Virus record (IMG/VR): IMGVR_UViG_3300023720_000218
Direction: 5' to 3' (one strand)
DNA: 64,000 bases
Source of the DNA: a virus
Below the pieces are notes generated by a model. The model did no database searches. It was given only the letters and a program-made list of their open reading frames with translations, and was not told the origin of the DNA. Shown in pieces: positions 1 to 64,000 of this stretch. The number at the start of each line of letters is the position of its first letter. Position 1 is the first letter of the stretch. Both the position numbers and the translations under genes were made by a program.

Positions 1-293
1 AACAAGTCATTGATCTTTCCTGCCACGGAAGGTACTTGGAACTGAATATCGGAATCTCCGGCATTAGCAATAGAAGTCCAAGTGGCTCCGGTTGTCAACT
101 TGATCTTGGAAACATCGGCAGCTCCGGTATCAAATGTAACTCCGTCAGAGAGTACCGGCAGTTCCATATCAAAAGCCGCTAAAGTCGCGAGGTCACTATT
201 GACTTGGGACACATAATAAACCTCCTTCATCTGATTGAAGAGTACCTTTAACTCTTCCAGTTTGGTAGTAATAGAAATCTCTGCCATAATCGT
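1..293 (-). CDS. phage structural protein, partial (start ATG at 293-291, runs off the left edge); by position probably the major tail protein
   Basis: Reverse-complement reading gives MAEISITTKLEELKVLFNQMKEVYYVSQ... with no stop before the window edge. It lies downstream (on the minus strand) of four small head-tail connector-size ORFs. Confidence 0.35.
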
Positions 294-310
294 ATCTTTT
301 TAAGTTTGTG

Positions 311-706
311 TCATTTGTTTATTATTAGCTTCGCTTGTATTATTAAGGAATGAAAACCGAGTCCGTTATTTCCTCCGGGAAGTAATCGTGGACTTACAGC
401 TGAAAACAATTCCGTCACTATTGGAAATTTTGAAACCACTTCCATTTGCATTTCATCTAAACGGACTGTATTCTCAATACCGTTTGAACGATCACGCGCA
501 AAAACATTAATCTGACAATAGGTGTCTTGGTAGGTACTTCCTTTGTCTTGGATAGTTTGTGGCAGTCGGATAACAACAAAGTCTTTCATCGCCTTTTGTT
601 CAGCTGCCGGACGATCCGTTATAAAAACCTTTTCACCAATGCCGGTTACTGCATCAGCGATTTGTTTCAATATATCCATACGTCTATAAACTGTCCGTCC
701 CATCAT
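311..706 (-). CDS. hypothetical head-tail joining or tail-completion protein
   Basis: 131-aa ORF in a tightly packed minus-strand run of small ORFs between the capsid gene and the putative tail gene. Assigned by position only. Confidence 0.35.
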   Translation of the reverse strand: MMGRTVYRRMDILKQIADAVTGIGEKVFITDRPAAEQKAMKDFVVIRLPQTIQDKGSTYQDTYCQINVFARDRSNGIENTVRLDEMQMEVVSKFPIVTELFSAVSPRLLPGGNNGLGFHSLIIQAKLIINK

Positions 707-1233
707 TTCATTGGTTTAAAGTTCTTGAATAATGTATTTTGTGCCCTTTGAAATGTTCCGGTCAGAACATCTGCATTCAACACATTCTCCAAATAGGTTG
801 AATATTCAGTACCCGTGCACATTACTATCTCAAATCCTTTACGTGATTCCGACTTATATCTTTTCAAGAAATCAAAGGAGAATGCTTCGCCATAACCTTT
901 ATCAGTTTCTATTGTTCCAGTAAAACGTCTGTTCTGATTATCATAACTGACACCTACAAATGTTTCACCTTTAGTCAGCTTTACTCTCACCGGTTGTTTC
1001 ATTGAATCTCCACTACAAACGAAATAGGAAAATCTACCGTCCATGAATAATCCGCACGCATAACTGGTTATTGTATTACCCGTAAGATTCCGAAAGCCAG
1101 ACTTGTTATCAAGTGCATCTTGGATAAGGTCTTCACAGCATTTAGTCAAGACATCAAAGATATATCCTGAAACAAGCTCCTTTGCCTTCCTCATTCCTTC
1201 ATCAAACAATACTTCATTGCTCCGGTTATCCAT
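703..1233 (-). CDS. hypothetical structural or connector protein
   Basis: 176-aa ORF whose stop overlaps the next ORF, in the morphogenesis operon. Confidence 0.35.
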   Translation of the reverse strand: MDNRSNEVLFDEGMRKAKELVSGYIFDVLTKCCEDLIQDALDNKSGFRNLTGNTITSYACGLFMDGRFSYFVCSGDSMKQPVRVKLTKGETFVGVSYDNQNRRFTGTIETDKGYGEAFSFDFLKRYKSESRKGFEIVMCTGTEYSTYLENVLNADVLTGTFQRAQNTLFKNFKPMK

Positions 1234-1236
1234 GCG

Positions 1237-1566
1237 TTAATTCTTTGCAAGATTGAAATACACAGTTGTTCCCAAATTTCCGGCATAGCTATCAGTAACC
1301 ATACATTGAGTGAAAGTGCCTTGTCTGTCCGTGACATCTATCAAATCACCGGCCAATATTCCTTCAACAATTCCGGGAAGGCTCAACAGATAATCGCTCT
1401 TTATCACATTATCGGTTTTGAATGTCCGCAAATTTGTACTACCTTCCTTTCGGCATATACCTTCATACAAGATCACCTTCTCACCATCACTGAAAGAATC
1501 CTCACCTATAATTCGGTAAACAGTACATTTGTGCGGATGCCGTGGATTATTCACTTTCATACTCAA
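1237..1566 (-). CDS. hypothetical head-tail connector protein
   Basis: 109-aa ORF within the operon. Assigned by position only. Confidence 0.3.
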   Translation of the reverse strand: MSMKVNNPRHPHKCTVYRIIGEDSFSDGEKVILYEGICRKEGSTNLRTFKTDNVIKSDYLLSLPGIVEGILAGDLIDVTDRQGTFTQCMVTDSYAGNLGTTVYFNLAKN

Positions 1567-1937
1567 AAATTGACTATTCTGATTTTACTGCCCTTTACAA
1601 CTTCTTCATCCCATTTCTCATACAGTTCTTTCGCCATTTCACGGAGTTGCCGCTTGTCGTATGCGCTGGTCTGCCAACCACCTTCCTTATGCTTCCATCC
1701 CCCGTCACTGTCTTCGGTATCATTCTTACTGCTTGGAGTGCTTGCACACCACATATAAATATCGGCAGTGGCAAGATCAAGTTGCCTTTCGGTCAGTTCA
1801 CTTACCATTGTTCCAAAAGCGATTTTCCGCTTGACAAGAACCCTTTTGAGGGCGTTATCCGCTATTTCATAAGCGGTTGCGCCACTCAAAAAGTCTTCAA
1901 TGGTCATATCTTCCGTATGAGAAAGTTCCTCACTCAT
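1563..1937 (-). CDS. hypothetical head-tail connector protein
   Basis: 124-aa ORF immediately downstream of the capsid-like gene, with a 4-nt overlap to the next ORF. Confidence 0.3.
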   Translation of the reverse strand: MSEELSHTEDMTIEDFLSGATAYEIADNALKRVLVKRKIAFGTMVSELTERQLDLATADIYMWCASTPSSKNDTEDSDGGWKHKEGGWQTSAYDKRQLREMAKELYEKWDEEVVKGSKIRIVNF

Positions 1938-1956
1938 TCTTGCATGAAGTTAAGAG

Positions 1957-3150
1957 TTACATAGTCACAGTAGAAATGAACATATACTGCGGCATTCTCG
2001 GCACACACATTTGGGCGGCTTCACTTTCAATATAGATTGAATGTGTTTCAGGGTTGGCTCTCTGTGTCAGTTTCAAACGTCCACCGTCATAAGAAGCAAC
2101 CTTGTTTGCCTCATAACCCAAAGTCAAAGGCTCCACACCTTGAATAGTACCGATCTGACCTACCGGTATAAAGGCAATATTGGTGGCCTTGAAGTTCTCC
2201 ACTTGTTCAGTGATAAGATCAGGTTGTCCGTCCGCATCCTTACCGGGCTTGTCAACAAAAGCATAGCTGTCACGTGGCACGATTTCATCTACCTTAACCA
2301 GTTTCTTGAAAATGGCTTTCAGGCGGTCTTCATCTTCATTCTGTGCATTGGCAATAACCGTACTATCATCCGTCACAGTCGGATAGAGGGAATGGCCGAT
2401 ACGTTTAAGAACCGCGGTATGAGTCATTAAATCATCCCACAAGTCCTGCGCCAGCTCCATCCTGATCTTACCCAAATAATGATATTTGCGGCGAATCTCT
2501 TTCACTCTGTTCTTTATATCCATAATCGGATCAGAGGCAGAGCCTTGATTTGCCGGAATATGTTCATCCTTAGTCCACCAACGGCTTGTGCCGGCCAATA
2601 CCTGGTAATGGTTTTCAGGGATATTAAAGTCAATAGTGATACCCTTCAAACCACGTGGGTTGTTATCAGTATCAATAGTGAACTTACCCGTGGAAACAAT
2701 TCTCATTCGCTGGTGAGTAAGCGCATTGTAGTACGATCCGATAAGACCGTCAGCACTTTCATCAAGCAAGCCCAAGAACACATTCTGCATCTCTTCCGTC
2801 AATGCGGACATGCCTACCCGTTGCAACAGCTGTAATTGTTGTCTCACAGTCACACGGTTCAAACGGTAGAACTTCTTTTGAGTCGGGATATTACCCGTCC
2901 TTCCTTCGAGTTCTCCCAATGCAGCTTCATAACCCGGACTTTCCGGATCAACGTAAGCTGGCAGCGTTTTCACGCCGAGGCTCGTAATAAGCTGGGAGAA
3001 AGTATAATCCAACTTGGTTGCTTCAAATTCAAAACCATCAATTTGAAGTAGGTCATACTTCTCCTTGTAACGGTCAATAAATTCTTGCCAAGTGTCCCCA
3101 CCAAGCCCATACTCGATAACCTTGTACAAATCAATAGGAAGTGTATTCAT
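1957..3150 (-). CDS. putative major capsid protein
   Basis: 397-aa ORF directly downstream of a coiled-coil scaffold-like gene. The size and position are typical of HK97-fold major capsid proteins. No motif was verified. Confidence 0.45.
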   Translation of the reverse strand: MNTLPIDLYKVIEYGLGGDTWQEFIDRYKEKYDLLQIDGFEFEATKLDYTFSQLITSLGVKTLPAYVDPESPGYEAALGELEGRTGNIPTQKKFYRLNRVTVRQQLQLLQRVGMSALTEEMQNVFLGLLDESADGLIGSYYNALTHQRMRIVSTGKFTIDTDNNPRGLKGITIDFNIPENHYQVLAGTSRWWTKDEHIPANQGSASDPIMDIKNRVKEIRRKYHYLGKIRMELAQDLWDDLMTHTAVLKRIGHSLYPTVTDDSTVIANAQNEDEDRLKAIFKKLVKVDEIVPRDSYAFVDKPGKDADGQPDLITEQVENFKATNIAFIPVGQIGTIQGVEPLTLGYEANKVASYDGGRLKLTQRANPETHSIYIESEAAQMCVPRMPQYMFISTVTM

Positions 3151-3187
3151 ACAATTGTCGTGTTTTAAATGTTATTTTCAAATTCTT

Positions 3188-3595
3188 TTACTGCACCCAT
3201 ACAATTTGAGGAAGTGTAGTAATCTTTTGCAGGATAGCGACCACTTCTTCGTCAAACATGTACTGATAAATCTCTCCGGCATAGACTACTGTCCCACTGG
3301 CCTTTGTGTTACCACTGGCTACAAGAATATCTTCTTGCAAATAACCATTAATGCCAAGAGTGGTAATATCTGATTCAGCCGCCTTGATCTGTGCGTCCGT
3401 GTAAGCGGTGAATGTCTTACCTGAAAGATCAAACTTCACAGCTGTACCGGCAGGAATTTTGCCAACTGCAACCCAATCGGAAATGTTGCTCACCATACCA
3501 CCGCCTGGATAACGGTGACGGATTTCACGCCACACTTTACGGGCATGTCCGTATTTCACGGTGTTCACATCAAACGTGTTACCCATTGTTCCCAT
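3188..3595 (-). CDS. hypothetical head protein (decoration or minor capsid?)
   Basis: 135-aa ORF between the scaffold and capsid genes. Confidence 0.3.
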   Translation of the reverse strand: MGTMGNTFDVNTVKYGHARKVWREIRHRYPGGGMVSNISDWVAVGKIPAGTAVKFDLSGKTFTAYTDAQIKAAESDITTLGINGYLQEDILVASGNTKASGTVVYAGEIYQYMFDEEVVAILQKITTLPQIVWVQ

Positions 3596-3622
3596 ACATT
3601 TACTGTTTTAGAGTTAATAATT

Positions 3623-4246
3623 TCAATTCTTCTTCCAGCCTTCCTTCTTGCCTTTACGTTCAAAGTATCTGCTGGCTGCATTGTGTTGTGTTCCACCTGA
3701 ACCGTCAGAAGTTCTTGGGGCGGTGCCATAACCCCTGCACGCCTTATATTCTGCATCATATTTTGGCAGAAATTCAGTAACCAGTTCATCCACAGTTTTC
3801 TTGGTATCGAAAATTACTCCCTGCAAAGTCTTGCCCAATACGTAATCATCATTAGCTTGCTTGGCTTTCATTGCAGCCGTAACCTTCTTTAGCAGGTCAG
3901 CTTGAACCTTTTTGCTGTCTTCTGCATCTAAACGTGCTTCCAGTTCTTTCAGTTTCTTCTCCAGTTCATCATCGTTTTTCGGTGGTGCCGGTGGAGTTGG
4001 AGGTGTCGGGGGAGTCGGTTGGGGCTTATAGTTTTTCTTAAAGTCCTCAACTTTGGTTGCGACATCATGGTTGTACTGTCCTTGCATCTCTTTCAGAAAA
4101 TCCACAGCCTTGTTCCAATAAGCCTCGTCAGGCTCCGAACCTTCGGCCACGGGATTAAGTTCTACATACTTCTGTAATGTCTGCGGTGAAAAACTGGTTT
4201 CTCCAAGTTTCTCGCTTAATGTGGATAAGATTTTTTCTTGTTCCAT
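3623..4246 (-). CDS. putative scaffolding protein
   Basis: Lys/Glu-rich predicted coiled coil (…ELEKKLKELEARLDAEDSKK…) with a PTPPTPPTPPAPP linker, located just upstream of the capsid gene. The start is taken as MEQEK (ATG at 4246-4244) rather than the upstream in-frame ATG. Confidence 0.4.
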   Translation of the reverse strand: MEQEKILSTLSEKLGETSFSPQTLQKYVELNPVAEGSEPDEAYWNKAVDFLKEMQGQYNHDVATKVEDFKKNYKPQPTPPTPPTPPAPPKNDDELEKKLKELEARLDAEDSKKVQADLLKKVTAAMKAKQANDDYVLGKTLQGVIFDTKKTVDELVTEFLPKYDAEYKACRGYGTAPRTSDGSGGTQHNAASRYFERKGKKEGWKKN

Positions 4247-4339
4247 CGTGTTTATTTTGTGTTTATGTTGAATAAAAAAAGAGTCAGACAATGCTTTTTG
4301 CATCAATCTGACTCTTTGGTCTTATTTTCCATTTAATAG

Positions 4340-4421
4340 TGGGCAGTATTGGACTCGAACCAATGAAGACGAAAGCCAATAGATTTACAGTCTATCCCGT
4401 TTGCCACTTCGGTAACTACCC
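4340..4421 (-). tRNA. tRNA-Tyr (anticodon GTA), type II with long variable arm
   Basis: RC gives GGGTAGT…GACTGTAAATC…GGTTCGAGTCC…ACTGCCCA. There is a 7-bp acceptor stem, an anticodon loop CTGTAAA and a T-arm ATTGG/TTCGAGT/CCAAT. Confidence 0.75.
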
Positions 4422-4427
4422 GTTTTG

Positions 4428-4512
4428 CGGAAGCAGAAGGATTCAAACCTCCGAAGCCTTTCAGCTTGCCTCTTTAGCAAAGAGGTGGTATCGTTCACTC
4501 ACCCATACTTCC
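4428..4512 (-). tRNA. tRNA-Ser (anticodon GCT), type II
   Basis: RC gives GGAAGTA…CCTCT TTGCTAA AGAGG…GGTTTGAATCC…TGCTTCCG. It has a long variable arm and a perfect acceptor stem. Confidence 0.75.
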
Positions 4513-4585
4513 AATATGCGACCTACAAGATGTCTCGGTGAAACCACCGCATTTCCCTTGTATTTCGGACGTTATTCATTCTGTG

Positions 4586-4657
4586 TAGCGTATCAGAGAA
4601 TCGAACTCTGGTTTCCACCGTGAAAAGGTGACGACCTAACCGTTAGTCGAATACGCC
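4586..4657 (-). tRNA. tRNA-Glu (anticodon TTC)
   Basis: RC gives GGCGTAT…TCACC TTTTCAC GGTGG…CAGAG TTCGATT CTCTG ATACGCT A. The 5' end is uncertain by ±1 nt (G1-U72 wobble). Confidence 0.6.
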
Positions 4658-4662
4658 ATTTG

Positions 4663-4733
4663 TTGAGATACAAGGATTTGAACCTTGAATAGCAGAACCA
4701 AAATCTGCTGTGTTGCCATTACACCATATCTCA
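4663..4733 (-). tRNA. tRNA-Gln (anticodon TTG)
   Basis: RC gives TGAGATA…GCAGA TTTTGGT TCTGC…CAAGG TTCAAAT CCTTG TATCTCA A. The U1-A72 pair is typical of tRNA-Gln. Confidence 0.7.
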
Positions 4734-4738
4734 ATATG

Positions 4739-4811
4739 CGCGAAGAGAAGGACTCGAACCCCCGACAATCAGGTTTGGAATCTGACGTTCTTCCAACTGA
4801 ACTATCTCCGC
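4739..4811 (-). tRNA. tRNA-Trp (anticodon CCA)
   Basis: RC gives GCGGAGA TA GTTC AGTTGGAA GAAC G TCAGA TTCCAAA CCTGA…GGGGG TTCGAGT CCTTC TCTTCGC G. Confidence 0.65.
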
Positions 4812-4818
4812 TTCATTG

Positions 4819-4891
4819 CGCCCGGTGATAGAATCGAACTACCGACCTTTACATTAACAGTGTATTGCTCTACCAATTGAGCTAACCGGAC
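4819..4891 (-). tRNA. tRNA-Asn (anticodon GTT)
   Basis: RC gives GTCCGGT TA GCTC AATTGGTA GAGC A ATACA CTGTTAA TGTAA AGGTC GGTAG TTCGATT CTATC ACCGGGC G. Confidence 0.75.
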
Positions 4892-4897
4892 AATATA

Positions 4898-4965
4898 CCT
4901 ATACTCACCTAACCTGCGATACCCCATTTCAGCGTACCTGTGGGAATTGAACCACACCGTATAGG
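4898..4965. other. tRNA-like element with a perfect 7-bp terminal stem (CCTATAC/GTATAGG) and a T-arm-like hairpin; probably a degenerate pseudo-tRNA
   Basis: The hairpin TGTGG-GAATTGAA-CCACA (read on the minus strand as TTCAATTC) sits at the wrong end for a minus-strand tRNA. No consistent D-arm or anticodon arm could be folded in either orientation. Confidence 0.2.
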
Positions 4966-4970
4966 TTTTG

Positions 4971-5043
4971 TGGAAAGAGATGAAATCGAATCACCTTAAC
5001 CGGATTTTCAGTCCGGCGCATACACCACGTCTGCCATCTTTCC
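4971..5043 (-). tRNA. tRNA-Phe (anticodon GAA), atypical 3-bp D-stem
   Basis: RC gives GGAAAGA…CCGGA CTGAAAA TCCGG TTAA GGTGA TTCGATT TCATC TCTTTCC A. It has a perfect acceptor stem and a canonical T-arm. No CCA is encoded. Confidence 0.6.
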
Positions 5044-5108
5044 ATATTCTCCCTTTATCCCCATACGCCACATCGAAGGGAGAAACAATGCGGCAACTCC
5101 AACTATTG

Positions 5109-5181
5109 TTGCGGAGATTCGACTCGAACGAATGACCTTTGGGCTATGATCCCAACGAGCTACCAGCTGCTCCACTCCGCG
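5109..5181 (-). tRNA. initiator tRNA-fMet (anticodon CAT)
   Basis: RC gives CGCGGAG TG GAGC AGCTGGTA GCTC G TTGGG ATCATAG CCCAA AGGTC ATTCG TTCGAGT CGAAT CTCCGCA A. The C1·A72 mismatch and the three consecutive G-C pairs closing the anticodon stem are bacterial initiator hallmarks. Confidence 0.7.
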
Positions 5182-5196
5182 ATATTATCCTGAAAA

Positions 5197-5379
5197 CTAC
5201 TTTGTACCCACAATATCCACATTTATGTAGTTCTTGCATCTACGACACTTCACTCTCAATATAACAACACCATTGACATAGCTTATATCAGTTAGTTTCT
5301 GACCGCATATCGGACATAAAACTATCTTGTTGTATATTTCCCTTTGATCTGCATCTTTATCCGCACTAATTTTTATCAT
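5197..5379 (-). CDS. small zinc-ribbon protein (Mu Com-like)
   Basis: 60-aa ORF with CPICGQK…CRRCKN, i.e. a CxxC-x(~25)-CxxC spacing. The size and spacing resemble the Mu Com translational activator. Confidence 0.35.
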   Translation of the reverse strand: MIKISADKDADQREIYNKIVLCPICGQKLTDISYVNGVVILRVKCRRCKNYINVDIVGTK

Positions 5380-5559
5380 ACTCCATGTTTTCGTTGCAAA
5401 TATATGTACTGGATTTCTTTTCTCAAAACATTTTTGATATTATTTTCTATTAAAATGTAGAAAATAATACTCTTTATGCGTATTTTTGTACTGCAATATT
5501 AGAATCAGAGCTTATAGGCCGGTCTCCACATGTGTAATGTGAGGATCGGTTTTCTTTTT

Positions 5560-7164
5560 ATGGAGAAATATAGTGGAATAAAAACGGTTAATGCCAGTTT
5601 GGTGCTTGATTATGAATATATCCAAATGTTAAGGGACGCGGATAGGAAAATTCCTAATCCGAATAAGATAATCGCACAAGGTGGAGGGCAGGAAAACATG
5701 CTCTCCACCCCGGCTGATATTACCATCTGTGGGGGATGCCGTGGAGGAAGTAAAACTTTTACTCTTCTTATGGAAACATTGAAAGATATAAAAAATAAAA
5801 ACTTCCGTTCTGTGCTTCTCCGGCATGAGATAGACGATCTCTCTGATATGGTAGAAACATCATCCACCTTATATGATGATTTTGGGGAATACAACAAGTC
5901 CAAAAACGACATGCGCTGGAATTTCTATAAAGGTGGATTTTTAAAATTCAGCTATCACGCTGACACACTTGACGATTTCAAAAAGCGTTTTCAAGGTAAA
6001 CAGTTCGCATATATAGGTGTGGATGAAATAACCCACATGGAATATCTCAAATTCAAATACCTTATCACTTGTAACCGTAACGCCTTTCATATCCGTAACC
6101 GCTTTATCGGAACATGTAACCCTGATCCTGACAGCTGGGTTGCAAAATTCATTGACTGGTGGATCGGAGAAGATGGTCTTCCAATCCCGGAACGTGATGG
6201 CAGAGTCCGGTATTGTTTTATGGACGGGGACAATGTTTCAGGTATATATTGGGGAGATACCCGTGAGGAAGTATATGAGCAATGCAAGGATATTATACAC
6301 GCCTACTGGAAGCCGGAGTATGAGCAATATGGCACACCACAAGAACTGTTTATCAAGTCGGTTACTTTTATTGAAGCAAAACTTTCCGATAATGTAAAAC
6401 TGATGTCTTCTGATCCGACCTATTTGGCTAACCTTGTCAACCAGTCAGATGAACAACGCGCACGCGATCTTGACGGTAACTGGAAATACAAAGCTGCCGG
6501 AGATGATATAATAAAGCTGACTCACATGGAAGCCTTATACCGCAATTCCATGCAGATAGGTGATGGAATACGCCGGGTATCATGTGATGCGGCATTTGAG
6601 GGTGGCGACAGTCTTGTCATGTGGCTGTGGGAAGGATGGCATATAAGAGACATATTTGTTTGCAAACTTGACAGCAAGAAAACAGTCGATACCGTAAAAG
6701 CGATGCTGGAAGAATGGCATGTAAGAGAAGAATGCTTCACCTATGACCTTAACGGACTCGGACAAATATTCAAAGGCTTTTTCCCGAATGCAATCCCATT
6801 CAACAACAAAGAAGCCGTGGAAGAGAAATTCAAATACATCTATGCGAATTTAAAATCACAAGCGGCATATCTGTTCGCACAAAAAATTATCAACCGGGAG
6901 ATTTCCATTGAACCGACTCTTCTTGAACGCAAGTTCTCCGGCAAAGGGTTTGAGAAAGTTCCCCTTAGACAGATTCTCGACAAGGAAAGGAAAGCGATAC
7001 GAAAGGATGAAGACAGTGAAGAGAAAGGCTGGACTATTATCAAGAAGATTATAATGAAAAAATTAGTAGGTCATTCTCCCGACTTCATAGAAGCATTGCT
7101 TATGCGAATGATTTTTGAAATTAAACATAAACGCAAACATATAAAAGGTTTAGGATTAATATGA
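5560..7164 (+). CDS. terL: terminase large subunit (PBSX/Terminase_6-like)
   Basis: N-terminal Walker A (ICGGCRGGSKTFTLL) and Walker B (IGVDEITHM), about 530 aa, directly followed by the portal gene. Start chosen at MEKYSG (ATG at 5560). Confidence 0.8.
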   Translation: MEKYSGIKTVNASLVLDYEYIQMLRDADRKIPNPNKIIAQGGGQENMLSTPADITICGGCRGGSKTFTLLMETLKDIKNKNFRSVLLRHEIDDLSDMVETSSTLYDDFGEYNKSKNDMRWNFYKGGFLKFSYHADTLDDFKKRFQGKQFAYIGVDEITHMEYLKFKYLITCNRNAFHIRNRFIGTCNPDPDSWVAKFIDWWIGEDGLPIPERDGRVRYCFMDGDNVSGIYWGDTREEVYEQCKDIIHAYWKPEYEQYGTPQELFIKSVTFIEAKLSDNVKLMSSDPTYLANLVNQSDEQRARDLDGNWKYKAAGDDIIKLTHMEALYRNSMQIGDGIRRVSCDAAFEGGDSLVMWLWEGWHIRDIFVCKLDSKKTVDTVKAMLEEWHVREECFTYDLNGLGQIFKGFFPNAIPFNNKEAVEEKFKYIYANLKSQAAYLFAQKIINREISIEPTLLERKFSGKGFEKVPLRQILDKERKAIRKDEDSEEKGWTIIKKIIMKKLVGHSPDFIEALLMRMIFEIKHKRKHIKGLGLI

Positions 7165-8657
7165 TAGCAGAGATTCTTACAAAAAAGCCTTTTGCAAGGG
7201 TTACTCCCGAAGGTTACTTGCAAGGCAGGATTACGAGCGATTTAAGAAACGCATCGTTCACAAACAACAGTGATAGGCTGACATGGCAGCTCATTTCGCA
7301 GGCTGATTTTATCCGTGAGTTTTATCCTTCAGGGCACAAGATCAATTCGGAATTGTTTTACCCGGACAGACTGAAATATGACGAAGAGAAGAAACGGTTC
7401 TTCCGGGAGAAAGTATTCCGTGCTTCTTTTCCCTTTCAGATGATAATCACTATCCAACAACTTGTACATCTATGTGGCAATGACATTCATCATGAGCTGA
7501 CCGATACCAAAGTTGATGAAAGTTCACGGGAAATATTTCTCGAATTTCAAAAAGGATGGCTGGATAAAAATATGGAGATTGCATTTTACGAATATGCCAA
7601 AAGTGTAAAAATAACGGGAGATGCAGCAATCGTATTCTATATGAATGAAGGTAAGGTATTCACCAAGAATCTTTCCTATTTTGATGGTGACACTCTTTAT
7701 CCTCACTACGACTCCATAACCGGTCAAATGACACTGTTTGCCCGACGATACAGTGACTATGACGAAGAGGGAAAGGAACTCATTTCTTGGGTAGAAGTGT
7801 GGGACAATAAAAAAATGTACCGTTACCGTCAGGATAAAGGGGGAATAGTCGGAGCAATAAACAAATTGAAACAGTATTTCGGTATTGAAGGATATACATT
7901 AGTGGAAGAACACGATCATGGATTTGCCGAATGTCCGGTTGTATATTATCGGGACAAACACGGTGCCTGCTGGAGCTTTTCACAAGATAATATCGACAAG
8001 TACGAACTGGCTATTTCCCATTTGTGTCAAAACAATATGGCATACGCATTTCCGATCATGTTACTTAAAGGTGAAGATGTTGAGATTCAAGGAGATATGT
8101 ATGGTGCGGTAAAAGCTATCACTATGGGGAAGGATGATGATGCAGGCTTTATGAATCGTCCCGAAGCATCACAATCATTTGAACTTCAAATTAATACATT
8201 ACTTAAAATGATTTTTATGGGGAGTTTTGTTGTCATGCCTCCCGAAGTAAAGTCAGGAGATTTGCCGGGTGTGGCTATCAAGCTGATATATTCACCATCT
8301 TTGGAAAAAGCCATGATTGACTGCAAGGAATTTGACGAATCAATAGACAAAATGAAACGGCTGTTCCTGCACGGATATGGAACTGAAAAAGGCCAACTTA
8401 CCAAATTCCTCAATTTGAAGATTTTTTCGTGGGCAGTTCCATACGTCCACCAAAATGCAGCAGAATTGGTATCGAACTTGGTACAATTAGTCGGTGCCGG
8501 TATTTTATCAAAAGAAACCGGCTCGGAAGAATCCGGCTATGGGAAAAACAATGAATGGGATCGTATCATGCGTGAATATAAGGAACAGCAACAAGCTGAC
8601 TTGCTATATCAACTGAAAATCAAGAAAAATGAAAATAAAGAGGGTAATGCAAAATGA
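7161..8657 (+). CDS. portal protein
   Basis: 498-aa ORF with an ATGA overlap to the terL stop. The size and position are typical of an SPP1-type portal. No motif was verified. Confidence 0.55.
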   Translation: MIAEILTKKPFARVTPEGYLQGRITSDLRNASFTNNSDRLTWQLISQADFIREFYPSGHKINSELFYPDRLKYDEEKKRFFREKVFRASFPFQMIITIQQLVHLCGNDIHHELTDTKVDESSREIFLEFQKGWLDKNMEIAFYEYAKSVKITGDAAIVFYMNEGKVFTKNLSYFDGDTLYPHYDSITGQMTLFARRYSDYDEEGKELISWVEVWDNKKMYRYRQDKGGIVGAINKLKQYFGIEGYTLVEEHDHGFAECPVVYYRDKHGACWSFSQDNIDKYELAISHLCQNNMAYAFPIMLLKGEDVEIQGDMYGAVKAITMGKDDDAGFMNRPEASQSFELQINTLLKMIFMGSFVVMPPEVKSGDLPGVAIKLIYSPSLEKAMIDCKEFDESIDKMKRLFLHGYGTEKGQLTKFLNLKIFSWAVPYVHQNAAELVSNLVQLVGAGILSKETGSEESGYGKNNEWDRIMREYKEQQQADLLYQLKIKKNENKEGNAK

Positions 8658-8737
8658 TCTGTACCAAAACGCGGAGCGCGAAAGCAATCCCGTACTCCGC
8701 GCTCCGAATCCAATGTAACTATACATCGGAAAAATCC

Positions 8738-8777
8738 GCCTCTGCCTACATAAAATAGACAGAGGCTTTACTTTTTC
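8738..8777. terminator. bidirectional rho-independent terminator
   Basis: The hairpin GCCTCTG-N15-CAGAGGC is flanked by a T-run (TTTACTTTTTC) on the plus strand and an A-run read as a U-run on the minus strand. It sits between the convergent portal and 8856..9110 genes. Confidence 0.45.
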
Positions 8778-8855
8778 AACAACTTGGTTGATAAGCTTGT
8801 GTTATAACAAGTCAACTTCTACATTGCAAATGTAATAAATAAATTGAATATGGCA

Positions 8856-9110
8856 CTACTTTCGATACAATTTTTTATTATAAGGCTTTCGAGGATATTT
8901 CCGGTTAAGCTTCTTTTGCAGATCATCATTGATACTTTCATTCAGAAGGATTTTAGAGTTTAGCACCCGGACTTCTCCAGTAAGTTCCATAATAGTTTTG
9001 GATTGTGTCGCATTTTGTTTTGAAAGTTCAACATTGGCAATAGCCAGTTTGCTGCATTCTGATGCAAGATGATTGAGTTTCTTTGTGCTGATTAATGATA
9101 GTCCAAACAT
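8856..9110 (-). CDS. hypothetical coiled-coil protein
   Basis: 84-aa ORF downstream of the head-morphogenesis gene. Confidence 0.3.
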   Translation of the reverse strand: MFGLSLISTKKLNHLASECSKLAIANVELSKQNATQSKTIMELTGEVRVLNSKILLNESINDDLQKKLNRKYPRKPYNKKLYRK

Positions 9111-9139
9111 AATATTCTGATATTTAGCATGTTAAATAA

Positions 9140-9928
9140 TTATATTGCTGATACGGGAACGGCAAAGCATTTACAATGACCGTGATACGGTGGTAATTTG
9201 TCCCATTCCACATGAAATCCGACTTCATCGTCACAAATGTTACAAGGATAGGAGCTGCCACGCATGACAAAGAACCCTACGGCTCCACAGGCTTTAGCCT
9301 GCAATTCCCAATGCTTCATCCACCCCTCTGCCACAGCATACTCCGTCAAATCTGACAGCGCAGTCCAAGAGCTTACAGTACGTCCTACTCCAAAAGACTC
9401 CTGAACACCGAGTCTTGAAATAATCGGATAACCCTTTGAAATAGCTCTCTGTACATGCTCATTGAGTAATGGCGTTTTTACCGACTGCCTGATAGATGAA
9501 AGTAGTTTGTCTTTGGAAAGGTTTAGTAGTAGTCCGGCGGCAATGGCCGTTTCAACCTCCTTTGAAAACCGGTCAACATATTCTCTTGCGCGTTGCGTGA
9601 AGGTTTTGCTGTATGATTCTCGCGTTATATATGTTATGATTGCATCCTTATTATCCTCATGTATCGCTACTGCCAAAGTATAAGTATAGTCTTCAATTAT
9701 TTCAAGAAGGGATAAAATAATGGCATCCACTTCCTCCTGCAACTGTCTGTTTGCTGAAAAACGGAACAGTTCAGGGCTGATCTTGTACCGGTATGAAATA
9801 TCTATAATTTGCTTTGCTGCCTCGATCATTACAATTTGAAGATTGGTACGCATGGATAGCTCCGCATCCAAACGTTGACGGAGGTATTCTTTGGTCTCTT
9901 CAATTTCCTTATCAGTCGGTACCCTCAT
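9140..9928 (-). CDS. head morphogenesis protein (Mu gpF / SPP1 gp7 family)
   Basis: 262-aa ORF whose C-terminus …KLPPYHGHCKCFAVPV matches the conserved HPNCRC-type motif that ends Phage_Mu_F domain proteins. Confidence 0.55.
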   Translation of the reverse strand: MRVPTDKEIEETKEYLRQRLDAELSMRTNLQIVMIEAAKQIIDISYRYKISPELFRFSANRQLQEEVDAIILSLLEIIEDYTYTLAVAIHEDNKDAIITYITRESYSKTFTQRAREYVDRFSKEVETAIAAGLLLNLSKDKLLSSIRQSVKTPLLNEHVQRAISKGYPIISRLGVQESFGVGRTVSSWTALSDLTEYAVAEGWMKHWELQAKACGAVGFFVMRGSSYPCNICDDEVGFHVEWDKLPPYHGHCKCFAVPVSAI

Positions 9929-10319
9929 TTTTATGTTCCTCCTTAATACTTTCCTTTATGCTATTCATGTTTCTTTCTTCTTCCAGTATTTTGGCATCAT
10001 CTTCCGGTGATACTGGTTTCTGCAAGCCTCGTAGCCGTTCGGTAAGATCAGAATAGCTTTTAAAAAACTCTTCCATAAACTTAACATCGGGGGTTGCGTT
10101 ACTAATAAGGAAACAGACTTTGATCCATGTTTCCAAATATTCGCGAAGTTCCTTATTGTTGGCTAATTCCCGAATCCGGGAGAACATTCCGTTGTCATCC
10201 CGAAAACGCATACTCCAAAAACCTGACACTGCCTTAATGCTGATCCAGTCATGTTCACTACCATTATCCCTCGTAACAATAAAGTTACCTACCTGAATAC
10301 CATTTGTTTTTTTGCTCAT
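9912..10319 (-). CDS. hypothetical protein
   Basis: 135-aa ORF in a tightly overlapping minus-strand operon (9912-12774). Confidence 0.3.
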   Translation of the reverse strand: MSKKTNGIQVGNFIVTRDNGSEHDWISIKAVSGFWSMRFRDDNGMFSRIRELANNKELREYLETWIKVCFLISNATPDVKFMEEFFKSYSDLTERLRGLQKPVSPEDDAKILEEERNMNSIKESIKEEHKNEGTD

Positions 10320-10702
10320 AATCCTATTTTCAATTTACGTTCAAATCTATCTCCATGATTAAAAAAGTATTCCTTACCGTAAGAGTTTATACGCTCTTCA
10401 TCCGATGATACTTTATTCATTTCATAAATCAAACAACTATACCTATCATCATCAGGAAGAAGTCCTTTGCATTCTTCTCTGATATAAATATGATGCTTCC
10501 CATTTACCCAATAAAATTCAGAGAGAAATCCACCAAGAAGCATTTCAATCATTTTTTGGTGCCTGACAGACAATTCTCCTTGCACTGCTATATCCATTGC
10601 AATACTCTTACCTTCTATTGTCTTCAATTCACATGAATAGTTCAAGGCTCGAAGGATAGACATCAGCTCAACACTTAACTCTATGTGATTCATATTTTTC
10701 AT
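10316..10702 (-). CDS. hypothetical protein
   Basis: 128-aa ORF with start/stop overlaps to its neighbours. Confidence 0.3.
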   Translation of the reverse strand: MKNMNHIELSVELMSILRALNYSCELKTIEGKSIAMDIAVQGELSVRHQKMIEMLLGGFLSEFYWVNGKHHIYIREECKGLLPDDDRYSCLIYEMNKVSSDEERINSYGKEYFFNHGDRFERKLKIGL

Positions 10703-10935
10703 ACTTTTACTATTTCAAATTCATCTGCATGTTCCTTACCAATCCAATCCCGTTTCTGATTTTCAGTTGCGGTTTCGTAGATTCTTCCTCGCTTAGACAA
10801 ATGCCTTTTCCTAAAAATATCTTCTTCTCCAAGTTTGTCATAATCTCTTCTTGAAGGGGATAATCCCTTTGCCCTGCAAAAGAACAATCCCGTTTCCTTG
10901 TGTCTAAATTTTACTGCCATGCTTATTCCTCCCAT
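10699..10935 (-). CDS. hypothetical basic protein
   Basis: 78-aa ORF with overlapping stop codons in the operon. Confidence 0.25.
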   Translation of the reverse strand: MGGISMAVKFRHKETGLFFCRAKGLSPSRRDYDKLGEEDIFRKRHLSKRGRIYETATENQKRDWIGKEHADEFEIVKV

Positions 10936-11105
10936 GGATTTTCGTCTTCTTCCTCAACGTAAATCCGTTTTAATTTGTCTGATACTTCTTCAAGCTCACG
11001 CTTCATTTGATTTACATGAAATCCAGCTGGCATAGGGATTTCTAATGTTCCCCGTAGGTTATCTATTCTTTCAATAACCTCTGCAAATTCATCCGGTGCG
11101 ATCAT
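10923..11105 (-). CDS. hypothetical acidic protein
   Basis: 60-aa ORF immediately downstream of the primase/helicase gene. Confidence 0.25.
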   Translation of the reverse strand: MIAPDEFAEVIERIDNLRGTLEIPMPAGFHVNQMKRELEEVSDKLKRIYVEEEDENPWEE

Positions 11106-11106
11106 A

Positions 11107-12744
11107 CTATTTGGTTCTTATTTTTAATTGTTTGATAATCTTCTCCACAGCGTCCAAGTCAAAAACTGTTGTTCTTTTCTCCATGTGGTACGTCCCTTCC
11201 AGTTTCTTCTCCCGGAACAAACGCTGAACTTGATAAATGCTTAATGACAAGCAAGCCGCAAGTCCTTCATGGGTATAGGCATATCGTTTGCCATCTTTGT
11301 AAACCGGTTTGGCGATCCTTTGCTTATAGTTGCCCCGTAAGTCTTCCCGTTTCTCATAATAGAGTTTTTCCGTCAAGGCTGTTCCATATAAGCCATATAC
11401 CTGACCGTTCGGGGTTCTTTTTTTGCGATAACCGGCTTCCGAAAGAATACGTCCGAATACTGTCACATTCTCTTCTTTGGCATTATTGTCCCTACACCAT
11501 TTGCAATATTTCCGGTACAGAATGGCCGAAGACATCCATTTGGGTTCAATATCAGCAATTTCCTCATAGCGGCACAGATAGTTCATTTGATACATGAACT
11601 TCATTACGGTACTACTTTCCGACTGATATTCATCCATGACATTTTCAAGCTCCTTACTGTCTGTCAACTTATAACCATTGGCGATAAAACGGTCACGTCC
11701 TTCCAATATCCAATTGAATATAGCTGGGTATTCGGCCTCCAAATCCCGTGACAGTTCTTTTTTCTGCCGGGCTTTGGGTATCTCCACCTCAAAGGGAATA
11801 ATGCAAATACGCCGCCTCATTCCATAGCTCCAGTCTTTCAAATACGGCATTTGGTTGGCATTTGCCATAAGCAGAAGAATATTGTAAGCAGTGAAGTTAT
11901 CGCCATAGATAGGCCGGGCTTCGGTAGGTTCACCACTGATAAGGCTCTTCAACGTGTCACTATCCTTACCAAACTCTAACGCTTGTATTTCAGAACAGTA
12001 GTTCAACCGCTTGCCATTAATGAAAGCGATATTTTTTTTTCTCTCATTTCCAGTAATCAATGCACCTATGCCGAAATTGCTGACATTCTCCCGGCCAAGT
12101 ATGCCCATGATCGTTTCAAAGACTACACTTTTGCCATTGGAGCCGGAGCCACGAAGAACAAGCATAGTTTCCATTTTCGCCACACGCCGGTCAACAAAAA
12201 TACTTCCAAGAAACTCCTGCAAAACTTTTTGCATGTTTTTGTCCGGCAAAACTTCATCCAGGAACATTCTCCAAAGAAAGACATGCTCTTCCGGCTTGTA
12301 GTCATAGGGAACACATGTAGTCTGTACCCAACGGCGGTTGAAAGAATGTGCACGGCGAGCATTCATATCAAACACACAGTTATTGAACACCACAATGGCA
12401 TTATCAGGCTTCAAGGCTTTTCCTGCCACCACACGCTTACAGACTTTCAGTACACCCTCCACACGGGAATAATCACCATTGGGCATTTTGCATTTACGCA
12501 TCAAGTCATATATCAGATTGCCAAAATCATCCCATGCCATCTCTTCATATATCCGGCCACTGAAATAGTAAGGCGTACCATTGAACTTACAAATCGAAGA
12601 TCGTATAATGGCTGCACGCATCAAGTCCTGCACAGCGTCAACACGCGCTGCACTTTTGGACTCTTGTAAGGCGGCATCCAGTTTCTCGCCTTTCATAAGC
12701 CCGAAGACCTCATTTAACAACTTCCTATACTTTCCCTTCTCCAT
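11107..12744 (-). CDS. phage/plasmid primase, P4-family C-terminal domain with SF3 (D5-like) helicase NTPase
   Basis: Walker A LRGSGSNGKSVVFETI and Walker B-like LLLMANANQMP. It is about 545 aa and sits next to the iteron region. Start taken at MEKGKYRKL (ATG at 12744); an upstream in-frame ATG at 12774 is also possible. Confidence 0.65.
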   Translation of the reverse strand: MEKGKYRKLLNEVFGLMKGEKLDAALQESKSAARVDAVQDLMRAAIIRSSICKFNGTPYYFSGRIYEEMAWDDFGNLIYDLMRKCKMPNGDYSRVEGVLKVCKRVVAGKALKPDNAIVVFNNCVFDMNARRAHSFNRRWVQTTCVPYDYKPEEHVFLWRMFLDEVLPDKNMQKVLQEFLGSIFVDRRVAKMETMLVLRGSGSNGKSVVFETIMGILGRENVSNFGIGALITGNERKKNIAFINGKRLNYCSEIQALEFGKDSDTLKSLISGEPTEARPIYGDNFTAYNILLLMANANQMPYLKDWSYGMRRRICIIPFEVEIPKARQKKELSRDLEAEYPAIFNWILEGRDRFIANGYKLTDSKELENVMDEYQSESSTVMKFMYQMNYLCRYEEIADIEPKWMSSAILYRKYCKWCRDNNAKEENVTVFGRILSEAGYRKKRTPNGQVYGLYGTALTEKLYYEKREDLRGNYKQRIAKPVYKDGKRYAYTHEGLAACLSLSIYQVQRLFREKKLEGTYHMEKRTTVFDLDAVEKIIKQLKIRTK

Positions 12745-12751
12745 GTACAAT

Positions 12752-13015
12752 CTATGAATTTGAATACCCGGCACGGGTTAAGGCCTCAACCATATATACT
12801 GACAGATTATTTATAGCAACATCTCCTGAATATCCAAATCGCCACAAATCAGTACGCCAGTCCTCTAAAGATGTGTCACAAGGTATATGATATTTTTGCA
12901 TAATATCTCGCATCACCGCACAATCTTCATATCTTTCCTCTTCCTGCGCTTTTCTGAACACAGAAACAAAAACGTATCGCCCATAATCAAACAATATAGA
13001 CTCAAACTTATTCAT
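12752..13015 (-). CDS. hypothetical protein
   Basis: 87-aa ORF between the iteron region and the primase gene. Confidence 0.3.
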   Translation of the reverse strand: MNKFESILFDYGRYVFVSVFRKAQEEERYEDCAVMRDIMQKYHIPCDTSLEDWRTDLWRFGYSGDVAINNLSVYMVEALTRAGYSNS

Positions 13016-13318
13016 ACCACCGTTTTTATACCCGAAAACAAAGCATTTCTACTGTTTTTATGCTATTTTTCAAGTGTTTTATGCCACAAATATAGCTTAT
13101 TTTCTACATAATTACCATATAAATACTATTATTTTCTACTTAAAATATAGAATAAACACGCTTTTTTGAAGTCTTTTTGCCATGTTTTTATTCGTTGCAT
13201 CATTGAAGACCAATAATCGCAAAATATTGATAAACAAAGGATAACTACTCTATTTCAATAGGAAATACAGATGGAACATTCTCTCTGATATGTATGGTTT
13301 ATGTAGGGTTTTAAAGGC

Positions 13319-13552
13319 AACTATACATATATAACATATTGAAATACAAATCAATGGAAAAATAGTGCATAGTATGTATAGTTTTTTATGCAAACCATAT
13401 TATATATATTTTTTTCCCATACGCAATTTACATATAAACTATACATACTATACATTAAATTTCCATTGACCTAATAATGAATGATTTACACATGTATAGT
13501 TATGAAGTAAACTATACATATACTATACATTTTCAGAAGTAAAACTATACAT
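13319..13552. repeat. iteron cluster: at least 9 copies of (A)ACTATACAT in both orientations; candidate replication origin
   Basis: Forward copies at 13319, 13437, 13447, 13510, 13522 and 13543. Reverse copies (ATGTATAGTT) at 13374 and 13492, plus a 1.5-copy at 13366-13383. The cluster lies in a 750-bp AT-rich non-coding gap upstream of the primase/helicase operon. Confidence 0.5.
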
Positions 13553-13775
13553 CGGACATTCACTTTTGTAATTTATCATTGGAAAAGCCTTAAAAACATC
13601 CATTATTGGCTCCAAAAAAGAAAAAAAAATAAAAATCTTGACCGGGATTGAAACATGCTTGGTGTCTTGGGTAGCCGGGGGGGGGTGCCCTCCCTGCTTT
13701 CATTATCCAGTTGACCGGCAAAGAAGGAGAAAAGCCGCGCTTTGCCTTGATTCTCTTTATATTATACCTATAATA

Positions 13776-14411
13776 TTAAATATTATCCGGCTTTTCCGCT
13801 TCTTCTGCTTTCCGTTTTGCTCGATCAGCTATAAAAAGGCTGCATCTATAACATTGCAAAGGCAGATAATAATGTACTGTTTCCTCTTCTTCTGTATTTT
13901 CGTCCTTCTTCATCTGTTGTAAATCGGCTATTTTCATTAATACATCCGCGCGATCTTTCCCCCTTAAATAAGGTAGGGTTTGTTCGAGACCTGATAAAAC
14001 CGCGTCTTTATCCCGATATTGTACAACATTCCCGGCTTTTTCTTCCTCTTCTGCTTCTGTGTTTTTCTTTTTCTTCTTGCTTTTGGTGCTATCATTGTCA
14101 GGAAGGAAGGCCGCGCGGTTATCTTCAAAAGATCGTATAAGCTTATTAATACCGGGTTTATCCTTTGCAAGTTGGGCGGCTCCGCGTTGCGCCGTTTCTA
14201 TTTTGGTTGATCGTGGTCTAAATATAGTTGCGTATGCTTCGCCACGACTGGCGCCGGATGCTACAAGCATACAAAAGAAAACATCATCCGGGTTTAATTG
14301 ATAAATTTGCTGTAAATCTGTTACGCGCTTACTATACACCATATAAAACGATATAAAAGGGTTTATTATATTGGCGTCTCGCGCTCTGTAACTTGCTACA
14401 AAGTTAAACAA
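13776..14411 (-). CDS. hypothetical Lys/Glu-rich protein
   Basis: 211-aa ORF at the first position of the CpG-rich module. Confidence 0.35.
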   Translation of the reverse strand: MFNFVASYRARDANIINPFISFYMVYSKRVTDLQQIYQLNPDDVFFCMLVASGASRGEAYATIFRPRSTKIETAQRGAAQLAKDKPGINKLIRSFEDNRAAFLPDNDSTKSKKKKKNTEAEEEEKAGNVVQYRDKDAVLSGLEQTLPYLRGKDRADVLMKIADLQQMKKDENTEEEETVHYYLPLQCYRCSLFIADRAKRKAEEAEKPDNI

Positions 14412-14692
14412 AGGCTATAAATAAAGCAAATAAGCATATTTAGATGTTTACATCTATAAATATTTCCTTACTTCTTAAATGCTTTATATTTATTCCCTTG
14501 TTGTTATATAATATACTGATAATCAATATATTATACAAGTATTAATAAATGCAAAAAATGGAGTGTTTCCTTAAAAATAAAGATACATTTTGTTTTGTAT
14601 TACAAATATTATTCGTATCTTTGTAATACAGAAAAGGAGATAAACGGTTAACGTCTTCCACACTTTCCCGTTTTTACTTCTTCTTTGGTTGA

Positions 14693-14956
14693 ATGTTTAA
14701 TTTAAAATATAAGATCATGGAAGTATTACTAAACTTACAAAACAAAAATGTAACGCTAAACGCCGTACATGTAGCCCCGGAGGGCACAAACTGTTGCAAC
14801 CGTTTAAAGGTTCATTTTGATGTATTTCAGGAAACAGCGAAAAAAGCCGCTATTATAAGACTATCGACGGCAAACAGTTTTGAACTGATTCACTATCAAG
14901 ATAAACATATAGCGTTATTAATACCTTTTGATCGCATTCAAAAGATTTCATACTAA
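14693..14956 (+). CDS. hypothetical protein
   Basis: 87-aa ORF preceded by the repeat CGGTTAACGTCTTCCACA (14646-14663). Confidence 0.3.
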   Translation: MFNLKYKIMEVLLNLQNKNVTLNAVHVAPEGTNCCNRLKVHFDVFQETAKKAAIIRLSTANSFELIHYQDKHIALLIPFDRIQKISY

Positions 14957-15098
14957 TAAAAAAAGCCGGATCAGTGCGTTAACTTCTCCGGCCTCCCTTT
15001 AAACTTTGCGTTTATCGGTTAACGTCTTCCACAACGTTAAATGCAAAGTTAAGGGAAAAACAAAGACAAACCAAGTTTCACCCTTTAATTTTTGCGTT

Positions 15099-15380
15099 AT
15101 GAACACAGATTTATTAATTATCTACATTCGCAATTCTCGCGATATTTACGCGCTTACTGAATGGTTGCAAAATGCACTTTTGAAAAAAGTAAACCGCGGT
15201 TTAACTCCTTCCGTTGAATATCTTGCAAACTGTTCCACTATGAAAAAGATCGTCCGGATGGCTGCAAAAATGCTTTCCGATCAGGATCATAAGACCGCAA
15301 CCAAGCAAGAAAAAGAACAAGCGGCAAGAGAACACGCGGCCTATATTATCGGATGCGTGGAATATCTTTCTAAATTCTAA
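15099..15380 (+). CDS. hypothetical protein
   Basis: Start placed at MNTDLL because the conserved upstream motif CCCTTTAATTTTTGCGTTATG abuts this ATG. The ORF track reports a longer frame from 15006. Confidence 0.35.
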   Translation: MNTDLLIIYIRNSRDIYALTEWLQNALLKKVNRGLTPSVEYLANCSTMKKIVRMAAKMLSDQDHKTATKQEKEQAAREHAAYIIGCVEYLSKF

Positions 15381-15457
15381 TAATAACTATTTTTCCGGGG
15401 CTGTCATGGCTCCGGGTTACTTCTTACTTTCATTATTCACCCTTTAAATTTTGTATT

Positions 15458-16351
15458 ATGACAACTACAAATAGACTTTGTTACACAGTATCAAAAAGAT
15501 ATATTCAAGCCGGGACAACCTTTAAAATCAATGTTAAAATATTACTGGCTGATGATTGCAAAAATAATATATGCGATTGGAGTATAACGGCGGATATTTA
15601 CGAACAACGCAAAAACGGGCGTTTCGTTTGGTGTGCTGGTGGTTGCTGCCATGAAGAAATACTAAAGCGTTTCCCACAGTTTAAAATGTTCGTTGATCTT
15701 CATTTGTCTAATCATTACGGCGCGCCAATGTACCCAGTTGAAAACGGGTTTTACCATATTACGAACAGCAGCAAAGAAACTGCAATTAACTATTTGCGTA
15801 TCACGGAAACGGAATATGATTTACTTCATCAGGCAGAAGATAAACAATACTTTAAATACCTCCTTTATATGCTCGGTATCGTTGAACGCTGGAAAAGAGA
15901 ATCTAACGAGGCTTTAAAAAAGCTGGAAGAGTTAACCGGGCAAACATGGGAAAACCCATATAAGCCGGAAAACGAACGTTTTACTTTGAAATTGACGGAC
16001 GAAGAACGTACAACTATAACTAACAGAATAAACGATGGTTATTATCATCCTGAAGCTGTACAAGCGCGAAAAGACGAAGAAAAGCGCAAAGCATACGAGA
16101 AAAAACGCGCTGAAATAATTAACGATTGCAAAAAGAAACAACAAAAGGCCGAAAATGAAAAGCGGGTTATGTTGGCCGTTCTTGATGCCGGGTTATCAGT
16201 TAGTAATGTGATATATTACGATCATAGTAACGAGCTTGTTTTTAATTGGAAAGACTACGAAACAAAAGTAACGGAGAACGATTTTAATAAATTCGTCTCC
16301 AGTGTTAACCGTTCTTTGTTGCCTGCTGGCATAACTTTTAAAATGAAATAG
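15458..16351 (+). CDS. hypothetical protein
   Basis: 297-aa ORF with the same upstream motif (CCCTTTAAATTTTGTATTATG) abutting its ATG. Confidence 0.4.
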   Translation: MTTTNRLCYTVSKRYIQAGTTFKINVKILLADDCKNNICDWSITADIYEQRKNGRFVWCAGGCCHEEILKRFPQFKMFVDLHLSNHYGAPMYPVENGFYHITNSSKETAINYLRITETEYDLLHQAEDKQYFKYLLYMLGIVERWKRESNEALKKLEELTGQTWENPYKPENERFTLKLTDEERTTITNRINDGYYHPEAVQARKDEEKRKAYEKKRAEIINDCKKKQQKAENEKRVMLAVLDAGLSVSNVIYYDHSNELVFNWKDYETKVTENDFNKFVSSVNRSLLPAGITFKMK

Positions 16352-17051
16352 CCTTATGAAAGTACGTAGAATAACAAAAGAAGAAGGAAAACGGGTGAAT
16401 ATATCCCGTTTCCCGAACTTTCATAAATCCGGCAGTATTAGAGGAATAAAAAAACAGTATTACGGCGTTGCCGCGCTGCTGGTGCGTTGTGGAAGCTATA
16501 TATATAACGTAACATCAGAACCAAACATTTATTATAATGCTAAATAATTAAGAATATGTTTTGTTTAATGCTGCTTTTGTTCGGTGCCGTGGTGTTTATC
16601 TCCGGCACCGATCCCAAGAAACTAAAAGACTTCATAAATAAAAACGATCAATCAGACAAATTTTAAATTTATGGAGAAAAAGATATTATATCATATTGGA
16701 TTATACGGATTTAGAAAACTTATAGTTTATGTGATAAAGGATAACGGGGATAATACATCTATTGTTAGCCTTAACAAAGACGGTTCATTTCCTAAACACG
16801 TTTGGAACTGTAATTTGCATAACATAAACGAATAATACAAATACTCCACCGCGCCGGGCGGTTTCCCGGCATTCCTTTAAACTTTGATATTATGACTACT
16901 TATATAATAGAATCCCCAAACGGAGAAACGCACAAATTAGAAGTATTCCGCACCGCAACCGGATTTAGTGTTTATGTTGATGGCTCAAATATATGTGAGA
17001 GTATAACGGAGGAAGATTTTTTGCAAGAGCTTGAAAACCCTACTTCCTAAC

Positions 17052-17192
17052 ATGGTGGGCGTAATTATTTGGCTAATAGTAGTTTTATTAATCTGCTTTA
17101 GCGTGTTTGGCGGTCTTTGGCTGCTTCCTATTTACTTGCTTTTTTGCCTTGCTTTAGGCTTTTACTTTGGTGTAAAATATCTAACTATTTAA
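17052..17192 (+). CDS. small hydrophobic two-helix membrane peptide (46 aa); a paralogue is at 61569..61709
   Basis: MVGVIIWLIVVLLICFSVFGGLWLLPIYLLFCLALGFYFGVKYLTI. It is too short for the ORF track. The second copy is MLGVLVWIVVILLICFSVFGGPCLLPLYVLFVVVVGFYFGVKYLDI. Confidence 0.4.
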   Translation: MVGVIIWLIVVLLICFSVFGGLWLLPIYLLFCLALGFYFGVKYLTI

Positions 17193-17196
17193 TGTT

Positions 17197-18894
17197 ATGA
17201 ATGAAAAAGAATTTAACGGCCTCATTTTGACCGAATTGGTTAAAATAGCAAACGACGTTTTTACAAATGAAATAGAAATAGCTCCCGGCACCTATACCGC
17301 CGCGGAGCTTGCAAAGCTGAAAGATGCCAACGGCAACGAGATAAATATAAAATATCTTTGCGTTGATGCCAAACTAAATATAACGGATTTTAGGACTGTA
17401 CAAATAAACAGCTTTAAATGTTCTTTTCCAGTGGATCAGGTTTTTAATCTTGTTTGGCAATTTGAAAAGCTGATAGGCACCAAACAAGCCAATAAAACAA
17501 GGTTTACCAAAATAGAAGAGCGCGAAAATATTGTTTGCTCCTTTGATATGTGGATTACAAATGAACATCTAAATATCACTAAATTAGTAACAAAAGATCC
17601 TCTAAGACCGGTATTTAATTATATTTATCTTGATCCTTACAAATCGGCTTTAGTTGCTTCTGACGGGCGTACATTAAAAGAATACCCTGTAATTATTGAA
17701 ACATCCGAGTTTTTGCCTGACGGCCTAAAATTATTTATCAATCCCAAACATTTAAAAGAAATGGTTGGCCGGTGTTCTGTTTGTGTTTGTAATCAGGAAG
17801 GCGGCAATATTACAGAAATAACCAACGATAAGAAACAAACCTTTGTTTGTGATTTTGCCGGATATTTCCCTAATTACCGGCTTGTATATCCCAATCTTTC
17901 AAAAGACGGATTTATAAAGATTCAGAAAAGCGAATTAAAGGCGGTTGCCGGTTTTGTAAAAGAAATAGCCAAACGAAACAAAAAAAGCGGTTTTTCACTT
18001 CGTACTATTGCCGGAGAGAATAAAGTTTATTTATCTTATAATGATGCAGACAGTAACGGACACAAAGAACTTTGTGCAACATTGGAAAAAGCCGCTTTAA
18101 TTGATATAAAGTTAGGTTTCTTTTCATCAAACGTTATCCCCTTGCTTTCCGGCTGGACTGGTGGCGTGTGGCTGGTTGCACCTGATCGGGCGGCGGTCTT
18201 TGATGATAAGACGGCGCGTATAGGTGTGGTTATGCCTGCATTTATAAATGATTCTATTTGCCCGAACTTAAAATGTAATATAAAGGCTTTAGATCGCGCC
18301 AAAGCTCCGATCATCCCGGAAAAAGAACCGGTAAGAGAACCGGAAAAACATTTACCGGCCTTATATGTGGATGCACAAACGAAAACACCGGCGTTTGTCT
18401 TTGCTTTGGTAGCTCTGATAGATTTTATTTCCCGTTGGTTTTATCAGGATCAAATAAACAAAGCATTACAGAGGCTAACAATGTTAACCGAACTATCCGG
18501 CATTTCTTTGCCTGAACTATTAACCGAACCAGTAAGCGAAGAAACAAACGCAAATGTACCCGAACCAATAACAGAGGATGAACCAGTACGCGCATACACA
18601 CCCGAACTATTGTATATTGATCGGCCTTTGGTTTTCCCGGTGCCTATCTTCATACATAAACATGAACGAACTATCAGCCGAATCGTTGTGCCCGAACTAT
18701 TGAATCACCAATGTATAGCGTTACTGTTTGTTTCCATGATGTTACCCGAACTATTACGGCGATATGTTTGGGGAACAATCCGACCAAAGGCAAATGCAGA
18801 TGAACTATTTTGGGGCGATTTCAGACGTTTTCACACCAAAGGTAATCATCGAATCAGAGACGGAACAAAAGAGGCAAACAAACCTAAATTATAG
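17197..18894 (+). CDS. DnaN-like (DNA polymerase III beta sliding-clamp) domain protein with a repeat-bearing C-terminal extension
   Basis: The segment RPVFNYIYLDPYKSALVASDGRTLKEYPVII closely parallels the beta-clamp domain-2 motif (…LNGMLFE…ELRTVATDGHRLAV…). The last ~130 codons carry about 8 copies of the DNA motif CCGAACTAT(T), which read as PELL/TELS/DELF in the protein. Confidence 0.4.
   Translation: MNEKEFNGLILTELVKIANDVFTNEIEIAPGTYTAAELAKLKDANGNEINIKYLCVDAKLNITDFRTVQINSFKCSFPVDQVFNLVWQFEKLIGTKQANKTRFTKIEERENIVCSFDMWITNEHLNITKLVTKDPLRPVFNYIYLDPYKSALVASDGRTLKEYPVIIETSEFLPDGLKLFINPKHLKEMVGRCSVCVCNQEGGNITEITNDKKQTFVCDFAGYFPNYRLVYPNLSKDGFIKIQKSELKAVAGFVKEIAKRNKKSGFSLRTIAGENKVYLSYNDADSNGHKELCATLEKAALIDIKLGFFSSNVIPLLSGWTGGVWLVAPDRAAVFDDKTARIGVVMPAFINDSICPNLKCNIKALDRAKAPIIPEKEPVREPEKHLPALYVDAQTKTPAFVFALVALIDFISRWFYQDQINKALQRLTMLTELSGISLPELLTEPVSEETNANVPEPITEDEPVRAYTPELLYIDRPLVFPVPIFIHKHERTISRIVVPELLNHQCIALLFVSMMLPELLRRYVWGTIRPKANADELFWGDFRRFHTKGNHRIRDGTKEANKPKL
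18486..18810. repeat. dispersed direct repeats of CCGAACTAT(T) (about 8 copies, spaced 35-90 bp) inside the 3' end of the DnaN-like ORF
   Basis: Copies at 18487, 18523, 18559 (variant), 18602, 18667 (in a different reading frame), 18692, 18746 and 18801 (variant). Identical synonymous codons and one copy in another frame argue for a DNA-level motif. Confidence 0.4.
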
Positions 18895-18933
18895 CCATTT
18901 CAAACGAATTATTACATATATCAATGAATCATT

Positions 18934-19116
18934 ATGGAAGAGAATAAACAAGCCAAAAGAAGTTATCGCCGAAACAAACCGGTTACGAAAAGTAAGGTCT
19001 ATGCTATTAGACTGGATATTGATTTGGTTGATTTTGTCAGAGAGCAACCAAACATGAGTAAATTTATTAATGAACTGATCCGAAAGGAGAAGGAAAATAC
19101 CCAAAAGTATGAATGA
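18934..19116 (+). CDS. small ribbon-helix-helix-like DNA-binding protein; a paralogue is at 61706..61927
   Basis: KSKVYAIRLDIDLVDFVREQPNMSKFINELIRKEKEN aligns with KSKVRAIRFDLDLVEFINLQPNVSLFINDLIRREKEK in the second copy. Both show a beta-strand followed by two helices. Confidence 0.4.
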   Translation: MEENKQAKRSYRRNKPVTKSKVYAIRLDIDLVDFVREQPNMSKFINELIRKEKENTQKYE

Positions 19117-19618
19117 AAAATCAAAAGCTTTTGAACTGATAGAATTTGTTTGGAACAATGAAAAGACTGATTCTTATTTACGAGTCAACATAGCCATGTA
19201 TGAGGCAGTAAAATTGGCTATAATTTCTCAAATGAAATTCAACAAAGAGGATTTTCATAATATATTCTCAAAATTCAGCGGTAGTTACTGGTTTGGAGTC
19301 AACGCCAATGGTAAGGGCTATGGTGAGAACTTCTATCGGGAAGCTGTTACTTCGGGAAATATTTCAGCCTGCCAAAGCTATGAAGCATTCTGTAACATTA
19401 AACCCTTTATAGACTCCAAAGGCAGAAGGTTATGCAAAGGGGCAATGTACCGGGATAATGAGAAACGTTATAGGGTGACGGGATTTGATTTAGACGCTAA
19501 AAAAGTCTATTTAGTAGGTTATGCCATAAGTGATTGGGAAGAAAAAGGCAAAAGGTTTCTTTTTAACTTTTCCAACAACGAATGGAACGAATTTAGAAAA
19601 CAAATAAAGCAATTTTAG
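19109..19618 (+). CDS. hypothetical protein
   Basis: 169-aa ORF. Confidence 0.35.
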   Translation: MNEKSKAFELIEFVWNNEKTDSYLRVNIAMYEAVKLAIISQMKFNKEDFHNIFSKFSGSYWFGVNANGKGYGENFYREAVTSGNISACQSYEAFCNIKPFIDSKGRRLCKGAMYRDNEKRYRVTGFDLDAKKVYLVGYAISDWEEKGKRFLFNFSNNEWNEFRKQIKQF

Positions 19619-19625
19619 CATAATT

Positions 19626-19883
19626 ATGAATCAAAAAGCAAAAGATTATATCAGACGTAACACTTTGGATTTGGAAAGTGACAACCGGATGGATTCTACC
19701 GGCTATGTGCAATATGCCATATCAGAAGCAAAAGCCTATGCAGCAATAGCGATAGCCGAAGAAGGAATGAGACAAAAAGCCATTGAAGCATTCAAATTTG
19801 CCGTTGATGGTTATTTTATAATTGGCGGTACCGATTATTCAGCCAGTAGATTAAATGAATTTATTAAAAAACTTGACTCTTAA
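19626..19883 (+). CDS. hypothetical protein
   Basis: 85-aa ORF. Confidence 0.3.
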   Translation: MNQKAKDYIRRNTLDLESDNRMDSTGYVQYAISEAKAYAAIAIAEEGMRQKAIEAFKFAVDGYFIIGGTDYSASRLNEFIKKLDS

Positions 19884-19911
19884 TATTTATTGAACCAAAT
19901 ATTTAATTGAT

Positions 19912-21168
19912 ATGAAAGCTATTATAATATATTCAGGCAAAGGCGGCGTAGGCAAAACCACAACAACCGCAAATATAGCAAGATTACTTGCAAAACAAGG
20001 GAATAAGGTATTTATCATTGATGCAGATATAAATACCCCGTCAATGAACACCGAATTTGAAGGCGATCATCCGCATGAAATGATTTGGGTACACTCTTCT
20101 GGAAATATGTTTTCCAAGTTTATTTACTTGGAAAAATCAATGGTAAGGCAATATCTTGAACTGGCTAAAAAGAAAATACACTCTATCAACCCGGATTATG
20201 TTCTTATTGACACGCCTCCAAGTGTTACAAACGTGCATATAGAACTTCTTAGTAGGGTAAAAGTAAGTTATGTGCTGTTTGTCACCCAACCCACGAAATT
20301 AAGCAACCAAGATGTATTGCGTACAATGGACTTCTTTCATGAAAGATGTGGGAAGGTTAATTGTGGTATTGTGGAGAATATGTGCTATGGTACAGAACAT
20401 AATGAATACCCGATAAGACTTGTTGCACAAATACCCATGCAGGACAACATGAATACCGAAAACCTGCTAACCAATGCCTATAATGAGTTTCAAAAGATAG
20501 TTGATGAAATCGTACAGAGTGATATTGTTGTTCTTGAAGAATATTCCACCGAAAACGGATATGATGAAAACTTTGATGTTACGGATATACACATTACCGG
20601 CTCACGAAAACATTACTTTACTCATGAACTTAAATATGATAATGGTGTAGAAAAAACTCTTACTCTACCTGCTATGAAATTTCTGTCTGTAAGAACATGG
20701 GATAAAATAAGAGATTATATCCGGTTCCATGATGATTTGGGACATCTTTGGGACGAGAGAATGAGAAGATGTGATACAGAAAGGGTGGGCAGAGTAGTAA
20801 ATCATTTCCAAAATGACGATAACGCCTATTTTATGGTTATAAATGCGCCAAACACGGAAGTTCATCTCATTACTGGAGAAATCGGAATCTGTTCTTTATT
20901 GACTGGGCAGAGAGGGCATTTTGAACTACCAAGAGTCAGTTATCAAACGAGTAAAGGAAACGTGGTGCTGTTCCCTGATGAAATCATGCCAGTAGATATA
21001 AACTTGCTACAACAAGAAATAAACGAAGGCTATATAATGTTAAGTGACGGGAGATACTTACCACCGAAAGAAGCGGTACAACAATGTTACAACGCTTTCG
21101 GCATAAGGGTTGGCTTAGGTGATAATTGGGAAGATATTTATGATGGTTGGAATAAAGAAATGAAATAA
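19912..21168 (+). CDS. MinD/ParA/Mrp-superfamily P-loop ATPase (Mrp/NBP35-like) with a ~170-aa C-terminal extension
   Basis: Deviant Walker A SGKGGVGKTTTTANIA and an FIIDADINTPSM motif resembling Mrp/ApbC (DADIYGPS). Also VLIDTPPS and a CGIVENMCYG segment. Confidence 0.55.
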   Translation: MKAIIIYSGKGGVGKTTTTANIARLLAKQGNKVFIIDADINTPSMNTEFEGDHPHEMIWVHSSGNMFSKFIYLEKSMVRQYLELAKKKIHSINPDYVLIDTPPSVTNVHIELLSRVKVSYVLFVTQPTKLSNQDVLRTMDFFHERCGKVNCGIVENMCYGTEHNEYPIRLVAQIPMQDNMNTENLLTNAYNEFQKIVDEIVQSDIVVLEEYSTENGYDENFDVTDIHITGSRKHYFTHELKYDNGVEKTLTLPAMKFLSVRTWDKIRDYIRFHDDLGHLWDERMRRCDTERVGRVVNHFQNDDNAYFMVINAPNTEVHLITGEIGICSLLTGQRGHFELPRVSYQTSKGNVVLFPDEIMPVDINLLQQEINEGYIMLSDGRYLPPKEAVQQCYNAFGIRVGLGDNWEDIYDGWNKEMK

Positions 21169-21170
21169 AA

Positions 21171-21989
21171 ATGAAAGACTTACGTATAGCATTCTTGGCA
21201 AAATACCCCAAATATGAAATTATACTCAACATGTATAGTCGGGCAAATGATTGCCCGGCAACATGGGAGAATCTTTCAAAAGTCCGATTGCAGACTTTTG
21301 TTGATTATATGGAAGAACGGCTGGCACCAAACTCTGTTCGCCAATATGCCGCCAAATTAAAAGCTGTATTGAACTTGTATAATGAAGAGGTTGAGCTACC
21401 TAAAGACTATAATAAAATCCTTTCAGTAAAAAATGTGAGAAGCACTAATGTTTGGCTTACTGATGAAGAACTTGAACGAATTATCACCTATGCTCCCAAG
21501 AATACCAACGAACAATTGGTACGCACACAATTTTTAATAGGCGCCTTTACCGGTTGCCGTCATAGTGACTATACACGGTTGAACAACCGTAATATAGTGG
21601 GTGGAATGATCTCTTATGTCAGCCTAAAAACTAAAACTCATGCCACGGTGCCATTGAAGCCAATCGTGAAAGAGCTACTAACAAATTTACCTAAAGAAGA
21701 AGTTAGTGATCCGACATTCAACAATAATATCCGTAATATTTGCCGGAAAGCCGGAATCACAGAGGCGGTTAAAGTATTCAAGGCCGGAAAGGAAGTGGAA
21801 GGTGAAAAATGGGAATTTGTTTCAAGCCACACGGCACGCCGGAGTTTTGCAACCAATTTGTATTTACGCGGTGCCGATTTATACTCAATAAGCCAAATGA
21901 TGGGACATGCAAGCGTGGAAATGACTCAAAATTATCTTTGCTGTGGTCTCCGTGAACAATCGGCACAAGTTATGGAGTATTTTAAATGA
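21171..21989 (+). CDS. tyrosine recombinase (short, Xer-like; 272 aa)
   Basis: Catalytic R (…FTGCRHSD…), H-x-x-R (SSHTARRSFAT) and Y (…MTQNYL…). It has no long N-terminal arm-binding domain. Confidence 0.65.
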   Translation: MKDLRIAFLAKYPKYEIILNMYSRANDCPATWENLSKVRLQTFVDYMEERLAPNSVRQYAAKLKAVLNLYNEEVELPKDYNKILSVKNVRSTNVWLTDEELERIITYAPKNTNEQLVRTQFLIGAFTGCRHSDYTRLNNRNIVGGMISYVSLKTKTHATVPLKPIVKELLTNLPKEEVSDPTFNNNIRNICRKAGITEAVKVFKAGKEVEGEKWEFVSSHTARRSFATNLYLRGADLYSISQMMGHASVEMTQNYLCCGLREQSAQVMEYFK

Positions 21990-21994
21990 AACAA

Positions 21995-22031
21995 GCCACG
22001 CTAAATATCGGTAGAACTATTTTAGCGTGGC
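21995..22031. terminator. bidirectional terminator: perfect 11-bp inverted repeat GCCACGCTAAA / TTTAGCGTGGC
   Basis: It lies between the convergent recombinase (ends 21989) and integrase (ends 22041) genes. Confidence 0.5.
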
Positions 22032-22040
22032 TCTCTTATA

Positions 22041-23180
22041 CTATGACAAAATCCGTTCCAGCATCTCAAAGTCTTTTTCCACTTCGGCATTCAGAACTTT
22101 AGCATATTGTTGTGTGGTGCGTACATTTGTATGACCGAGCATTTTACTCACATTTTCCATTTTAACCCCATTGTTCAGGCACATTGTCGCAAATGTGTGC
22201 CTGCTCATGTGAACGGTCAAATTTCTATCAAGCCCTGCATAATCAGCAACTATTTTAAGCCGCAAATTGTATTGTTGATTACTGATAATCGGAAGCACAT
22301 AATCATATTTTTTCAATATTTCCATTGCAGGAGACAGTAATACGATAAAATAGTTTTCTTCTGTCTTTAAACGAATATCCAATATAACATACTTATTGCC
22401 GCGTTTTTGTACGTCACGTTTGAAATTGAATTTAGCAAGATCAGCATAGGATATTCCAGTATATGCCTGAAAAATAAAAAGGTCACGGACTCTACAGATC
22501 GTTTCCGAGTCTATTTGAGCATCTTTCACTTTCTTCAATTCTTCGGCAGTCAAATATTTCCTGATGGCATGTTTGCCACGGGAAAAACGCTCCCCCTTAT
22601 ACGGATCATTTTTTAGCAAATCAAACTTTATGGCCTCGTGGATATAACGTTTGTTACGTTTATGATAGTTATATATTGTCGGCTGTGAATAGCCCTTAGC
22701 ATGTAACCAATCATCATACAATGTGATATTGGCTTTTGTGAGATCAGAAAAATATATTATTCTGTCAAATTCACGTAATGAGGCCGCAAATGTCCGATGG
22801 GAAGCTTTGGTACTTTCCGTTATATCTCCACGCTCTTCAATTCTTCTTTCTACAAAGTCAACAAAACTTTCTGATTTATTGGTATATCTCAAAAATCTAT
22901 CCAGCTTATCAAAATCAAAAACTTCCTTTTTGCTGATAAGTTCATTAATCCAATTTTGGATAACCCGGAGTTGTTCATCAAGACACTGGTTCAATTGAAT
23001 CATTTCAACCGAATTGATTATCTTCTTTCGATCATTCCATTGGTCGGAATAGACTTTAACGCCGGTTCCGATCCATTTTCTCTTACCTTCGCTCAAAACT
23101 TCAATTTGAACGAGTCCCTTGTGTGTCTTTGTCGCAACCTTTTTACGGTCAAAGACGAATCTCATTGTCGGATATTTCAT
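22041..23180 (-). CDS. int: site-specific tyrosine integrase (Bacteroidetes type with N-terminal arm-binding domain)
   Basis: 379-aa ORF whose C-terminal catalytic region MSRHTFATMCLNNGV…LGHTNVRTTQQYAKV carries the H-x-x-R…Y motifs. The N-terminus (MRFVFDRKKVATKTHKGLVQIEV…) is typical of Bacteroides phage and conjugative-transposon integrases. Confidence 0.8.
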   Translation of the reverse strand: MKYPTMRFVFDRKKVATKTHKGLVQIEVLSEGKRKWIGTGVKVYSDQWNDRKKIINSVEMIQLNQCLDEQLRVIQNWINELISKKEVFDFDKLDRFLRYTNKSESFVDFVERRIEERGDITESTKASHRTFAASLREFDRIIYFSDLTKANITLYDDWLHAKGYSQPTIYNYHKRNKRYIHEAIKFDLLKNDPYKGERFSRGKHAIRKYLTAEELKKVKDAQIDSETICRVRDLFIFQAYTGISYADLAKFNFKRDVQKRGNKYVILDIRLKTEENYFIVLLSPAMEILKKYDYVLPIISNQQYNLRLKIVADYAGLDRNLTVHMSRHTFATMCLNNGVKMENVSKMLGHTNVRTTQQYAKVLNAEVEKDFEMLERILS

Positions 23181-23225
23181 ATTCTTTTGAGTTTTGGTAT
23201 CTACTGATTATCGCTACAATTAAAA

Positions 23226-23305
23226 AATGGTATCAAAGGCGGTATCATTATAGGTGAAAATATCGGTAAAAATCGGGAAATACTGGTAAGTTTCCGGTAA
23301 ATATG
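23226..23305. repeat. tandem ~11-bp direct repeats (TCGGTAAAAAT / TCGGGAAATAC / CCGGTAAATAT, plus GGTATCA repeats); candidate integrase arm-binding sites in attP
   Basis: Seen directly in the 300-bp non-coding region upstream of the integrase gene. A hairpin GGGAGTAAC-N4-GTTACTCCC at 23380-23401 also sits in this region. Confidence 0.3.
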
Positions 23306-23485
23306 CACCCAATTTTTATATGTTCTCCATCTACTTCCAATGCCTTAATTGTCTGATACACAACAAAAAAGGGAGTAACTAATGTTACTCCCTTTCGCGG
23401 TGCGTACGGAACTAACACATTTTACTATCATACTGATAATCAGTAAAATACTTGTTAAAAATATATTAATGGTATCATATTTATA

Positions 23486-23824
23486 TCATCTCCGCTTATT
23501 TTCTTCTATAATTTTATGCAAAGCTTCTATTTGCATCATTGCACCCTCATAAGCCGCTTTATAATTGACATTCGCATCAATATCCGTCTCAATCATATTC
23601 CCTTTGCCAGTACAAAGCCACTTCACATTCAATTCCGGAAACTTATCCACAATACGAGCTATTATATCAGTTCCAATAGCCCCCTTCCCGTTCCTTATGG
23701 AGTTATAGATGTATCTATTTGACAATTCACAATAAGCCTCAAACGAGTTCTCACCTTTGACAACTCCCTTATCACGTGCATACCTTGCAAATTTTCGTAA
23801 TCTGTCAATAGCCCTTTCTTCCAT
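23486..23824 (-). CDS. HTH DNA-binding regulator (phage CI/Cro-type HTH ending in the W-L-x-T-G-x-G motif)
   Basis: …IGTDIIARIVDKFPELNVKWLCTGKGNM… resembles the HTH helix-3 / WLLTGEG signature. 112 aa, adjacent to the S24 repressor. Confidence 0.4.
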   Translation of the reverse strand: MEERAIDRLRKFARYARDKGVVKGENSFEAYCELSNRYIYNSIRNGKGAIGTDIIARIVDKFPELNVKWLCTGKGNMIETDIDANVNYKAAYEGAMMQIEALHKIIEENKRR

Positions 23825-23825
23825 A

Positions 23826-24596
23826 TCAAATAATCTTTTGACTTATTATGCGTAATGCTTGCCACATCCCCCTTATTTCTCTTCTCTCGACATCTAACTG
23901 GCCATGCTTGGGGTTATCAGCCTTTAAAGTCAGCACATTATCCAAGAAAAGACTGTTTTTCAATATCCGCTTGACTGAAAGCGTTTTCCCATACACAATA
24001 CTCACAACTCCTGACGCGCTTTCCCACAAACCTTCTTCTATTTTGCGAGCAAGAATTTTAGCTCCGTCCGGTATAGTTGGCTCCATGCTGTCACCACGTA
24101 CTTGAAAGACCATATAAGAATCATCAAGCACTTCACCTTCTTCCGGCATGACACCATAAGAATCAATTTCATAAGCTGTGTTATATAAGCTTTCGACAAA
24201 TGAAGCCGCAGCATCTATCGGAACATATTTTACTTTTACAAGAATATCTTGAAGATAAGGAGCTACTTTACTAATCGTAGAGTCTGATTGCATTCTCGCA
24301 TTTTTCAGAGCATCCCTAATATCCTTCTCCGAAGGTTCTATCTGTCCTGATGGAGTCTTTGCAAACAAACCTTCTCCAGTATATAGCCATGCTCTGCTCA
24401 CATCATACTTCTCACAAAAAGCATCAATTGTTTTTTTACTTGGTAACTGAATCCCTTTTTTTATACTGGTAAGAGTTGATTCACTGGATATAATATTGTC
24501 TTTCTTCAATTTATACCCACTCAAACCACAATATGAAATTGCTTGCAAAAACCTTTTTGAGAGATCACTCAATTTTTTATCGTCAACTTCTTGCAT
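23826..24596 (-). CDS. CI/LexA-like repressor with C-terminal S24 peptidase domain
   Basis: N-terminal HTH (…AFCEKYDVSRAWLYTGEGLF…) and C-terminal S24 signature VRGDSMEPTIPDGAKIL with a downstream Lys. It is divergent from the plus-strand early genes. Confidence 0.7.
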   Translation of the reverse strand: MQEVDDKKLSDLSKRFLQAISYCGLSGYKLKKDNIISSESTLTSIKKGIQLPSKKTIDAFCEKYDVSRAWLYTGEGLFAKTPSGQIEPSEKDIRDALKNARMQSDSTISKVAPYLQDILVKVKYVPIDAAASFVESLYNTAYEIDSYGVMPEEGEVLDDSYMVFQVRGDSMEPTIPDGAKILARKIEEGLWESASGVVSIVYGKTLSVKRILKNSLFLDNVLTLKADNPKHGQLDVERREIRGMWQALRIISQKII

Positions 24597-25371
24597 ACTT
24601 CGTAAATTAAGTAGTATATTTGCATCCGTAATAGTAGCAGTATTACCACATAAATTGATTAAACATCCTATTTGGAGTTTATATATAGAAATCCGTAAAT
24701 AGCTGCTACCTATTTGCGGATTTTCTTTTTCTCCACATTGTGTAATCGGCGGTAGGCCGCATAGCGGAGAGACAGAGGGTTACACTCTTACAACTCAATA
24801 CTGCGAAGGGCGTGCGATATTGAGAGGCAAACGAAACCGGGATGCCTGCACAGCTACAAGTAAGCGAAAAATCCGGGAAGTCGGGTAACTTGTTAATGCC
24901 CGGCCAGCTAAGAACGGCGTACTTATACGAACGAGACATTTCTTATGCTGCATATAGCAAAAACGGGAAACCGTCTAAGGGCTAACTATGCAGCAATCCA
25001 GCACCTTACCGAATGAGATCGTCTTTTACTTCTTCAATTATTACAATACTAATAGAACGACATTACTTTTTTTCAGAAAGCTTTCTTTTTACGCAAACCT
25101 CACTTGTATAACATTTTATAAACCAACAATTTACATTAAAACATGTTTTATAACATACGAAATACTACAAATTTTAAGAAGTATTTTATTGTACTTCTGA
25201 AAATATGAAGTATATTTGCAACGTCAAACAAACAAAGAGTGTAAGTTTGAACAACAAGAAAGCTGGCGACTTCAAAAGCCACTTACTACATATCTCATTG
25301 GCAAATGTAGTTGTTAGCTTTCTTTTATGCAAATTTTTTGTGGAAAATTTAAGTATAAAATAGAAAATAAT

Positions 25372-25575
25372 ATGAAAGTAACAAAGAAAGATATTCTAAG
25401 CATTAAAGCTGGTTCTTCCAAAGTAATGCAGCTGGATTCTTACAAGGATTGCGTCAATGCAAGAAGCTACGCCTATCAATTAGCTTTTACTGATCCCCGT
25501 GAAGATGTTGAAAGATATTCAATATCCATCGACAAAGATAAAAATCAGATAACCATCGAAGCGATAAAGAAATGA
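25372..25575 (+). CDS. hypothetical small protein (first early gene)
   Basis: Start placed at MKVTKKD. The ORF track extends upstream to 25327. Confidence 0.3.
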   Translation: MKVTKKDILSIKAGSSKVMQLDSYKDCVNARSYAYQLAFTDPREDVERYSISIDKDKNQITIEAIKK

Positions 25576-25823
25576 ACCGTTCAGATGCCAAAATGATTGC
25601 AGAAGAACTGCACAAGTTTATTCGCAATGATGTGAGAAAGGCTGTAACTGAAATGGCGACTGCTGAAACCGAAGAGTATTTGAATGCCAAACAAGCTGCT
25701 GTATTTCTCGGATGGAAGTTGCAAACCTTATACAATCGAATACATGATATTCCTCACACCAAAAATGGCAAGAGTCTCATTTTTACCAAATCAGCTTTGA
25801 GAAAATTCATGGAAAGAAAATAA
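25572..25823 (+). CDS. excisionase-family (HTH_17/AlpA-like) DNA-binding protein
   Basis: …LNAKQAAVFLGWKLQTLYNRIHDIPHTKNGKSLIFTKSALRKFM… is a typical HTH followed by a wing. Confidence 0.45.
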   Translation: MNRSDAKMIAEELHKFIRNDVRKAVTEMATAETEEYLNAKQAAVFLGWKLQTLYNRIHDIPHTKNGKSLIFTKSALRKFMERK

Positions 25824-26207
25824 TCCCGGACGGATTTGGCCGTCTTTCCGGGAACTAACAAAACGTTCTTTGACATATTGTATAGTCTGAACAAATAAAG
25901 ACTTAAAACAAGGTTTACTGCTTATCTAAAGGGCGAAATAGACCGACAAAGTAGCCAAAGCGGATTAGTGAAAAGAGTGTGAATACGGACTGCCAATAAG
26001 AAGATGCAGCACACGAATCACTAAGTTATCAAAAACAACTTATATTATGACAAAGTAAACGTAGGGCGTTTATAAATACATTCTTAACTGAATAGATACT
26101 TTAAATGATATATATACCCGTGCTTCGCAAGAAGCGGTCACCGCTAAAAAGCTACGGCCAACAATCCATCGGAACGCGGACGGGAACACATTTTAAATGC
26201 TAAAAGT

Positions 26208-26909
26208 ATGAAAGGATTTACAGAAATGACCGAGCAAGAGATTCTTGCGTTAACGGAGGAAGATGTACAGAAATTGATTAAACTCCGCATGATGGAGGAA
26301 GGTATCAAAATCATGGATAAACCCAAAATTCCCGAATTATTTGAAATTGAGCCTGCTGATATTCAGTACTTCTCAATTCCGCTTTTGGATGGTTTTGCGT
26401 TTACTGACATTAATGAAGCGACTAAGGTTGCTGGAATTCTGAAAAGCGCGAAGTCATTGCGAAAGGTTGATTACGATTGGAATAAACTTGGGAGTGATTA
26501 CAAGTTCCTTAAAAATAGTGAGAAATACAAGTTTAATGGAAACTCTGATTTTGACATCATTTCAGGATGGGCTTATTCGGATGAACTATATGCTAAGATT
26601 TCAAGCTTTGCCGCACAGAACAAGGTTATGAAAGAACAAGCTGCGAAAGACCGAAAGGAATATGACGAAAAGATGCAAGAAGCGTCCGGCATCATCTCGG
26701 AGATAAGCGGACGGGTTAAAGAGGTCAAAGTTAAGTATGAGCGATTGAATAGGCTTACTTACAAATTCGCTACTGACTATTATCCCCTTTCCGATCACAA
26801 CGAGGATATGGCAATGAAATTTATGGCTAAAGCCTATTCTTTTACAGATGAAGAAAAAGAATACATATTACAGAATTACAAAGAATTACTATCCACAAGT
26901 GATGAATAA
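26208..26909 (+). CDS. hypothetical protein
   Basis: 233-aa ORF. Confidence 0.35.
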   Translation: MKGFTEMTEQEILALTEEDVQKLIKLRMMEEGIKIMDKPKIPELFEIEPADIQYFSIPLLDGFAFTDINEATKVAGILKSAKSLRKVDYDWNKLGSDYKFLKNSEKYKFNGNSDFDIISGWAYSDELYAKISSFAAQNKVMKEQAAKDRKEYDEKMQEASGIISEISGRVKEVKVKYERLNRLTYKFATDYYPLSDHNEDMAMKFMAKAYSFTDEEKEYILQNYKELLSTSDE

Positions 26910-26980
26910 GTTTTTTAGTTAGTTATTGGCTCCTTGCTTGCGAAAGTAGGGAGTTTTTTGTAAAACTCTAAATTCATTAT

Positions 26981-27949
26981 ATGAGTAATATAGAAGATAC
27001 AATTTACGATCTGCCAAATGAAGAATACCACCGTGGAGAAAGATTCAAAGATTTCCTAAGTAGTACGCAGATTAAAGATTATATGGTGTCCCCAAAGTTT
27101 GCCCGATACAAGGCGTTGCACCCGGAATTATTTGAGATAAGTATTGAAGCCTCTGAAAAAGGTTCACTGTACCATGATGCAATGGAAAGCCTTGTTAATA
27201 CTGGAAAACTTGACAAGTGGCGAAATAACCTTCTTGTATTTGAGCCGCCTATAAATCCTAAAACCGGCTGTCCGTATGGACGAGATACCCAAAAATATCA
27301 GATTGCACTAATAGAGGCCAAAGAGTCAAATCCGGGTAAAACGTTGACAAGCACAACCGATATACAATTGGTTGAAACAATGGTTTATGAGCTTCTTAAT
27401 AATTGCCGGGACACCTCCAAACAGATCAGGCAGATATTAAAATGGGGAAAAGCCGAAGTCAGCCATTTCGTTGAATACGAAGGATGCAAGTTCAAATATC
27501 GCCCTGATGTGGAAACGGCCAAGAAAATTGTCGACTGGAAAACATTGGCGGTTGATGATCTTCATGAAGAAACAGTTAACCGGACTATTGCCAAATTTCA
27601 TTACGGTATTTCGGCAGCCTTCTACCAGTTTTTTGAACATGAACGTACTGGAGTATGGAAGGAGTTCTACTGGGTTATGCAACAAAAGACAGCTCCCTAT
27701 GACGCAGTATTTGTCAGTGCAGCTAACTGGGCTTTCCATTTGGAAGACGGAATTGTGAAAATGGGTGCAAGTGCATTGGCATTCAAGAAATTGTTAGACC
27801 AGCATGTTTACTGTACACAAAACAATGATTTTGACGGTGCACAGATATTTATTCAGCCGGGATTCAAAGGGCGAAGAATAATGGTGCCGGACACACCTGC
27901 ATTTGAAAAGAACAAGATGTTTAACTTTTATAATAATCAAGAGCAATGA
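26981..27949 (+). CDS. putative recombination exonuclease (partner of RecT; PD-(D/E)XK-like)
   Basis: 322-aa ORF immediately upstream of the RecT-family gene, with a 4-nt overlap. The call is by synteny with Exo/RecE-RecT pairs; the motif was not verified. Confidence 0.35.
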   Translation: MSNIEDTIYDLPNEEYHRGERFKDFLSSTQIKDYMVSPKFARYKALHPELFEISIEASEKGSLYHDAMESLVNTGKLDKWRNNLLVFEPPINPKTGCPYGRDTQKYQIALIEAKESNPGKTLTSTTDIQLVETMVYELLNNCRDTSKQIRQILKWGKAEVSHFVEYEGCKFKYRPDVETAKKIVDWKTLAVDDLHEETVNRTIAKFHYGISAAFYQFFEHERTGVWKEFYWVMQQKTAPYDAVFVSAANWAFHLEDGIVKMGASALAFKKLLDQHVYCTQNNDFDGAQIFIQPGFKGRRIMVPDTPAFEKNKMFNFYNNQEQ

Positions 27950-28854
27950 GTAAAACAGAGAATCAATCCCCCCAACAAGGGAACTTGGGAATGGAACAAC
28001 ACAATGCTCCTTCACCAACAAAAACAGAACCGGTCTCCCCAACACCTTCCACACCACAACCGCCCGTTCCTTCTGCCCCACCAGCCTTTCCAGTACAACT
28101 GAAAGGATTGGAAAGTTGTTTTATCTCCCCTAAAAAGGCATTTATAGCAGCTGGTGGCACAGAACAGCAATTTGCCCGTGAAGTCAATTTCGCTATGCAG
28201 GCAATGTTGAATAATCCTTATTTGATTGACTGTGCCCGGCAATATCCCGATCATCTTGTCGAAGCAATCAAAAACGTTTCTCTTACCGGTCTGACACTCA
28301 ATCCTGAACTAAGATTGGGGTATCTTGTACCATACAAAGGCAAAGTGAAGTTCCAAGCTTCATATATGGGGAAAGTTGATATTTTGATCCGCACCGGCGT
28401 TGTAAAAGATATTTATTCTGATTTGGTTTATGCTAATGACGAGTTCAGCATGACAAAAGGTACCGGTGGCACTATCATCCACAAACCCAATGTATTCGGA
28501 GAACGTGGTGATCTTCTTGGAGGCTACTATTTTGCAGTCTTGACTTCCGGTGTTGTAAAATTCGATGCAATGCCCAAAGCACGTATTGAAGAAATAAAAA
28601 GTCGTAGTGAGGCTGTCAAGAAAGGCAAGCAATCTCCGTGGGACACAGACTTTGAAGAAATGGCTCGAAAAACAATCGTGAACTGGGCTTTCAAATTCCT
28701 GCCCAAAACCGGCATTTCAGATTCCATGATTAAAGTTCTTGAAACAGAGAGCCAGTTGGATGATGAAATGTTTGAAGACTGGAAAAAGGCACAAGGTCAG
28801 AAACCGGACGATTTTGAGGAAGACGATACTCCATACGCAGAAGAAGTCAAGTAA
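27946..28854 (+). CDS. recT: RecT-family single-strand annealing protein
   Basis: The central region (…FAREVNFAMQAMLNNPYL…LNPELRLGYLVPYKGKVKFQASYMGKVDIL…) resembles RecT. It has a Pro-rich N-terminal tail and an acidic C-terminus. Confidence 0.55.
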   Translation: MSKTENQSPQQGNLGMEQHNAPSPTKTEPVSPTPSTPQPPVPSAPPAFPVQLKGLESCFISPKKAFIAAGGTEQQFAREVNFAMQAMLNNPYLIDCARQYPDHLVEAIKNVSLTGLTLNPELRLGYLVPYKGKVKFQASYMGKVDILIRTGVVKDIYSDLVYANDEFSMTKGTGGTIIHKPNVFGERGDLLGGYYFAVLTSGVVKFDAMPKARIEEIKSRSEAVKKGKQSPWDTDFEEMARKTIVNWAFKFLPKTGISDSMIKVLETESQLDDEMFEDWKKAQGQKPDDFEEDDTPYAEEVK

Positions 28855-29074
28855 TGGATTCATGTGAAAAAATTAGTAACAGTATCACAGCGGCTAAAGA
28901 ACTGATCGAAAATGAAACACGTTCTTTGGCTGCTTTACATAAAGCAAAACAGCTTGAAAAAGAGCTTCATAAATCCGGCAAGTTGTTTCGTATTCCTACA
29001 ATGAACGGAATTATAGAAACAACCTGCCCGGAAAAATACATAGAATACAATAACCAGTTTAAAATCAAATTAAA

Positions 29075-29689
29075 ATGAGAACAGTAACAGTTGAAGTGCC
29101 CGAAGGACACATGGTAAAAATCGTGAAAGAAGAAAGTATGCAACCTACTCAAAAAGTTACGGGGGGGGGTAAATTTGAATTTGAGGGTGAGACATTCATC
29201 CCCGGTGACGTAATTATCAATCCGAATCGCGGAGGGGGCAGCATGATGATTCTCTCTGAAATTAGAGAAGAAAGGCCACTCTCTTTTTTACCGGCAATTA
29301 AAGTACCTTTCGGCCTTGTCGCCTATGTTCCTTCCAATGATGAAGGTGACAGAGTTTTTGTAAGACTCACACCCGAAGCTGGTATCGGAGGCATGAAGGG
29401 ATTCCGTAAAGCTACGGAAGAGGAAAAGGCAAAGATGCTTGCCGCCATGAAGGAAGAAAAACATTACTCCTTCAATTTTGAGAAGTTACAGCCTGAATAT
29501 ATCCCGACTGTCGGCGATGTTGTTATTGTATGGGATGATAATAGCAAAGAAAATGCGGTAGTCGGTGTTATGAATGAAATGGATAAAACAGTCAGGCCAT
29601 ACAAGATAAATGATGGTACTTGGTATGGGAACTGCGACAAGTTCGTTTCAGAAGAACAATATAAAAATTTGATTGATGGGAAAGAGTAA
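29075..29689 (+). CDS. hypothetical protein containing an in-frame G9 tract (codons ACG GGG GGG GGT)
   Basis: 204-aa ORF. The 9-G run at 29161-29169 encodes TGGGK. Confidence 0.4.
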   Translation: MRTVTVEVPEGHMVKIVKEESMQPTQKVTGGGKFEFEGETFIPGDVIINPNRGGGSMMILSEIREERPLSFLPAIKVPFGLVAYVPSNDEGDRVFVRLTPEAGIGGMKGFRKATEEEKAKMLAAMKEEKHYSFNFEKLQPEYIPTVGDVVIVWDDNSKENAVVGVMNEMDKTVRPYKINDGTWYGNCDKFVSEEQYKNLIDGKE

Positions 29690-29745
29690 ATCTAAATCGG
29701 GGGGGGCGAGAAATTACACTCCCCTTCTCACAGCTCGCCCAAAGG

Positions 29746-29975
29746 GAATGAGCTACCAAGAATATCGTGAACGCAGAGCCTATCAGAACGCATGGTTGAA
29801 AGAGCGACTGAAAGGCTTTATTTGTTATGTATCGTCTGAACTGGTTGTATATGACAAAATAACGGGATTACCCCGATTATTCAATCATCGTACAGATGAT
29901 ATACACAAAGCAAACATAAGGACTAACCCACAGCCATTTGTCGGTTCTGCCCGATATGGCTTAAAACCTTTATGA
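29746..29975 (+). CDS. hypothetical small protein
   Basis: Start placed at MSYQEY. The ORF track begins at 29673, which is inside the preceding gene and would include the G8 tract at 29699-29706. Confidence 0.25.
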
Positions 29976-29976
29976 T

Positions 29977-30405
29977 ATGGATAAAGAACTATTTAAAGAT
30001 AAGAATCCATTGCTTCGCAGACAAATGTTGGAAGACAATTGCGCAGCAGTTGAAAGAATTACCTATACTTCTCCTTTCAGCGAGGAAGAAATGGGTGAAC
30101 GGAAAACGGAGTTGGCAAATATTGACCTTGACATGGCCGCACTGGAAGAAGAAAAGAAAGCTTTCATGCAAGCATACAAGGACAAACTGAAACCTAAAAA
30201 GGAACGTAAAAAAACGTTGCTTACCGATATAAAACGTGGTTATGAGGAAATTACGGATGAATGCTTTAAGTTTATGGATCGTAGCACCCGTACCACCGGA
30301 TATTACAATGGTAATGGCGATTTGGTTAAAGAACGTCCGATGGAGGCACAAGAGATGCAAAAAACGGTCTTCGAGGACATTGAATCTACTGGTACGGAGG
30401 GATAA
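29977..30405 (+). CDS. hypothetical acidic coiled-coil protein
   Basis: 142-aa ORF. Confidence 0.35.
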   Translation: MDKELFKDKNPLLRRQMLEDNCAAVERITYTSPFSEEEMGERKTELANIDLDMAALEEEKKAFMQAYKDKLKPKKERKKTLLTDIKRGYEEITDECFKFMDRSTRTTGYYNGNGDLVKERPMEAQEMQKTVFEDIESTGTEG

Positions 30406-30408
30406 GCC

Positions 30409-30687
30409 ATGAGAAAAGAAGAACTTATCAAGCAAGTAGCCGAATCAACCGGTATTGCTATTTGCGAAGTCCGAACAGTTATAGAAGCAGCATTGAAGGA
30501 AACCGTGGATGCAGTAGCTAATGGAAGAACTCTTTATATCAGAGGTTTTGGTACACTGTCACCCAAACACTATAAACGAAAAGTTGCTCGTAACATACAC
30601 AAAAACGAGACTATTGTCATAGCGGAGCATTATACTCCACACTTCAAACCAGCCAAATCATTTAAAAACAGAACTAAAAATTTGTAG
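30409..30687 (+). CDS. HU/IHF-family DNA-binding protein
   Basis: 92 aa. MRKEELIKQVAESTGI…GFGTLSPKHYKRKVARN… matches the HU fold signature (the GFGxF arm region). Confidence 0.7.
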   Translation: MRKEELIKQVAESTGIAICEVRTVIEAALKETVDAVANGRTLYIRGFGTLSPKHYKRKVARNIHKNETIVIAEHYTPHFKPAKSFKNRTKNL

Positions 30688-30693
30688 AACAAC

Positions 30694-31437
30694 ATGGAAA
30701 ACGAAAAGATGCAAGTGAACTTTGCTCCGGGTGTGACCGAAGCAACCCTTAGAGTTATTGAACTTCACGAAGAAAATGAGTTACCGGTACTGGAGCCTGA
30801 TAAGGTAGAATTAGCCGGAACAATTGGAAGTGTTCATGAATTTCTCTTGAAAAGAATCTCTGAAAAAGAACAGATCAATCAGAAACGTTGCTATATTCTT
30901 GTTGATCGGGAGAAAATGACACTTAAACTTGTCACCAATGAAACTGACAGTAGGAATAAAGCTACTGTAAGAGGTGAGTTGAAATACTATCCCAAGTTTC
31001 TTGAATTTGGTATTAACACAAGCAAGACATGGGAACCGGTGCAGCTTTCAAAGTTCTTCAAAATGAATCGTGCCTTCTTCAAGGATGCACAATACAACAT
31101 GGAACTGGTAACAGTCTTGAAGAACTTCAAAGCCAGCATTGACTCAAAAGTGGAAAACTCCCGACAAGACAACGGTAGTCGCACTGACAATTACAGCCAA
31201 GTTGTCAACTCCAATCTTCCGGCCTCATTCAATCTTATTGTCCCGATTTTCAAAGGTCGCCCTGCAGAAGAGATTGAAGTGGAAATCATTGCAGATGTGG
31301 ACGGGCGTAATATTCGATTGTCCCTTTGCTCCCCTGGTGCAGAAGTGATAGTGGAAGAGGAACGCAACAAGGCCATTGACGAGCAATTATTGTTGATCCG
31401 TAAATTGGCACCGGATATTGCCATTATCGAACAATAA
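30694..31437 (+). CDS. hypothetical protein
   Basis: 247-aa ORF. Confidence 0.35.
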   Translation: MENEKMQVNFAPGVTEATLRVIELHEENELPVLEPDKVELAGTIGSVHEFLLKRISEKEQINQKRCYILVDREKMTLKLVTNETDSRNKATVRGELKYYPKFLEFGINTSKTWEPVQLSKFFKMNRAFFKDAQYNMELVTVLKNFKASIDSKVENSRQDNGSRTDNYSQVVNSNLPASFNLIVPIFKGRPAEEIEVEIIADVDGRNIRLSLCSPGAEVIVEEERNKAIDEQLLLIRKLAPDIAIIEQ

Positions 31438-31598
31438 CAATGAAGACTGTAAAGAAATACTGGAAGCCGGTACTTGTCGTATCGGCTTTCTTCATTGGCA
31501 ACCGCGTATTCAATCACATAAATGCGTGGTTGGGAATTTCAATAATTATGCTGACAGTAGCATTTATAGTTTATAATATCATTAAAAAAAAGTAGAAA

Positions 31599-32408
31599 AT
31601 GAAAAGAAAGATTGATTTTTTGATTGTGGCACTATTTGCCGTTGTTTTGTTTGCTTCATGCGAAAGAGTTGCTCCCAATTATGCCGGTGTCCTTATGGAG
31701 AACTACGGCAAACAAGGGAAAGAAGATTTTAAAATCGTTGCCGGTAAGGTATCTACATGGGAATTAGGCACAGAGCTTTTTCAAGTTCCGCTATTCGATC
31801 AGCGCGGAGAATTTTCTGATCCAGTCACACTAAAGGCAGCCGACAATACAGAGTTTACAGCCCGGCCAACTTACTCTTATAAAGTAATGAAAAACAGGGC
31901 TATTGATATTGTATTTGATAACAAGCATATTGATAAGGCTGACACCCCATCGGGAAAAGATGGCTTTATGCAATCATTAGAAGATAATATTTTGGAGCCA
32001 CGTATATATGATCTTATCAAAGAAGAAAGTCGCAAACATAAAACAGACAGTCTGATGGCTGACGGTGGTTCATTGGTATTTGAAAAGAGACTGGAACAGA
32101 TCGTTGATAAAGAATTTGAGAAACGGGGATTGCAGTTGTTGACCTTCTCCGCACAATTGGAATTTTCAAGAGCTGTCCGCGATAAAATAGATAGCCGTAA
32201 CGAGGTAAACACTAATATTTCGGTACTTGATCAGAAGATTGAAGAACAAAAGAAGCAAAACGAACTGGAGCAACTAAAAACAGAACAAGCTTTAATTGCG
32301 TCCCGTGGACTCACCCGTGAGATTTTATATAAACAATTTATAGACAAGTGGGACGGGAAGACACCTCTATATGGCATTGCTCCTGAATTTTTAAAAATGA
32401 CAAAATAA
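31599..32408 (+). CDS. SPFH/band-7 (prohibitin/stomatin-like) domain lipoprotein
   Basis: Signal peptide with lipobox (…VVLFASC), followed by an SPFH-like core and a C-terminal coiled coil (…QKIEEQKKQNELEQLKTEQALIASRG…). Confidence 0.5.
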   Translation: MKRKIDFLIVALFAVVLFASCERVAPNYAGVLMENYGKQGKEDFKIVAGKVSTWELGTELFQVPLFDQRGEFSDPVTLKAADNTEFTARPTYSYKVMKNRAIDIVFDNKHIDKADTPSGKDGFMQSLEDNILEPRIYDLIKEESRKHKTDSLMADGGSLVFEKRLEQIVDKEFEKRGLQLLTFSAQLEFSRAVRDKIDSRNEVNTNISVLDQKIEEQKKQNELEQLKTEQALIASRGLTREILYKQFIDKWDGKTPLYGIAPEFLKMTK

Positions 32409-33156
32409 TATGCTGACATTTCAACAAAGAAGAGATACGATATTGTCTCAATTTGCACAAGCAAAAGCCGATTTGGAAACACTTAATAGTGATATTGATG
32501 CAGAAATCGAAAAGAATAAATCTGTTATTTCTACACTAACTTCTAAAAATACAGAATTGGCCTCTTTAAAAAGTAATAATGAAGGCTCAATCAAGACTTT
32601 TGCTAAATTCCTAAAATAATAATTATCAACCCGATTAATAATCAGCTTCTCCCGGTGTGGCTTGACCGCCTATCCGGGAACTATCATGCCTCACCTTTTT
32701 TCTTCTCTTTGCAAGTCGAGCCGAGTACGCTGCATACGCTCCACGGCGGTAGATACTACAAAGAGTCTTTTTGTTCATATAAGAATGCCTCTATTGTGGA
32801 GGCAAACGAATAAGTGGCGGAATTGGAAGACGCTTAGTTTCTGTGGTAAAAATGCACGAATAGCATCACGAGTCAGGTAATCATGCTATTAACACTTGAC
32901 ATACGTACAAACGGAAGCAGAAACGAAAATCCTGATTGCAACAGTTCCCGGTTCGAGTCCGGGCTTATTCTCATAAATCAATCATTATGAAAGTTGAAAT
33001 TCCCGACTATTTCTTAAAATCCTTTATCCGACATTTTGAAAGGATAACCGAGAATTGTAAAGCATCACCTTCTGACATCAAGACCAGTGAAGCACTAAGA
33101 CTTGGAAAGAAAGATATAGTTAAGCTCAAAAGATTTGTAAACAAAAAGTATAATTT

Positions 33157-33612
33157 ATGAAACGAAGGATCATAGGTATAGATGTTGGCAAAAACGGTGG
33201 AATTGTAGTGTACGACACCGAGAATAACAGATTATTGGAGTGTATCAAAATGCCACCAACTCCCAAAGACTTATTAGATTTTCTCTCTATATACAAAGAA
33301 AATAGCGTTTGTTATTTGGAACGAGTGAATGGCATGACCGGACAAAGTGCTTCTGCCTCTTTTGTTTTTGGAGAAGGTTACGGACAGCTGACTATGGGAT
33401 TGATAGCTTGTGGGATTCCGACAGTAACAGTATCTCCACAAACTTGGCAAAAAACTTTAGGATTACGAAATACAGACAAATTGGGTAAGACAGAATGGAA
33501 AAACATCTTAAAGAAGAAAGCCCAACAGCTGTTTCCGTATGCAAAAGTTACATTGGCAACTTCGGATGCCTTACTAATATGTGAATATGGTAGAATTAAA
33601 GAAAATGAATAA
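33157..33612 (+). CDS. RuvC-like Holliday-junction resolvase
   Basis: N-terminal IIGIDVGKNGGIVV (the RuvC/YqgF motif with the first catalytic Asp). 151 aa. Confidence 0.55.
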   Translation: MKRRIIGIDVGKNGGIVVYDTENNRLLECIKMPPTPKDLLDFLSIYKENSVCYLERVNGMTGQSASASFVFGEGYGQLTMGLIACGIPTVTVSPQTWQKTLGLRNTDKLGKTEWKNILKKKAQQLFPYAKVTLATSDALLICEYGRIKENE

Positions 33613-33769
33613 TGGAAAATTTAAAAAAATGCAGCAAATGTGGCCGAGAACTTCCGGTCAGTGAGTTTTGGAGAAATGCTTCAACCGAAGATGGATTGCA
33701 GACATACTGCAAAGAGTGTGGTAATATTTATGCCAAAAACCGTAAGAAAACTCCGGGGGGGGTAATTTG
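33611..33769 (+). CDS. zinc-ribbon protein truncated at a G8 tract (+1 G would extend it to about 92 aa, ending near 33887)
   Basis: MENLKKCSKCGRELPVSEFWRNASTEDGLQTYCKECGNIYAKNRKKTPGGVI*. The G run at 33754-33761 precedes TAATTTGA; with 9 G's the frame stays open to 33887. Confidence 0.4.
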
Positions 33770-33886
33770 AAGAAAATATATTCCAATTCTGAATTGGCAA
33801 GATTTTCTCCACGGGAACTTATCACAGAATTGAAAGCACGTGGATATACCGGAGAATTGAAATACACTCAAACAATATCATTATAA

Positions 33887-34423
33887 ATGGAAAAGTTACG
33901 TCTATTGGTTACAACCAAATGTCCGAACAAATGTCCTATGTGTTGCAACAACTCATGGGATTTTTCAAAATTACCAGTTGTTGAGCACTTTAATTACAAA
34001 GAGATCATGATAACTGGTGGAGAACCACTTTTGTTTCCTGAAAAACTGTCAAATTTGGCCGAAAGTATCAGAACCGTTCAGAAATTGGCCTATGGCAATA
34101 AAGGAAAATTATTTCTATATACGGCACTGGCTGATATGCTTCCCAATTATATCAGATATTTCGATGGAGTTGTTTACACTCCACATTCTGCTAATGATGT
34201 TCATAGTTTATTAAAGGCCAATAATTTTTTGTTGGACTACAAAGATGAACTTATGGAAAGTAAATCTCTTCGACTCAATCTTTTTCCTGATATTAAAAAG
34301 CATATTCCTGACAACACAGACCTTTCGTTATGGAAAGTAAAAGATATGCAATGGATCAAAGATTGCCCGGTTCCGACTGATGAAGAGTTCAAAAGAGTAG
34401 CTGAATTATGGGAGGTGGAATGA
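33887..34423 (+). CDS. radical-SAM activating enzyme (NrdG-like; QueE-like not excluded)
   Basis: CX3CX2C cluster (TTKCPNKCPMCC) and a glycine-rich SAM motif (ITGGEPLLFPE). 178 aa, as for anaerobic RNR activases. Confidence 0.5.
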   Translation: MEKLRLLVTTKCPNKCPMCCNNSWDFSKLPVVEHFNYKEIMITGGEPLLFPEKLSNLAESIRTVQKLAYGNKGKLFLYTALADMLPNYIRYFDGVVYTPHSANDVHSLLKANNFLLDYKDELMESKSLRLNLFPDIKKHIPDNTDLSLWKVKDMQWIKDCPVPTDEEFKRVAELWEVE

Positions 34424-35508
34424 TGAAAGATGTAATTACCCCCCCCCAACATCTCTATCCTTATTGCTGGTCTTTAGAAGATGCTGTTTTTACTAAAGAT
34501 AAAGGAAAGGTGTTTTCTTGTTTTGCATGTGGCGGTGGCTCTACTATGGGTTACAAAATAGCTGGTTACGATGTTATTGGCTGTAATGAGATTGATCCAC
34601 GAATGATGAAATGCTATGAAACAAACCATCATCCCCAGTATAGTTATTTGGAAGATATTCGTGATTTTGTGAGAAGGAAAAATCTTCCCGAAGAATTGTA
34701 CAAATTAGATATATTGGACGGATCACCACCTTGCAGTACATTTAGCATGTCGGGATTACGTGAAGATGCGTGGGGTAAAGAAAAGAAATTCAAGGAAGGT
34801 CAAAAGACACAAGTTTTAGACACGCTCTTTTTTGATTTTATTGCACTTGCCAAACGCTTAAAACCTAAAGTCGTTATTGCTGAAAATGTGAAAGGTCTTC
34901 TTTTAGGGAATGCGATTGATTATGTCAGACGTATATACAAAGACTTTGAGGAAGCTGGTTATTATTGTCAGCATTTTCTTCTTGATGCTTCTAAAATGGG
35001 AGTACCTCAAAAAAGAGAACGTGTATTCTTTATATGTATCAGGCATGATTTGGGAGTCCATTTTCTAAAAGTTTCAGACCTCTTCAATGTTGAACCATAC
35101 ATCGACATGGAATTTAATGAATCGGAAATATATTATGGGGAATATGCGGATTACAAGGGAAAGCCTATTGGCGTAAAAATGAGAAAGTTATTTGAGCAGA
35201 GAGTGGCAGGAGATATTGCTTTGGCAGAGGCCTATAAGAAACAAACTGGAAAACGAGGCTTTTTTAATCAACAATATCTATATGAGAACAAAGTAAGCTA
35301 CACCCTAACAACTCATGCAGACTCAATTATTCCTTTTAAGCAGCCTATATATTTATCACGGTCAGAAGTATGTAATATATCCACATTTCCACAAGATTAT
35401 CATTTCCTCAACCAATCCCCACATTATATCTGTGGAATGAGTGTACCACCCGTTATGATGGCACAAGTAGCCTCACGAGTATGGAAATATTGGTTATCTA
35501 AATTATAA
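34408..35508 (+). CDS. DNA (cytosine-5)-methyltransferase with a C9 tract 10 codons into the ORF
   Basis: Motif I FSCFACGGGSTMGY, motif IV GSPPCSTFS and motif VI ENVKGL. The poly-C at 34439-34447 encodes TPPQ. The likely start is the ATG at 34420, preceded by GGGAGGTGG. Confidence 0.75.
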   Translation: MGGGMMKDVITPPQHLYPYCWSLEDAVFTKDKGKVFSCFACGGGSTMGYKIAGYDVIGCNEIDPRMMKCYETNHHPQYSYLEDIRDFVRRKNLPEELYKLDILDGSPPCSTFSMSGLREDAWGKEKKFKEGQKTQVLDTLFFDFIALAKRLKPKVVIAENVKGLLLGNAIDYVRRIYKDFEEAGYYCQHFLLDASKMGVPQKRERVFFICIRHDLGVHFLKVSDLFNVEPYIDMEFNESEIYYGEYADYKGKPIGVKMRKLFEQRVAGDIALAEAYKKQTGKRGFFNQQYLYENKVSYTLTTHADSIIPFKQPIYLSRSEVCNISTFPQDYHFLNQSPHYICGMSVPPVMMAQVASRVWKYWLSKL

Positions 35509-35513
35509 ATCAA

Positions 35514-35933
35514 ATGAAATCAGAAGAATTAGCAGCCCAATGGTGTCGGGATCATCCTGATGCAACATTGGAACAAGCATTCATGGCCGGATTAGGCCAT
35601 AAGATGAATATGAATAAGGATTCTCTTTCTGCAAGGAAAGACAAATTCAGAAGTGAAGTCCTCATGTATAGAGGGAAATATCCTGATGATATGTTGAAGG
35701 ACTTTTTCGAGTATTGGACTGAATGCGGAGGACGGAAAATGCGCTTTGAGAAGGAACGTACATTTGAAGTTTCCAAACGTTTAGTCAGATGGTCTAATAA
35801 TGATTTTAACAAGTATGGGAAACAACTTAATTCAAGTCAACAGCAATCTCCCGGCAACCGAAAAGAAAGCGTTGAAAGACTTGCTGACCTTGCAAGCGGA
35901 GTATTACAAGGGATTGCACGTAAGTTCGATTAA
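35514..35933 (+). CDS. hypothetical protein
   Basis: 139-aa ORF. Confidence 0.3.
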   Translation: MKSEELAAQWCRDHPDATLEQAFMAGLGHKMNMNKDSLSARKDKFRSEVLMYRGKYPDDMLKDFFEYWTECGGRKMRFEKERTFEVSKRLVRWSNNDFNKYGKQLNSSQQQSPGNRKESVERLADLASGVLQGIARKFD

Positions 35934-36483
35934 AGAAGCTGTTCTCAACACTCCTAACCTACCACTCTCCGTTATAAGAAAAGAAATCACATTGGCTGGC
36001 GCAAGAGCCATACTGGTAATTGCGATTAACGAGCTTGTGTCTTTTTTCAATGTTGGAAAAACGATGAATGATGTTCAAGTGGCACTTACCGCTGATCTAA
36101 TAATAGACAGATTCTATTATCTCAAATTGGAGGAAATCAAATTATGTTTCCGTAATGCTATGGCTTCCGGTAAGATTTACGATAGACTGGACGGTAATAT
36201 CATTCTCGGCTGGTTAAATGAATACGATGCACAGCGTGATGAAATTGTTTCTTCTCTTTCAATTAATGAAGCCCATGAACAAAATAATAACAGCACTGGA
36301 ATGTTCTACGGAGAATATATCAAACATCTAACTGAAAGATCGGAAAATGGAGATGAAGAGGCCAAAGAATTATTGGAATCCCATCAATCATTCATACAAA
36401 GGATGAAATCAAATGATAAAGAAGCCGCTTTCAAAAAATGGAAAGAAGAATATTATGGAAGAACTAAGAGACAAACTACTTGA
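35800..36483 (+). CDS. hypothetical protein (start uncertain; overlaps the preceding ORF)
   Basis: 227-aa ORF. Confidence 0.3.
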   Translation: MILTSMGNNLIQVNSNLPATEKKALKDLLTLQAEYYKGLHVSSIKEAVLNTPNLPLSVIRKEITLAGARAILVIAINELVSFFNVGKTMNDVQVALTADLIIDRFYYLKLEEIKLCFRNAMASGKIYDRLDGNIILGWLNEYDAQRDEIVSSLSINEAHEQNNNSTGMFYGEYIKHLTERSENGDEEAKELLESHQSFIQRMKSNDKEAAFKKWKEEYYGRTKRQTT

Positions 36484-37165
36484 CTGGGCGAAACAATTTG
36501 AAACACCTGATTTTATAAAAGATGATCCTATATTTTTTCCACATAAGTACAATGATAAAAAGGACATAGAAATCAGTGCTTTTCTTACTTCATGGATAGC
36601 TTTCGGGAATCGCAAACTGATAATGCAGCAAGCAGAAATTTTGGATAATCTAATGGGTAATTCTCCTTATGCCTTCATTATGAACAAAGTATGGGAACAA
36701 TACAAAGAAAATACAAATACCTTCTACCGTATGTTCACCTACCATGACTTCTTCTGCATTTGCCAGCGGTTGTACAACATATATCAGGAATGGGATGATT
36801 TGGAAGTATTTTATGAGGGTTACAACAATGTTATCCGTGAAATACAAACAGATTTTGGTGGCGTAAAAGGTATTCCAAAATTGGAGCGTGATTCTCCATG
36901 CAAGCGTATTTGTCTGTTTCTACGGTGGGTAGTACGAAAATCGCCGGTGGATTTAGGTATTTGGAATATTATTCACCCGACAGAATTATACATACCATTG
37001 GATGCACATGTTGCAAAAATGGCACACCAGCTTGGGATAACAACACGCAAAACAGAGGACTGGAAAATGGTTCAACAAGTAACCAATTACATGAAAACAA
37101 TTTTCCCGGATGATCCGTGCCGGGGAGATTTTGCATTATTCGGATATAGTATTAACAATAAATAA
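36413..37165 (+). CDS. hypothetical protein
   Basis: 250-aa ORF. No motif recognised with confidence. Confidence 0.35.
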   Translation: MIKKPLSKNGKKNIMEELRDKLLDWAKQFETPDFIKDDPIFFPHKYNDKKDIEISAFLTSWIAFGNRKLIMQQAEILDNLMGNSPYAFIMNKVWEQYKENTNTFYRMFTYHDFFCICQRLYNIYQEWDDLEVFYEGYNNVIREIQTDFGGVKGIPKLERDSPCKRICLFLRWVVRKSPVDLGIWNIIHPTELYIPLDAHVAKMAHQLGITTRKTEDWKMVQQVTNYMKTIFPDDPCRGDFALFGYSINNK

Positions 37166-37173
37166 TTTACATT

Positions 37174-37758
37174 ATGTCAGAACTTAAAATCACACAAGAA
37201 AAGGTAACAGCCGCTTTTAGTGAAGCAAACGACTGTCCTAAAGCAATTAGTATTCTAACAGCCCTATTCGGAAAGCAAAAGCCGGATTATACAGATTATC
37301 ACAATATTAAAACCTACGAAGATGCTTGTGAAGCAATAGGTGTAAAACCTATTGTTCGCCTACTTGTTGAGGATGAAGACGGACACAAAGAAGAAGTGGC
37401 TGATATTGCACACCTCGCCTACATCAAACTATGCACAATTGCTCGTGCATTGAACAACGATCCTGATTTTCCACGATTTACTAAAGATGAATACCGTTAT
37501 ACGCCGTGGTTTTATCTTTATAATCAGAAAGAAATTGATGAAATGGACGAAGAGGATCGTAATCAGCTGGTTCTTTGGGGCGGTGGTGCGTCTGACGGTG
37601 CGTCTTGCGGCCTCGCTTGTGCGCACTCGTGTAACGCTTGGTCGAACCCGACTGCGTATCTCGGCTCTCGCCTTGCTGTAAAATCAAGTGAAATCGCAAT
37701 TTACTTTGGAGAACAATTCAAAGAATTGTGGAAAGACTTTCTGATTGGAAAAAAGTAA
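37174..37758 (+). CDS. remote DGR target protein (C-terminal variable region)
   Basis: C-terminal …LVLWGGGASDGASCGLACAHSCNAWSNPTAYLGSRLA… is encoded by VR2 (37565-37676). VR2 matches the template repeat except at template adenines. Confidence 0.6.
   Translation: MSELKITQEKVTAAFSEANDCPKAISILTALFGKQKPDYTDYHNIKTYEDACEAIGVKPIVRLLVEDEDGHKEEVADIAHLAYIKLCTIARALNNDPDFPRFTKDEYRYTPWFYLYNQKEIDEMDEEDRNQLVLWGGGASDGASCGLACAHSCNAWSNPTAYLGSRLAVKSSEIAIYFGEQFKELWKDFLIGKK
37565..37676 (+). repeat. DGR variable repeat 2 (VR2)
   Basis: Its reverse complement aligns to the TR (53899-54006) over about 110 nt. There are about 17 mismatches at TR-adenine positions and 1 at a non-A position. The 3' end GGCTCTCGCCTTGC is shared with VR1 (IMH-like) and differs from the TR's …GCCATAC. 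Confidence 0.7.
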
Positions 37759-37770
37759 TCACACTGGGGA

Positions 37771-37794
37771 GGCCGCATCAAAGCGGCCTTTTCC
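37771..37794 (+). terminator. rho-independent terminator
   Basis: GGCCGC-ATCAAA-GCGGCC followed by TTTTCC, directly after the VR2-bearing gene. Confidence 0.5.
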
Positions 37795-37992
37795 ATACCT
37801 TTTAAATCTATGACTCCAAAAGAATTTTTCGACAAAGTGGTGGAAATGCGCCGTTGCCAAAAAGAATATTTAAAAAATAAGAGACAGATAGATTTACGAA
37901 TAAGTAAACAAATTGAGCGTGAAGTAGATGAAGAAATTGAACGTGTTCAAAAAATCCTTCACGACAAACAGAATCCGCAACTCTTTTAGACT

Positions 37993-38409
37993 ATGGTTAA
38001 TATGAAAATCCTTGACCTGCCATTAAAAGCAAAATGGTATGAAATGATCGAATCCGGAAATAAGAAAGAAGAATACAGAGAGATCAAGAAATACTGGATC
38101 GGAAGATTAGCAAAATGTGGAGGTCGCAATTCCTATGAAAAGACAGGTTTCTATTGTAAGAAAGGTATTTGTTTTTCTTGTATTACACGTGGAAACGGCT
38201 TTCACCCCAAAGAATACACTCATGTTCGCTTCCGTTTTGGCTACACCAAACGGACAATGCTTTTTGAACTTGAATCTATAACCATCGGAGTTGGTAACAC
38301 CAATTGGGGAGCACCGGATAACGAATGTGTATTTATACTTAAACTGGGAAAATGTATCAAAAAAAATGAAAGTAAGGACTCAACAGAATTTCAACCGAAA
38401 AACTCGTGA
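37993..38409 (+). CDS. hypothetical protein (possible ASCH/PUA-like fold)
   Basis: 138 aa. The N-terminal pattern LPLKAKWYEMIESGNKKEEYREI is reminiscent of ASCH domains; this is weak. Confidence 0.25.
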   Translation: MVNMKILDLPLKAKWYEMIESGNKKEEYREIKKYWIGRLAKCGGRNSYEKTGFYCKKGICFSCITRGNGFHPKEYTHVRFRFGYTKRTMLFELESITIGVGNTNWGAPDNECVFILKLGKCIKKNESKDSTEFQPKNS

Positions 38410-38622
38410 AACAGTATTCGGTATCAGCATCATGCCTGACGGTGGCAGAAGATATTGTAAATACCCAATAGGCCACCAAGAATACAAAGACTATACCCAA
38501 GCACACCAAGCTATGAAAGATGTACAAAAGATATTGGATAATGGAGGCCGATTAGTGTATTCTCCCAAAGGTAGTGCCGGGATTAATAAAAATGAATATG
38601 TAAAAATTGAAATGACATAAAA

Positions 38623-39472
38623 ATGAAAATATTAGTAAGTTTTTCAGGTGGTAAGGATTCACAAGCATGTTTGATCCAAGCCTTCAAACAATATGGGGGG
38701 GGATTTAATCGCTGTGTTTTGTGACACCGGCTGGGAACACCCTGACACATATAAACATGTGAATGATGTTTGTCTGCAAATGGGAGTAAGACTTATAACT
38801 CTCAAATCAAAATACGATTTTGTGTCTTTGGCAGTTCACAAGAAAAGATTTCCTTCCACGAATGCACGGTTTTGTACCAGTGAACTAAAAATGAAGCCAA
38901 TGATTGATTATGTACTTTCTTTGAAAGAAAGCTGCATTATTATACAAGGTATCAGAGCCGGAGAAAGTACAGCACGTGCGGCAATGGAAGAGGAATGTAT
39001 GTACTTCAAATCGTATTTTCAACCTAATAAGAAAGGAAGAACTGAAAACTACCGAAGTAAGGATGTCAAAGAATGGTGTTCCCAATTTGACGCTTCTGTT
39101 CTAAGACCGATCTTCAAATGGAGTGCACAGCAAGTTATAGATTGCATACTGGATGCAGGGCAGAAACCGAATCCATTGTATTATCGTGGATTCTCACGTG
39201 TTGGATGTTTCCCGTGTATCATGTGTCGGCATAAAGAAATTGAACTTATAGCCAAAAATGATCCTGAAATGTGTCAACGTCTGATTCAAGCAGAGAAAAA
39301 CGTGGGACATTCCTTCTTTCCTCCATCATACATACCTCAAAGATTCTGTAAAAACAAACAATATCCTTATGTAGAGGAAGTTTTGGAGTACGTTAAAGAA
39401 CATACCCCTGATATGTTCGAGCCGGAAAGTGGATATGCCTGCATGAGCCTGTTTCATGGACTATGCGAATAA
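38623..39472 (+). CDS. PAPS-reductase-family / PP-loop ATP pyrophosphatase-like protein, split by a frameshift at a G8 tract
   Basis: The ATG at 38623 gives MKILVSFSGGKDSQACLIQAFKQYGGG… (SGGKDS PP-loop) and stops at 38724. The tract-downstream frame (38693..39472; its N-terminal part up to 38724 overlaps the first frame) continues …DLIAVFCDTGWEHPDTY…. Removing one G from the run at 38695-38702 fuses them into a protein of about 282 aa. Confidence 0.55.
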
Positions 39473-39620
39473 ATAAAAATATTATGAAGAAAATACTACT
39501 TATCTTTACACTCCTTGTTTTGTTAACTGGATGTACTGCACCAAGAGTTTATAAAAAGAACCGCTTCACAAAACAGTTTCAAGAAGCAGATTCAATGTTT
39601 ACTCAAAAACATTTATTAGA

Positions 39621-40073
39621 ATGAAGACATTAGACGAAAAGGCTGCCGAATATGCAGCAGGGGTTGTAGCTGAGTTCCCTGAACTTGCAAGCTACAAAGG
39701 AACTATTGAAACCATTTACGGACAAGGGGCAATGGAATGTGAATTACTTGGAGAAGAAACGGGAACCTTTGGGCAAGCACTTGAATCTCTCAAACGAGGG
39801 CATCTCGTTACTCGTAAAGGATGGAACGGTAAGGGTATGTTCATATTCATGCGTCCTGAAGATTGTTTATCAACGGAAAAGGTTGTTAATCATGTTAAAT
39901 CACTTCCCGAATCATTCAAAAAATGGATAGCCAACAATTATGGAGATTCGGAAATTGATAAAATCAAATTTACTGCATACTTATGTATGAAAGCTGCCGA
40001 TGGCACCGTTGTAAATGGTTGGCTTGCATCACAGACAGATATGCTTGCTAACGATTGGATGATAGTTAAATAA
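39621..40073 (+). CDS. DUF2829-like protein (possible Tad2-type anti-Thoeris sponge homologue)
   Basis: …FGQALESLKRGHLVTRKGWNGKGMFIFM… and a C-terminal …NGWLASQTDMLANDWMIV resemble the DUF2829 signature (G-W-N-G-K-G…D-W). Recalled from memory. Confidence 0.35.
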   Translation: MKTLDEKAAEYAAGVVAEFPELASYKGTIETIYGQGAMECELLGEETGTFGQALESLKRGHLVTRKGWNGKGMFIFMRPEDCLSTEKVVNHVKSLPESFKKWIANNYGDSEIDKIKFTAYLCMKAADGTVVNGWLASQTDMLANDWMIVK

Positions 40074-40603
40074 GTGTATGTCATACGGCTGTTAAATGTC
40101 TGCCGTATGACGCATTCTATACAATTATAAAGCAAACGACTAAGTTATGAAATGTGAAGAGCACGTAGATAAAGGAAAAACAAGAATAAGAGGCTGGCAC
40201 AATTTTACTCCATGTAAAAATACTGCTAAATACAAAGTTACATACCCAAGTGGCAATGTTCTATTTTTATGTGGAGTCCATTATAATAGATTGAAAAGAC
40301 TTGGATATAACGTTAAAGCCGAAGAAATCAGAAAATAATATTAGTAGAAAAATCTTTATATTACTTCCATATATTCAAAATCATGTATGAAGGATTAAAA
40401 ATAAATTTCAGACTATGGCATATTGTAGGCGGTATTTACGAATACAAAACATTGATAAGACTTCCTCGAAAGCAAAAGAAAGCATTAAAGAAAAGTCTTT
40501 TGCAGGATATTTTTACGATTGATAGGAACTACCTAAAAGAGTGCCCAAAGCCTAAAAAAATGCCAATATTTAGTTATAAACAAGAATAAAAAGGATATAA
40601 ATA

Positions 40604-41272
40604 ATGCCGATAAGCGAAGTATATAACATGGACTGTATGGAATACATGAAGGGGATTCCTGATAAGTTCTTTGATTTAGCGATAGTCGATCCCCAGTATG
40701 GCATAGACATAATGCACAAGGGTGGGATGCCGAAGCATTTAGGCTTTAAGCAGTATAAACGCAAGGATTGGGACAAGAAACCACCTGGCAAAAGATATTT
40801 TCAGGAGTTATTTAGAGTGAGTAAGAATCAAATAATTTTCGGTGGCAACTATTTTACTCAACATCTGCCTCCTAAAATGGGTTGGATCGTCTGGGATAAG
40901 GGGCAACATGGACTAACAATGTCTGACGGAGAATTGGCATGGAGTAGTTTTGACAAAGCTCTTCGGATCATAACTCTAAACCGGTGTACAATTGGAGAAC
41001 GAGGTGGAAATATCCATCGTTGTCAGAAGCCAGTGAAATTATATGCTGAAATATTAAGAAAAAACGCCAAAGAGGGAGACAAAATTTTTGATAGTCATTT
41101 AGGTTCAGGAAGTAGCAGAATAGCTGCTTATGGACTTGGATTCGATTTCTATGCAACTGAAATAGATGAAGAATACTTTGAAGCACAAGAAGAACGTTTT
41201 CACCGGGAATGTTTTGGGGAGATAAAAACAGAGAGAGGAACGTTGGTTCAAACTAATTTATTTGATAAATAG
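40604..41272 (+). CDS. DNA N6-adenine / N4-cytosine methyltransferase (N-4/N-6 methylase family)
   Basis: Motif IV DPQY (LAIVDPQYG) and motif I FDSHLGSGSS. 222 aa. Confidence 0.65.
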   Translation: MPISEVYNMDCMEYMKGIPDKFFDLAIVDPQYGIDIMHKGGMPKHLGFKQYKRKDWDKKPPGKRYFQELFRVSKNQIIFGGNYFTQHLPPKMGWIVWDKGQHGLTMSDGELAWSSFDKALRIITLNRCTIGERGGNIHRCQKPVKLYAEILRKNAKEGDKIFDSHLGSGSSRIAAYGLGFDFYATEIDEEYFEAQEERFHRECFGEIKTERGTLVQTNLFDK

Positions 41273-41669
41273 ATATGAAACAGACAGTAGAAGAAGCGGC
41301 AAAGGAAGCAAGGATGACAAGTGCCGAAACATTAACTACTTATGGCACACACACGTCACTTGATGATTTTACATATTTATCTCATGATGAAATTGCAGAA
41401 TCTGCATTTATAAAAGGTGCTGACTGGCAGTCAAAGCAATCACCTTGGATAAGCGTGAAGGGACAGTTGCCGGATGAAAATGAAGACATCATCATTCTAT
41501 GTAAACATGGTGCGATTTTTAACGGCACATATAGCAACAATGTATGGTTCTGCATGGATGGTTATATCTATGACACGTACAAAGGTAACCCAATTTACTC
41601 TTCAATGAGCAGCATACCTCCGTCATGGGAACCGATAGCATGGATGCCAAAACCTAAATTTGAAGAATA

Positions 41670-42587
41670 ATGAATATTGGAATTTTAGCCGTTGATAGCA
41701 ATTTCCCCAATTTAGCACTTATGAAGATCAGTGCTTACCACAAAGCAAGAGGCGATCAAGTGGAATGGTATAATCCACTATGTAAATATGATAAAGTATA
41801 TGCAGCTAAAGTTTTCACTTTCACACCCGACTATAACTATTATATCAATGCTAACCAAATAGAAAAAGGTGGTACTGGATATGATATTGAAAAAGTTCTT
41901 CCAATTGAGGTTGATCGTCTTCAACCTGATTACTCGATCTACAATATTGACTCCAATTTGTCCTATGGGTTTCTGACACGTGGGTGTCCCAATCGGTGTA
42001 AATGGTGGGTTGTTCCTAAAAAAGAAGGAAAAATCTCACCTTATATGGATATTGAGGAAATAACAGCCGGACGGAAGAAAGCTATCCTTATGGATAATAA
42101 TATACTGGCCTCAAACTATGGCTTGCAGCAAATAGAGAAAATCATCAAACTGGGTATCAAAGTGGATTTTAATCAAGGACTGGATGCTCGTTTAATCACG
42201 GATGAAATCGCTCGGCTACTTGCAAAAGTAAAATGGATTAAACGTATTCGCTTTGGATGCGATACACCGGGACAGATTGCAGAAGTTGAACGTGCTTCCG
42301 CTTTAATAGACAAGTATGGATATAAAGGGGAATATTTCTTGTATTGCATCCTTATGGACTTTGAAGAATCGTTTGCGCGCGTCAACTACTGGAAATCTAA
42401 AAGCCGCCGTTTTCTTCCACATTGTCAACCCTTTCGTGATCTGAACAATCCACACCAAATTATTCCACAGTGGCAGAAAGACATGGCACATTGGGCTGAT
42501 AGGAAGGAAATATACATGAGTTGCGACTTCAAAGACTTTTCACCAAGAAAAGGTTTTTTATGTAAGGAATACTTTAAAATATTGTGA
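41670..42587 (+). CDS. hypothetical protein
   Basis: 305-aa ORF containing a TRGCPNRC segment. No firm family was assigned. Confidence 0.35.
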   Translation: MNIGILAVDSNFPNLALMKISAYHKARGDQVEWYNPLCKYDKVYAAKVFTFTPDYNYYINANQIEKGGTGYDIEKVLPIEVDRLQPDYSIYNIDSNLSYGFLTRGCPNRCKWWVVPKKEGKISPYMDIEEITAGRKKAILMDNNILASNYGLQQIEKIIKLGIKVDFNQGLDARLITDEIARLLAKVKWIKRIRFGCDTPGQIAEVERASALIDKYGYKGEYFLYCILMDFEESFARVNYWKSKSRRFLPHCQPFRDLNNPHQIIPQWQKDMAHWADRKEIYMSCDFKDFSPRKGFLCKEYFKIL

Positions 42588-42821
42588 GATGAAATTAAAC
42601 AAAAAGACAGAGCGACTTATTAAACGTAGAGCCGCTGAATTTAAAAAATTATATGAAACTCCTAATCCCGAAGTAGATAAAATTATTTCTGAATTGAGAG
42701 CAGAAGCAACGAAACGTCCACAGAACATGAGTAAGGAAGAAGAAATTGCTTATATTCTGAAAAAGGCTGATGAAAATTGCGATCATATAGAAATTCGTAA
42801 AATCCTAAATGTAAGTAATAC

Positions 42822-43311
42822 ATGAATACATCTTTTGAACGATCTGCAAACGCTTCCGATGAATGGTACACACCACGAGAAATCATTGAAGCATTAGGTG
42901 AATTTGACCTTGATCCATGTGCTCCCATGCACCCTCTTTGGCCTACCGCAAAAATCATGTACAACAAGCAGGACAATGGTCTTATACAAAATTGGGGGGC
43001 GAATTTGGCTTAACCCTCCGTACTCCAAACCGCTTATATGGCAGTTTGTAGAGAAATTGGCAGAACACGGCAACGGTATAGCACTACTTTTTAACCGGTG
43101 TGACAGCAATAAGTTTCAAGACATCATCTTCACGAAAGCAACCGGTATGATGTTTTTGAGGAATCGAATAAAATTCTTCCGTCCCGATGGAACACGTGGG
43201 GACAGCCCCGGTTGCGGTAGTGTTCTTATTGCATTTGGCCGGGAAAATGCCGAAATTTTAAGGAACTGCTCTTTACAAGGCAAATATGTTGAACTTAACA
43301 ATGATAAATGA
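42822..43311 (+). CDS. phage Dam-family DNA N6-adenine methyltransferase, split by a frameshift at a G6 tract
   Basis: Frame A (42822..43013) has SDEWYTPREIIEALGEFDLDPCAP. Frame B (to 43311) has IWLNPPYSKP. One G fewer at 42994-42999 gives the contiguous …LIQNWGRIWLNPPYS…. Confidence 0.55.
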
Positions 43312-43586
43312 TGAAAGTCTTATATTTACTCATGCTCATTGCCGGTCTTCTGTGGATCGGTGATTTCTCTATCACCTTAAAACCCTTTTCTGTATCTTTA
43401 CCATGCTGGTATAAATCCGTTGGCATACTTCTATTTTGGCTGTCAATGACTATATATGTTTTAGGTGAGCATACCAAAGGCTATAAAGAAGGATTTGATA
43501 CTGGAATTAAACAGTGCATTAAGATACTTGATAGAAATTGCTACTCTAAAGAAATAAATAATGATGAAACAGTACAGAATCAATAA
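43308..43586 (+). CDS. hypothetical small membrane protein
   Basis: 92 aa with two hydrophobic helices. Confidence 0.3.
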   Translation: MMKVLYLLMLIAGLLWIGDFSITLKPFSVSLPCWYKSVGILLFWLSMTIYVLGEHTKGYKEGFDTGIKQCIKILDRNCYSKEINNDETVQNQ

Positions 43587-43766
43587 AACGACTACCTTCG
43601 TAGAAGATAATTGCAGCGGAAACAGAGAGAAATACCTCCTTCTTGATTACAAAGTACAAGTTAAATTTGCAGGGATTTGGATAACAGTCAAGTCCTTTCA
43701 TGATGAAGATGAAGAATACGCAAAGAACTGTGCGAATGAACTTCTTGAAAAACTTAACGAAAAGAT

Positions 43767-45038
43767 TTGATTATGATTGAATTACAAGGAAAATTCGGCA
43801 AAGATTGTAAAATATTTACAAATGCAATAGAAAATGAAGCTATTGGAACGATACAAAACATTTTGAACAATCCGGTTACGACTGGTGTTCCGGTTCGTAT
43901 TATGCCTGATACCCATCAGGGAGTAGATATAGTGATTGGATTCACCATGCCAGTTACAGATCGTGTCAACCCCAATCATATCGGAGTGGATATTGGTTGT
44001 GGAATGTTGTGTGTAGAAATTGAAAATGCAATAACAGAAGAGTCTTTCCCGGACATTAATCATGCAATCCGTTCCATCATACCTATGGGATTTGAGATTA
44101 ACCAACAACCCTTATCCAAACAAGAAAAGGAAGATTTGTTTACCTTCTTATCTATCAGAATGGATCAGTTCTGCTCTAAATACCAACTAACCAAACCAGT
44201 TATTAATGAAGAATATGTATCACAACTTTGTAAGAAGGTGGGGATAAATGAAGGCACATTCTACAACTCTTTAGGTACATTGGGAGGTGGAAACCACTTT
44301 ATAGAACTGGGGCGTGCCGAGTCAACCAATAATATATTTCTTACAATACATACCGGATCGCGCAACTTTGGTGTGAAGGTCTGTAAATACCATGCAGAAA
44401 TAGCAAAATTTGATAAAAAGGCTTTTTCTAATGAAATTCAACGCTTGAAGTCCACTGTTGAGCCACAATTCATGCAAACTGAAATACTACGTTTGAAGGA
44501 AAAATTTGCCGAATATTCCGGGTATCTCACAAATGAAGCAATGCTCCACTATTTATGTGACATGGTGATCGCACAAGGATATGCCGCATTCAACCGCAAG
44601 TTGATTATACAGCGTATAATCAGAACTTTGAGCTGGAACGCTACAATATCCGTTGAGACAGTCCATAACTATATCAGCTTTGATGATATGATAATCCGTA
44701 AAGGGGCTATTGCCGCATACGCCAATGATTACGTTGTGATTCCTATGAATATGGCAGACGGTATTCTTCTTTGTCGTGGTAAGGGAAACAAAGACTGGAA
44801 CTATTCTGCACCACATGGTGCAGGACGCTTATACTCCCGTTCCGAAGCTAAAGAAAGATTATCAATGGACGCATTCAAAACCCAAATGAGCAAAGTGTAT
44901 TCCACTTCCGTATGTGAAGGGACATTGGATGAAAGTCCTATGGCATACAAAAATGTTCAGGAAATAAAAGAGCTTATAGAACCTACGGTAGAAATTATTG
45001 ATACAATTGTGCCACTAATCAATATCAAAGCTGTATGA
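43767..45038 (+). CDS. rtcB: RtcB-family RNA ligase
   Basis: …RIMPDTHQGVDIVIG…, …LGTLGGGNHFIEL… and …SAPHGAGRLYSR…. These are the conserved metal- and GMP-binding His motifs of RtcB. 423 aa. Confidence 0.75.
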   Translation: MIMIELQGKFGKDCKIFTNAIENEAIGTIQNILNNPVTTGVPVRIMPDTHQGVDIVIGFTMPVTDRVNPNHIGVDIGCGMLCVEIENAITEESFPDINHAIRSIIPMGFEINQQPLSKQEKEDLFTFLSIRMDQFCSKYQLTKPVINEEYVSQLCKKVGINEGTFYNSLGTLGGGNHFIELGRAESTNNIFLTIHTGSRNFGVKVCKYHAEIAKFDKKAFSNEIQRLKSTVEPQFMQTEILRLKEKFAEYSGYLTNEAMLHYLCDMVIAQGYAAFNRKLIIQRIIRTLSWNATISVETVHNYISFDDMIIRKGAIAAYANDYVVIPMNMADGILLCRGKGNKDWNYSAPHGAGRLYSRSEAKERLSMDAFKTQMSKVYSTSVCEGTLDESPMAYKNVQEIKELIEPTVEIIDTIVPLINIKAV

Positions 45039-45442
45039 TAGAAAAGACAGACTTCCCATATACTCTTGGCGGCTATGTTGAACAGCAAAATTATAAAGGT
45101 TTCGACATAGCCGTTTCCATTCGTAGATACAAAGGAATATCAGCTTATGTCATTTCCTCGGAGAAAAGGCTGATCCGTGAAGAATCTGCCACCTTTGCCG
45201 ACAAAGAAGACATGTTCCGTTGGGGACGAGAAGCGGTTGACCGATATTTGGAACAGCAAGAACGTAGAAAAGAAGAAAATACGATCAAACGGGCAGACTA
45301 TTATAAGAAGAAAGCTCGTGTGGCAGCATTGAAAGCCTTTAATGCCGCTATGTATTTCTCTGATATAAAGGACGGACTTTATGATAAGGCAAAAGGATTT
45401 TTTGAGTATGAACTGGATAAGGAACATGGAAAGATCAAATGA
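45035..45442 (+). CDS. hypothetical protein
   Basis: 135-aa ORF. Confidence 0.3.
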   Translation: MIEKTDFPYTLGGYVEQQNYKGFDIAVSIRRYKGISAYVISSEKRLIREESATFADKEDMFRWGREAVDRYLEQQERRKEENTIKRADYYKKKARVAALKAFNAAMYFSDIKDGLYDKAKGFFEYELDKEHGKIK

Positions 45443-45954
45443 AAACACTTGATATTATACAAGGCTTTTGCGATCATGTTTTTCGTGATAAAAAAGGAAA
45501 CCGCATCTTTCCCAATATTTTTGTCGGGAAATGGGAAGCTGACTTATTGGAAGTTACCCGGTCACGCCTGACTTATGAATATGAAGTAAAAGTAAGCAGA
45601 TGTGATTTCCATAAGGATAAAAAGAAAAGTGATAAATATGGCAAGAACAAGTTTGATGTTGTCACTTCCGGCCAACGTACCAATTATTTTTATTATATAG
45701 TACCAAAAAGTTTGATAAAGCCCGATGAAGTCCCTGATTTTGCCGGGCTTATTTATGCTTATGAAGGATCAGTGCAATGTTATTCTCTTGAAAAGGGAAG
45801 GTATGCGGTAAAGAGAATTTTCTTTGAGGTAGTCAAGCCTGCCCAAAAAGTTTCTGACATGAAAGCGGATGATAATTTCATTCGTAAACTCGACTTATCC
45901 ATGTACTATCGCTATCACCAAATGAGAAGAGATAATTACAAAAATAAGGAATAA
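45439..45954 (+). CDS. hypothetical protein
   Basis: 171-aa ORF. Confidence 0.3.
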   Translation: MKTLDIIQGFCDHVFRDKKGNRIFPNIFVGKWEADLLEVTRSRLTYEYEVKVSRCDFHKDKKKSDKYGKNKFDVVTSGQRTNYFYYIVPKSLIKPDEVPDFAGLIYAYEGSVQCYSLEKGRYAVKRIFFEVVKPAQKVSDMKADDNFIRKLDLSMYYRYHQMRRDNYKNKE

Positions 45955-45955
45955 T

Positions 45956-46357
45956 ATGGAATTAAGATTAGACCCTGAAATACCGGTCACACGGGTTGTC
46001 AACGGACATAATGTTTTCAATAAAGGCTATCACCACGGATTAAGAGGAAAAACCTATGAAGAATACTATGGCAAAGAGAGAGCTGTTGAAATAAGAAAAA
46101 GACACAGCGAGGCTTTGAAAGGACATAGATATTGGTCTAATGGAAACGCCCATGCCTTTGCGTGTATCGCAATCACTCCCGAAGGCAAATGGTATAGATT
46201 CGATTCAATAACCCAAGCCGCCCAAAAGCTAAATCTGAATTATGCCACAGTTCGCCGGTATATAAAACGAAAAATCAAGCCCCAAAATGGCTGGCAATGG
46301 TTTTTGGAGAAAGATAATAACTGGATAAAACATATTGATAATGGGAAAATTAAATGA
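45956..46357 (+). CDS. homing-endonuclease-type DNA-binding module protein (NUMOD-like motifs); no nuclease domain seen
   Basis: …GKTYEEYYGKERAVEIRKRHSEALKGHRYWSNG… and a C-terminal …FDSITQAAQKLNLNYATVRRYIKRK, an IENR/NUMOD1-like HTH. Confidence 0.3.
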   Translation: MELRLDPEIPVTRVVNGHNVFNKGYHHGLRGKTYEEYYGKERAVEIRKRHSEALKGHRYWSNGNAHAFACIAITPEGKWYRFDSITQAAQKLNLNYATVRRYIKRKIKPQNGWQWFLEKDNNWIKHIDNGKIK

Positions 46358-46634
46358 GATCGCGCAGAAAGCTTATGAATGTGCCGTAAGACGTGGAAAG
46401 ATTGATCCCGACAATGATAGCAACAACAATCTTCACCGCGATCTGCTTGAAGAAGTTGCCGAAGTCTTTGAGTGTACGGGTGAGAAATCTCCACATATTA
46501 AAGAGTATTTAGATGTAGAAGAAGAACTGGCAGATGTAATCATTGTTGCCCTAAGTACACTACATCATTTCAAATGTGACATTGATTCACTCATTGAAGC
46601 CAAAATGAATTATAATAAAAACAGAATGGATTGA
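46335..46634 (+). CDS. MazG-like nucleotide pyrophosphohydrolase
   Basis: …LLEEVAEVFE…EELADVIIVALS…, an EExxE…EELAD pattern typical of small phage MazG proteins. Confidence 0.5.
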   Translation: MIMGKLNEIAQKAYECAVRRGKIDPDNDSNNNLHRDLLEEVAEVFECTGEKSPHIKEYLDVEEELADVIIVALSTLHHFKCDIDSLIEAKMNYNKNRMD

Positions 46635-46724
46635 TATAGGAACCGGACAATTAATAAAGTTGATTGTTGAGACGTTTGTCCTTATCTTTGCACTACCATG
46701 TGTCTATAAAGATTTCATGAACTT

Positions 46725-47390
46725 ATGGAAAGAAAAATAGGTGATATAAAAGACAAGAAGTTAAAAGCTGAAAATATCACACTGGCAGCAATATATAACA
46801 TATTGTTCACCAATGACATAGTTTGTTCCTTAATTGTAGAAATGTTAAGTGAATTACGTAAATCAAGGCTTTGTCGTTTCCGCGTAAAGCAGCAAGGAAA
46901 TAAACTGGAACAGTTGATGCTTCAATATGAAAAGAAAATCAATAAAATAGCTGGACACCGGGCTTTTTTCATGGCTGATGCTAACCAGTATATTGCAGAT
47001 GAAGTACAACCTGATCTGCTTAAAATGGAATACTCCATTAAACTGGAATTTGACAAATGCCGGATTGAAAACAGTGCCTTACTTGCCAAAGTAGAACTTA
47101 CAAGATGTATGGCAGAGCTTGCTTGTCTATCCCTTGACAAACGGATAGAAGAAGTCCGTCCATACAACAAAGAAGTAACCGGAATAACATATCTCCGGCT
47201 CACTGACACACTTAAAGTATTGGACGAACTTTCTGATATTTTATATAAGGGAGGGTATTGTGACCTCAATCAAAGTGATAATTGCAAAAGGGGGATGGCT
47301 ATCATACAACGAAAACTTACTGATTGTGATATTATCAGCCGTGCAATCAATGAGTCAGACAAGTTAAATCCGGCTGGGGATGATGAATAA
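46725..47390 (+). CDS. hypothetical protein
   Basis: 221-aa ORF. Confidence 0.3.
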   Translation: MERKIGDIKDKKLKAENITLAAIYNILFTNDIVCSLIVEMLSELRKSRLCRFRVKQQGNKLEQLMLQYEKKINKIAGHRAFFMADANQYIADEVQPDLLKMEYSIKLEFDKCRIENSALLAKVELTRCMAELACLSLDKRIEEVRPYNKEVTGITYLRLTDTLKVLDELSDILYKGGYCDLNQSDNCKRGMAIIQRKLTDCDIISRAINESDKLNPAGDDE

Positions 47391-47576
47391 AAATGGCAAA
47401 ATATCGTATAGGAATATCCGAGAATCTATTAGGAGACAAACGCTATCAGTGTCAGATTAAAAGATTTGGCATTTGGTGGAATGATGAAAGTTTCAGCACT
47501 AAAGAAAGAATGTTAGATTATGCCCGTAAACTTGAAAAGGCCGGGCATATAGTGTTTAACTATTTATAAGCGAACA

Positions 47577-47978
47577 ATGAAATTAGAAGGAAAAATTATT
47601 GTGGCACAACCGATACAATCGGGTGTCTCAAAAAATGGTAACAACTGGCAAAGACAAGATTTCGTTTTGGAAATTCCCGGCCAATACCCTAAAAAAGTCG
47701 CTTTTTCAGTAATGAATAGCAATATTCAGAATTTTGGATTAGCAGTCGGGCAAGACGTTGATATTGAAATAGATATTAATGCGAATGAATGGCAAGGAAA
47801 ATGGTTTAACTCCATTACTTGCTGGAAAGCAACACTCCGTAATCCAGGACAGCCTACCGCAGCGCAACAGCCCCAAACTTATTATCAGGGGGCATCATCC
47901 ACCGCGGCACCCGTACAAACTGCCATACCTCAACCGCCAGTGGATTTTGGGGAACAAAAAGACGATTTGCCTTTCTAA
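47577..47978 (+). CDS. DUF3127-like protein
   Basis: MKLEGKIIVAQPIQSGVSKNGNNWQRQDFVLEIPGQYPKKVAFSV… matches the conserved N-terminus of Bacteroidetes DUF3127 proteins, from memory. Confidence 0.35.
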   Translation: MKLEGKIIVAQPIQSGVSKNGNNWQRQDFVLEIPGQYPKKVAFSVMNSNIQNFGLAVGQDVDIEIDINANEWQGKWFNSITCWKATLRNPGQPTAAQQPQTYYQGASSTAAPVQTAIPQPPVDFGEQKDDLPF

Positions 47979-47985
47979 AGAAAAA

Positions 47986-48014
47986 GGAGAAGGGAGCATT
48001 TCGGCTCCCTTCTT
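47986..48014. terminator. bidirectional terminator between convergent plus and minus gene blocks
   Basis: GGAGAAGGGAGC-ATTTC-GGCTCCCTTCTT followed by ATT. Confidence 0.5.
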
Positions 48015-48019
48015 ATTAA

Positions 48020-48583
48020 TTAATGTTCCACCTTTACAATTTCATTATAAACGATTTTGCTTCGTGGGTTATGATTGACTATCGTTTGTTTATACCCCTT
48101 TGTCCCCCATCTCCACCATAGGAACCTGTGTTTATATATCTGACTTATCGCACTTGAAAGACTGTCTCTCGCTTCATAAGTAAATGTGCTGTCAGGAATA
48201 TTTGCATAAAAATCCACCCATTTATCTGAATAATTGAAACAGCTGTCTTTCAGAACAAATACAATACTGTCTTTAGTGACAACTTTTGTGGTTGTGATAT
48301 ATTCGACTTCTTTTGGACGCAGATTCAATTCTTTTATTAGTTTTGCATCCGCACTCCGCAGCTCTTTCAATTCTTCTATGTTAAGCCGTAAAACATGGTT
48401 TTCAACCACATTTAGACTATCCCTAATCTTATATTCTTCAAGCCCAGTACAGAGACTTTTCATATTATCTGAAAGTCGGGCACTTTCCTTCTTCTCTTCC
48501 TGCCACAACCGGTACATCAAAAAGGTTGCCGCAAGGAGTAACACAAAGATTACTCCTATACCTATCTTCAATCTCATAATCAA
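48020..48583 (-). CDS. hypothetical membrane-anchored protein (possibly lysis-associated)
   Basis: N-terminal TM helix (IGIGVIFVLLLAATFLMY), 187 aa. Confidence 0.3.
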   Translation of the reverse strand: MIMRLKIGIGVIFVLLLAATFLMYRLWQEEKKESARLSDNMKSLCTGLEEYKIRDSLNVVENHVLRLNIEELKELRSADAKLIKELNLRPKEVEYITTTKVVTKDSIVFVLKDSCFNYSDKWVDFYANIPDSTFTYEARDSLSSAISQIYKHRFLWWRWGTKGYKQTIVNHNPRSKIVYNEIVKVEH

Positions 48584-49287
48584 TCTGTATATACATTTTT
48601 ACCAACTTCCGCAATAACTACCCATGCACCATTACAGAAACCATATATCTTACCGTCATTCTCCGGCATTTCAGGTATTGTATTAAGTTTTGTTTCATTG
48701 GCAGTGGCTTTGCTAAGAGCTGTTTGAGCTGTACTTTTTGCAGCATCAGCCGTTGTTTGTGCGGTCACGGCCTTTCCATCAGTAACAGCCAACATTCCAG
48801 TCAGAGTTTTTTCATTGGTTACTCCTGCAAGGAAGGTTTCAATTTCATTGAAGGTGTCAATGGCCGTAGTCGCATCAACAGTACCAACCAATTCATCCAA
48901 AGCGGTCTTCACCGCATTTATGGACTGTTCCAGTTGGGACTCTGCCAGTTGAGCACGTCCGCTTTCTGCTAAAATATCCGATTTGCTCGCACTGCTGCTA
49001 CCATCAGAACTTTCCAAAAATGAAGATGAAATAGGAAGTTCATTACATCCTACCATAACATATTGTCCGGCTATCAACCCGTCGACATTCATATCACAGA
49101 ACTCTCCAACCCCAAGTGCTGTTTTGTAAGGTACATAATCCTTTCCATTAGAACTTTTGTACACAACAACTCTGTTGTTTGCTGCATCTCCAAAATTGAT
49201 GCTAATAGCAAATTTCCCAGTAGATAACTGTATAGGTTGGCTTTCGTACCAATCCTCTTCTTTAAGAGTAAAATTCAAGTTTGCCAT
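48580..49287 (-). CDS. hypothetical tail-fibre-associated protein
   Basis: 235 aa with Ala/Thr-rich repeats, in the tail-fibre block. Confidence 0.3.
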   Translation of the reverse strand: MANLNFTLKEEDWYESQPIQLSTGKFAISINFGDAANNRVVVYKSSNGKDYVPYKTALGVGEFCDMNVDGLIAGQYVMVGCNELPISSSFLESSDGSSSASKSDILAESGRAQLAESQLEQSINAVKTALDELVGTVDATTAIDTFNEIETFLAGVTNEKTLTGMLAVTDGKAVTAQTTADAAKSTAQTALSKATANETKLNTIPEMPENDGKIYGFCNGAWVVIAEVGKNVYTD

Positions 49288-49315
49288 ATCTTCTATGTGT
49301 TTATATGTTTGTTTC

Positions 49316-49762
49316 CTATATCAACTCCCAACCTTTCCTTACCTCATCCATGTTTGCAGGAACACCATTCTCAACATAACTCATTGCAGCCACCACCGCA
49401 ATAAGTTGTTCCCGGTTGTTTCTGTTCAGAATTGTATGACGAGATATGCCTGAACGCTTTTCGACTGTGGCAATATACACTTCAGTATTGTTCTCACATG
49501 GCGGTGCCCATCGCATAATAACATCTTCAAGTTCATTGGCCGTGCCGTCTTTGTCAGTATCATACTTATTAAGAATATAAGTTTGAAGAGTTTTAAAAGC
49601 AGCACGATAACCGTATGCCATAGTTTTAAACTGAAAGAAACTTTTATCTGTCTGTGTTGCAGACAACCCCTGCCATTTCGTATTATTTCTCCGTATATTT
49701 AACGGATTATTATTCCGTAGTCCCCGTGTCATTTTTATCCTCCTTTTCTTTTTGTGTTTCAA
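49316..49762 (-). CDS. hypothetical protein (N-terminal basic RNNNPLNIR motif)
   Basis: 148-aa ORF. The motif was not confidently assigned. Confidence 0.25.
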   Translation of the reverse strand: MKHKKKRRIKMTRGLRNNNPLNIRRNNTKWQGLSATQTDKSFFQFKTMAYGYRAAFKTLQTYILNKYDTDKDGTANELEDVIMRWAPPCENNTEVYIATVEKRSGISRHTILNRNNREQLIAVVAAMSYVENGVPANMDEVRKGWELI

Positions 49763-50177
49763 ACAATATTTGTGCGGCCAGTCGTGCTATATCGTCCTTA
49801 TTCTCAATGATTATACTCATGGTCTTTTCCGCTTTCCGAAGCTCGGCCTTTTCCCATGATTTCTCACGTACCGATTTGAACTCACAGAAAACGCAATAAA
49901 CCGCCCATAACATAGCGAATACTGGAAATGGAATGACGATGCAACATATAAGGTCAATCATAACCAGTGTCAGAAACGGATTAAAATATTTCTTCGCTTT
50001 TGTCGCTGTCATTTTGTACTTCTTCGAGGTACGAAGTTCCCCACGCTGTTTGGCCTTCTGAATCCCCGAAATAAAATCTATCCCCATTGCGATTATGATA
50101 GCTGTCATACTTACCGCTATCAAAACCAAATGTAAAAACAAATGGTCGTGAATGAATATTTCAATAATGTCGTTCAT
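49710..50177 (-). CDS. holin-like membrane protein (3 predicted TM helices)
   Basis: Hydrophobic segments LFLHLVLIAVSMTAIIIAMGI, FLTLVMIDLICCIVIPFPVF and AMLWAVYCVF, with a charged C-terminus. Confidence 0.3.
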   Translation of the reverse strand: MNDIIEIFIHDHLFLHLVLIAVSMTAIIIAMGIDFISGIQKAKQRGELRTSKKYKMTATKAKKYFNPFLTLVMIDLICCIVIPFPVFAMLWAVYCVFCEFKSVREKSWEKAELRKAEKTMSIIIENKDDIARLAAQILFETQKEKEDKNDTGTTE

Positions 50178-50470
50178 ATCCTTTTGTGTTTGCGTTTATT
50201 ATTTTTATTCCAATAGTAATTTGTTGATAGCATCAATAAAGGCTGGGGAACATAAACTTGCGTATTCCTTAATCATATTACACTCTTCATCGTTATACTC
50301 AATTTCTCCATTGGAGTTGAATATTTTAAATGCGAGGGCATGAGCCTCTATTCCCCTGCCAAGTTGATAAATGATATTGGCAAAATCCTTCTTGTAGTTC
50401 TCAACGGAACATCTCGTCTTATCAATATCAACAAATATCTCAATTCTTTCAAAATTTATCCTTTTCATAA

Positions 50471-51646
50471 TCACTTCCAATCATTATCATTTGAAGCACC
50501 GAACATCAGTCCTCTTCCCAACCAGTCAGAGTTCGGTGACGGATACATAAAATCCACCAACTGCATACAATGGTGCATGGAACCGCCATTCAATGTTTGC
50601 TTTGTTCCATTCGCGTATATCTGAACATTATTATAATTGTCATTTGCATTAACCACGAATATCCTTTGGGTGACGGCAAGACTCAAAAGATAACGGTAGG
50701 TTACATTCGATGTTATTCTAAATATAACCGTATCAACTGGAAAACCCGAAGTTTCACCGTTATAATCGTATCTTGGCGAATAGCAAGGAACTGTATAATA
50801 AGTTTCGTTATCAGAGGAAGTCCCGGAAGTCAAAGGTATATAAGTACCGGTTTTATCAGCACCTTTTGTGTACACATAGGCATAGGAGCCGTAAACTACC
50901 ATAATGCTTCTTTCCCTTGCGCCAAACACGCCTCTACACCATAAGTCAGAAGTGTAGAAACGTAATGACCGGTTATCCTTAGTACCTTGATGATACATAT
51001 CACCATCAAACCACATTCTTCCATCACTTCCAAAGCTGATTCCTCCAACCGCATCACCAGCAGCATTCACGCAATTCAACCTTGTAAAAGAGCCTGATAC
51101 ACCTTTCAATGTACCTTCAAAAGTGCTGTCACCTGAAATAACCGCACCAGCCGCATAGAGTTTCCCTGCTATACTCACCTTATATGGCGCATCAGTCGGT
51201 GTTGTAGCTCCAACCCATAACGGATAGTCACCACCAACAAGACCTGCTGCAACCGTTTTATTATCGCCCTTCATTATCAAAAGCTGATTACCCTGCATGA
51301 ACCGTAGAATAGCATTTTGAGCCATGATAAGCGGAGTGTACACTGGCACCAAAGAATTAAACTTCTGCCAATAAGTTGTATTTGTCACCGGAATGGAATC
51401 ACTGGACGTATGAGTTTTCAGACATTTATACGCATTAAACGTATTAGCACCGGTAGTCACAATTGCAATATCCAAGTACCGGGTACCGGAAGTCAAAGCC
51501 TCGTCATTGCGATACTCTATGCCTTTAGCCCATTCGGATTGCCGGAGAATACAGCCTTGCAGCCCGTTTTTCCCCGGTTCCCCATTAGTACCGTCAATTC
51601 CATTTTTGGCCTTTCTTCGTATTAATATATGCCCTTGCGCCTCCAT
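50471..51646 (-). CDS. tail fibre protein with N-terminal collagen-like Gly-X-Y repeats
   Basis: …KNGIDGTNGEPGKNGLQG… followed by a beta-rich, Gly/Ser/Thr-rich C-terminal domain. 391 aa. Confidence 0.5.
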   Translation of the reverse strand: MEAQGHILIRRKAKNGIDGTNGEPGKNGLQGCILRQSEWAKGIEYRNDEALTSGTRYLDIAIVTTGANTFNAYKCLKTHTSSDSIPVTNTTYWQKFNSLVPVYTPLIMAQNAILRFMQGNQLLIMKGDNKTVAAGLVGGDYPLWVGATTPTDAPYKVSIAGKLYAAGAVISGDSTFEGTLKGVSGSFTRLNCVNAAGDAVGGISFGSDGRMWFDGDMYHQGTKDNRSLRFYTSDLWCRGVFGARERSIMVVYGSYAYVYTKGADKTGTYIPLTSGTSSDNETYYTVPCYSPRYDYNGETSGFPVDTVIFRITSNVTYRYLLSLAVTQRIFVVNANDNYNNVQIYANGTKQTLNGGSMHHCMQLVDFMYPSPNSDWLGRGLMFGASNDNDWK

Positions 51647-51652
51647 ACCGGA

Positions 51653-52048
51653 TTACTTCAATTTTGCTAATACTTCTTTTGCGATCTCCTTAGCCTTGAT
51701 ACGATAACTCTGATAATCAGTGTATTCTTTCAGATATTCGGCACGCTTACCTTCGTCAAGTTCCGAAGCCATATCACGTGCCATTTCCAAGTTGGCGAAA
51801 ATGGCATCACGTTTATTCGCATCATAACGTTCCATGATAATGGCACTTACAATACTGTCATAATCATGTTCCCCTTCAACATCCACGTTTTCACAGACAT
51901 ACTGGTCTTCAACCACCACATCTTCCGAACCGGCCTTTTGAACAGCTTCTCTTCTCTCAAAGTCGAAGTAAATGCGTAGCAACGCACCTTCAACTACAAA
52001 TTCAATACCAGTCGGCAGTTCTCCTACAAGAGTTCCATAACTTTTCAT
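51653..52048 (-). CDS. hypothetical acidic protein
   Basis: 131 aa. It is not Avd-like (acidic, no basic helical bundle pattern). Confidence 0.3.
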   Translation of the reverse strand: MKSYGTLVGELPTGIEFVVEGALLRIYFDFERREAVQKAGSEDVVVEDQYVCENVDVEGEHDYDSIVSAIIMERYDANKRDAIFANLEMARDMASELDEGKRAEYLKEYTDYQSYRIKAKEIAKEVLAKLK

Positions 52049-52069
52049 AAATTACCTCCATTTTTATAA

Positions 52070-53613
52070 TTATTCTTCAAAATAATAAGCACTCTTCCCG
52101 TCACCTAACGAACGCCGCTTGACAATCACATTTTCCACTGGAAAAATCTTCTGACCGTTATTCTCCGCTTCGCGAGCCTGATCCAACACATCTTTCAGAT
52201 TGTAACAGTTCGTTATGAATTTGCTACGTTGTCCGTTCTGTTCAAAAAGAACACAATATCTACCTTCACCTTGCTTTGTCTTCACATTCGTTTCAAAGTC
52301 CACCACTGTTATAGGGACATTGAGAATATCCATCAATCTTGTCTCTTTTACATCGAAGAACTTCTTTCCGTCCTTTGTTCTACCACTCTGTTTGATACCT
52401 TTATCTGCAAAACTCATATCATTATTTGTTATTGTTCTCCATAAATTCTTACAATCTCCCCACTTACACCAGCCCCAGTATGAAGCTCGTATCTCGCGGT
52501 TACGTTTCCGGCTTTTTATTCGTTTCACCTTTCGGGCAAAGTTCTTTTTCATATTTTTACGCATCCGAACATTATCTTTCGTGAAGCAATAGCCCAAAAA
52601 GTTAATCCTTCTTCCTCTTACTACGTTTTCGCTTTCTATGCTTTTTGTTCCCATTTTTTGTTTCTGTTCCTATCGGAGCAATACAACTGTTTGCTTTAAC
52701 TACCAACCCAACTTTTGCACTTTCCCGTTCATACGCACGAATAAGAAACAACGCTTCGGCCTTAGAACGAGCCAGCATAACATTATCATCGCAATATCTA
52801 TGCAGGCATTTGACACGATATTTCTCCTTCATTGTATGATCTATCCGGCTTGCCGCAAAATTCCCGATAGGTTGGCTTGTAAATGCTCCAATCGGAACAC
52901 CTCTTCTTCCGTTCAACTTCATTCTCCAATACGTCAACTAACTCTGTTCCGCTGTCATACGATAAAACAGCTATCTCGATCAATTTAATAAATCGTTCAT
53001 CTTTGAATTTCCTTCTCAATGCAGCAACAATAAGCTCATGAAGAATACTTTGATAGAACTTTTTGAAATCAGTCTTTACGAACCATTTGTATTCCGGGTA
53101 CCGGTGAAGAAAACGTTTCATTCTCCTTACTCCAAAATGTAATCCCTTTCCCTTGATACACGCACTTGTATCATAAATCAAATTTCTATAAACATCTTCT
53201 TCAATCACCCTCATAATTGCATGGTGCAATATACGCCACGGGAAATATTTCTGTTTGACAATATCTCGAACCTTTCCTGCATCACTTTTTACTCTCATTA
53301 CGCTATAATCCGGTGCCGGAAAATCCAATGTCAGGATCATCAACTGCAAAGCTCGGAGGTCTTCTTCCGGGTGTAGATTATGCCGCCTGATAAAGCGGTT
53401 TTTCTTAACCTTCCCATCTTGTGCTTCTTTGTCCGCTTCACGTAAATTATTTATCTCTGCTATACGTTCAAGAATATACCCGGCTCTTTTAGATTTCTTT
53501 CCACCGTTTGCTTCTATCCGTTTATTGTCAGCCTCTATCCTTTCCGCTATAATTCTATCAATTTCATTATGCGATAGACTCTTCCAATCAATATCACTTC
53601 TTCCAATATTCAC
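52070..53613 (-). CDS. DGR-type reverse transcriptase, reading frame interrupted twice in this sequence (three ORF pieces)
   Basis: Piece 1 (53613-52798) has RT motif 2 (FVKTDFKKFYQSI). Piece 2 (52937-52602) has the DGR-specific GVPIGAFTSQPIGNFAAS (I-G-x-x-x-S-Q in place of QGxxxSP) and YCDD. Piece 3 (52654-52070) has INFLGYCF (thumb). The second break sits at an A6 run (T6 at 52654-52659 on the plus strand); one A fewer restores …IAPIGTETKMGTKSIESENVVRGRRINFLGY…. Confidence 0.7.
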
Positions 53614-53898
53614 TGCTGCTTTGTTTTAAAATTTACACCATACTTCCAATTTTGTCTTGTTCAGACTATTTTAATTATTCCGATAACTGCAAGCTGTTTT
53701 TACTTGCTTGAATAATTCGCCCGGAGCTTTCGAGAACCAACCTACTAACACCGCTTGTTGCCTTTCGCAAATTGGGCAACCTTTCCGCATTCTTGATTTT
53801 CTGACATCGTAACCAATTGATTACTACGTTGCAACGATATAAATCCTGCAAGGTCATGGCTCGGAGAACTCGCAGATTACTCTACGATAAATAAGTAT

Positions 53899-54006
53899 GG
53901 CGAGAGCCGATATTCGCATTCGAGTTCGACCAATCGTTATTCGAGTTCGCATAAGCGAGGCCGCAATTCGCACCGTTATTCGCATTACCGCCCCAAAGAA
54001 CCAGCT
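53899..54006 (-). repeat. DGR template repeat (TR)
   Basis: Read on the minus strand, it carries 12 AAY (Asn) codons: …GGC GGT AAT GCG AAT AAC GGT GCG AAT TGC … AAC TCG AAT AAC GAT TGG TCG AAC TCG AAT GCG AAT ATC GGC TCT CGC CAT AC. It is non-coding and lies between the target gene and the RT. Confidence 0.75.
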
Positions 54007-54129
54007 CTTGTTCCCCTCTGCCAACCGTCCACGCCTTTCGGCTTTCGTCCCGTTATCCGTTGCCGTAAAACGAGAAGGTGGACGGATTTTAATTAATTGA
54101 AATTCAAAGAACTAATATTTCAAAATCTA

Positions 54130-55449
54130 TTATGCAGCCATCAAAGATGCACCGCTAACAAATGTTAAATTCCCAAAATACGCAAGGCGAGAGCCGATAG
54201 TCGCAGTCGAGTGCGACCAATCGTTATGCGAGCGCGCATAAGCGAGGCCGCAATACGCACCGTCATACGCATCACCGCCCCAAAGAACCAGCTGCCCAGT
54301 AGTGTTTGCCCATGAATAATCAGCCCAATAAGAAGTGCTGTTTCCACCAATCTTTTTCGGGAAAATATCAAAATGCTCCCCAAGAATTATTTCCTGCACT
54401 TGACCGGAAACTGTCTGCCGGGTAGCTTGTCTGTATTCACCATTTGGATGCGCAGCTAATTCAGCAGTAGTCGGTAAACGGTTTCCTTTGTAAATGAAAA
54501 TTTCCGTTCCACTTTGAGCACTATTGTTGGAACTACCGCAAAATACTCCTTGCAGAAATTCCCACTGCCACCCATAAGGATCTTCTATACCCATCATGTT
54601 CACCCGTGAACAATCCACTCCAGTATTACTTCCATTCACCACAGAAATAGCTATTTTACCCCAATTGTCACCGAGACTCTTTGTTGCGCCAGTTTGCAAT
54701 GCTGCCGCAGCAGCCCACAAGTCTTTACTGGAGCTACCACCCACACCATAACCAAGTTTGGCTTGAATATTGGTATCTCCGTACTGGGACAGCCCCAACA
54801 TCATAATAAGCTTTCTCTGATCGTAATCGGTCAGTCCCCATTCCTTACCGTTCACTTGTGCAGCATTCCAAAATGCGTTGATTGTCTTGCTGCCTGCCGG
54901 TGCAACTCCTGAACGTGAAACAAGTGCGCTACCTGACATGGAGCCTTTGTATGCACCGATACAGTTATACATTCCACCATTTGCCCCACCAATAAACTCA
55001 CCGCCAATAGGTAGCATCGAGAGCCATAAGACTGGTACACCACTCACACTGTCAGTCTGTACACGATAATACAAACGTGGCCCTATCCACATCACATGCC
55101 CTTTGGTTTCATCCACCGCAGTACCATCAGCAAACACCGCACTATTGGTAGGGGACATTTTAGCAGCCCTTCCATCATTCGTTACGAGATAACGGCCACA
55201 ATACAACTTGTATTCTGTCCATGCGGCTGTATTACCTATCACACCATAGTTCGTGCTACTTTGGGTTGATTGTTTGATTGGAATCCCCCAAGCCACCTGC
55301 CTCAACATTTGTTCGTCACCATTATTAATAGCATTCATGAAGTTTTCCACGGTAATGCGTCTGACACTACCACCAACTTCCACCAATACTGTATTGGAAC
55401 GCAGAATGGAGGTCACCAATGTTTCATTTCCTAATCCTTTAGTTGCCAT
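54130..55449 (-). CDS. DGR target: tail-fibre / receptor-binding-like protein with a C-terminal variable region
   Basis: 439-aa ORF in the tail block. The C-terminus …LVLWGGDAYDGAYCGLAYARSHNDWSHSTATIGSRLAYFGNLTFVSGASLMAA is encoded by VR1. Confidence 0.7.
   Translation of the reverse strand: MATKGLGNETLVTSILRSNTVLVEVGGSVRRITVENFMNAINNGDEQMLRQVAWGIPIKQSTQSSTNYGVIGNTAAWTEYKLYCGRYLVTNDGRAAKMSPTNSAVFADGTAVDETKGHVMWIGPRLYYRVQTDSVSGVPVLWLSMLPIGGEFIGGANGGMYNCIGAYKGSMSGSALVSRSGVAPAGSKTINAFWNAAQVNGKEWGLTDYDQRKLIMMLGLSQYGDTNIQAKLGYGVGGSSSKDLWAAAAALQTGATKSLGDNWGKIAISVVNGSNTGVDCSRVNMMGIEDPYGWQWEFLQGVFCGSSNNSAQSGTEIFIYKGNRLPTTAELAAHPNGEYRQATRQTVSGQVQEIILGEHFDIFPKKIGGNSTSYWADYSWANTTGQLVLWGGDAYDGAYCGLAYARSHNDWSHSTATIGSRLAYFGNLTFVSGASLMAA
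54182..54293 (-). repeat. DGR variable repeat 1 (VR1)
   Basis: It matches the TR over about 110 nt with 10 mismatches, all at positions that are A on the TR coding (minus) strand. It ends 17 codons before the stop with the GC-rich GGCTCTCGCCTTGCG (IMH-like). Confidence 0.75.
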
Positions 55450-55469
55450 AATATTATTTTGTTTTTATG

Positions 55470-56492
55470 TTAATTAAAATGACATTCTGCCAAAACATCA
55501 ACATCATATTGAGTCCCGTTTCTGTCAGTTTCCGTTGTTGTTACAGATATAGAATTTGTTGTAGAATGTTTCAAACTCTTCCAGTTTTCCTTATCCATCA
55601 CATCCATAGTCCACGATGCGGAAGTAGGAGTATAAGTTGACCCCGTAGTCATATTTACAATCTTGGCACTTACTGTAACGGGTTGTCCGGTATCAACCTC
55701 TTTGTTGGAAGAAGTTATATAACATACAATTTGAAATTCATCTGCCGTATCAATGATACGTACCCCGGCACGTGCTATCGGTTGTGAAGCACTTGAAGAC
55801 TGATAAACTTCTGCTATGAATAACTGGGTACCGTCCACATCACCACGGGTAACAGTTACACTTTTCTGTCCGTTCTTATCAGTCCAAGCCGCCGTGTCCT
55901 TATACCATTTTATATAGTAATCGGTAATGGCATTGGCACCGGCATACAGCTTGGTAGTCAGAGTACAACTTGTTACTTTGCTTGTTAACTGTTCGGTACT
56001 TGCAAGAATAGCAAGATAGTAAGAGCTGGCTCCCATATTCTGAATGGCAATAGGCAGTTCCCCGGTCAAATTATACTCAACACCTGCCGTAGAAGCGACA
56101 CATGAATAAGTCAATGTATCTCCTGCAATATTCGTTTTGCTTGCCAAGTTTCCGACAATTTTAATGGCACCGGTACTGGTATTCAAAGAGAATTTGCCCG
56201 TACTGTCTTTTTTCCAACCTCCACTTTCCGCACCGTTAAAATTTAAAGCCACTCCATTGTAAGCCCAACTATGACCAGACAAACTGACCGCCAACCCACG
56301 TGCCGAAGTTACTTTGGGTGTCCGTACCGGCTGATTCGCAGCTATACTCCAATCAGGAGAGACAGCCCCACTTTCTTCATCTACGGCCTGAAACAATGGA
56401 ATGCCATTATTTTCAAAAGTCAGCATCAGGCTGTCATTGGAACGAAGACGTTTAATCGTGATGCTATTTTGGGCACTATAATTTTCTGCCAT
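55470..56492 (-). CDS. hypothetical tail/baseplate protein
   Basis: 340 aa, Thr/Ser/Gly-rich, in the tail block. Confidence 0.35.
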   Translation of the reverse strand: MAENYSAQNSITIKRLRSNDSLMLTFENNGIPLFQAVDEESGAVSPDWSIAANQPVRTPKVTSARGLAVSLSGHSWAYNGVALNFNGAESGGWKKDSTGKFSLNTSTGAIKIVGNLASKTNIAGDTLTYSCVASTAGVEYNLTGELPIAIQNMGASSYYLAILASTEQLTSKVTSCTLTTKLYAGANAITDYYIKWYKDTAAWTDKNGQKSVTVTRGDVDGTQLFIAEVYQSSSASQPIARAGVRIIDTADEFQIVCYITSSNKEVDTGQPVTVSAKIVNMTTGSTYTPTSASWTMDVMDKENWKSLKHSTTNSISVTTTETDRNGTQYDVDVLAECHFN

Positions 56493-56710
56493 ATTCCCAA
56501 CCTCCTTCTGATATAATTTGATTCATGCTTGTATTAGTATAAACGATACCGTCCAACAACAGTATTCTATCTTCCAGTTCTCCATCAAGAGAAGGCAGGC
56601 ACATTACCTCCTTTTCATTCAAGATGATGGATTCTCCCTTTACCAAGTGCCCCAACAACAGAACCCCGGCATCCAAAGCCTTTTCCTTATTTGCTACAAC
56701 ATACCTCATA

Positions 56711-57916
56711 TCAATTATTTATATATATGTTCCCGTTACTGTCCGTATATTCATTTGTCCCATCAGTCAATACAGAGAAAGCCTTTTTTTGCTCGGCCTT
56801 AATGTACACGTCCAACCAATCGTCAAGATAAGTTTCACCAATACCGGTTCCATCCAACATTATCACAGTTTTTTCCCCCTCCTGCCATTGTACCCCGGTC
56901 TTATTTGCACTGTCCGTAAACCATACCATGCGGATAATCGGTGCCGGTATCGGCACAATTTCTCCATTCCACTGTACCATAGCTATATTCCTATGCAGGA
57001 TTTCATCAGGATTGATGGAAGCCTGACTTGCCGGTATGCACGTAAATTTTGGATAAACACGATTGACGGAGAATTGCTGTCTTGCAACCTCCTTTCCACC
57101 AACCTTCACCAACAGCAAGTAATCCCCCTTCTCGACCAAACGCAAGTCCATTATCAGGCTGGTTAAGGACAAAGCCACTATTTCATGGTTTGCGGTAGTC
57201 AGCATTGTTTGACTTGATATGCTGTTCACCTGATAAAGTTCAATTGTATATCCGGTAGTTATTTTATTCACTCCCTTTGTTACCATAAGTGGAATGGTGC
57301 GCTCGTATGAATTTTCATCCAAAGCTGCATTCCTATTGGCCGTAGATGCGGAAATCAAATTGTTGGCTACCTTGTAATCATACAACAAAAGCTTGTCAAG
57401 AAATGGATTGTACTGGATTATCTGACTATCCCCAATAGACAAACCGTAGGTATCTTCACTCTTATCTACCGTTGTCAACATGATAGAGTCAGTCTTAACG
57501 GGAATATTCACCCCAAGCCGGGTATCAGCTATCAGACCTTCAAAATACAACTCAAAACTTTCACCCGGAGCCACATTTCTGCTTATGGTAATGGCACCGC
57601 GTGTATCTCCAACCGTATCTATACTGTACTTCCCATTCCATGAACTGATTGCAGAAATATTCTCTCCATTAGCAAACCAGTTCATTTCTGCCAACAAAGA
57701 ATTAACATAAGGCATATCCCAGCTACCGTCAGCGGCATTCGCTATGACTTCCGGTAAAATCACCAGTGGAGTAACCCCACGGTCAGGATCATATTCATTT
57801 GCCACCGGATTATAGACCTGATTGGCCGGACTGTTCGGTGTCATTATCTTCAAGCTTACTGCAATCGTAAGCGGTTGAAACTCTTTTCTGATTCTTTTCT
57901 TTTCACTCTCTATCAT
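56711..57916 (-). CDS. hypothetical tail/baseplate protein
   Basis: 401 aa. Confidence 0.35.
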   Translation of the reverse strand: MIESEKKRIRKEFQPLTIAVSLKIMTPNSPANQVYNPVANEYDPDRGVTPLVILPEVIANAADGSWDMPYVNSLLAEMNWFANGENISAISSWNGKYSIDTVGDTRGAITISRNVAPGESFELYFEGLIADTRLGVNIPVKTDSIMLTTVDKSEDTYGLSIGDSQIIQYNPFLDKLLLYDYKVANNLISASTANRNAALDENSYERTIPLMVTKGVNKITTGYTIELYQVNSISSQTMLTTANHEIVALSLTSLIMDLRLVEKGDYLLLVKVGGKEVARQQFSVNRVYPKFTCIPASQASINPDEILHRNIAMVQWNGEIVPIPAPIIRMVWFTDSANKTGVQWQEGEKTVIMLDGTGIGETYLDDWLDVYIKAEQKKAFSVLTDGTNEYTDSNGNIYINN

Positions 57917-60810
57917 ATCGTCACAATTGCTTCTACTGATGCAGTATCATTTGTTGCCGTTATGGTAAACAAGGTACTTACCACTGTTACTGAATTATTT
58001 CCTAAATCACTAATTCCCTTTGTGTTATGTATCGTTATTGAACCGTTGAAATCCTTATGCTTGATATTCCAAGCTTCATCATCGGCGGTATCTCCACTAT
58101 CCCTTCGGATAGCCCATTGTCTAACTGTGTCTGTAATATCCTCCCAACCTTTAAAGACCTTGCAAGTAATTTCCATTGATTCACCATAAGCAAGAAAATT
58201 GTCACCTTGCGTATCAATCTCAATGCGTACCGGTGCATCTATCTGTAACTGTTCGATTGTGCCGGTCATATAAATGTTATTCAGATAAGCAGAATAACCG
58301 GTCATATCCAACCCGAAGATGTTGAGATTGCTCAAATCCCCATCCTGCATTGCAACCATACTCTTTGTAAACTCCCAGTCATTTACCCCTACCAAGAAAC
58401 GGCGGTATGTCCTCGTCTCATAAGCGGAAGTCTGGCGTTCCTTGTTTGTAAAGTTGCCATAAGCGACAAAATGCAAAGCCTCACACGGATGGAAAGAATA
58501 TTGCCAACGATCAGAAACACCACGAAGCACATAGCGAAACCTTTTGTTTGTTCCGGCATCCAATATTTCTGTAATACGAAAATAGATTGTACAGAAACCG
58601 GCAAACATACGGTTGCCACGGCTATCATCTATATCAGATACCGCATTATTCCCCGGCGTTTCATAGTCATGGAAATACCCCATGCAAATATCATCCACAG
58701 CCACAGCACCTATTTCACCGTCTTGTAATTTCAAACTTATTGTCCCGGAACGTAGCAAGTTACCATCAGCATCATAATCAGGCTCAACACTCTCTATAAT
58801 TCCAGCACCGGGAGAACGCCATTTGTCACCAAGCACAATTTCAGCACGGTTAAAACGCAATTCCGGCACCTCTAAAAACCTGCGTAACGTGAGGCTTTCC
58901 ATATACCCACGTCCCATGCTGTCTATTTTCGCCCCAAAGCCGGTCAAACCCTCTGCAAAACCGCTTGCACCAAAGATAGCACCGGCTAAGAAGCCGATAA
59001 GCCCAGCTGCCGTATCATTGTGGGTGCGCGAAAGAAAAAGCTGATTGCCCAGTGAACGGATGATAGACTGTATCTGTTGGGTATTCAAGCCACCGGTTCC
59101 CTGCCCACCACTTGCAATAGAGTCTATCTGATTTTGGATTTTTTCAAGCGATCCAACAGCCTTTTCCTCCCGAAGTGTCATAGTGTACTTCGGTATCATA
59201 TCTTCTCCCTCTTTGATAATAAGGGTATCAATAATGATGCTGCCTTCAATACCAAGATCGCTATCAGTGAATAGCATCAAGTCCCCTTCTTTCAAAGTAT
59301 CATGTATGCTTGCTTCCCCCCTTGCAACAGCCTCATCATGTTGGCGTGCCATGAAAATATCATCCACCTTCGGTTCATACGAATAGCGCACATAGTCATT
59401 CTTTGCAAGATATTTTTTCGCGGTAGCAAGCAACCGTTGTGAAGCGGCCTGAATATAAACGTCCGGCATATCAATATAAAGCAGGACAAACTTGTCACCG
59501 GACTTTATATTGTAATCCTTGTATGGGAAATATAATTTCAGACTTTCATCATATACACGGTTACAAGTCAGCACATATTTATTGCCCTTCTTCTCACATT
59601 TGGTTATTTCAAAATCCCGGCCACCACACATGCCGTTTTTCATGCTAATGGTGGCTGTTTCAGAAGTCAGGTAATCGTTTATATTGAAACCAACATCTTT
59701 TAGCGTTATTGTAAAAGGTGGGACATCTTCACCTTCCTTCAGGCTATCCATTGTACCATCATCTGTCAGTTGTTCGGCATCAGCCACTTCGTCAAGATTG
59801 CCATTATCCCCGGCATCCAATGATACATAAATACCTGCATCTTTCAACTGTTCGGCGGTCATACCTTCCATTGAAGGACATATTTCCTCCAAACCACCGG
59901 TACCGTCAAAATAAACACTCCCTTCCCGAATGCCAAGCACAGCAATATTCTTACTGTCAATATATGGATCAAGCGTTGTCTTAGGAAAATCAGGTAACAT
60001 CAGATTTTCCACGGCCATGTTATTCGGCAAATAATTGGTAAGAGAACTGTTTGAGAGCTTATTATAATACCGGTTAGGCATATTTCTTGTACTACCGTAT
60101 GCACGCAATCGCGTAATAATCTGTTGATCCGCATCGGCTGTACGTTGAATTTCGTACAAACCGTTTCCACGTCCATACTTGAAAATATTGCCCACAGCAA
60201 TACCGGCAGTACCGATTGTTATTGTTCGGCCACGAATAACAAAGTTCGCACCAAATTTTGAATTGAACAACTCCAATGCACCCCATACCTTTATATTGTT
60301 CACATCAATGTTTACATTGGTAGTGCTCACATATTCAGGGTGTACGGCAACCGTCCATTTTTGTGCTCCGGTATATATACGGTCAAGATTTACTTGAACA
60401 CGGTCTGCCAAATCTTGTATAGACGAAGCGAAGAAACTGAACTTAGGCAAAGAAGTGAAGTGTATCTGATTATCACTTTTCACATAATCAAGAAAATCAC
60501 ATCGCGTCAATTCATCTCCCGGCCAGTTGAACTTTACGTTATCATAGACAAACGCTTCTCCCGAAGTTTTTCTTGCCGCCTTTTTTAATGCCGTAGGATC
60601 ATAGTTTATCTCAAACTTCTCACCACGGTACATAACATAGTCACCTATCTCAAAAAGAATGGGTACGGCACTTTTCAGAGTGCTTGTCACAAAACATGCA
60701 CCCATCCATGTACCATTATACTCCAAACCTTTCAGTGTACAACGTACCGTATTGCCAGTTTTATCATAAACCTTCCATGCCATACAGCTATACTTTTTCA
60801 ACCAATGCAA
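57913..60810 (-). CDS. large tail protein (baseplate hub / tail-tip, Tal-like)
   Basis: 965 aa, the largest ORF in the tail block, following a 172-aa Dit-like ORF. Confidence 0.4.
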   Translation of the reverse strand: MHWLKKYSCMAWKVYDKTGNTVRCTLKGLEYNGTWMGACFVTSTLKSAVPILFEIGDYVMYRGEKFEINYDPTALKKAARKTSGEAFVYDNVKFNWPGDELTRCDFLDYVKSDNQIHFTSLPKFSFFASSIQDLADRVQVNLDRIYTGAQKWTVAVHPEYVSTTNVNIDVNNIKVWGALELFNSKFGANFVIRGRTITIGTAGIAVGNIFKYGRGNGLYEIQRTADADQQIITRLRAYGSTRNMPNRYYNKLSNSSLTNYLPNNMAVENLMLPDFPKTTLDPYIDSKNIAVLGIREGSVYFDGTGGLEEICPSMEGMTAEQLKDAGIYVSLDAGDNGNLDEVADAEQLTDDGTMDSLKEGEDVPPFTITLKDVGFNINDYLTSETATISMKNGMCGGRDFEITKCEKKGNKYVLTCNRVYDESLKLYFPYKDYNIKSGDKFVLLYIDMPDVYIQAASQRLLATAKKYLAKNDYVRYSYEPKVDDIFMARQHDEAVARGEASIHDTLKEGDLMLFTDSDLGIEGSIIIDTLIIKEGEDMIPKYTMTLREEKAVGSLEKIQNQIDSIASGGQGTGGLNTQQIQSIIRSLGNQLFLSRTHNDTAAGLIGFLAGAIFGASGFAEGLTGFGAKIDSMGRGYMESLTLRRFLEVPELRFNRAEIVLGDKWRSPGAGIIESVEPDYDADGNLLRSGTISLKLQDGEIGAVAVDDICMGYFHDYETPGNNAVSDIDDSRGNRMFAGFCTIYFRITEILDAGTNKRFRYVLRGVSDRWQYSFHPCEALHFVAYGNFTNKERQTSAYETRTYRRFLVGVNDWEFTKSMVAMQDGDLSNLNIFGLDMTGYSAYLNNIYMTGTIEQLQIDAPVRIEIDTQGDNFLAYGESMEITCKVFKGWEDITDTVRQWAIRRDSGDTADDEAWNIKHKDFNGSITIHNTKGISDLGNNSVTVVSTLFTITATNDTASVEAIVTI

Positions 60811-61306
60811 CTATCTTTGTCGGTTCCGCAACACTATACGAGGGGATTATTTGAGTTCGAGGATCAGTTACTCTGAATTTTACCGGGAAGGTCAAGACTT
60901 CATCCATATTGGACTTATTAAATTCAAAATCTCCAACCTCCAGTAAGTAAAGTCCTTGCCGCCCGATACCCGTGTGCGAGTTATATATTTTCAAGGTGGC
61001 ACCGTCACCATTTTCTCCCGTGAGATAGTTTTGAAAGGCCATAATTTTATCGTATGCAGTACCCAAATCTCCCTTATAGCACATCTCGGCTTCCAAGTCG
61101 TATGCCTTTAATAGCAGCTTATCGGGTATGTAAGTATCTTCACCGTCTTCATCCGGCCAATCCCGTTTGGGTAAATCTTTCGTTTCCCCACCCGGCTTGA
61201 ACGGAAATTCTGTGCACACAATTCCAAAATGCGCCAAGCTGTCTTTGACTGGAGCATTCTCGGTAGTTTTCTGCATCAAAATAGAATACGGTTCGTTCAT
61301 ATACAT
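60788..61306 (-). CDS. tail protein (distal-tail-protein-like, by position)
   Basis: 172 aa, first gene of the minus-strand tail block. Confidence 0.3.
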   Translation of the reverse strand: MYMNEPYSILMQKTTENAPVKDSLAHFGIVCTEFPFKPGGETKDLPKRDWPDEDGEDTYIPDKLLLKAYDLEAEMCYKGDLGTAYDKIMAFQNYLTGENGDGATLKIYNSHTGIGRQGLYLLEVGDFEFNKSNMDEVLTFPVKFRVTDPRTQIIPSYSVAEPTKIVALVEKV

Positions 61307-61568
61307 ATATTAAAAAAGAGCTTGCCGCAGAGATATTTAGTCTCCACAACAAGCTCTATGGCCTTATACTTTAATCTTATTTCAACGCAAATATAATTGT
61401 ATTTTCTATATAATCATAGAAAATAATGCCATAAAAGCATTTTTTAGTAGATTATTATACTCAACCCCTAACTTGCTTCCACGTGTATGTTGAAAAACAT
61501 AAAAAATATCATTTGTCATAATTTTATTTATTAATACTTTTGCATTTAATTATAAAAGAGGTTATTAT

Positions 61569-61709
61569 ATGTTAGGAGTTTTAGTTTGGATAGTAGTGAT
61601 TCTTCTGATCTGCTTTAGTGTTTTCGGAGGGCCATGTCTATTACCACTATACGTACTTTTTGTGGTGGTGGTAGGTTTTTATTTTGGTGTAAAATATTTA
61701 GATATATGA
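61569..61709 (+). CDS. small hydrophobic membrane peptide, paralogue of 17052..17192
   Basis: 46 aa with about 60% identity to the first copy. Its stop overlaps the next ATG (ATGA). Confidence 0.4.
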   Translation: MLGVLVWIVVILLICFSVFGGPCLLPLYVLFVVVVGFYFGVKYLDI

Positions 61710-61927
61710 TAGAAAAGGAACAAAAAGCTAAAAGAGTGTATCATCGAACAAAACCTGCGAGTAAAAGTAAGGTTCGGGCTATCAGATTTGATTTAGACTT
61801 GGTAGAGTTTATAAATCTACAACCAAACGTAAGTCTATTTATAAATGACCTTATTCGGAGAGAAAAAGAAAAAATAGAAAGAATGAAAGCTATTGAAGTT
61901 CGTGAAATTTTAAAAGAAATGGAATAA
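61706..61927 (+). CDS. RHH-like small DNA-binding protein, paralogue of 18934..19116
   Basis: MIEKEQKAKRVYHRTKPASKSKVRAIRFDLDLVEFINLQPNVSLFINDLIRREKEK…. The ORF track's longer frame starts inside the preceding peptide gene. Confidence 0.4.
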   Translation: MIEKEQKAKRVYHRTKPASKSKVRAIRFDLDLVEFINLQPNVSLFINDLIRREKEKIERMKAIEVREILKEME

Positions 61928-62394
61928 TGAAAAACATTTTACTTTTACTGTTCATATCATATTTTATTATTAGTTGCAGTAGTAATACAAAAACGCCATT
62001 TGAAGAAGAAGCATATAAAATGCTTAAAACTGAAATTAGTGATACGTTTTCCAGCGTAGGAAACGATGTTGATATATTAAATACCAGTACAGAGTATTAT
62101 ACAGATTCATTATGTGTAATAAAACTATCTGTCAAAGGGAAAAATGAACTTGGAGGAAAAACTTCAAATGTGTTTGAATATATATATTTAAAAGAAGATG
62201 ATAGTTCGACTATGGGATTTCTTAGAGAAATACAAAAAAATGATTCTTCATTGATGAAAGTAGCTGATATTGAAAGTGAAGACTCCAAATGGAATAATAA
62301 ATCATTTGATGAAAAGTTATACCATCTATGTAGAGTTTATGCTGCTACCAAGGCTTACGCTAAACAGCTTAAAAAAAAATACAAACTAAATTAG
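61927..62394 (+). CDS. lipoprotein of unknown function
   Basis: Signal peptide with lipobox (LFISYFIISCSS). 155 aa in a very AT-rich context. Confidence 0.45.
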   Translation: MKNILLLLFISYFIISCSSNTKTPFEEEAYKMLKTEISDTFSSVGNDVDILNTSTEYYTDSLCVIKLSVKGKNELGGKTSNVFEYIYLKEDDSSTMGFLREIQKNDSSLMKVADIESEDSKWNNKSFDEKLYHLCRVYAATKAYAKQLKKKYKLN

Positions 62395-62429
62395 GTGAAC
62401 ATAGTTAGTAATAAAATCATGAATGAGTA

Positions 62430-62460
62430 GGGCTGGCTCCAAAGTCAGCCCAATTTATTT
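62430..62460 (+). terminator. rho-independent terminator
   Basis: GGGCTG-GCTCCAAAGT-CAGCCC followed by AATTTATTTG. Confidence 0.4.
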
Positions 62461-62719
62461 GTTATGTATTGAAAAGAATCGCAAATTACCTCTTGATTGT
62501 ATAAGAACGGAATTACGTTCTTTTAGTTTTTCCTCTGTAATTAAGTTTTTTACGAATTGTTTAGTAGAATCGTTTCTGTATAGCGCACCATCTGTTTCTG
62601 CTGCCCACTATGTTTATTCCATTAACTTTACCGAAAAATGACGATTTAAAATTTGCTTATTACAGTATATTGTCAAAAACTCGATTCTTCTGAATTTTCA
62701 GAGAAATAAATAGTGAACG

Positions 62720-63550
62720 CTATGCTACTGGTATTAATTCACCCTTAATCAGCTTTATGGCTTTCTTTACGTCCCAACCGCTTTCGCATAATGCGATGAT
62801 AAAACGTACACCTTTCGTAGTCCATACAGTATAAACATTTGTTCCTATCGAGCCATCCGAACGTGTGTACGTCTGTGTACGTGTAGAGTGTAGTCCCCAA
62901 GTAGAATAAGGAGTATGCAATAACCATTGTCCGCTTTGTCGGTAGATGACTCCGATTTCTTTCAGCTTCTTATGCAGCTTTTCGGCATCCATTCCTATCT
63001 GCTTGGCGACTTGTGTGCTCGTCTGGGTGTTTACACTCTGCAAGTGGTTATCATAATAGCTGACCTTCGGAGCGGCTTGAAGCAACTGCTCTTCTTGCAA
63101 TGCGTTCTGTTGTTCAAGACGTTGCTTCTCTTCTCGCTCGTTCTTTAATTGTGTTGCAAGACTGATAACAAGGTCGGGATTGTTTATCATTTGCTCCAAA
63201 GTTGGCTGCATGGCGGTCATGCCATATTGAAGTAACTCTTTGATACGCTTATTACACCATATAGCAAATGATGGAGATAACCAACGGGCAAATTCCAATG
63301 CTACATCTTCGTGAAGCCATGTGCCTTGTTCGCTATTACCACCTTTAACTACTTGAATTAGTGCCGATATGGGAATATGCATATCGGCTGAAAGTGCTTC
63401 TGTGAACTCGGTAGTAGCTTTCAATCTAAGCCAATCCCCTACTAATTTACCAAACGGCTTTGCCATTTCTGTTGCATTTACCATTACATTATCATCTTTA
63501 TAAAAAGTGATAGGGCTTCCATTATATTGAAAAATTTGATTTGTTTTCAT
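62720..63550 (-). CDS. KilA-N / Bro-N domain antirepressor-like protein
   Basis: N-terminal …IFQYNGSPITFYKDDNVMVNATEMAKPFGK…WLR… is a typical KilA-N pattern. It has a C-terminal coiled coil and a Bro-C-like region. Confidence 0.55.
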   Translation of the reverse strand: MKTNQIFQYNGSPITFYKDDNVMVNATEMAKPFGKLVGDWLRLKATTEFTEALSADMHIPISALIQVVKGGNSEQGTWLHEDVALEFARWLSPSFAIWCNKRIKELLQYGMTAMQPTLEQMINNPDLVISLATQLKNEREEKQRLEQQNALQEEQLLQAAPKVSYYDNHLQSVNTQTSTQVAKQIGMDAEKLHKKLKEIGVIYRQSGQWLLHTPYSTWGLHSTRTQTYTRSDGSIGTNVYTVWTTKGVRFIIALCESGWDVKKAIKLIKGELIPVA

Positions 63551-63559
63551 ATTATAAAT

Positions 63560-63931
63560 TTAGATTTTACTTAACAAAGATTTCTCCCTTTTACGGGAAA
63601 GCTCACGCTTGTTTTCTTCAAGTTCTTCCCAACGATTAATAATTTTGGCTCGTAAGTTTGCATCATAACCACTTGCGAGAAGAAGGCAATCCTTTTTGGT
63701 GAGAATGTAACAAGACACTTCTTTGCTTCCACCGTTTGGCATAGGTTGAGGTCTTGATGATAATTCAAAACTGAATTGTCGTCTATCTTCCAGTTGTTCA
63801 AGGATATTGCGAATATCTCGCATTACATTTGAATGAGTTTTGCCCGTAATTTCTGCAATCTGCAAGGAGGTCATTGTTCTTTTTTTACCTTTTCCCTCAT
63901 CAATAGGTATTAACTGATTAAAATTTTCCAT
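63560..63931 (-). CDS. Rha-family phage regulatory protein
   Basis: …TMTSLQIAEITGKTHSNVMRDIRNILEQL… matches the conserved Rha N-terminal HTH. Confidence 0.55.
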   Translation of the reverse strand: MENFNQLIPIDEGKGKKRTMTSLQIAEITGKTHSNVMRDIRNILEQLEDRRQFSFELSSRPQPMPNGGSKEVSCYILTKKDCLLLASGYDANLRAKIINRWEELEENKRELSRKREKSLLSKI

Positions 63932-64000
63932 ATCTTTGCACTATAAAGTTAATGTTTTCCCCATCAGCGGCTCGGACATCTCCGCTTTTGGGGAATTATT

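What the first reader, a model, noticed from the sequence alone, without database searches (positions are those of the whole stretch)
34408..34460. C5-cytosine methyltransferase with a C9 tract right after its start codon: candidate phase-variable methylase
ATG ATG AAA GAT GTA ATT ACC CCC CCC CAA… is in frame with exactly 9 C's. The ±1 variants terminate within a few codons. This is the classic ON/OFF switch architecture of phase-variable Mod methyltransferases, here in a phage Dcm-like gene.
Basis: partly seen in the sequence, partly recalled or inferred. Interest (0 to 1): 0.65.

Follow-up and report, generated by a model that had tools for sequence, protein, structure and literature searches.

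The report
Hypervariable poly-C switch in phage methylase
A very common human-gut Bacteroides phage (LoVEphage) has a run of nine C's just after the start of its cytosine DNA methylase gene; the run's length differs between otherwise identical phage genomes, turning the gene on or off, and it is one of at least seven such unstable runs in this phage.

Summary
C9 lies at 34439-34447, in codons 7-10 of a C5-cytosine methyltransferase (PF00145, E=1.4e-44). A change of one C stops translation after 18 or 25 codons.

The window is a LoVEphage-type temperate Bacteroides/Phocaeicola phage. In 118 related sequences the tract is 6-12 C (8: 41, 9: 46), and about 42% are in frame. Groups with identical 300-nt flanks on both sides carry 2-5 different lengths. 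High-coverage assemblies split 5 C8 to 5 C9.

Out-of-frame alleles keep an intact downstream ORF as often as in-frame ones (78% vs 81%). The gene is under purifying selection (dN/dS about 0.2). The tract sits in a non-conserved N-terminal tail, directly before a conserved segment; homologs in other phages lack it.

It is not alone. The window has six G/C runs of 8 or more (about 0.5 expected), and all vary between relatives. They affect a Dam-like methylase, a PAPS-reductase-like enzyme and other genes.

Best reading: a slipped-strand contingency locus, i.e. a phase-variable methylase, within a multi-locus set. Not shown: switching within a population, and the methylation phenotype.

This is a new member of a known kind (phasevarion MTases; phage contingency loci in Campylobacter phages and T2 agt). 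I found no report of it for Bacteroides phages.

The parts
34420..35508 (+). C5-cytosine DNA methyltransferase CDS (362 aa; an alternative in-frame ATG lies at 34408)
   Evidence: ORF list; PF00145 E=1.4e-44; TIGR00675 dcm; PDB relatives 8yf3, M.HaeIII and M.HhaI
34439..34447 (+). C9 homopolymer (codons 7-10, T-P-P-Q): the proposed frameshift switch
   Evidence: 6-12 C in 118 relatives
34420..34423 (+). ATGA start/stop overlap with the upstream HxsC-like radical-SAM ORF (33887..34423), preceded by GGGAGGTGGA
   Evidence: weak TIGR03977 hit for the upstream ORF
34450..34509 (+). Conserved N-terminal segment (HLYPYCWSLEDAVFTKDKGK) directly after the tract; lost in out-of-frame alleles
   Evidence: In 104 tract-free homologs: Y15 96%, W17 99%, F24/K26/G29 100%, while residues 1-8 are gapped in 38-91% of them
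34513..34554 (+). Motif I (SAM binding, FSCFACGGGSTMGY); the truncated gene calls in C8/C10 genomes start after it
   Evidence: annotations; P0003 (320 aa) starts at MGYK
34720..34746 (+). Motif IV (GSPPCSTFS, catalytic Cys)
34879..34899 (+). Motif VI (AENVKGL)
35008..35028 (+). Motif VIII (QKRERVF)
35101..35334 (+). Variable region between motifs VIII and X (presumed target-recognition domain); differs between LoVEphage alleles that share the same tract-bearing leader
   Evidence: Column conservation is 0.78-0.83 here against 0.96-1.0 elsewhere; at least 5 allele groups
35434..35457 (+). Motif X (GMSVPPVM)
35260..35265 (+). T6 run; a second, rarer recurrent frameshift site in the same gene (tail ...FLINNIYMRTK*)
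   Evidence: Six relatives are truncated here; sequence
29161..29169 (+). G9 tract near codon 30 of a 204-aa hypothetical gene; in frame in the window
   Evidence: lengths 8-10 in relatives; in frame in 26/33
29699..29706 (+). G8 tract at codons 9-11 of a 99-aa hypothetical gene; in frame in the window
   Evidence: lengths 7-11 in relatives; in frame in 24/39
33755..33762 (+). G8 tract in a zinc-ribbon protein gene; the window encodes the short 52-aa form, and +1 gives a 91-aa form
   Evidence: many length variants; long form in 35/108; zinc-ribbon hits
38695..38702 (+). G8 tract in a PAPS-reductase-like PP-loop gene. The window is out of frame: the PP-loop part (MKILVSFSGGKDS...) is cut off from the rest, which can restart at an ATG that fuses with the tract
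   Evidence: PF01507; length variants; full length in 12/39
42994..42999 (+). G6 tract (6-10 in relatives) splitting a Dam-like N6-adenine MTase (42822..43013 plus 42898..43311); out of frame in the window, in frame at G8
   Evidence: PF05869 Dam on intact alleles; lengths; in frame in 9/21
13677..13685 (+). G9 tract in a roughly 760-nt intergenic region; also variable in length
   Evidence: 7: 2, 8: 12, 9: 13, 10: 2 in 29 sequences; context

Best explanation
The C9 run is a hypermutable simple-sequence repeat, i.e. a contingency locus. It lies in the dispensable N-terminal tail of an orphan C5-cytosine DNA methyltransferase of a LoVEphage-type temperate Bacteroides/Phocaeicola phage.

Proposed mechanism: slipped-strand mispairing during phage or prophage replication adds or removes a C. 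Lengths of 6, 9 or 12 keep ATG 34420 in frame with the 362-aa enzyme (ON). Lengths of 7, 8, 10 or 11 end translation after 18-27 codons (OFF), and what remains lacks the conserved N-terminal segment.

The phage population is therefore a mixture of MTase-ON and MTase-OFF genomes, and the same happens at several other G/C tracts in DNA-modification genes.

Shown here: the tract, its frame consequences, its extreme length polymorphism on identical backgrounds, the intact state of OFF alleles, and purifying selection on the gene.

Inferred: the slippage mechanism, reversibility on short time scales, and the benefit. The proposed benefit is bet-hedging: m5C protects against cognate restriction enzymes, while unmethylated DNA escapes methylation-dependent defences, across the phage's many host species.
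For: - **Tract length across relatives.** Among 118 usable relatives: 6: 2, 7: 11, 8: 41, 9: 46, 10: 13, 11: 4, 12: 1. Seven complete or near-complete phage genomes, including the window, give 9, 8, 8, 9, 9, 10, 8.
- **Identical backgrounds.** Seven of the ten groups with 100% identical 300-nt flanks on both sides hold 2-5 lengths each. That is at least 19 length changes against zero substitutions in 600 flanking sites.
- **Nearest relative.** Against PV4-TP1, all six small indels in the conserved 12 kb fall in homopolymers, five of them G/C tracts.
- **High-coverage assemblies.** SPAdes contigs with coverage 22-484 split 5 C8 to 5 C9 (names, lengths).
- **OFF alleles are not decaying.** The downstream ORF is intact in 46/59 OFF alleles and 35/43 ON alleles. 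Median dN/dS is 0.22, and 0.29 for OFF/OFF pairs.
- **Position in the protein.** Residues 11-30, directly after the tract, are strongly conserved in 104 homologs. Residues 1-8 are not, and those homologs, which sit in other phages, have no tract.
- **No interruptions.** In the scan that did not require a run of C's, all 24 complete tracts were uninterrupted and at least 7 long.
- **Genome-wide pattern.** The window has six G/C runs of 8 or more against about 0.5 expected. All vary in relatives, and 13 genomes show 8 ON/OFF combinations.
- **Precedents.** An A9 run in T2 agt toggles DNA glucosylation between TgvAB and McrBC restriction (PMC12633550). Campylobacter phages carry polyG tracts (Sorensen 2021, cited).
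Against: - No read-level data, so switching within one clonal population is not shown. All the evidence comes from differences between assemblies.
- Many metagenome contigs have low coverage, and the extreme lengths (6, 7, 10, 11) come mostly from those.
- The in-frame fraction (42%) is only modestly above the 33% expected with no selection on frame, and the sequences are not independent.
- A8 control runs also vary, though less (25-36% non-modal against 61% for the C tract).
- The metagenome and genome scans required at least 6 C, so short or interrupted alleles would be missed there.
- The target motif, when the gene is expressed, and any fitness trade-off are unknown.
- OFF alleles could be leaky through ribosomal slippage at CCC-C or through RNA polymerase slippage.
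Confidence: 0.75

Rival explanations
1. Non-adaptive mutational hotspot. The tract really is hypermutable, but it has no selected function. The methylase is often dispensable and simply flickers, with frames close to random.
For: The in-frame fraction is 42%, close to 33%. Other tracts are in frame in 31-43% of genomes. A-runs of 8 also vary.
Against: OFF alleles keep an intact ORF as often as ON alleles. dN/dS is about 0.2-0.3, even between OFF alleles. The tract is uninterrupted in every complete sequence, despite large divergence elsewhere in the gene (dS up to 1.4). It is made of the rarest Pro codon. G/C runs of 8 or more are about 12 times over-represented, and most lie in 5' parts of genes. 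Related phages that carry the same MTase family have almost none.
Confidence: 0.15
2. The tract tunes expression level and is not a true ON/OFF switch. Enzyme would still be made from out-of-frame alleles, through +1/-1 ribosomal slippage of tRNA-Pro on the C run, through RNA polymerase slippage, or through initiation at the internal GTG at 34510.
For: The GTG at 34510 precedes motif I, and some C5 MTases (M.HaeIII) start only a few residues before motif I. CCC-C sites near start codons are known +1 frameshift sites (my own knowledge, not tested here).
Against: A start at the GTG would remove residues 11-30, which are 94-100% conserved at several positions in 104 homologs. The matching Val codon is GTA in homolog L128, so it is not a conserved start. 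Gene callers did not choose it. Slippage efficiencies are unknown.
Confidence: 0.07
3. Sequencing or assembly artefact. Homopolymer length is miscalled, and the real tract is always C9.
For: Low-coverage contigs contribute most of the extreme lengths. Homopolymers are error-prone on several platforms.
Against: Ten high-coverage Illumina assemblies split 5 C8 to 5 C9. Independently finished phage genomes and an isolate genome (B. acidifaciens DSM 15896, C8) differ. The flanks are error-free. The C6 run at 27968 is stable in 25/27.
Confidence: 0.03

Closest known systems
Phasevarions: phase-variable Type III mod methyltransferases (modA, modH, modM of Haemophilus, Neisseria, Helicobacter, Moraxella)
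   Same: A simple-sequence repeat inside the 5' part of the MTase ORF shifts the frame and switches the enzyme ON or OFF. Different target-recognition-domain alleles sit behind the same switch; here divergence is concentrated between motifs VIII and X.
   Different: Those are N6-adenine Type III Mod enzymes with a Res partner on bacterial chromosomes, and they are studied as regulators of host gene expression. This is an orphan C5-cytosine MTase (PF00145) in a temperate phage, with no nuclease gene recognised next to it.
Phage contingency locus in T2 agt (Gomez, Barrick and Waters 2025, bioRxiv, PMC12633550)
   Same: A 9-base homopolymer inside a phage DNA-modification gene gives reversible frameshifts, so progeny differ in DNA modification and escape opposing defences.
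   Different: T2 is a lytic coliphage. Its run is A9 in mid-gene (bases 288-296) of a glucosyltransferase, and mutant frequencies of about 1e-4 to 1e-3 were measured in the laboratory. Here the run is C9 at codons 7-10 of a methyltransferase in a temperate gut phage, ON and OFF alleles are each common as majority alleles in natural samples, and nothing has been measured experimentally.
Hypermutable polyG tracts of Campylobacter phages (Sorensen et al. 2021, Cell Rep 35:109214; cited)
   Same: Several G/C homopolymers per phage genome, which create phenotypic diversity among progeny.
   Different: I did not read this paper. From my own knowledge the tracts lie in receptor-binding and other structural genes, in a host genus that itself relies on polyG phase variation. 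Here they lie in the early/DNA-metabolism module, and the hosts (Bacteroides) are known for invertase-driven rather than repeat-driven phase variation (abstracts).
Homopolymer-switched Type II/IIG methyltransferases of Helicobacter pylori and Campylobacter jejuni
   Same: A G/C homopolymer in an MTase ORF causes strain-to-strain ON/OFF differences. I did not open these papers; the H. pylori methylome paper is only listed, and this comparison rests on my own knowledge.
   Different: Those are chromosomal and usually part of restriction-modification systems. This one is phage-borne and orphan.

Membership tests
C5-cytosine DNA methyltransferase (Pfam PF00145 / TIGR00675 dcm) | Profile match above the curated cut-off | tested here: met
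   PF00145: 153 bits against a cut-off of 22. TIGR00675: 124 bits against 100.65.
C5-cytosine DNA methyltransferase (Pfam PF00145 / TIGR00675 dcm) | Catalytic and SAM-binding motifs I (FxGxG-like), IV (PC), VI (ENV), VIII (QxRxR) and X | tested here: met
   FSCFACGGGS, GSPPCSTFS, AENVKGL, QKRERVF and GMSVPPVM were located.
C5-cytosine DNA methyltransferase (Pfam PF00145 / TIGR00675 dcm) | Demonstrated m5C activity and a known target motif | not testable with these tools
   Needs bisulfite, EM-seq or Nanopore 5mC data.
Simple-sequence-repeat contingency locus (phase-variable gene) | A repeat tract within the ORF or promoter that is long enough to slip | tested here: met
   C9 at 34439-34447, codons 7-10.
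Simple-sequence-repeat contingency locus (phase-variable gene) | A change of one repeat unit abolishes the full-length product | tested here: met
   18-aa and 25-aa peptides for C8 and C10. Truncated gene calls in C8/C10 genomes.
Simple-sequence-repeat contingency locus (phase-variable gene) | Tract length is polymorphic among otherwise near-identical genomes, far above the background mutation rate | tested here: met
   Lengths 6-12 in 118 sequences. At least 19 changes on backgrounds with no substitution in 600 nt. All small indels against the nearest relative are in homopolymers.
Simple-sequence-repeat contingency locus (phase-variable gene) | The OFF state is reversible: the gene is maintained, not decaying | tested here: inconclusive
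   Indirect support only. The ORF is intact in 78% of OFF alleles against 81% of ON alleles, and dN/dS is 0.29 between OFF alleles. No direct reversion was observed.
Simple-sequence-repeat contingency locus (phase-variable gene) | High-frequency switching within a clonal population | not testable with these tools
   No reads are available. The only hint is that 3 contigs (L009, L020, L093) end inside the tract.
Type III Mod phasevarion | N6-adenine Mod subunit (DPPY-type) with an adjacent res gene | tested here: not met
   The enzyme is a C5 MTase. Its neighbours are an HxsC-like radical-SAM gene and hypothetical genes, with no Res.

The most novel reading that the evidence does not exclude
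LoVEphage, one of the most prevalent temperate phages of the human gut, may run a multi-locus epigenetic phasotype system. At least seven hypermutable G/C tracts would independently toggle two or three DNA methyltransferases (C5, Dam-like, and N4/N6-type in some strains), a PP-loop PAPS-reductase-like enzyme and small DNA-binding proteins. Swappable target-recognition alleles sit behind the C5 switch. Every burst would then release a combinatorial mixture of DNA-modification states. That could explain how the phage infects several Bacteroides and Phocaeicola species, whose methylation motifs are extremely diverse between isolates. In lysogens, the same switches could act as a prophage-borne phasevarion that reprograms the host methylome.
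Probability: 0.35. Interest if true: 0.8.

Novelty: new member of a known kind. Interest (0 to 1): 0.62.

Why it matters
Repeat-driven phase variation of methyltransferases is well known in bacterial pathogens. Contingency loci in phages have been reported only recently, in Campylobacter phages and T-even phages.

This would be a natural-population example in a dominant human-gut phage. ON and OFF alleles of a DNA methylase are each common as the majority allele in high-coverage gut metagenomes, and the same behaviour appears at several other DNA-modification genes.

It offers a testable mechanism for how a temperate phage copes with hosts whose DNA methylation motifs differ widely between isolates, and for its reported multi-species host range.

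It also has a practical consequence. Gene callers split or truncate these genes in roughly half of the deposited genomes, so annotation and clustering of LoVEphage proteins are affected by tract state.

Tried and rejected
- **Internal start.** I considered an internal GTG (34510) or ATG (MGYK) start that would make the tract irrelevant. Rejected as the main reading, because residues 11-30 upstream of it are highly conserved in 104 homologs.
- **Assembly error.** Checked against contig coverage, finished phage genomes, flank identity, and control runs (C6 stable, A8 less variable). Not sufficient to explain the data.
- **Pseudogene decay.** Rejected by ORF integrity and dN/dS.
- **Inversion between G8 (33755) and C9 (34439).** These could act as a short inverted repeat driving inversion of the radical-SAM gene between them. 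No relative shows the inverted arrangement, so I dropped it.
- **Membership of Type III Mod phasevarions.** Failed; this is a C5 MTase with no res gene.
- **Other repeat types.** Tandem Repeats Finder found no multi-base repeat arrays of the phase-variation type in the window.
- **RNA families.** Rfam found only tRNAs.
- **Literature.** Four searches, plus term searches inside the LoVEphage paper and the gut temperate-phage paper, found no mention of homopolymers or phase variation in this phage. The LoVEphage paper also had no hit for 'methyltransferase'.
- **Failed scripts.** The first fuzzy-flank script failed on a regex error, and a Markov simulation timed out. Both were redone.
Full report
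**1. The observation**

The sequence reads ATG(34420) ATG AAA GAT GTA ATT ACC CCC CCC CAA, with exactly nine C's at 34439-34447. A further in-frame ATG lies at 34408. ATG 34420 overlaps the stop codon of the upstream ORF (33887..34423) as ATGA and follows GGGAGGTGGA.

The ORF ending at 35508 encodes a 362-aa C5-cytosine DNA methyltransferase:
- Pfam PF00145, E=1.4e-44, residues 30-353.
- TIGR00675 dcm, above its cut-off.
- PDB relatives 8yf3, M.HaeIII and M.HhaI.
- Motifs I, IV (PPC), VI (ENV), VIII (QKRERVF) and X located.

Removing one C gives an 18-aa peptide and adding one gives a 25-aa peptide.

**2. Is it more than chance?**

G/C run lengths in the window decay geometrically: 122 runs of 4, 17 of 5, 3 of 6, none of 7. 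Then there are three runs of 8 and three of 9. A first-order Markov model expects about 0.5 runs of 8 or more. CCC and GGG are the rarest Pro and Gly codons in the window's long ORFs, at 16% each.

So the C9 run belongs to a distinct class of six long G/C runs: 13677, 29161, 29699, 33755, 34439 and 38695. A seventh, at 42994, is G6 in the window and G6-G10 in relatives.

**3. What the window is**

The region is 98-99% identical to Bacteroides phage LoVEphage (MW660583 and three OY records), Bacteroides phage BI-TP1 and Phocaeicola phage PV4-TP1. LoVEphage is a 71-kb phage first described from Danish viromes (PMC8525569). Members of the species have been induced from B. thetaiotaomicron, P. dorei and P. 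vulgatus lysogens, and it was the most commonly detected induced prophage species in a set of 1,241 gut viromes (PMC12629997).

**4. The decisive comparison**

In the six phage records the tract is 8, 8, 9, 9, 10 and 8 C. Only the two C9 genomes carry a full-length 1107-nt MTase annotation. The others have a 963/969-nt call that starts after motif I.

Scans of IMG/VR, metagenome and genome collections with the upstream flank gave 118 usable sequences.

| Tract length (C) | 6 | 7 | 8 | 9 | 10 | 11 | 12 |
|---|---|---|---|---|---|---|---|
| Sequences | 2 | 11 | 41 | 46 | 13 | 4 | 1 |

About 42% are in frame.

- **Haplotypes.** Four common sequence variants directly downstream of the tract each show several lengths.
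- **Identical flanks.** Seven of the ten groups with 100% identical 300-nt flanks on both sides contain 2-5 lengths each. That is at least 19 length changes against no substitution in 600 flanking sites.
- **Nearest relative.** Against PV4-TP1, all six small indels in the conserved 12 kb are in homopolymers, five of them G/C tracts.
- **High coverage.** Ten SPAdes contigs with coverage 22-484 split 5 C8 to 5 C9. The polymorphism is therefore not a low-coverage artefact, although the extreme lengths come mostly from low-coverage contigs.
- **Isolate genome.** B. acidifaciens DSM 15896 carries C8.
- **Contig ends.** Three contigs end inside the tract. This is a weak hint of heterogeneity within a sample.

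**5. Is an out-of-frame allele really off, and is it decaying?**

In 104 full-length homologs at 59-79% identity that lack the tract, the residues matching query positions 11-30 are strongly conserved: Y15 96%, W17 99%, F24, K26 and G29 100%. Positions 1-8 are gaps in 38-91% of them.

The tract (T7-P8-P9-Q10) therefore sits in the only dispensable part of the N-terminus, directly before a conserved segment. Restarting at the internal GTG (34510) or at the ATG used by annotators would delete that segment, and the ATG start would also lose motif I.

Tract-free homologs begin ATG CAA AAA CAT AAA TTC CCC TAT... They lie in other Bacteroidales phages whose loci have zero or one G/C run of 7 or more.

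Out-of-frame alleles keep an intact downstream ORF in 46/59 cases, against 35/43 for in-frame alleles. Among 40 distinct alleles the median dN/dS is 0.22: 0.17 for ON/ON pairs and 0.29 for OFF/OFF pairs. So OFF alleles show no excess of secondary disruptions, and the gene has been under purifying selection. The direction of the length changes themselves could not be determined. A T6 run at 35260-35265 is a second, rarer recurrent frameshift site.

**6. Allelic diversity behind the switch**

Divergence among LoVEphage MTase alleles is concentrated in residues about 228-305, between motifs VIII and X. In C5 MTases this is the target-recognition domain (established knowledge). There are at least five allele groups, and the leader with the tract is shared by all of them. 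This fits the modular exchange of methyltransferases among Bacteroides prophages reported in PMC10333322. It also resembles the target-recognition alleles of mod genes.

**7. The wider pattern**

Every other long G/C run also varies between relatives.

| Tract | Gene or context | State in the window | Full-length or in frame in relatives |
|---|---|---|---|
| 29161 | 204-aa hypothetical gene, near codon 30 | in frame | 26/33 |
| 29699 | 99-aa hypothetical gene, codons 9-11 | in frame | 24/39 |
| 33755 | zinc-ribbon protein; 52-aa or 91-aa form | short form | long form 35/108 |
| 34439 | C5 MTase, codons 7-10 | in frame | 52/123 |
| 38695 | PAPS-reductase-like PP-loop enzyme | out of frame | 12/39 |
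| 42994 | Dam-like MTase | out of frame | 9/21 |
| 13677 | intergenic | not applicable | not applicable |

- At 38695 the PP-loop part is separated from the rest of the protein in the window. An ATG fused to the tract offers a truncated alternative product.
- Some strains (L003, L004, L124) also have a C9 run in an N4/N6-type MTase. The window reads CCACCTGG at that site.
- Thirteen genomes scored at four tracts show eight ON/OFF combinations.
- A8 control runs vary less (25-36% non-modal against 61% for the C tract), and a C6 run is stable in 25/27.

**8. Most likely mechanism**

- **Shown:** a long, pure C run at codons 7-10; strict dependence of the full-length product on tract length modulo 3; very frequent and recurrent length changes on identical backgrounds; the gene is maintained under purifying selection.
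- **Inferred:**
  - The changes arise by slipped-strand mispairing during replication.
  - They occur often enough to make each phage or lysogen population a mixture.
  - The benefit is bet-hedging between hosts whose restriction enzymes are blocked by the m5C mark and hosts or defences that attack methylated DNA. This is the trade-off shown experimentally for T2 agt with TgvAB and McrBC (PMC12633550).
- **Rivals:** a neutral hotspot, leaky expression, and artefact. They are scored separately; none explains the purity, position, over-representation and ORF maintenance together.

**9. Comparison with what is known**

It works like a phasevarion switch and like the phage contingency loci of Campylobacter phages (Sorensen 2021, cited) and T2/T4. 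It is not a Type III Mod system, because it is a C5 enzyme with no res gene.

Searches of the held literature found no description of homopolymer variation or phase variation in LoVEphage or other Bacteroides phages. The library is incomplete, so this is absence of evidence only.

I classify it as a new member of a known kind. The multi-locus set concentrated in DNA-modification genes is the most interesting extension.

**10. Limits**

- No reads, no methylation data and no expression data.
- The sequences are not phylogenetically independent.
- The metagenome and genome scans required at least 6 C. The IMG/VR scan did not, and it found 24/24 complete tracts pure and at least 7 long.
- The in-frame fraction is only modestly above one third.

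Noticed in passing
window 13677-13685: A G9 run in a roughly 760-nt intergenic region varies from 7 to 10 in 29 related sequences. It is not in any convincing ORF, so if it has a role that role would be regulatory (promoter spacing, terminator or RNA). The neighbouring A9 run (13621) is A8 in most relatives.
   Followed up: partly
window 13300-13560: At least seven copies of AACTATACAT, in direct and inverted orientation, lie in the same intergenic region. This looks like an operator or iteron array (a possible origin or repressor-binding region).
   Followed up: partly
window 38695-38702 (gene 38623..39472): The G tract of the PAPS-reductase-like PP-loop gene fuses with an ATG (TATGGGG...). 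Depending on tract length the gene gives a full-length enzyme, an N-truncated protein without the SGGKDS PP-loop, or neither. The window is in the truncated state.
   Followed up: partly
window 33755-33762 (ORFs 33612..33770 and 33767..33886): The G tract switches a zinc-ribbon protein between a 52-aa form and a 91-aa form. Relatives also carry interrupted variants (GGGAGGGGGGGG). Deposited records annotate the gene variously as HNH endonuclease, Lar-like restriction alleviation protein or hypothetical.
   Followed up: partly
window 42822..43311: The Dam-like N6-adenine methyltransferase is split in the window by a G6 run, upstream of the NPPY motif. G8 alleles are intact (163 aa, PF05869).
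   Followed up: partly
L003/L004 position 12899 and L124 position 13486; window 40604..41272: Some strains carry a C9 run that splits an N4/N6-type methyltransferase. The window has a different, intact allele that reads CCACCTGG at that site, so tracts are gained or lost between alleles.
   Followed up: partly
window 35260-35265: A T6 run inside the C5 MTase is a recurrent secondary frameshift site in six relatives.
   Followed up: partly
window 31584-31591: An A8 run has two main lengths in relatives (A6 in 38, A8 in 13). I did not check whether it is coding.
   Followed up: no
L128 position 9142: An unrelated Bacteroidales phage carries a tract-free homolog of the MTase and has a G10 run in the intergenic space just downstream of that gene.
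   Followed up: no
window 4339-5181: A cluster of eight tRNA genes on the minus strand (Tyr, Ser, Glu, Gln, Trp, Asn, Phe, Met), in line with the nine tRNAs reported for LoVEphage.
   Followed up: no
window 33887..34423, 36413..37165 and 41670..42587: The methylase sits among genes suggestive of further nucleic-acid modification: an HxsC-like radical-SAM fragment, a TIGR02757/DUF2400 protein, and a gene that relatives annotate as a radical-SAM protein (it had no family hit in my search). Their function is unknown.
   Followed up: no
L006 positions 13068-13173: The deposited record OY731433 annotates a 5S rRNA (barrnap) inside the phage genome. This is probably a false positive; I did not check it.
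   Followed up: no

Follow-up and report, generated by a model that had tools for sequence, protein, structure and literature searches.

Adenine-specific variation at the remote second target of the LoVEphage DGR

Introduction

Work on phage DGRs has so far centered on receptor-binding proteins and host range. In the DGR of Bordetella phage BPP-1, which is said to go back to Liu 2002 and Doulatov 2004, a variable repeat (VR) in the gene of the tail-fiber target Mtd is paired with a template (TR), mutagenesis is adenine-specific and uses AAY codons, and the VR ends in a GC-rich IMH that differs from the TR copy. The TR/VR pair, the mutagenesis, the codon use and the boundary element, as well as an RT of the same clade, are shared by the phage considered here. 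Unlike BPP-1, which has one adjacent target, a single-ORF RT, Avd and a downstream hairpin/cruciform, this phage (LoVEphage) has a second target, inverted and at a distance of 16 kb, and an RT spread over three frames, and neither Avd nor a hairpin beyond chance was found.

DGRs in which one TR serves several VRs, some of them distant or on the other strand, have been described in Legionella, Treponema and cyanobacteria (Wu et al., 2018, PMC5758913) and for the tentaclins (PMC10743442). Their targets are surface, lipoprotein or signaling proteins and, in phages, virion proteins with C-lectin and Ig domains, whereas the second target of LoVEphage is a small early phage protein with no recognizable domain. 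Intracellular DGR targets of bacterial conflict systems (Kaur et al., 2020; Vallota-Eastman et al., 2020, PMC7517822) would be comparable in that they carry a diversified ligand-binding module within the cell and are linked to defense or signaling genes; these are, however, large multidomain proteins (STAND NTPases, kinases), and the LoVEphage protein is phage-encoded, ~190 aa long and without an effector domain.

The phage itself has been described more than once. Van Espen et al. (2021, PMC8525569), who coined the name LoVEphage, reported only an RT adjoining the tail collar fiber gene. For Quimbyvirus (“Quimbyviridae”), Benler et al. (2021, Microbiome 9:78, PMC8008677) described a DGR with an RT in three overlapping frames and two variable repeats. 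One follows the tail-fiber genes; the other is at a distance from the structural module, on the opposite strand, in a gene whose product was presumed to be non-structural. This second target is set among counter-defense genes, and its neighbors include a mutY-like nuclease, a tRNA ligase and methyltransferases. The same authors reported adenine-specific substitutions at 22 sites among genomes of >95% ANI, stated a C-type-lectin assignment for the target, inferred a role of the second target in phage-host conflict from its gene neighborhood, and noted contig assemblies broken by the DGR repeats (PMC8008677). More recently, three cultured LoVEphage isolates were listed with two variable regions each and Avd given as “NA” (Dahlman et al., 2025, Table S3, PMC12629997), the second VRs being near counter-defense genes.

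The remote second DGR target singled out by a first-pass annotation of the DNA analyzed here is real and very probably active, yet it has been in the literature since 2021: the finding is correct but not new, since Benler et al. (2021, PMC8008677) had already published this target. Beyond these papers, we provide per-site statistics over 32 genomes and document concerted TR-to-VR evolution in related species. We also describe how large the target family, phrog_11581, is, which architecture its members conserve, and its recurrent DGR targeting, which extends to a phage with a single-ORF RT (contig L165, where a seemingly decayed, non-templated paralogue is also found). Finally, we report a three-frame RT layout kept to ~50% identity in ~70 viral contigs, and a C-lectin assignment without sequence or profile support outside the templated stretch.

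Results

The window, i.e., the whole stretch of 64,000 nucleotides analyzed (IMG/VR record IMGVR_UViG_3300023720_000218), is 99.0% identical to LoVEphage MW660583.1 over 36400-38500 and 99.6% over 51900-55600, and five further complete genomes from Australian and Chinese isolate collections are 97-99% identical to the region. This places the window within the LoVEphage/Quimbyvirus species (≥95% nucleotide identity to the reference genome). Judged by these identities, Bacteroides phage LoVEphage and “Quimbyvirus” are one phage, the same as that of the window, because both papers align theirs to a prophage of B. dorei CP011531.1 that is ~95% identical to the phages of both groups (PMC8525569; PMC8008677). 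The DGR of the window is accordingly the Quimbyvirus element, with nothing different in kind (PMC8008677; Table 1).

Table 1. Coordinates of the DGR features and of the second target gene in the window.
Feature	Position	Strand	Details
Gene of the 194-aa VR2 target protein	37174..37758	+	QVQ57199.1 in MW660583; phrog_11581, full-length match
VR2	37565-37676	+	Ungapped match to TR, inside ORF 37174..37758 (+)
Mutable adenine-templated sites of VR2	37585-37660	+	23 sites, 13 codons
Sole non-adenine VR2-TR difference	37648	+	T->C, Ser159Pro; window only, T in 31/32 genomes
GC-rich 3′ boundary (IMH-like) of VR2	37663-37676	+	GGCTCTCGCCTTGC
Intrinsic-terminator-like hairpin	37766..37793	+	11 pairs, 7 G-C, then T-run; z = -3.9
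DGR RT	52070..53613	-	ORFs 52798..53613, 52602..52937, 52070..52654, three successive frames
TR	53895-54006	-	Adenine-rich at 23 sites; 3′ end GGCTCTCGCCATAC (IMH*-like)
VR1	54182-54293	-	C-terminus of 439-aa tail protein gene 54130..55449 (-), phrog_5302 “tail protein”

A repeat search returned three related copies of ~113 nt, of which two are direct repeats on the minus strand (53889-54006 and 54176-54293) and one is inverted (37564-37677). The inverted copy pairs with 53894-54006 through 37565-37677 (113 nt, 84% complementary) and with 54182-54294 through 37564-37676 (88% complementary). When aligned on their coding strands, TR, VR1 and VR2 are homologous without gaps from AGCTGGTTC to GGCTCTCGCC, a direct observation of the repeat relationship, and this three-way alignment, which the first-pass annotation had suggested, shows the copy at 53895-54006 to be the TR.

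Most of what had been read from the letters alone was recovered in this way. VR2 had been described as a reverse-complement match to the full length of TR with about 17 differences at TR adenines and one elsewhere, and both the repeat search and the ungapped alignment bear this out: 15 TR-adenine differences fall in the 106-nt core and two more A-site differences in the 3′ boundary (CCATAC in TR, CCTTGC in both VRs), for a total of 17, next to the single non-adenine difference. The IMH-like 3′ end proposed to be common to VR1 and VR2 is likewise present, with GGCTCTCGCCTTGC ending every VR1 and VR2 and GGCTCTCGCCATAC every TR, related species included. VR2 also encodes, as had been claimed, the C-terminal part of a 194-aa plus-strand protein sitting among non-structural genes, namely residues 131-168, after which 26 conserved residues follow. 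All 23 templated adenines stand at codon position 1 or 2 (10 AAY codons plus TAT, GAT and ATC), and this AAY-type placement at 13 codons makes ~3.7e13 peptides possible without any stop codon.

One further position at the edge of the repeat is of note. At 37565 (codon 131, CAG or CGG), Gln is encoded in three genomes and Arg in four; the adenine of this position is also found in the TR, two bases upstream of CTGG, and the position may be a 24th templated site or else an ordinary SNP.

Variation at VR2 was evaluated across 32 genes (from 7 complete genomes and 25 IMG/VR contigs). Six different VR2 sequences occur among the seven complete genomes, in a 194-aa protein that is otherwise nearly unchanged, and 28 distinct ones among the 32 independent genomes and contigs; no difference in the TR (118 nt) exists among the seven complete genomes, and 24 of 26 additional contigs carry it unchanged (100% identity). 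Columns that differ from TR in at least one of the seven genomes include 22 of the 23 TR adenines vs. 1 of 83 non-A positions (Fisher p = 1.7e-20), and, counting individual cells over the 32 genes, 415 of 736 A-site cells differ from TR vs. 9 of 2656 non-A cells, which excludes chance as the source of the A-site bias. Every one of the 23 TR-adenine columns varies among the 32 copies, and mean column entropy is 1.70 bits for TR-A columns, 0.019 for non-A VR columns and 0.038 for the rest of the gene. At the protein level, the thirteen variable residues lie within 138-163, and the protein is almost invariant outside of these across the 32 genomes. Adenine-specific variation at the population level and invariance of the scaffold are thus both directly observed, and the differences between genomes suggest that diversification would also be ongoing inside one population.

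Related species (70-80% protein identity) are informative in another way, as their TR has itself diverged at non-A positions and both VRs carry exactly those bases. In these species each VR departs from its own TR at 11-20 positions, of which at most one is not a TR adenine, and the distinction between CCTTGC (VR) and CCATAC (TR) at the boundary is kept. This concerted evolution of TR and VRs, which can be read directly from the alignments, is direct evidence of a continuing transfer of information from TR to both targets. The two targets nonetheless change independently, as indicated by genomes OY725593 and OY731444, which have VR2 in common and different VR1 sequences. Taken together, VR2 is very probably an active, trans-targeted variable repeat of this DGR cassette.

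Hypervariation is also visible in databases, where two 90%-identity clusters of the 194-aa protein, P0014 and P0011, contain 37,449 and 14,127 distinct members, respectively. Such counts are an unusually direct database signature of hypervariation, and could be used as a screen for DGR targets.

In the core of this window VR2 has 15 mismatches to TR and VR1 10, and the first-pass annotation had taken VR2 to be the more diverged copy, hence one that was older or had gone through more rounds of mutagenesis. This does not hold across genomes, with adenine mismatches to TR averaging 13.0 for VR2 (range 9-23, n = 32) and 14.9 for VR1 (sd 3.0, range 6-20, n = 22), and the gap seen in this window is sampling. 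The accepted DGR model has the entire repeat replaced at every homing event, so that the number of mismatches would not measure age or rounds in any case.

Two minor departures from the adenine rule were seen. Position 37659 (VR index 92, the T in GCG-AAT-ATC) lies between templated adenines, and 5 of the 32 VR2 copies have another base there, C in three and G in two, every other non-A column being changed at most once. It may be a hot spot at which the RT makes non-adenine errors at low frequency. In addition, two of the 26 TR copies (IMG/VR contigs among L046-L123) depart from the consensus at adenine sites (e.g., A->T, A->T, A->G), and are either TR/VR assembly chimeras or cases of rare mutagenesis of the template itself.

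The cassette is ordered on the minus strand as the tail-protein target with VR1, then TR, then RT. RVT_1 matches are found in the RT ORFs, PIGAFTSQ and YCDD motifs are present, and the joined ORFs are colinear with the single-ORF DGR RT of hankyphage (residues 2-173, 182-260 and 260-433 in frames +1, +2 and +3); the BPP-1 DGR RT is also colinear (tblastn match). Reading through takes two +1 frame changes, one ahead of R-G-V-P-I-G..SQ and one ahead of I-N-F-L-G-Y. The seven genomes show no difference at either junction stretch, every genome has the three-frame split, and ~70 of 78 IMG/VR loci (L047-L122, found with RT piece 3) have the same layout of frames n, n+1 and n+2, to ~50% amino-acid identity. 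Candidate mechanisms for expression of this RT are a ribosomal +1 shift, transcript slippage or an RT of three subunits. As for the junctions, L113, L117 and L121 have no ATG in the next frame ahead of the homology at junction 1, and RT piece 2 has a conserved, very basic tail. In most loci, the stop codon of this piece falls within the I-D/N codons that belong to the next-frame FLGY motif.

An Avd-like accessory gene was not found in the cassette, where a 60-aa ORF (53675-53857) has no Pfam match; a divergent small accessory protein is possible. Similarly, the 106 nt that follow each VR gave, when folded, nothing beyond chance for a hairpin of the BPP-1 type (z = -0.3 for VR1 and -0.8 for VR2). 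Both Avd and the downstream hairpin matter in the BPP-1 model system, and a downstream hairpin or cruciform is not universal among DGRs.

The 194-aa protein is annotated in MW660583 as a hypothetical protein with no HHsearch matches. Pfam, NCBIfam and PADLOC searches gave no match, neither did known defense and anti-defense models, and its only family match is phrog_11581 (unknown function). Inspection of the sequence revealed no signal peptide and no transmembrane or hydrophobic segment, and no similarity to structural proteins was found. Compared to the tail target, similarity is limited to residues 131-168, i.e., the templated stretch (BLASTP), and an hhalign comparison of the two target families aligned only 43 VR columns. 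FGE-sulfatase, DUF1566 and lectin-family Pfam matches were obtained for 0 of 70 family members, and PDB sequence searches with the target protein came back empty; no fold assignment was obtained. By these sequence and profile comparisons, a C-lectin assignment of the 194-aa protein is not supported outside the templated stretch.

The family is large, with at least 884 clusters at 50% identity for E ≤ 1e-3 (305 for E ≤ 1e-10) and, in a profile search, at least 7,989 clusters at 90% identity, 0 of them with a Pfam domain. Members are ~155-250 aa long and comprise a conserved N-terminal helical part, a K-T-[FY]-E-D-A motif, an A-Y-x-K-L-x-I-I-x-A-L-N-E-G-W segment followed by a variable stretch, and a conserved C-terminus (G-S-R-L-A-x-K..L-A-x-Y-x-G-K-Q-F-I-x-L-W). 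Within remote subfamilies (38-42% identity), the proteins are near-identical, and all of their differences fall in the stretch that corresponds to VR2.

A templating TR is present in the relatives of 70-80% identity and also for one member of 40% identity (L165). The TR of this member lies 9 kb away on the opposite strand, has 12 of 12 mismatches at its adenines, and adjoins a tail-type VR1 and a single-ORF RT. Around the remote family members, a TR was found within 10 kb in 1 of 56 loci (L165); the remaining 55 probably have a more distant TR, as in the window, or are not targets. A degenerate DNA pattern built for P0282-type VR/TR pairs had no match in viral contigs. L165 also carries, at ~2900-3450 and 4107-4173, a paralogue whose VR-equivalent stretch has indels and no match to the TR; this looks like a decayed or fixed copy, and there may be a third fragment.

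In the window, a DUF2400/TIGR02757 gene (36413-37165) ends 8 nt upstream of the 194-aa gene, and a terminator-like hairpin follows directly after the stop codon (Table 1), so that the 194-aa gene seems to end a transcription unit begun upstream, DUF2400 gene included. Cytosine-5 methyltransferase, ASCH, PAPS-reductase/DndC-like and radical-SAM genes are found nearby. Elsewhere, relatives lie in early regions of Bacteroidota prophages, beside integrase, RecT and YqaJ, and also beside an SMC-like ATPase, an Apyc1-like metallo-beta-lactamase (MBL) protein and methyltransferases. A scan for sigma-70 promoters returned 17 sites vs. 21 expected, and such a scan is uninformative for a Bacteroides phage.

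Discussion

Following the accepted DGR model, we infer how VR2 would be rewritten, as well as the cellular location and function of its protein. The TR would be transcribed and its RNA copied to cDNA by the RT encoded just downstream, with misincorporation opposite template adenines. The mutated cDNA would then replace the homologous stretch of any target ending in a matching GC-rich boundary element. As this cDNA would act in trans, the 16 kb distance and the strand of the target would be irrelevant, and the presence of GGCTCTCGCCTTGC in both VRs vs. GGCTCTCGCCATAC in TR would keep the flow of information one-way.

Active diversification has to be weighed against several other explanations for VR2. 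The repeat could be a decayed relic or stray copy that is no longer diversified, an alternative raised by the first-pass annotation and in line with the one non-A mismatch of the window and with a site remote from the cassette. This non-A change is however private to the window, the ORF is intact and its scaffold under strong conservation, and VR2 exists in 28 distinct versions; with changes confined to TR-A sites and VR2 following the non-A changes of TR in related species, we consider the relic ruled out and give it next to no credence. VR2 might instead vary through gene conversion by VR1 or recombination with it, or be a chimera that assembly has made of the repeats, given that VR1, VR2 and TR are ~85-90% identical and that chimeric database proteins exist (P0049; P0004, P0005, P0016). 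On the comparative data we reject these readings too, as extremely improbable: many A sites differ between VR1 and VR2 of the same genome, VR2 but not VR1 is common to two genomes, VR2 has unique flanks that do not change, the complete genomes obtained by three laboratories agree, and VR1 as a donor would not explain A-only differences from TR in both copies. A DGR RT normally acts on the RNA of its own TR alone, which counts against the idea that the LoVEphage RT is dead from its two frameshifts and that both VRs are diversified by an RT in trans, e.g., from a co-resident hankyphage DGR. The split of the RT in every genome and the lysogenization of the same hosts by hankyphage (PMC8008677) would fit such help in trans, but it is very unlikely considering that the TR lies directly beside this RT, and that the three-frame layout is kept to ~50% amino-acid identity in ~70 viral contigs with all three pieces open and conserved, which points to selection for function.

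As for what the diversified protein does, its location in the early DNA-modification region, the lack of export signals and the family context, the only evidence considered here, suggest an intracellular binder of variable specificity, used for counter-defense or competitor exclusion in phage-host conflict. We regard this reading as plausible, with the balance near even or slightly against it, and it agrees with the conclusion drawn from the neighborhood by Benler et al. (PMC8008677). The 194-aa protein could instead be a virion-associated or exported binder, whether as an additional component for receptor binding or adhesion or as an internal protein that is ejected, given that almost all characterized phage DGR targets are receptor-binding proteins, that phage DGRs with two surface-protein targets have been described (tentaclins, PMC10743442), and that use of the same TR as the tail protein makes the variable peptide frame common to both. 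Such a role appears unlikely for a protein that has no signal peptide or membrane segment by inspection and no similarity to structural proteins, and whose family gene is always among early, replication, recombination or DNA-modification genes.

Should the protein indeed be an intracellular binder, a DGR rewriting a small cytoplasmic early protein among DNA-modification and counter-defense genes suggests that phages also diversify an intracellular binding function. It is tempting to extend this to the family as a whole, although such an extension is rather doubtful at this stage: phrog_11581 would be a very large unnamed family of small early phage proteins that stay inside the cell, that phages of different RT architectures have recruited as DGR targets time and again, and that serve as reprogrammable binders (e.g., inhibitors re-tuned against variable host defense proteins) on a scaffold that is not a recognizable C-type lectin. 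If true, phrog_11581 would represent a phage-side adaptive counter-defense module, which is something other than tropism switching. In the human gut, LoVEphage/Quimbyvirus ranks with the most prevalent temperate phages, and cultured, inducible lysogens exist, which makes the question of the second target directly testable.

Two side observations concern the family data. Some database proteins combine the 194-aa protein with other pieces: in P0049 its N-terminus is joined to a translation of the TR, P0004, P0005 and P0016 contain duplicated VR pieces, and P0113 and P0115 are joined to neighboring or unrelated genes, all of which are most likely assembly artefacts at a hypervariable repeat. Finally, contig L042, which carries a remote family member, contains a motif of ~55-90 nt (…ATTTGG…TACCTTTGCA…) in 7-11 intergenic copies, which looks like a repeated promoter or regulatory element of the Bacteroidota type.

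Follow-up and report, generated by a model that had tools for sequence, protein, structure and literature searches.

A length-variable G run, probably a contingency locus, in a PAPS-reductase-like gene of a LoVEphage-like phage

The split gene and its product

The DNA analyzed here, a stretch of 64,000 nucleotides from the IMG/VR virus record IMGVR_UViG_3300023720_000218 (‘the window’), carries a PAPS-reductase-like (PP-loop) gene that is broken in two by a homopolymer of G's (Table 1). The run, GGGGGGGG, is exactly 8 bases long by count (G8). The ORF that enters it reads ATG AAA ATA ... TCA GGT GGT AAG GAT TCA ... TAT, and translates, as far as its stop, to the 33 aa MKILVSFSGGKDSQACLIQAFKQYGGGFNRCVL*. 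The ORF that leaves it, in the +1 frame, is 259 aa long and begins MGGDLIAVFCDTGWEH... (MGGDLIAVFCDTGWEHPDTY...); its start ATG overlaps the run, such that the G of the ATG is the first base of the run.

A first-pass annotation of this DNA had proposed that the G8 tract splits the gene, that one G fewer would restore the full protein, and that the remaining ~260 residues lie in the +1 frame, starting inside the run. This is what we find. Removal of one G in silico (G7) yields an uninterrupted protein of 282 aa, and addition of two (G10) yields one of 283 aa, likewise uninterrupted. Only the length of the N-terminal portion needs correction: ~24–26 residues precede the change of frame, instead of 27. 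Which lengths are in frame depends on the bases that follow the run—G9 and G12 when these are AA (283 and 284 aa), G7 and G10 when there is but a single A—and out-of-frame lengths specify a peptide of 28–34 aa. The window, with G8 and then one A, is best read as an OFF state, and the natural in-frame state of its lineage is more likely to be G10 (GGG GGG GGG GAT) than G7. We considered the 259-aa product of the internal ATG as a protein in its own right, and rejected it: it is without beta1, the PP-loop and alpha1, all of which every homologue retains.

Table 1. Split gene, its run, and other G/C runs of the window
Feature	Position	Strand	Remarks
G9 run	13677..13685	+	apparently non-coding stretch; no fetched relative covers the site
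G9 run	29161..29169	+	~30 codons into 204-aa gene 29075–29689, in frame; G8, G9, G10 in 3 relatives
G8 run	29699..29706	+	8 codons into 99-aa gene (ATG ~29677 to 29975), in frame; G8–G9 in 5 relatives
G8 run	33755..33762	+	splits 91-aa zinc-ribbon gene 33612–33884; OFF, in frame at G9; G6–G10 in 15 relatives
C9 run	34439..34447	+	11 codons into C5-cytosine methyltransferase gene 34408–35508, in frame; C7–C10 in 11 relatives
PAPS-reductase-like (PP-loop) gene, whole	38623..39472	+	out of frame in the window; one ORF at G7 or G10
Upstream ORF, 33 aa	38623..38724	+	beta1, PP-loop SGGKDS, alpha1; then 7 out-of-frame codons and stop
Downstream ORF, 259 aa	38693..39472	+	remaining PAPS_reduct domain and Cys-rich C-terminus (GCFPC..., ...HGLCE)
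G8 homopolymer	38695..38702	+	alpha1/beta2 junction, codons 25–27; probably hypermutable
G6 run	42994..42999	+	Dam-like N6-adenine methyltransferase gene, just before NPPY; OFF; in frame at G5/G8

The region is 97–99% identical to Phocaeicola phage PV4-TP1, Bacteroides phage BI-TP1 and four genomes of Bacteroides phage LoVEphage, and, judged by this identity, the window is a LoVEphage-like temperate phage of Bacteroides/Phocaeicola. LoVEphage is temperate and is detected in ~8% of gut viromes, and phages of its type have been induced from B. thetaiotaomicron, P. dorei and P. vulgatus (PMC12629997). The receptor-binding gene of LoVEphage-type phage is diversified separately, by a DGR. The run is out of frame in all six of the GenBank relatives, which have G8AA or G10AA rather than the in-frame G9AA, and in all six the annotated PAPS-reductase CDS is truncated, starting downstream of the stretch that encodes SGGKDS.

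Once repaired, the 283-aa protein displays a single Pfam domain, PF01507 (PAPS_reduct), matched at residues 3–199 with 87.2 bits against a cut-off of 22.5 (E=1.8e-24), and it matches phrog_424 (‘phosphoadenosine phosphosulfate reductase’) at E=4e-56. The PP-loop, SGGKDS, occupies residues 7–12, after the first beta-strand, and the PP-loop/PAPS-reductase-like identity assigned at first pass is confirmed. Alignment reveals invariant cysteines at Cys84 (RFCTSELK), Cys195 and Cys198 (GCFPC), and Cys281 (HGLCE), positions that appear analogous to the Fe-S ligands and the C-terminal catalytic Cys of APS reductase/DndC. Among PADLOC profiles the matches are to SspD (E=1.2e-22), BrxP (E=1.7e-16) and DndC (E=1.5e-7), and by sequence the enzyme most closely resembles SspD/BrxP, rather than QueC or CysH.

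Each of these names was tried, and each was rejected. SspD has the profile match but no annotated SspB/SspC partner; an SspB/SspC-like gene is absent from the 78 annotated genes in the first 50 kb of PV4-TP1 (the whole early region), and from the surroundings of homologues. BrxP is matched only at positions 134–338 of a 779-position profile, by a protein of 283 aa that has no brxC/Z/L neighbours. DndC (TIGR03183) scores 25 bits against a cut-off of 290, over residues 76–177 only. CysH scores 49.5 against 154 (PRK02090) and 21.1 against 165 bits (TIGR00434), and the C-terminus reads FHGLCE, not ECGLH. The NCBIfam APS reductase scores 35 against 235. QueC falls short both in Pfam (PF06508, 19.1 against 22 bits, N-terminal 62 residues only) and in NCBIfam (25.5 against 378). 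The comparison with DndC, QueC and CysH that the first-pass annotation had called for thus leaves all three far below their NCBIfam cut-offs, with SspD/BrxP closest.

A Foldseek search of the PDB returns CysH and APS reductases as the best folds (E ~3e-9, TM 0.5–0.65 over ~198 residues, 15–19% identity), and no functional analogue closer than these generic matches. The sole relative by sequence among solved structures is PptA (PDB 21fy_C; E=4e-6), on which a literature search found nothing relevant. Phosphorothioation requires a PAPS-domain protein plus an NTPase (PMC12914056). An NTPase partner of the Dnd/Ssp/Brx kind is not annotated in PV4-TP1, and since CysH, QueC and DndC all score below cut-off, we class the protein as a member of PAPS_reduct, and not as SspD, BrxP, DndC, CysH or QueC. 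What phage homologues of PAPS reductase do is treated as an open matter in a review (PMC11437467). Our best guess at the chemistry is an ATP-dependent, Fe-S- or cysteine-based modification of nucleic acid, with sulfur or something else, related to that of SspD/BrxP. The link to DNA modification would follow from this resemblance and from the neighbouring genes.

Variable runs and selection on the gene

Related copies of the gene were gathered by exact-pattern scans with the 26 bases upstream of the run, which gave 22 IMG/VR and 69 metagenome loci. Across the 87 related copies that could be parsed the run spans G7 to G12: G7AA occurs in 2, G8A in 2 (the window and the assembly L033), G8AA in 19, G8AAT in 2, G9AA in 23, G9AAA in 1, G10AA in 29, G11AA in 6 and G12AA in 3. 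Uniform G7, which would have meant a simple assembly error in the window, is not what is found; G7 is present in just two copies, and it is out of frame in relatives that carry AA. The isolates and the genomes of high coverage have G8, G9 or G10. Fifty-three of the copies have an otherwise intact 283-aa ORF, and among these, too, the run extends from G7 to G12.

When the run is normalized, these 53 copies collapse into 27 haplotypes. One haplotype, comprising 8 contigs identical over 849 nt, carries G8, G9, G10, G11 and G12, and four further haplotypes have three run lengths each. Several lengths within identical haplotypes imply that the run changes much faster than point substitutions accumulate. 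As controls from the same contigs we took runs of 5–6 bases, whose modal length is found in 95–100% of cases, and an A8 run 330 bp upstream, for which the figure is 74%; for the G run it is only 33%. Differences remain, from G7 to G10, when only contigs covered 7–245x, three complete genomes from viromes, the reference genome and two isolates are considered. The G8A state of the window recurs in L033, an independent assembly that is 99.6% identical, and the 245x contig L036 has the same gene haplotype but G9AA, which is in frame.

Many of the metagenome contigs are of very low coverage and have other indels, and some individual run lengths may therefore be off by one. Further indels occur in 13 of 71 full-length copies, most of them from assemblies at ~0.5–2x coverage; the other 58 are otherwise intact. 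Of 98 contigs, five terminate inside the run or next to it, and the contig L046 is chimeric, passing from the run of the PAPS gene straight into that of the Dam-like methyltransferase gene; both observations are what within-sample heterogeneity of run length would be expected to produce. In ~8 of the 71 copies (the MW660583 type) other sequence has taken the place of the gene's 3′ third, so in some lineages the gene is dispensable. The contig L031 has an internal deletion in the gene. One or two variants have an interrupted run (L078, L079); with 3 codons and 27 haplotypes these give no power for a test of selection on mutability.

The in-frame share is 28/87 (32%) overall, 15/53 among the intact copies and 3/16 in the high-quality set, and is indistinguishable from the one-third expected without selection on frame. 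Being at the level of chance, it gives no direct indication that the ON or OFF state made a difference when the copies were sampled. Among integrated prophages (contigs of >90 kb) 5 of 11 are ON, with no clear difference from other contexts. Truncated products of 260, 261, 268 and 269 aa in the public protein catalogue correspond to the G8, G10, G11 and G13 states, and a cluster of 2,287 proteins consists, judged from the members examined, of OFF-state products.

The run does not stand alone. At 39% G+C, with G or C runs extending at a probability of ~0.15–0.17 per base, an analytic run-length estimate predicts ~0.1 runs of 8 or more in 64 kb. There are six. Runs of length 7 do not occur in the window, and of length 6 there are only three. 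GGG, moreover, is the rarest glycine codon in the phage (15.6%). Long runs of G or C form a class of their own in this genome. At least six G/C runs of the genome vary in length, three of them in putative DNA-modification genes, and those at 29161, 29699, 33755, 34439 and 42994 each lie within the first ~60 codons of their gene. The genes affected include a C5-cytosine DNA methyltransferase (PF00145, E=1.5e-44), a Dam-like methyltransferase (PF05869, E=3.4e-15 for the G8 version) whose run spans G6–G10 with a mode of G8 in 24 relatives, and the 91-aa zinc-ribbon protein (phrog_1035/phrog_5558, E ~1e-10 to 1e-11). The suggestion made at first pass, that a modification gene lies under putative tract control, is supported by all this: the run varies from G7 to G12, even among copies that are otherwise identical, and other runs of the genome vary as well.

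Purifying selection on the coding sequence is strong. Over the 27 haplotypes pN/pS is 0.063, and 0.064 after the run, with polymorphic sites distributed 12/13/55 over the three codon positions. In codons 1–24, before the run, pN is 0; there are no amino-acid changes at all. That so short an N-terminal fragment is conserved indicates that the gene is not dead. Relatives in the protein catalogue number 2,676 at E <= 1e-10; many of them are 60–75% identical and 283–290 aa long, and match the repaired protein over its whole length (100%). All of the homologues at 60–75% identity keep the N-terminus, and with no amino-acid change there among the haplotypes, the idea that the N-terminal part might be dispensable, and the split tolerated, fails. 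In an alignment of 20 homologues (60–87% identity) SGGKDS is present in every full-length member, and the residues just after a conserved ‘YG’ differ from one homologue to the next (GT.., GA.., GV.., GGG..). An AlphaFold model (pLDDT 77) places a strand at 2–6, then the PP-loop, helix alpha1 at 11–27 and strand beta2 at 28–34, with the run at the alpha1/beta2 junction, a site that, according to the model, should tolerate the gain or loss of glycine. We also looked at the DNA of three distant homologues. Two have no run; in the third, from a Proteiniphilum prophage, seven G's (G7) occupy exactly this position and keep the frame. This suggests that the long run is an innovation of the LoVEphage lineage, at a site already prone to such runs. 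Around the homologues, in early regions of phages and prophages, lie genes for DNA methyltransferases and ASCH proteins.

Readings of the run

We think it probable that the G run is a hypermutable contingency locus within a functional PP-loop enzyme gene, and that the window was caught with it OFF. Three features that characterize such loci are found here: an over-long run within an ORF, a length that varies among identical copies, and an ORF under selection that is moved in and out of frame as a result. The mechanism would be strand slippage during DNA replication, which would add or remove G's, and so shift 255 downstream codons into or out of frame with the 24 that encode beta1, the ATP-binding SGGKDS loop and alpha1. 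In-frame lengths would give the full enzyme, and other lengths the 28–34-aa peptide and, at best, an N-terminally truncated protein without the nucleotide-binding loop; OFF copies, we infer, make no active enzyme. With the run situated in a loop that varies among homologues, gain or loss of whole glycines could be tolerated. Switching presumably takes place at a high rate within one population. Since two methyltransferase genes and three other early genes have runs of their own, each burst, or each population of lysogens, might comprise a mixture of modification states. Such a mixture could amount to bet-hedging against host defences, which may need a given modification or may target it, and in that sense switching would be adaptive.

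The same facts can be read otherwise. Stuttering by RNA polymerase, or slipping by the ribosome, on runs of G8–G12 might provide some in-frame product from every length, in which case the gene would be constitutive at a reduced level and the length of the run in the DNA nearly neutral. This could coexist with switching at the level of DNA, and it has the merit of explaining how purifying selection (pN/pS 0.06) goes together with an in-frame fraction no better than chance. Homopolymers of 8 or more are sites of RNA polymerase slippage, too, although these are mainly A/T runs, and in bacteria transcriptional slippage is documented mainly on A/T runs rather than on G. OFF states, furthermore, are of both signs—G8AA is one short; G10AA and G8A are one long—and a directional programmed ribosomal frameshift cannot serve them all. 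Folding of the 98 nt that follow the run is no more stable than that of shuffled sequences (z = -0.49). With no fixed run length, with shifts needed in opposite directions and with no stimulatory structure, we rejected a programmed frameshift site, and we regard rescue by RNA polymerase or ribosome in general as unlikely.

Might the gene simply be in decay, a dispensable accessory that the run, as a mutational hot spot, happens to inactivate? Out-of-frame copies make up ~70% of the total, the 3′ third is gone from some lineages, L031 has its internal deletion, and GenBank annotators call only truncated CDSs. Against this stand the pN/pS of 0.063, and an N-terminal fragment for which a dead gene would have no use, and which is nevertheless without amino-acid change. 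Most of the 71 full-length copies (58) are otherwise intact, the rest coming for the most part from ~0.5–2x contigs, and in-frame and out-of-frame copies occur within the same haplotypes. We judge decay to be quite improbable. Very improbable indeed is an artefact of sequencing or assembly, by which the true length would be uniform and in frame and the observed lengths mere homopolymer miscalls, for while homopolymers are error-prone, many contigs are low-coverage metagenome assemblies with other indels, and the A8 control is itself 26% non-modal, the run ranges over G7–G12 with no dominant value, unlike the controls, contigs at 13–245x, three complete virome genomes, the reference and two isolates differ among themselves, and the state of the window is reproduced in the independent assembly L033.

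If the run is a contingency locus, as we favour, a broader picture can be sketched, tentatively. LoVEphage may possess a ‘phasome’ of at least six independent G/C runs that toggle two methyltransferases, the SspD/BrxP-like enzyme and three small early proteins, such that each burst would include up to ~64 epigenetic or anti-defence states. Together with the DGR, this could allow the phage to move between Bacteroides/Phocaeicola species that differ in restriction systems and in modification-dependent defences. We put this forward as a possibility only, and on balance doubt it. Under such a scheme the PP-loop enzyme might modify DNA with sulfur, or with some other group that is not methyl, and do so in the absence of the partners that such enzymes usually have.

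Few temperate phages of the human gut are as prevalent as LoVEphage, and its host range is unusually broad. If its modification genes are stochastic switches, there would be a concrete reason for this breadth and persistence. Public annotations that list split or truncated genes, as those of all six GenBank relatives do, would then record one phase of a switch, and not the gene. Phage contingency loci, so far demonstrated by experiment in Campylobacter phages and coliphages, would extend to the dominant phylum of the gut. And a stand-alone, PAPS-reductase-like phage enzyme is singled out, for which natural ON and OFF variants offer material for working out the chemistry.

Comparison with known systems

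As a protein, the phage enzyme has the PAPS_reduct PP-loop domain in common with SspD, BrxP and DndC, and conserved Cys also. It differs from these in standing alone, at 283 aa, without a DUF4007 domain, and with no SspB/SspC, BrxC/Z/L or DndD/E annotated. CysH and APS reductase are the best structural matches to its model; the identity is only 15–19%, however, the C-terminal motif is HGLCE and not ECGLH, and the context is one of phage early genes rather than of sulfur metabolism.

Homopolymer contingency loci are already known in phages. In the literature that we searched, no account of switching by repeats in Bacteroides phages came up. The LoVEphage literature (the 2021 description and PMC12629997) mentions neither homopolymers nor frameshifts; the 2021 description does not mention the methyltransferases or the PAPS-reductase-like gene; and the paper on the ‘roving methyltransferases’ of Bacteroides describes no repeat-based switching.

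Switching of DNA modification by repeats is familiar, instead, from the phasevarions of Haemophilus, Neisseria and Helicobacter, in which repeats near the 5′ end of modification genes vary stochastically. Those are chromosomal restriction-modification genes of bacteria, and they regulate the expression of host genes. The repeats here are likewise near the 5′ end; the genes, unlike those of phasevarions, are orphan modification genes carried by phage.

Closer parallels come from phages themselves. Poly-G tracts in Campylobacter phages are homopolymer contingency loci (Sorensen 2021, Cell Rep 35:109214, as cited in PMC12823448). The likeness is considerable: hypermutable poly-G in phage ORFs, switching of frame, mixed progeny, and several runs per genome. 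The Campylobacter runs reportedly occur in receptor-binding and structural genes, the phages being lytic and the host itself a user of poly-G switching. In the LoVEphage type, by contrast, they occur in early and DNA-modification genes, in a temperate phage of Bacteroidota, a phylum better known for invertible promoters.

The A runs of T2 and T4 have been described as homopolymer contingency loci, too, and the homopolymer of T2 agt, which encodes the alpha-glucosyltransferase, acts as a reversible switch between two restriction systems; by frameshifts in this gene the population hedges between defences that attack modified DNA and those that attack unmodified DNA (Gomez, Barrick & Waters 2025, bioRxiv, PMC12633550). 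Like agt, the gene described here has a homopolymer inside what would be a phage DNA-modification gene, on our reading of its role. The runs of T2 are short, of ~9 A, with mutant frequencies of ~1e-4 to 1e-3 and a wild type that is ON. Those of the LoVEphage type are G/C runs, 8–12 long and strongly over-represented, and most of the genomes sampled are OFF, instead.

Further homopolymer runs

Besides the run in the PAPS-reductase gene, the window contains five G/C runs of 8–9 bases and one G6 run (table). Length varies among relatives in five of these six; the remaining one, the G9 run at 13677, lies outside all of the loci fetched. There is also an A8 run, at 38359-38366, close to the 3' end of the ORF for an ASCH-domain protein (37993-38409). 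With A7 instead of A8, this ORF would be joined to the overlapping ORF at 38291-38620, giving a product of 208 aa. Among 81 relatives the A run ranges from A6 to A10, with 60 carrying A8 and 11 carrying A7; it could be a second site of slippage or frameshifting, or another variable run.

Features of the window, with coordinates
Feature	Position	Strand	Remarks
G9 run	13677-13685		apparently non-coding stretch
Run, gene of unknown function	29161-29169		near gene 5' end
Run, second gene of unknown function	29699-29706		near gene 5' end
Run, zinc-ribbon protein gene	33755-33762		near gene 5' end; gene out of frame in window
Radical-SAM-type gene	33887-34423		by annotation of phage PV4-TP1
Run, C5-cytosine methyltransferase gene	34439-34447		near gene 5' end
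TIGR02757/DUF2400 gene	36413-37165		by annotation of phage PV4-TP1
Radical-SAM-type gene	41670-42587		by annotation of phage PV4-TP1
G6 run, Dam-like methyltransferase gene	42994-42999		near gene 5' end; gene out of frame in window
DGR reverse-transcriptase ORF	52798-53613	minus	
DGR repeat pair	53889-54006 and 54176-54293		118 nt, 89% identity
Mtd-like tail protein gene	54130-55449	minus	one DGR repeat copy at gene 3' end

Variant and apparently rearranged PAPS-reductase genes

A second allele of the PAPS-reductase gene, in which the whole sequence beyond '...ELIAKN' is substituted, is carried by the related loci L006 (MW660583), L011, L035, L038, L039, L051, L065 and L090, and is represented by catalogue proteins P0030, P0080 and P0087. 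In several of its products the frame continues into a small downstream lipoprotein-like ORF (MKKILLI...C; 39487-39624 in the window), and the conserved C-terminal HGLCE tail is absent from these lineages. Two other loci depart from the usual sequence at the run itself. L031 (QWCB01021446.1) has an internal deletion bounded on one side by the run: only G4 is present there, and the bases immediately after it come from ~150 nt deeper in the gene. In the contig L046 (ERZ779624 NODE-18424), the run passes directly into the sequence downstream of the Dam-like methyltransferase run (…GGGGGGCGAATTTGGCTTAACCCTCCGTAC…), at a junction ~70 nt past the PAPS-reductase start codon. Either the assembler bridged two G runs whose right flanks resemble each other, making L046 a chimera, or the recombination is genuine.

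Neighboring genes and a retroelement

The radical-SAM-type and TIGR02757/DUF2400 genes are interspersed with methyltransferases in the same early region, and may be parts of further nucleic-acid modification pathways. A putative 5S ribosomal RNA is annotated (barrnap, GenBank record) at 5063-5168 of the phage genome L002 (OY731433.1), beyond the segment it has in common with the window.

The window also contains a diversity-generating retroelement (DGR), at 52798-55449. One copy of its repeat lies in the Mtd-like tail gene. This phage therefore carries both a receptor-binding DGR and, within early genes, homopolymer runs.

What the first reader, a model, noticed from the sequence alone, without database searches (positions are those of the whole stretch)
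52070..55449. Complete diversity-generating retroelement in the tail-fibre block: adenine-mutagenised VR, AAY-rich TR and DGR-type RT
Two ~110-nt repeats differ at 10 positions, and every one is an A on the minus (coding) strand of the intergenic copy (53899-54006). That copy reads as a string of AAT/AAC codons, the codon usage DGR templates use to maximise diversity. The other copy (54182-54293) encodes the last ~37 residues before the C-terminal tail of a 439-aa tail-fibre-like protein. Downstream on the same strand is an ORF with the DGR-RT-specific I-G-x-x-x-S-Q motif and YCDD. The VR ends in a GC-rich IMH-like element (GGCTCTCGCCTTGC), and the TR copy differs there (…GCCATAC). Together this is the canonical target-VR / TR / RT architecture for accelerated evolution of a phage receptor-binding protein.
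Basis: partly seen in the sequence, partly recalled or inferred. Interest (0 to 1): 0.85.

Follow-up and report, generated by a model that had tools for sequence, protein, structure and literature searches.

The report
Known LoVEphage DGR with three-frame RT
This is a real, active diversity-generating retroelement that rewrites the tip of a tail protein (and a second, distant protein) of the abundant human-gut Bacteroides phage LoVEphage/Quimbyvirus. It has already been published, and the only open point is how its reverse transcriptase, encoded in three overlapping reading frames, is made.

Summary
TR (53899-54006, minus strand) and VR1 (54186-54293) differ at 10 positions, all adenines in TR (chance about 5e-8). 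Across 26 related contigs TR is invariant in 24, while VR1 takes 23 different forms, changed almost only at 23 TR adenines.

The window is Bacteroides phage LoVEphage (99.5% to MW660583), the same phage as "Quimbyvirus". Benler et al. 2021 already described this DGR, its RT in three overlapping frames, and its two variable repeats.

My additions:
- The three-frame RT (each junction +1) is conserved in every relative at or above about 42% identity, including cultured Bacteroidales. No conserved slippery site exists.
- A start codon in the outgoing frame is conserved at both junctions (24/26 and 25/26 lineages against a 9% background). This favours three separately initiated cistrons over two frameshifts.
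- No Avd was found. The RT carries an OB/SSB-like C-terminal domain.
- A roughly 225-nt covarying RNA follows TR and pairs with sequence upstream of TR, as in Bordetella phage BPP-1.

Verdict: confirmed, already known, moderate residual interest.

The parts
54130..55449 (-). Target gene 1: 439-aa tail protein carrying VR1 near its C-terminus
   Evidence: ORF. PHROG phrog_5302 'tail protein' E 1.6e-41. Annotated as tail collar fibre / tail protein, with a structure match to an Mtd_N-domain protein, in MW660583 and PQ571302.
54198..54293 (-). VR1, adenine-mutagenised part
   Evidence: 10 mismatches to TR, all at TR adenines. 23 distinct versions in 26 contigs, variable at 23 TR-A sites.
54176..54197 (-). 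IMH-like 3' end of VR1 (TCGGCTCTCGCC TTGCG TATTT)
   Evidence: Invariant in all 26 VR1 copies. Differs from TR at 3 fixed positions: 54185 T, 54183 G, 54181 G.
54025..54085 (-). Hairpin between the target stop codon and TR (CCGTCCAC...GTGGACGG)
   Evidence: Predicted in the MFE and centroid folds. Lineage-specific hairpins ending at the same GGT(A/T)GG motif are seen in diverged loci by eye. Not counted formally.
54010..54023 (-). Upstream-of-TR strand (TGGC..GGGGAAC) that pairs with the spacer RNA
   Evidence: Pairs with GCCA (53859-53856) and GTTCTCC (53869-53863). The two variable positions of the 4-bp helix covary in 13/14 lineages. Helix 2 is 7-9 bp with lineage-specific sequences.
53899..54006 (-). 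Template repeat (TR), non-coding, AAY-rich
   Evidence: Identical in 24 of 26 LoVE-like contigs. 80-96% conserved even where the RT is only 53-80% identical.
53894..53898 (-). IMH* difference (ATACT in TR versus TTGCG / TTGCT in the VRs)
   Evidence: It lies 3' of the proposed template:primer pairing, so it would never be copied.
53673..53898 (-). Conserved structured spacer RNA 3' of TR (Sp-like), with candidate primer strand GGC inside CTCCGGGCG (53726-53718)
   Evidence: 22-lineage alignment A2 with 48 invariant columns. RNAalifold gives 29 pairs, 21 with compensatory changes. No Rfam family matches. Coordinates.
52798..53613 (-). RT cistron 1 (frame 0): N-terminal extension, fingers and motif-A Asp (FVKTDFKKF). 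Homology to RTs ends near 52903; the rest is an out-of-frame tail.
   Evidence: Pfam RVT_1. phrog_1423 E 4.8e-36. Alignment to bRT.
52602..52922 (-). RT cistron 2 (frame +1): ATG 52922-52920, RGVPIGAFTSQ, YCDD, conserved basic tail KKHRKRKRSKRKKD
   Evidence: ATG conserved in 24/26 lineages. Basic tail conserved in this frame: 0.40 identity against 0.16 in the other frame.
52070..52654 (-). RT cistron 3 (frame +2): ATG 52654-52652, GRRINFLGY, thumb, and an OB/SSB-like C-terminal domain (about aa 100-194)
37174..37758 (+). Target gene 2: 194-aa protein in a DNA-modification island, 16 kb from the cassette and on the opposite strand
   Evidence: phrog_11581. Neighbours: C5 DNA methylase 34408-35508, DUF2400 36413-37165, PAPS-reductase domain 38693-39472.
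37565..37677 (+). VR2 (37565-37660 mutagenised) plus the same IMH (TCGGCTCTCGCC TTGCT)
   Evidence: 16 mismatches to TR, 15 at A. 24 distinct versions in 27 contigs, 24 A sites variable.

Best explanation
This is an active diversity-generating retroelement of the temperate Bacteroides/Phocaeicola phage LoVEphage (= Quimbyvirus).

Proposed mechanism:
- An RNA is transcribed that spans about 20 nt upstream of TR, the 108-nt TR, and a roughly 225-nt structured spacer.
- The spacer folds back on the upstream segment and on the last bases of TR (GCC).
- The RT copies TR into cDNA and misincorporates opposite adenines.
- The cDNA replaces VR1 in the 439-aa tail protein and VR2 in a 194-aa protein of the DNA-modification island. 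Homing is directed by the shared GC-rich end TCGGCTCTCGCC-TTGC.
- The TR end (…CC-ATAC) lies 3' of the priming site, so TR itself is never overwritten.

RT expression: the RT is encoded in three overlapping reading frames. My preferred reading is three separately initiated cistrons that assemble into one enzyme. These are fingers plus motif A; palm with IGxxxSQ and YCDD plus a basic tail; and thumb plus an OB/SSB-like domain. Benler et al. instead suggested one chain made by two +1 frameshifts.

Shown here: A-specific TR/VR differences, population hypervariability of both VRs with an invariant TR, DGR-type RT, conservation of the three-frame layout and of the start codons, and covarying RNA helices.

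Inferred: the priming site, the homing role of the IMH, subunit assembly, and the role of the OB-like domain as a substitute for the missing Avd.
For: DGR identity and activity:
- 10/10 mismatches at A, P 5e-8.
- VR2 has 15/16 mismatches at A.
- 23 distinct VR1 in 26 contigs, TR invariant in 24.
- 24 distinct VR2 in 27 contigs.
- the best PDB match is bRT 8ub7, E 2.5e-14 over the whole RT core.

Identity with the published element:
- 99.5% to MW660583.
- Benler 2021 text.
- both names map to the B. dorei CP011531.1 prophage.
- Dahlman 2025 cites both papers as sources for LoVEphage.

Three-frame RT is real and selected:
- frames f, f+1, f+2 in nearly every locus at or above about 42% identity. 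The exceptions are a few indel or deletion variants (L005, L040/L047, L115/L117, L166, L170). The loci include Bacteroides acidifaciens DSM 15896, Paramuribaculum intestinale DSM 100749 and Lepagella muris. Relatives at or below 37% identity are single-frame.

Separate cistrons:
- an ATG in the outgoing frame sits 4-8 codons before R-G-V-P-I-G and 9-19 codons before G-R-x-I-D-F-L-G-Y. It lies on incoming codons NAT-G whose amino acid drifts among N/D/Y/H. The three exceptions have TTG or GTG at the same spot.
- the background for an open ATG is 0.09. Observed 24/26 and 25/26. About 5e-11 even if only 10 lineages are independent.
- the last possible incoming codon before the conserved outgoing Arg differs among lineages (AAG, AAA, TGT, AAT, ACG, GAA, CAG), so there is no conserved shift site.
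- the incoming-frame stop is not conserved at junction 2.
- gene callers find ORF3 as a 193-201-aa gene across lineages.
- ORF3 residues 1-11 are disordered.

RNA:
- 21 of 29 pairs are compensatory.
- upstream:spacer duplex.
- BPP-1 architecture for comparison.
Against: Against separate cistrons:
- The catalytic residues would be divided between two chains, with the motif-A Asp in cistron 1 and YCDD in cistron 2 (alignment). A single chain with two loop insertions is structurally simpler.
- The sequence context upstream of the junction ATGs is not as A-rich or GC-poor as real gene starts in this phage. A fraction is 0.39 and 0.33 against 0.46, with out-of-frame ATG controls at 0.30.
- The conserved basic peptide R(K/R)R(Q/K)R(G/S) sits directly before junction 2 and is absent from intact relatives (P0004, P0007). 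It could instead be a nascent-peptide recoding signal.
- In-frame variants exist. P0006 has A5->A4 at junction 1 and reads LRK-RGVPIG. L005 has A6->A8 before the junction-2 ATG. They may be sequencing errors.

Against other parts of the model:
- No expression data of any kind were available.
- The C-type-lectin fold of the targets was not verified here. The single-sequence AF2 model reached only pLDDT 31 and there was no Pfam hit.
- The primer pairing (GCC:GGC) is invariant, so covariation cannot support it.
Confidence: 0.55

Rival explanations
1. The same DGR, but the RT is one polypeptide of about 510 aa made by two programmed +1 ribosomal frameshifts. This is the suggestion of Benler et al. 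2021. The shifts could be stimulated by the purine-rich mRNA and/or the basic nascent peptide, which would keep RT levels very low.
For: - Both junctions need exactly +1 in nearly every lineage.
- Both lie in lineage-specific loop insertions relative to bRT, so a fused chain would fold normally.
- Intact single-chain relatives exist (P0004, P0007, P0067).
- The incoming frame is the better conserved one inside both overlaps (0.40 vs 0.16 and 0.33 vs 0.23).
- A conserved basic motif immediately precedes junction 2.
- At junction 2 of L087 the incoming RQRG and the outgoing GRSID share the same GGGA.
- In-frame variants P0006 and L005 exist.
- A published suggestion exists.
Against: - No conserved shift heptamer. 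The codon before the first outgoing-frame conserved residue is different in almost every lineage. My own AAG-AGG-N idea failed this test.
- No conserved incoming-frame stop or rare codon.
- No homopolymer is conserved, which also excludes transcriptional slippage.
- It does not explain why an ATG, or TTG/GTG, followed by an open frame is kept in the outgoing frame at both junctions (24/26 and 25/26 against a 9% background).
Confidence: 0.3
2. The RT is a decayed pseudogene. The VR diversity is historical or is produced by an RT supplied in trans, for example by a co-resident Hankyphage-type DGR. The DiGReF survey read a Bacteroides 'frameshift mutation' RT this way in 2012.
For: - The RT is interrupted twice.
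- Defective variants circulate. P0001 and P0003 carry large deletions, P0002 a 1-nt deletion that destroys GVPIG, and L115/L117 lack the palm.
- PMC3521204 called such a Bacteroides RT inactivated.
- Bacteroides acidifaciens DSM 15896 also carries a second, unrelated single-frame RT (L213).
Against: - All three pieces stay open and conserved as protein, in the right order and frames, across lineages down to about 42-50% identity. Catalytic motifs are intact and synonymous codon turnover is seen (Arg AGA/CGC/CGA).
- Near-identical genomes (>95% RT identity) almost all carry different VR1 and VR2 sequences, so diversification is recent in exactly the lineage with the three-frame RT.
- TR, spacer RNA and RT co-vary as a unit.
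Confidence: 0.03

Closest known systems
Quimbyvirus / LoVEphage DGR (Benler et al. 2021, Microbiome 9:78, PMC8008677; Van Espen et al. 2021, PMC8525569)
   Same: It is the same element. The window is 99.5% identical to MW660583 over the cassette. [quoted passage not shown] It reports one VR at the C-terminus of a gene after the tail fibre genes. It reports a second VR on the opposite strand among a nuclease, methyltransferases and a tRNA ligase. It finds 22 variable adenine sites among >95% ANI genomes.
   Different: Nothing differs in the element itself.

Not found in the parts of those papers that my term searches returned:
- the direction (+1, +1) and position of the junctions;
- conservation of the layout through a wide Bacteroidales clade;
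- conserved start codons in the outgoing frames;
- absence of Avd;
- the OB/SSB-like C-terminal domain;
- the covarying spacer RNA.
Bordetella phage BPP-1 DGR (Mtd / TR / bRT / Avd)
   Same: - A-specific TR-to-VR transfer.
- VR at the C-terminus of a tail receptor-binding protein.
- A GC-rich IMH with TR-specific differences.
- The RT core aligns end to end with bRT.
- A structured spacer RNA follows TR, a duplex forms between sequence upstream of TR and the spacer, and a short TR-3'-end:spacer pairing exists (compared).
   Different: - No Avd gene in the cassette or in the annotated genome.
- Order target-TR-RT with nothing between VR and TR.
- Spacer of about 225 nt instead of 140 nt.
- The RT has a 41-aa N-terminal extension, two loop insertions that carry the frame changes, and an OB-like C-terminal domain of about 110 aa.
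- Two targets.
Hankyphage DGR (Bacteroides; Benler et al. 2018)
   Same: A temperate Bacteroides/Phocaeicola phage, widespread in human guts, with a tail-protein-targeting DGR. It lysogenises the same species (text).
   Different: An unrelated phage backbone (Hankyphage lacks an integrase). I did not compare its RT here. Benler 2021 contrasts it with Quimbyvirus on exactly two points: the three-frame RT and the second, defence-island target.
Programmed +1 frameshifting (prfB, Ty1 CUU-AGG-C, Ty3)
   Same: Two overlapping frames related by +1, a purine-rich context, and AGG/CGG codons often at the junction.
   Different: No conserved P-site codon, no conserved stop or hungry codon, and no conserved upstream stimulator at fixed spacing. 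This comparison rests on my general knowledge of those sites.

Membership tests
Diversity-generating retroelement (DGR) | TR/VR repeat pair whose differences fall at TR adenines | tested here: met
   VR1 10/10 at A, P 5e-8. VR2 15/16 at A.
Diversity-generating retroelement (DGR) | VR hypervariable and TR invariant among closely related genomes, with variation confined to A positions | tested here: met
   26 contigs: TR identical in 24, 23 distinct VR1, 23 A sites with all four bases, non-A changes are singletons. VR2: 24 distinct versions in 27 contigs.
Diversity-generating retroelement (DGR) | Reverse transcriptase of the DGR clade ((I/L)GxxxSQ motif, YxDD) | tested here: met
   PIGAFTSQ and YCDD are present. 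The best solved relative is Bordetella bRT 8ub7 at E 2.5e-14, against group II RT at 2e-7 and retron-type RTs about 1e-4. No phylogeny was built. NCBIfam gave only far sub-threshold group II/retron/DRT hits and listed no DGR RT family.
Diversity-generating retroelement (DGR) | IMH at the 3' end of VR with a diverged IMH* in TR | tested here: met
   TCGGCTCTCGCC is shared. VR1 and VR2 continue TTGC and TR continues ATAC. The differences are fixed in all 26 + 27 VR copies. The function in homing is not testable here.
Diversity-generating retroelement (DGR) | VR inside a C-type-lectin (or Ig-like) fold at the C-terminus of the target | tested here: inconclusive
   The C-terminal position is met for both targets. 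The fold is not verified: the AF2 single-sequence model reached pLDDT 31, and there was no Pfam or PDB sequence hit. Benler 2021 reports C-type lectin domains for both. The PQ571302 annotation cites an Mtd_N structural match.
Diversity-generating retroelement (DGR) | Accessory protein Avd (present in most but not all DGRs) | tested here: not met
   No Avd-like hit for the neighbouring ORFs in Pfam, NCBIfam or PHROGs. None is annotated in the 107 features of PV4-TP1. A full HMM scan of every ORF in the window was not done.
Diversity-generating retroelement (DGR) | Cis-acting structured RNA flanking TR (spacer with primer strand; upstream:spacer duplex) | tested here: met
   29 consensus pairs, 21 with compensatory changes in 22 lineages. 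The upstream:spacer duplex covaries. The priming nucleotide is not testable here.
Programmed +1 ribosomal frameshift | Conserved shift site (specific P-site/A-site codons) at a fixed position in the overlap | tested here: not met
   The codon preceding the first conserved outgoing-frame residue varies (AAG, AAA, TGT, AAT, ACG, GAA, CAG). At junction 2 the preceding codon also varies.
Programmed +1 ribosomal frameshift | Pause element in the incoming frame (stop or rare codon) or a fixed upstream stimulator | tested here: not met
   The incoming-frame stop at junction 2 is absent in L085/86/90/105/106/112/116/121. A conserved basic peptide precedes junction 2 and could be a stimulator, but this is untested.
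Programmed +1 ribosomal frameshift | Trans-frame protein product | not testable with these tools
   It needs proteomics or a western blot.
Overlapping, separately initiated cistrons (split enzyme) | Start codon followed by an open frame at the head of each downstream piece, conserved across lineages | tested here: met
   ATG in 24/26 and 25/26 lineages against a 0.09 background. The exceptions carry TTG/GTG. The incoming-frame codon is always NAT while its amino acid varies among N/D/Y/H.
Overlapping, separately initiated cistrons (split enzyme) | Initiation-competent sequence context | tested here: inconclusive
   The upstream A fraction is 0.39 / 0.33, lying between real gene starts (0.46) and out-of-frame ATG controls (0.30).
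Overlapping, separately initiated cistrons (split enzyme) | Separate polypeptides that assemble into an active RT | not testable with these tools
   It needs expression and co-purification.

The most novel reading that the evidence does not exclude
In this clade of Bacteroidales phages the DGR reverse transcriptase is a naturally split enzyme made of three separately translated subunits. These are fingers plus motif A; palm plus a basic tail; and thumb plus an OB/SSB-like domain. It works without Avd. To my knowledge this would be the first naturally fragmented reverse transcriptase, but I did not check that against the literature. The split would have arisen in two steps, junction 2 first, as in the P0070 lineage.
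Probability: 0.5. Interest if true: 0.65.

Novelty: already known. Interest (0 to 1): 0.35.

Why it matters
LoVEphage/Quimbyvirus is one of the most frequently detected temperate phages of the human gut. Its DGR diversifies a tail protein and a protein in a counter-defence island, so it bears on host range and phage-host conflict in Bacteroides.

All of that is published. What remains open, and is now directly testable, is how a reverse transcriptase written in three reading frames is produced. If it is three subunits rather than two frameshifts, two things follow. It changes how DGR RTs are annotated, because gene callers and DGR finders currently score such RTs as truncated or inactive. It also offers a natural design for split, Avd-independent DGR RTs for targeted-mutagenesis tools.

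Tried and rejected
- AAG-AGG-N hungry-codon +1 shift site common to both junctions (note 2). Rejected: in diverged lineages the outgoing-frame Arg before Gly is conserved with synonymous codons, and the preceding codon is not conserved.
- Stop-codon-stimulated shift at GAT-TAA. Rejected: the stop is absent in eight lineages.
- Transcriptional slippage. Rejected: no conserved homopolymer.
- Sequencing error. Rejected: the same frames occur in independent isolates, MAGs and viromes.
- Rfam search of the TR region found only a chance-level snoRNA match, E 0.83.
- The MFE fold of the whole 531-nt TR region is not more stable than shuffles, z -1.4. The structure only emerges from covariation.
- AF2 of the 439-aa target without an alignment was useless, pLDDT 31. 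That spent one of the two structure jobs.
- PDB sequence searches with both targets found nothing.
- Pfam at E<=10 found no lectin, DUF1566 or FGE domain. Pfam's only hit on the 439-aa protein is a sub-threshold Glyco_hydro_59_C lectin-domain match at residues 37-133 (26.7 bits against a cut-off of 27).
- NCBIfam listed no DGR RT family for these proteins.
- An exact 34-nt pattern search for VR2 flanks found only 3 contigs. It was replaced by a protein-based search.
- Start-site context analysis was neutral.

Full report
**1. The observation**

The repeat is there. The repeat finder returns a single direct-repeat family in 51500-56500: 53889-54006 and 54176-54293, 118 nt, 89% identical.

- Read on the minus strand, the 108-nt core (TR 54006→53899, VR 54293→54186) has 10 mismatches. 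In all 10 the intergenic copy has A.
- With 24 A among 108 bases, the chance that 10 mismatches all fall on A is 5e-8.
- In the reading frame of the 439-aa ORF 54130-55449(-), the intergenic copy reads as ten AAT/AAC codons. All changes hit codon positions 1-2.
- Both copies then share TCGGCTCTCGCC. After it the coding copy has TTGCG and the intergenic copy ATACT.
- The RT lies downstream on the same strand but in three frames: 52798-53613, 52602-52937 (PIGAFTSQ, YCDD) and 52070-52654 (INFLGY).

**2.

A blastn of TR against the whole window finds a third copy at 37565-37672 on the + strand.

- It lies near the C-terminus of a 194-aa ORF (37174-37758).
- It has 16 mismatches, 15 of them at TR adenines, and the same TCGGCTCTCGCC-TTGC end.
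- Its neighbours are a C5 DNA methylase, a DUF2400 protein and a PAPS-reductase-domain protein.

**3. Where the window comes from, and what is published**

The cassette is 99.5% identical to Bacteroides phage LoVEphage MW660583. It is 98.8-99.5% identical to four other phage records that span the cassette, including two phages induced from cultured P. vulgatus and B. intestinalis. A sixth record covers 69% of it at 99.3%. All the annotated records show the same split RT.

- Van Espen et al. 2021 only noted an RT next to the tail collar fibre gene.
- Benler et al. 2021 described the same phage as "Quimbyvirus". Both names map to the B. dorei CP011531.1 prophage at about 95% identity, and Dahlman et al. 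2025 cite both papers for LoVEphage.
- They report two variable repeats. One is in the structural module. The other is distal, on the opposite strand, among a nuclease, methyltransferases and a tRNA ligase.
- They found 22 adenine sites that vary among near-identical genomes.

The finding is therefore confirmed and already known.

**4. Activity**

I repeated the population test.

- In 26 LoVE-like contigs TR is identical in 24. VR1 has 23 distinct sequences.
- 23 TR-adenine positions carry all four bases. The nine non-A changes are singletons, mostly adjacent to adenines.
- The three differences after GGCTCTCGCC are fixed in every VR.
- VR2 behaves the same way: 24 distinct sequences in 27 contigs, with 24 A sites variable.

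These genomes are over 95% identical in the RT yet nearly all differ in VR, so diversification is recent in exactly the lineage that has the three-frame RT.

**5. The RT**

- Joined at the junctions, the RT aligns end to end with Bordetella bRT (8ub7; residues 42-392 against 3-317; E 2.5e-14). That is far better than group II intron or retron-type RTs.
- Both junctions fall in insertions absent from bRT, of 14 and 18 residues.
- Intact single-chain relatives exist (P0004 at 53% identity; P0007/9/10 at 41-44%; P0067/71/74 at about 34%). They carry the same C-terminal domain of about 110 aa.
- tblastn of the joined RT against 47 + 80 viral loci and 78 genome loci shows the pieces in frames f, f+1, f+2 in nearly every relative at or above about 42% identity. 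The exceptions are a few indel or deletion variants (L005, L040/L047, L115/L117, L166, L170).
- These relatives include Bacteroides acidifaciens DSM 15896, Bacteroides sp. GD17, Paramuribaculum intestinale DSM 100749, Lepagella muris and Muribaculaceae isolates.
- All relatives at or below 37% identity are single-frame.
- One lineage (P0070/L153) has only junction 2 split, so the two splits arose separately.

**6. Frameshifts or separate cistrons?**

I first proposed a common AAG-AGG-N +1 site. The diverged lineages refute it.

- At junction 1 the outgoing frame already encodes a conserved (K/R)-R-G-V-P-I-G. Its Arg codon turns over synonymously (AGA/CGC/CGA).
- The last possible incoming codon is different in almost every lineage.
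- At junction 2 the incoming frame encodes a conserved basic motif, KKK·R(K/R)R(Q/K)R(G/S). Mean pairwise identity is 0.40 in that frame against 0.16 for the outgoing frame over the same bases.
- The outgoing frame then encodes the conserved G-R-x-I-D-F/Y-L-G-Y. The incoming stop is not conserved.

So there is no conserved slippery site, no pause codon and no homopolymer.

What is conserved is a start codon.

- An ATG in the outgoing frame, followed by an open frame, lies 4-8 codons before the Arg of R-G-V-P-I-G in 24 of 26 lineages. One lies 9-19 codons before the Gly of G-R-x-I-D in 25 of 26.
- It sits on incoming-frame codons NAT-G whose amino acid drifts among N, D, Y and H. The three exceptions have TTG or GTG at the same place.
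- The background frequency of such an open ATG in the +1 frame elsewhere in these genes is 0.09. The result would be about 5e-11 even with only ten independent lineages.
- Gene callers find ORF3 as a 193-201-aa gene throughout the clade. In the AF2 model its first 11 residues are disordered.

Points against separate cistrons:

- The motif-A Asp and YCDD would lie on different chains.
- The ATG contexts are not clearly start-like.
- The basic peptide could be a recoding signal.
- Two in-frame variants exist: P0006 and L005.

I put three cistrons at about 0.55, two +1 frameshifts at about 0.30, and a dead RT at about 0.03.

**7. Accessory functions**

- No Avd-like protein was found among the cassette neighbours. 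None is annotated in the complete PV4-TP1 genome.
- This is moderate evidence for a nucleic-acid-binding domain that may stand in for Avd.

**8. The RNA**

- Downstream of TR, 22 diverged lineages share a mosaic of invariant blocks: GAGCC·TGACC, GATGTCAGAA, GCGGAAAGG, CAAGCGG·G··AGTAGG, TCTCGAAAGCTCCGGGC and CAAGCAAG. Between them lie stems whose sequences differ but stay complementary.
- RNAalifold predicts 29 pairs, 21 of them with compensatory changes.
- Sequence just upstream of TR (TGGC, GGGGAAC; 54023-54010) pairs with the spacer (GCCA, GTTCTCC; 53869-53856). It covaries in 13/14 lineages, with lineage-specific 7-9-bp helices.
- This mirrors the upstream:Sp "cPRT stop" duplex of BPP-1.
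- The last bases of TR (GCC, 53901-53899) are predicted to pair with an invariant GGC in CTCCGGGCG. That would be the candidate template:primer duplex.
- The TR-specific bases ATAC lie 3' of that pairing. This would explain why they are never transferred to the VRs.
- No Rfam family covers this RNA.

**9. Verdict**

The element is complete and active, but it is not new. It is the published Quimbyvirus/LoVEphage DGR, including the three-frame RT and the second target.

The residual interest lies in the unresolved expression mechanism of the RT. The comparative data here point away from the published frameshift suggestion and towards a split, three-subunit enzyme.

Noticed in passing
window 4339-5181 (-): A cluster of eight tRNA genes (Tyr-GTA, Ser-GCT, Glu-TTC, Gln-TTG, Trp-CCA, Asn-GTT, Phe-GAA, Met-CAT). 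None is a tRNA-Arg. The published phage is said to have nine tRNA genes.
   Followed up: no
proteins P0001, P0002, P0003; loci L115/L117, L040/L047: Defective RT variants circulate in metagenomes. P0001 and P0003 are large in-frame deletions that join cistron 1 directly to the C-terminal domain. P0002 is a 1-nt deletion that replaces GVPIGA by CSNWS (cluster of 23 sequences). L115/L117 have lost the palm piece. L040/L047 have a deletion inside YCDD.
   Followed up: partly
L016 and L023 (TR region; window equivalent 53899-54006): Two contigs have changes in TR itself, at or next to adenine positions. L016 has three A sites changed and L023 has AAT->CGG. This could be TR/VR assembly chimeras or rare VR-to-TR conversion.
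   Followed up: no
window 53638-53643 and 53603-53613 (-): The conserved GTATGG before the RT supplies the ATG start of cistron 1 in most lineages. In the LoVEphage group that ATG is followed by a stop after two codons (ATG GTG TAA). The RT frame can only start at GTG 53613, in another frame.
   Followed up: partly
proteins P0007, P0009, P0010 (intact relatives): Between ERK and RGVTIG these single-chain RTs carry …(K/L)(R/Q)YCRWAS·(D/E)(K/P)P·R…. This resembles the out-of-frame tail of LoVEphage cistron 1 (RCSDWSIYKPTYREF). It may be a relic of a duplicated, frame-shifted segment.
   Followed up: no
window 54025-54085 (-): A strong hairpin lies between the target's stop codon and TR. Diverged lineages have different hairpins ending at the same GGT(A/T)GG motif. 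It could be a terminator of the target gene or the 5' element of the DGR RNA.
   Followed up: partly
L213 (Bacteroides acidifaciens DSM 15896, other contig) and L212-L217: The same bacterial genome that carries the LoVEphage prophage has a second, distantly related (about 26-28% identity) single-frame RT on another contig. The same RT is found in other Bacteroides genomes. It is possibly a Hankyphage-type DGR.
   Followed up: no
window 36413-37165 (+) and 37993-38409 (+): VR2's immediate neighbours are a DUF2400/TIGR02757 protein and an ASCH-domain protein (so annotated in PV4-TP1). Why a hypervariable lectin-type protein sits in a DNA/RNA-modification island is unexplained.
   Followed up: no
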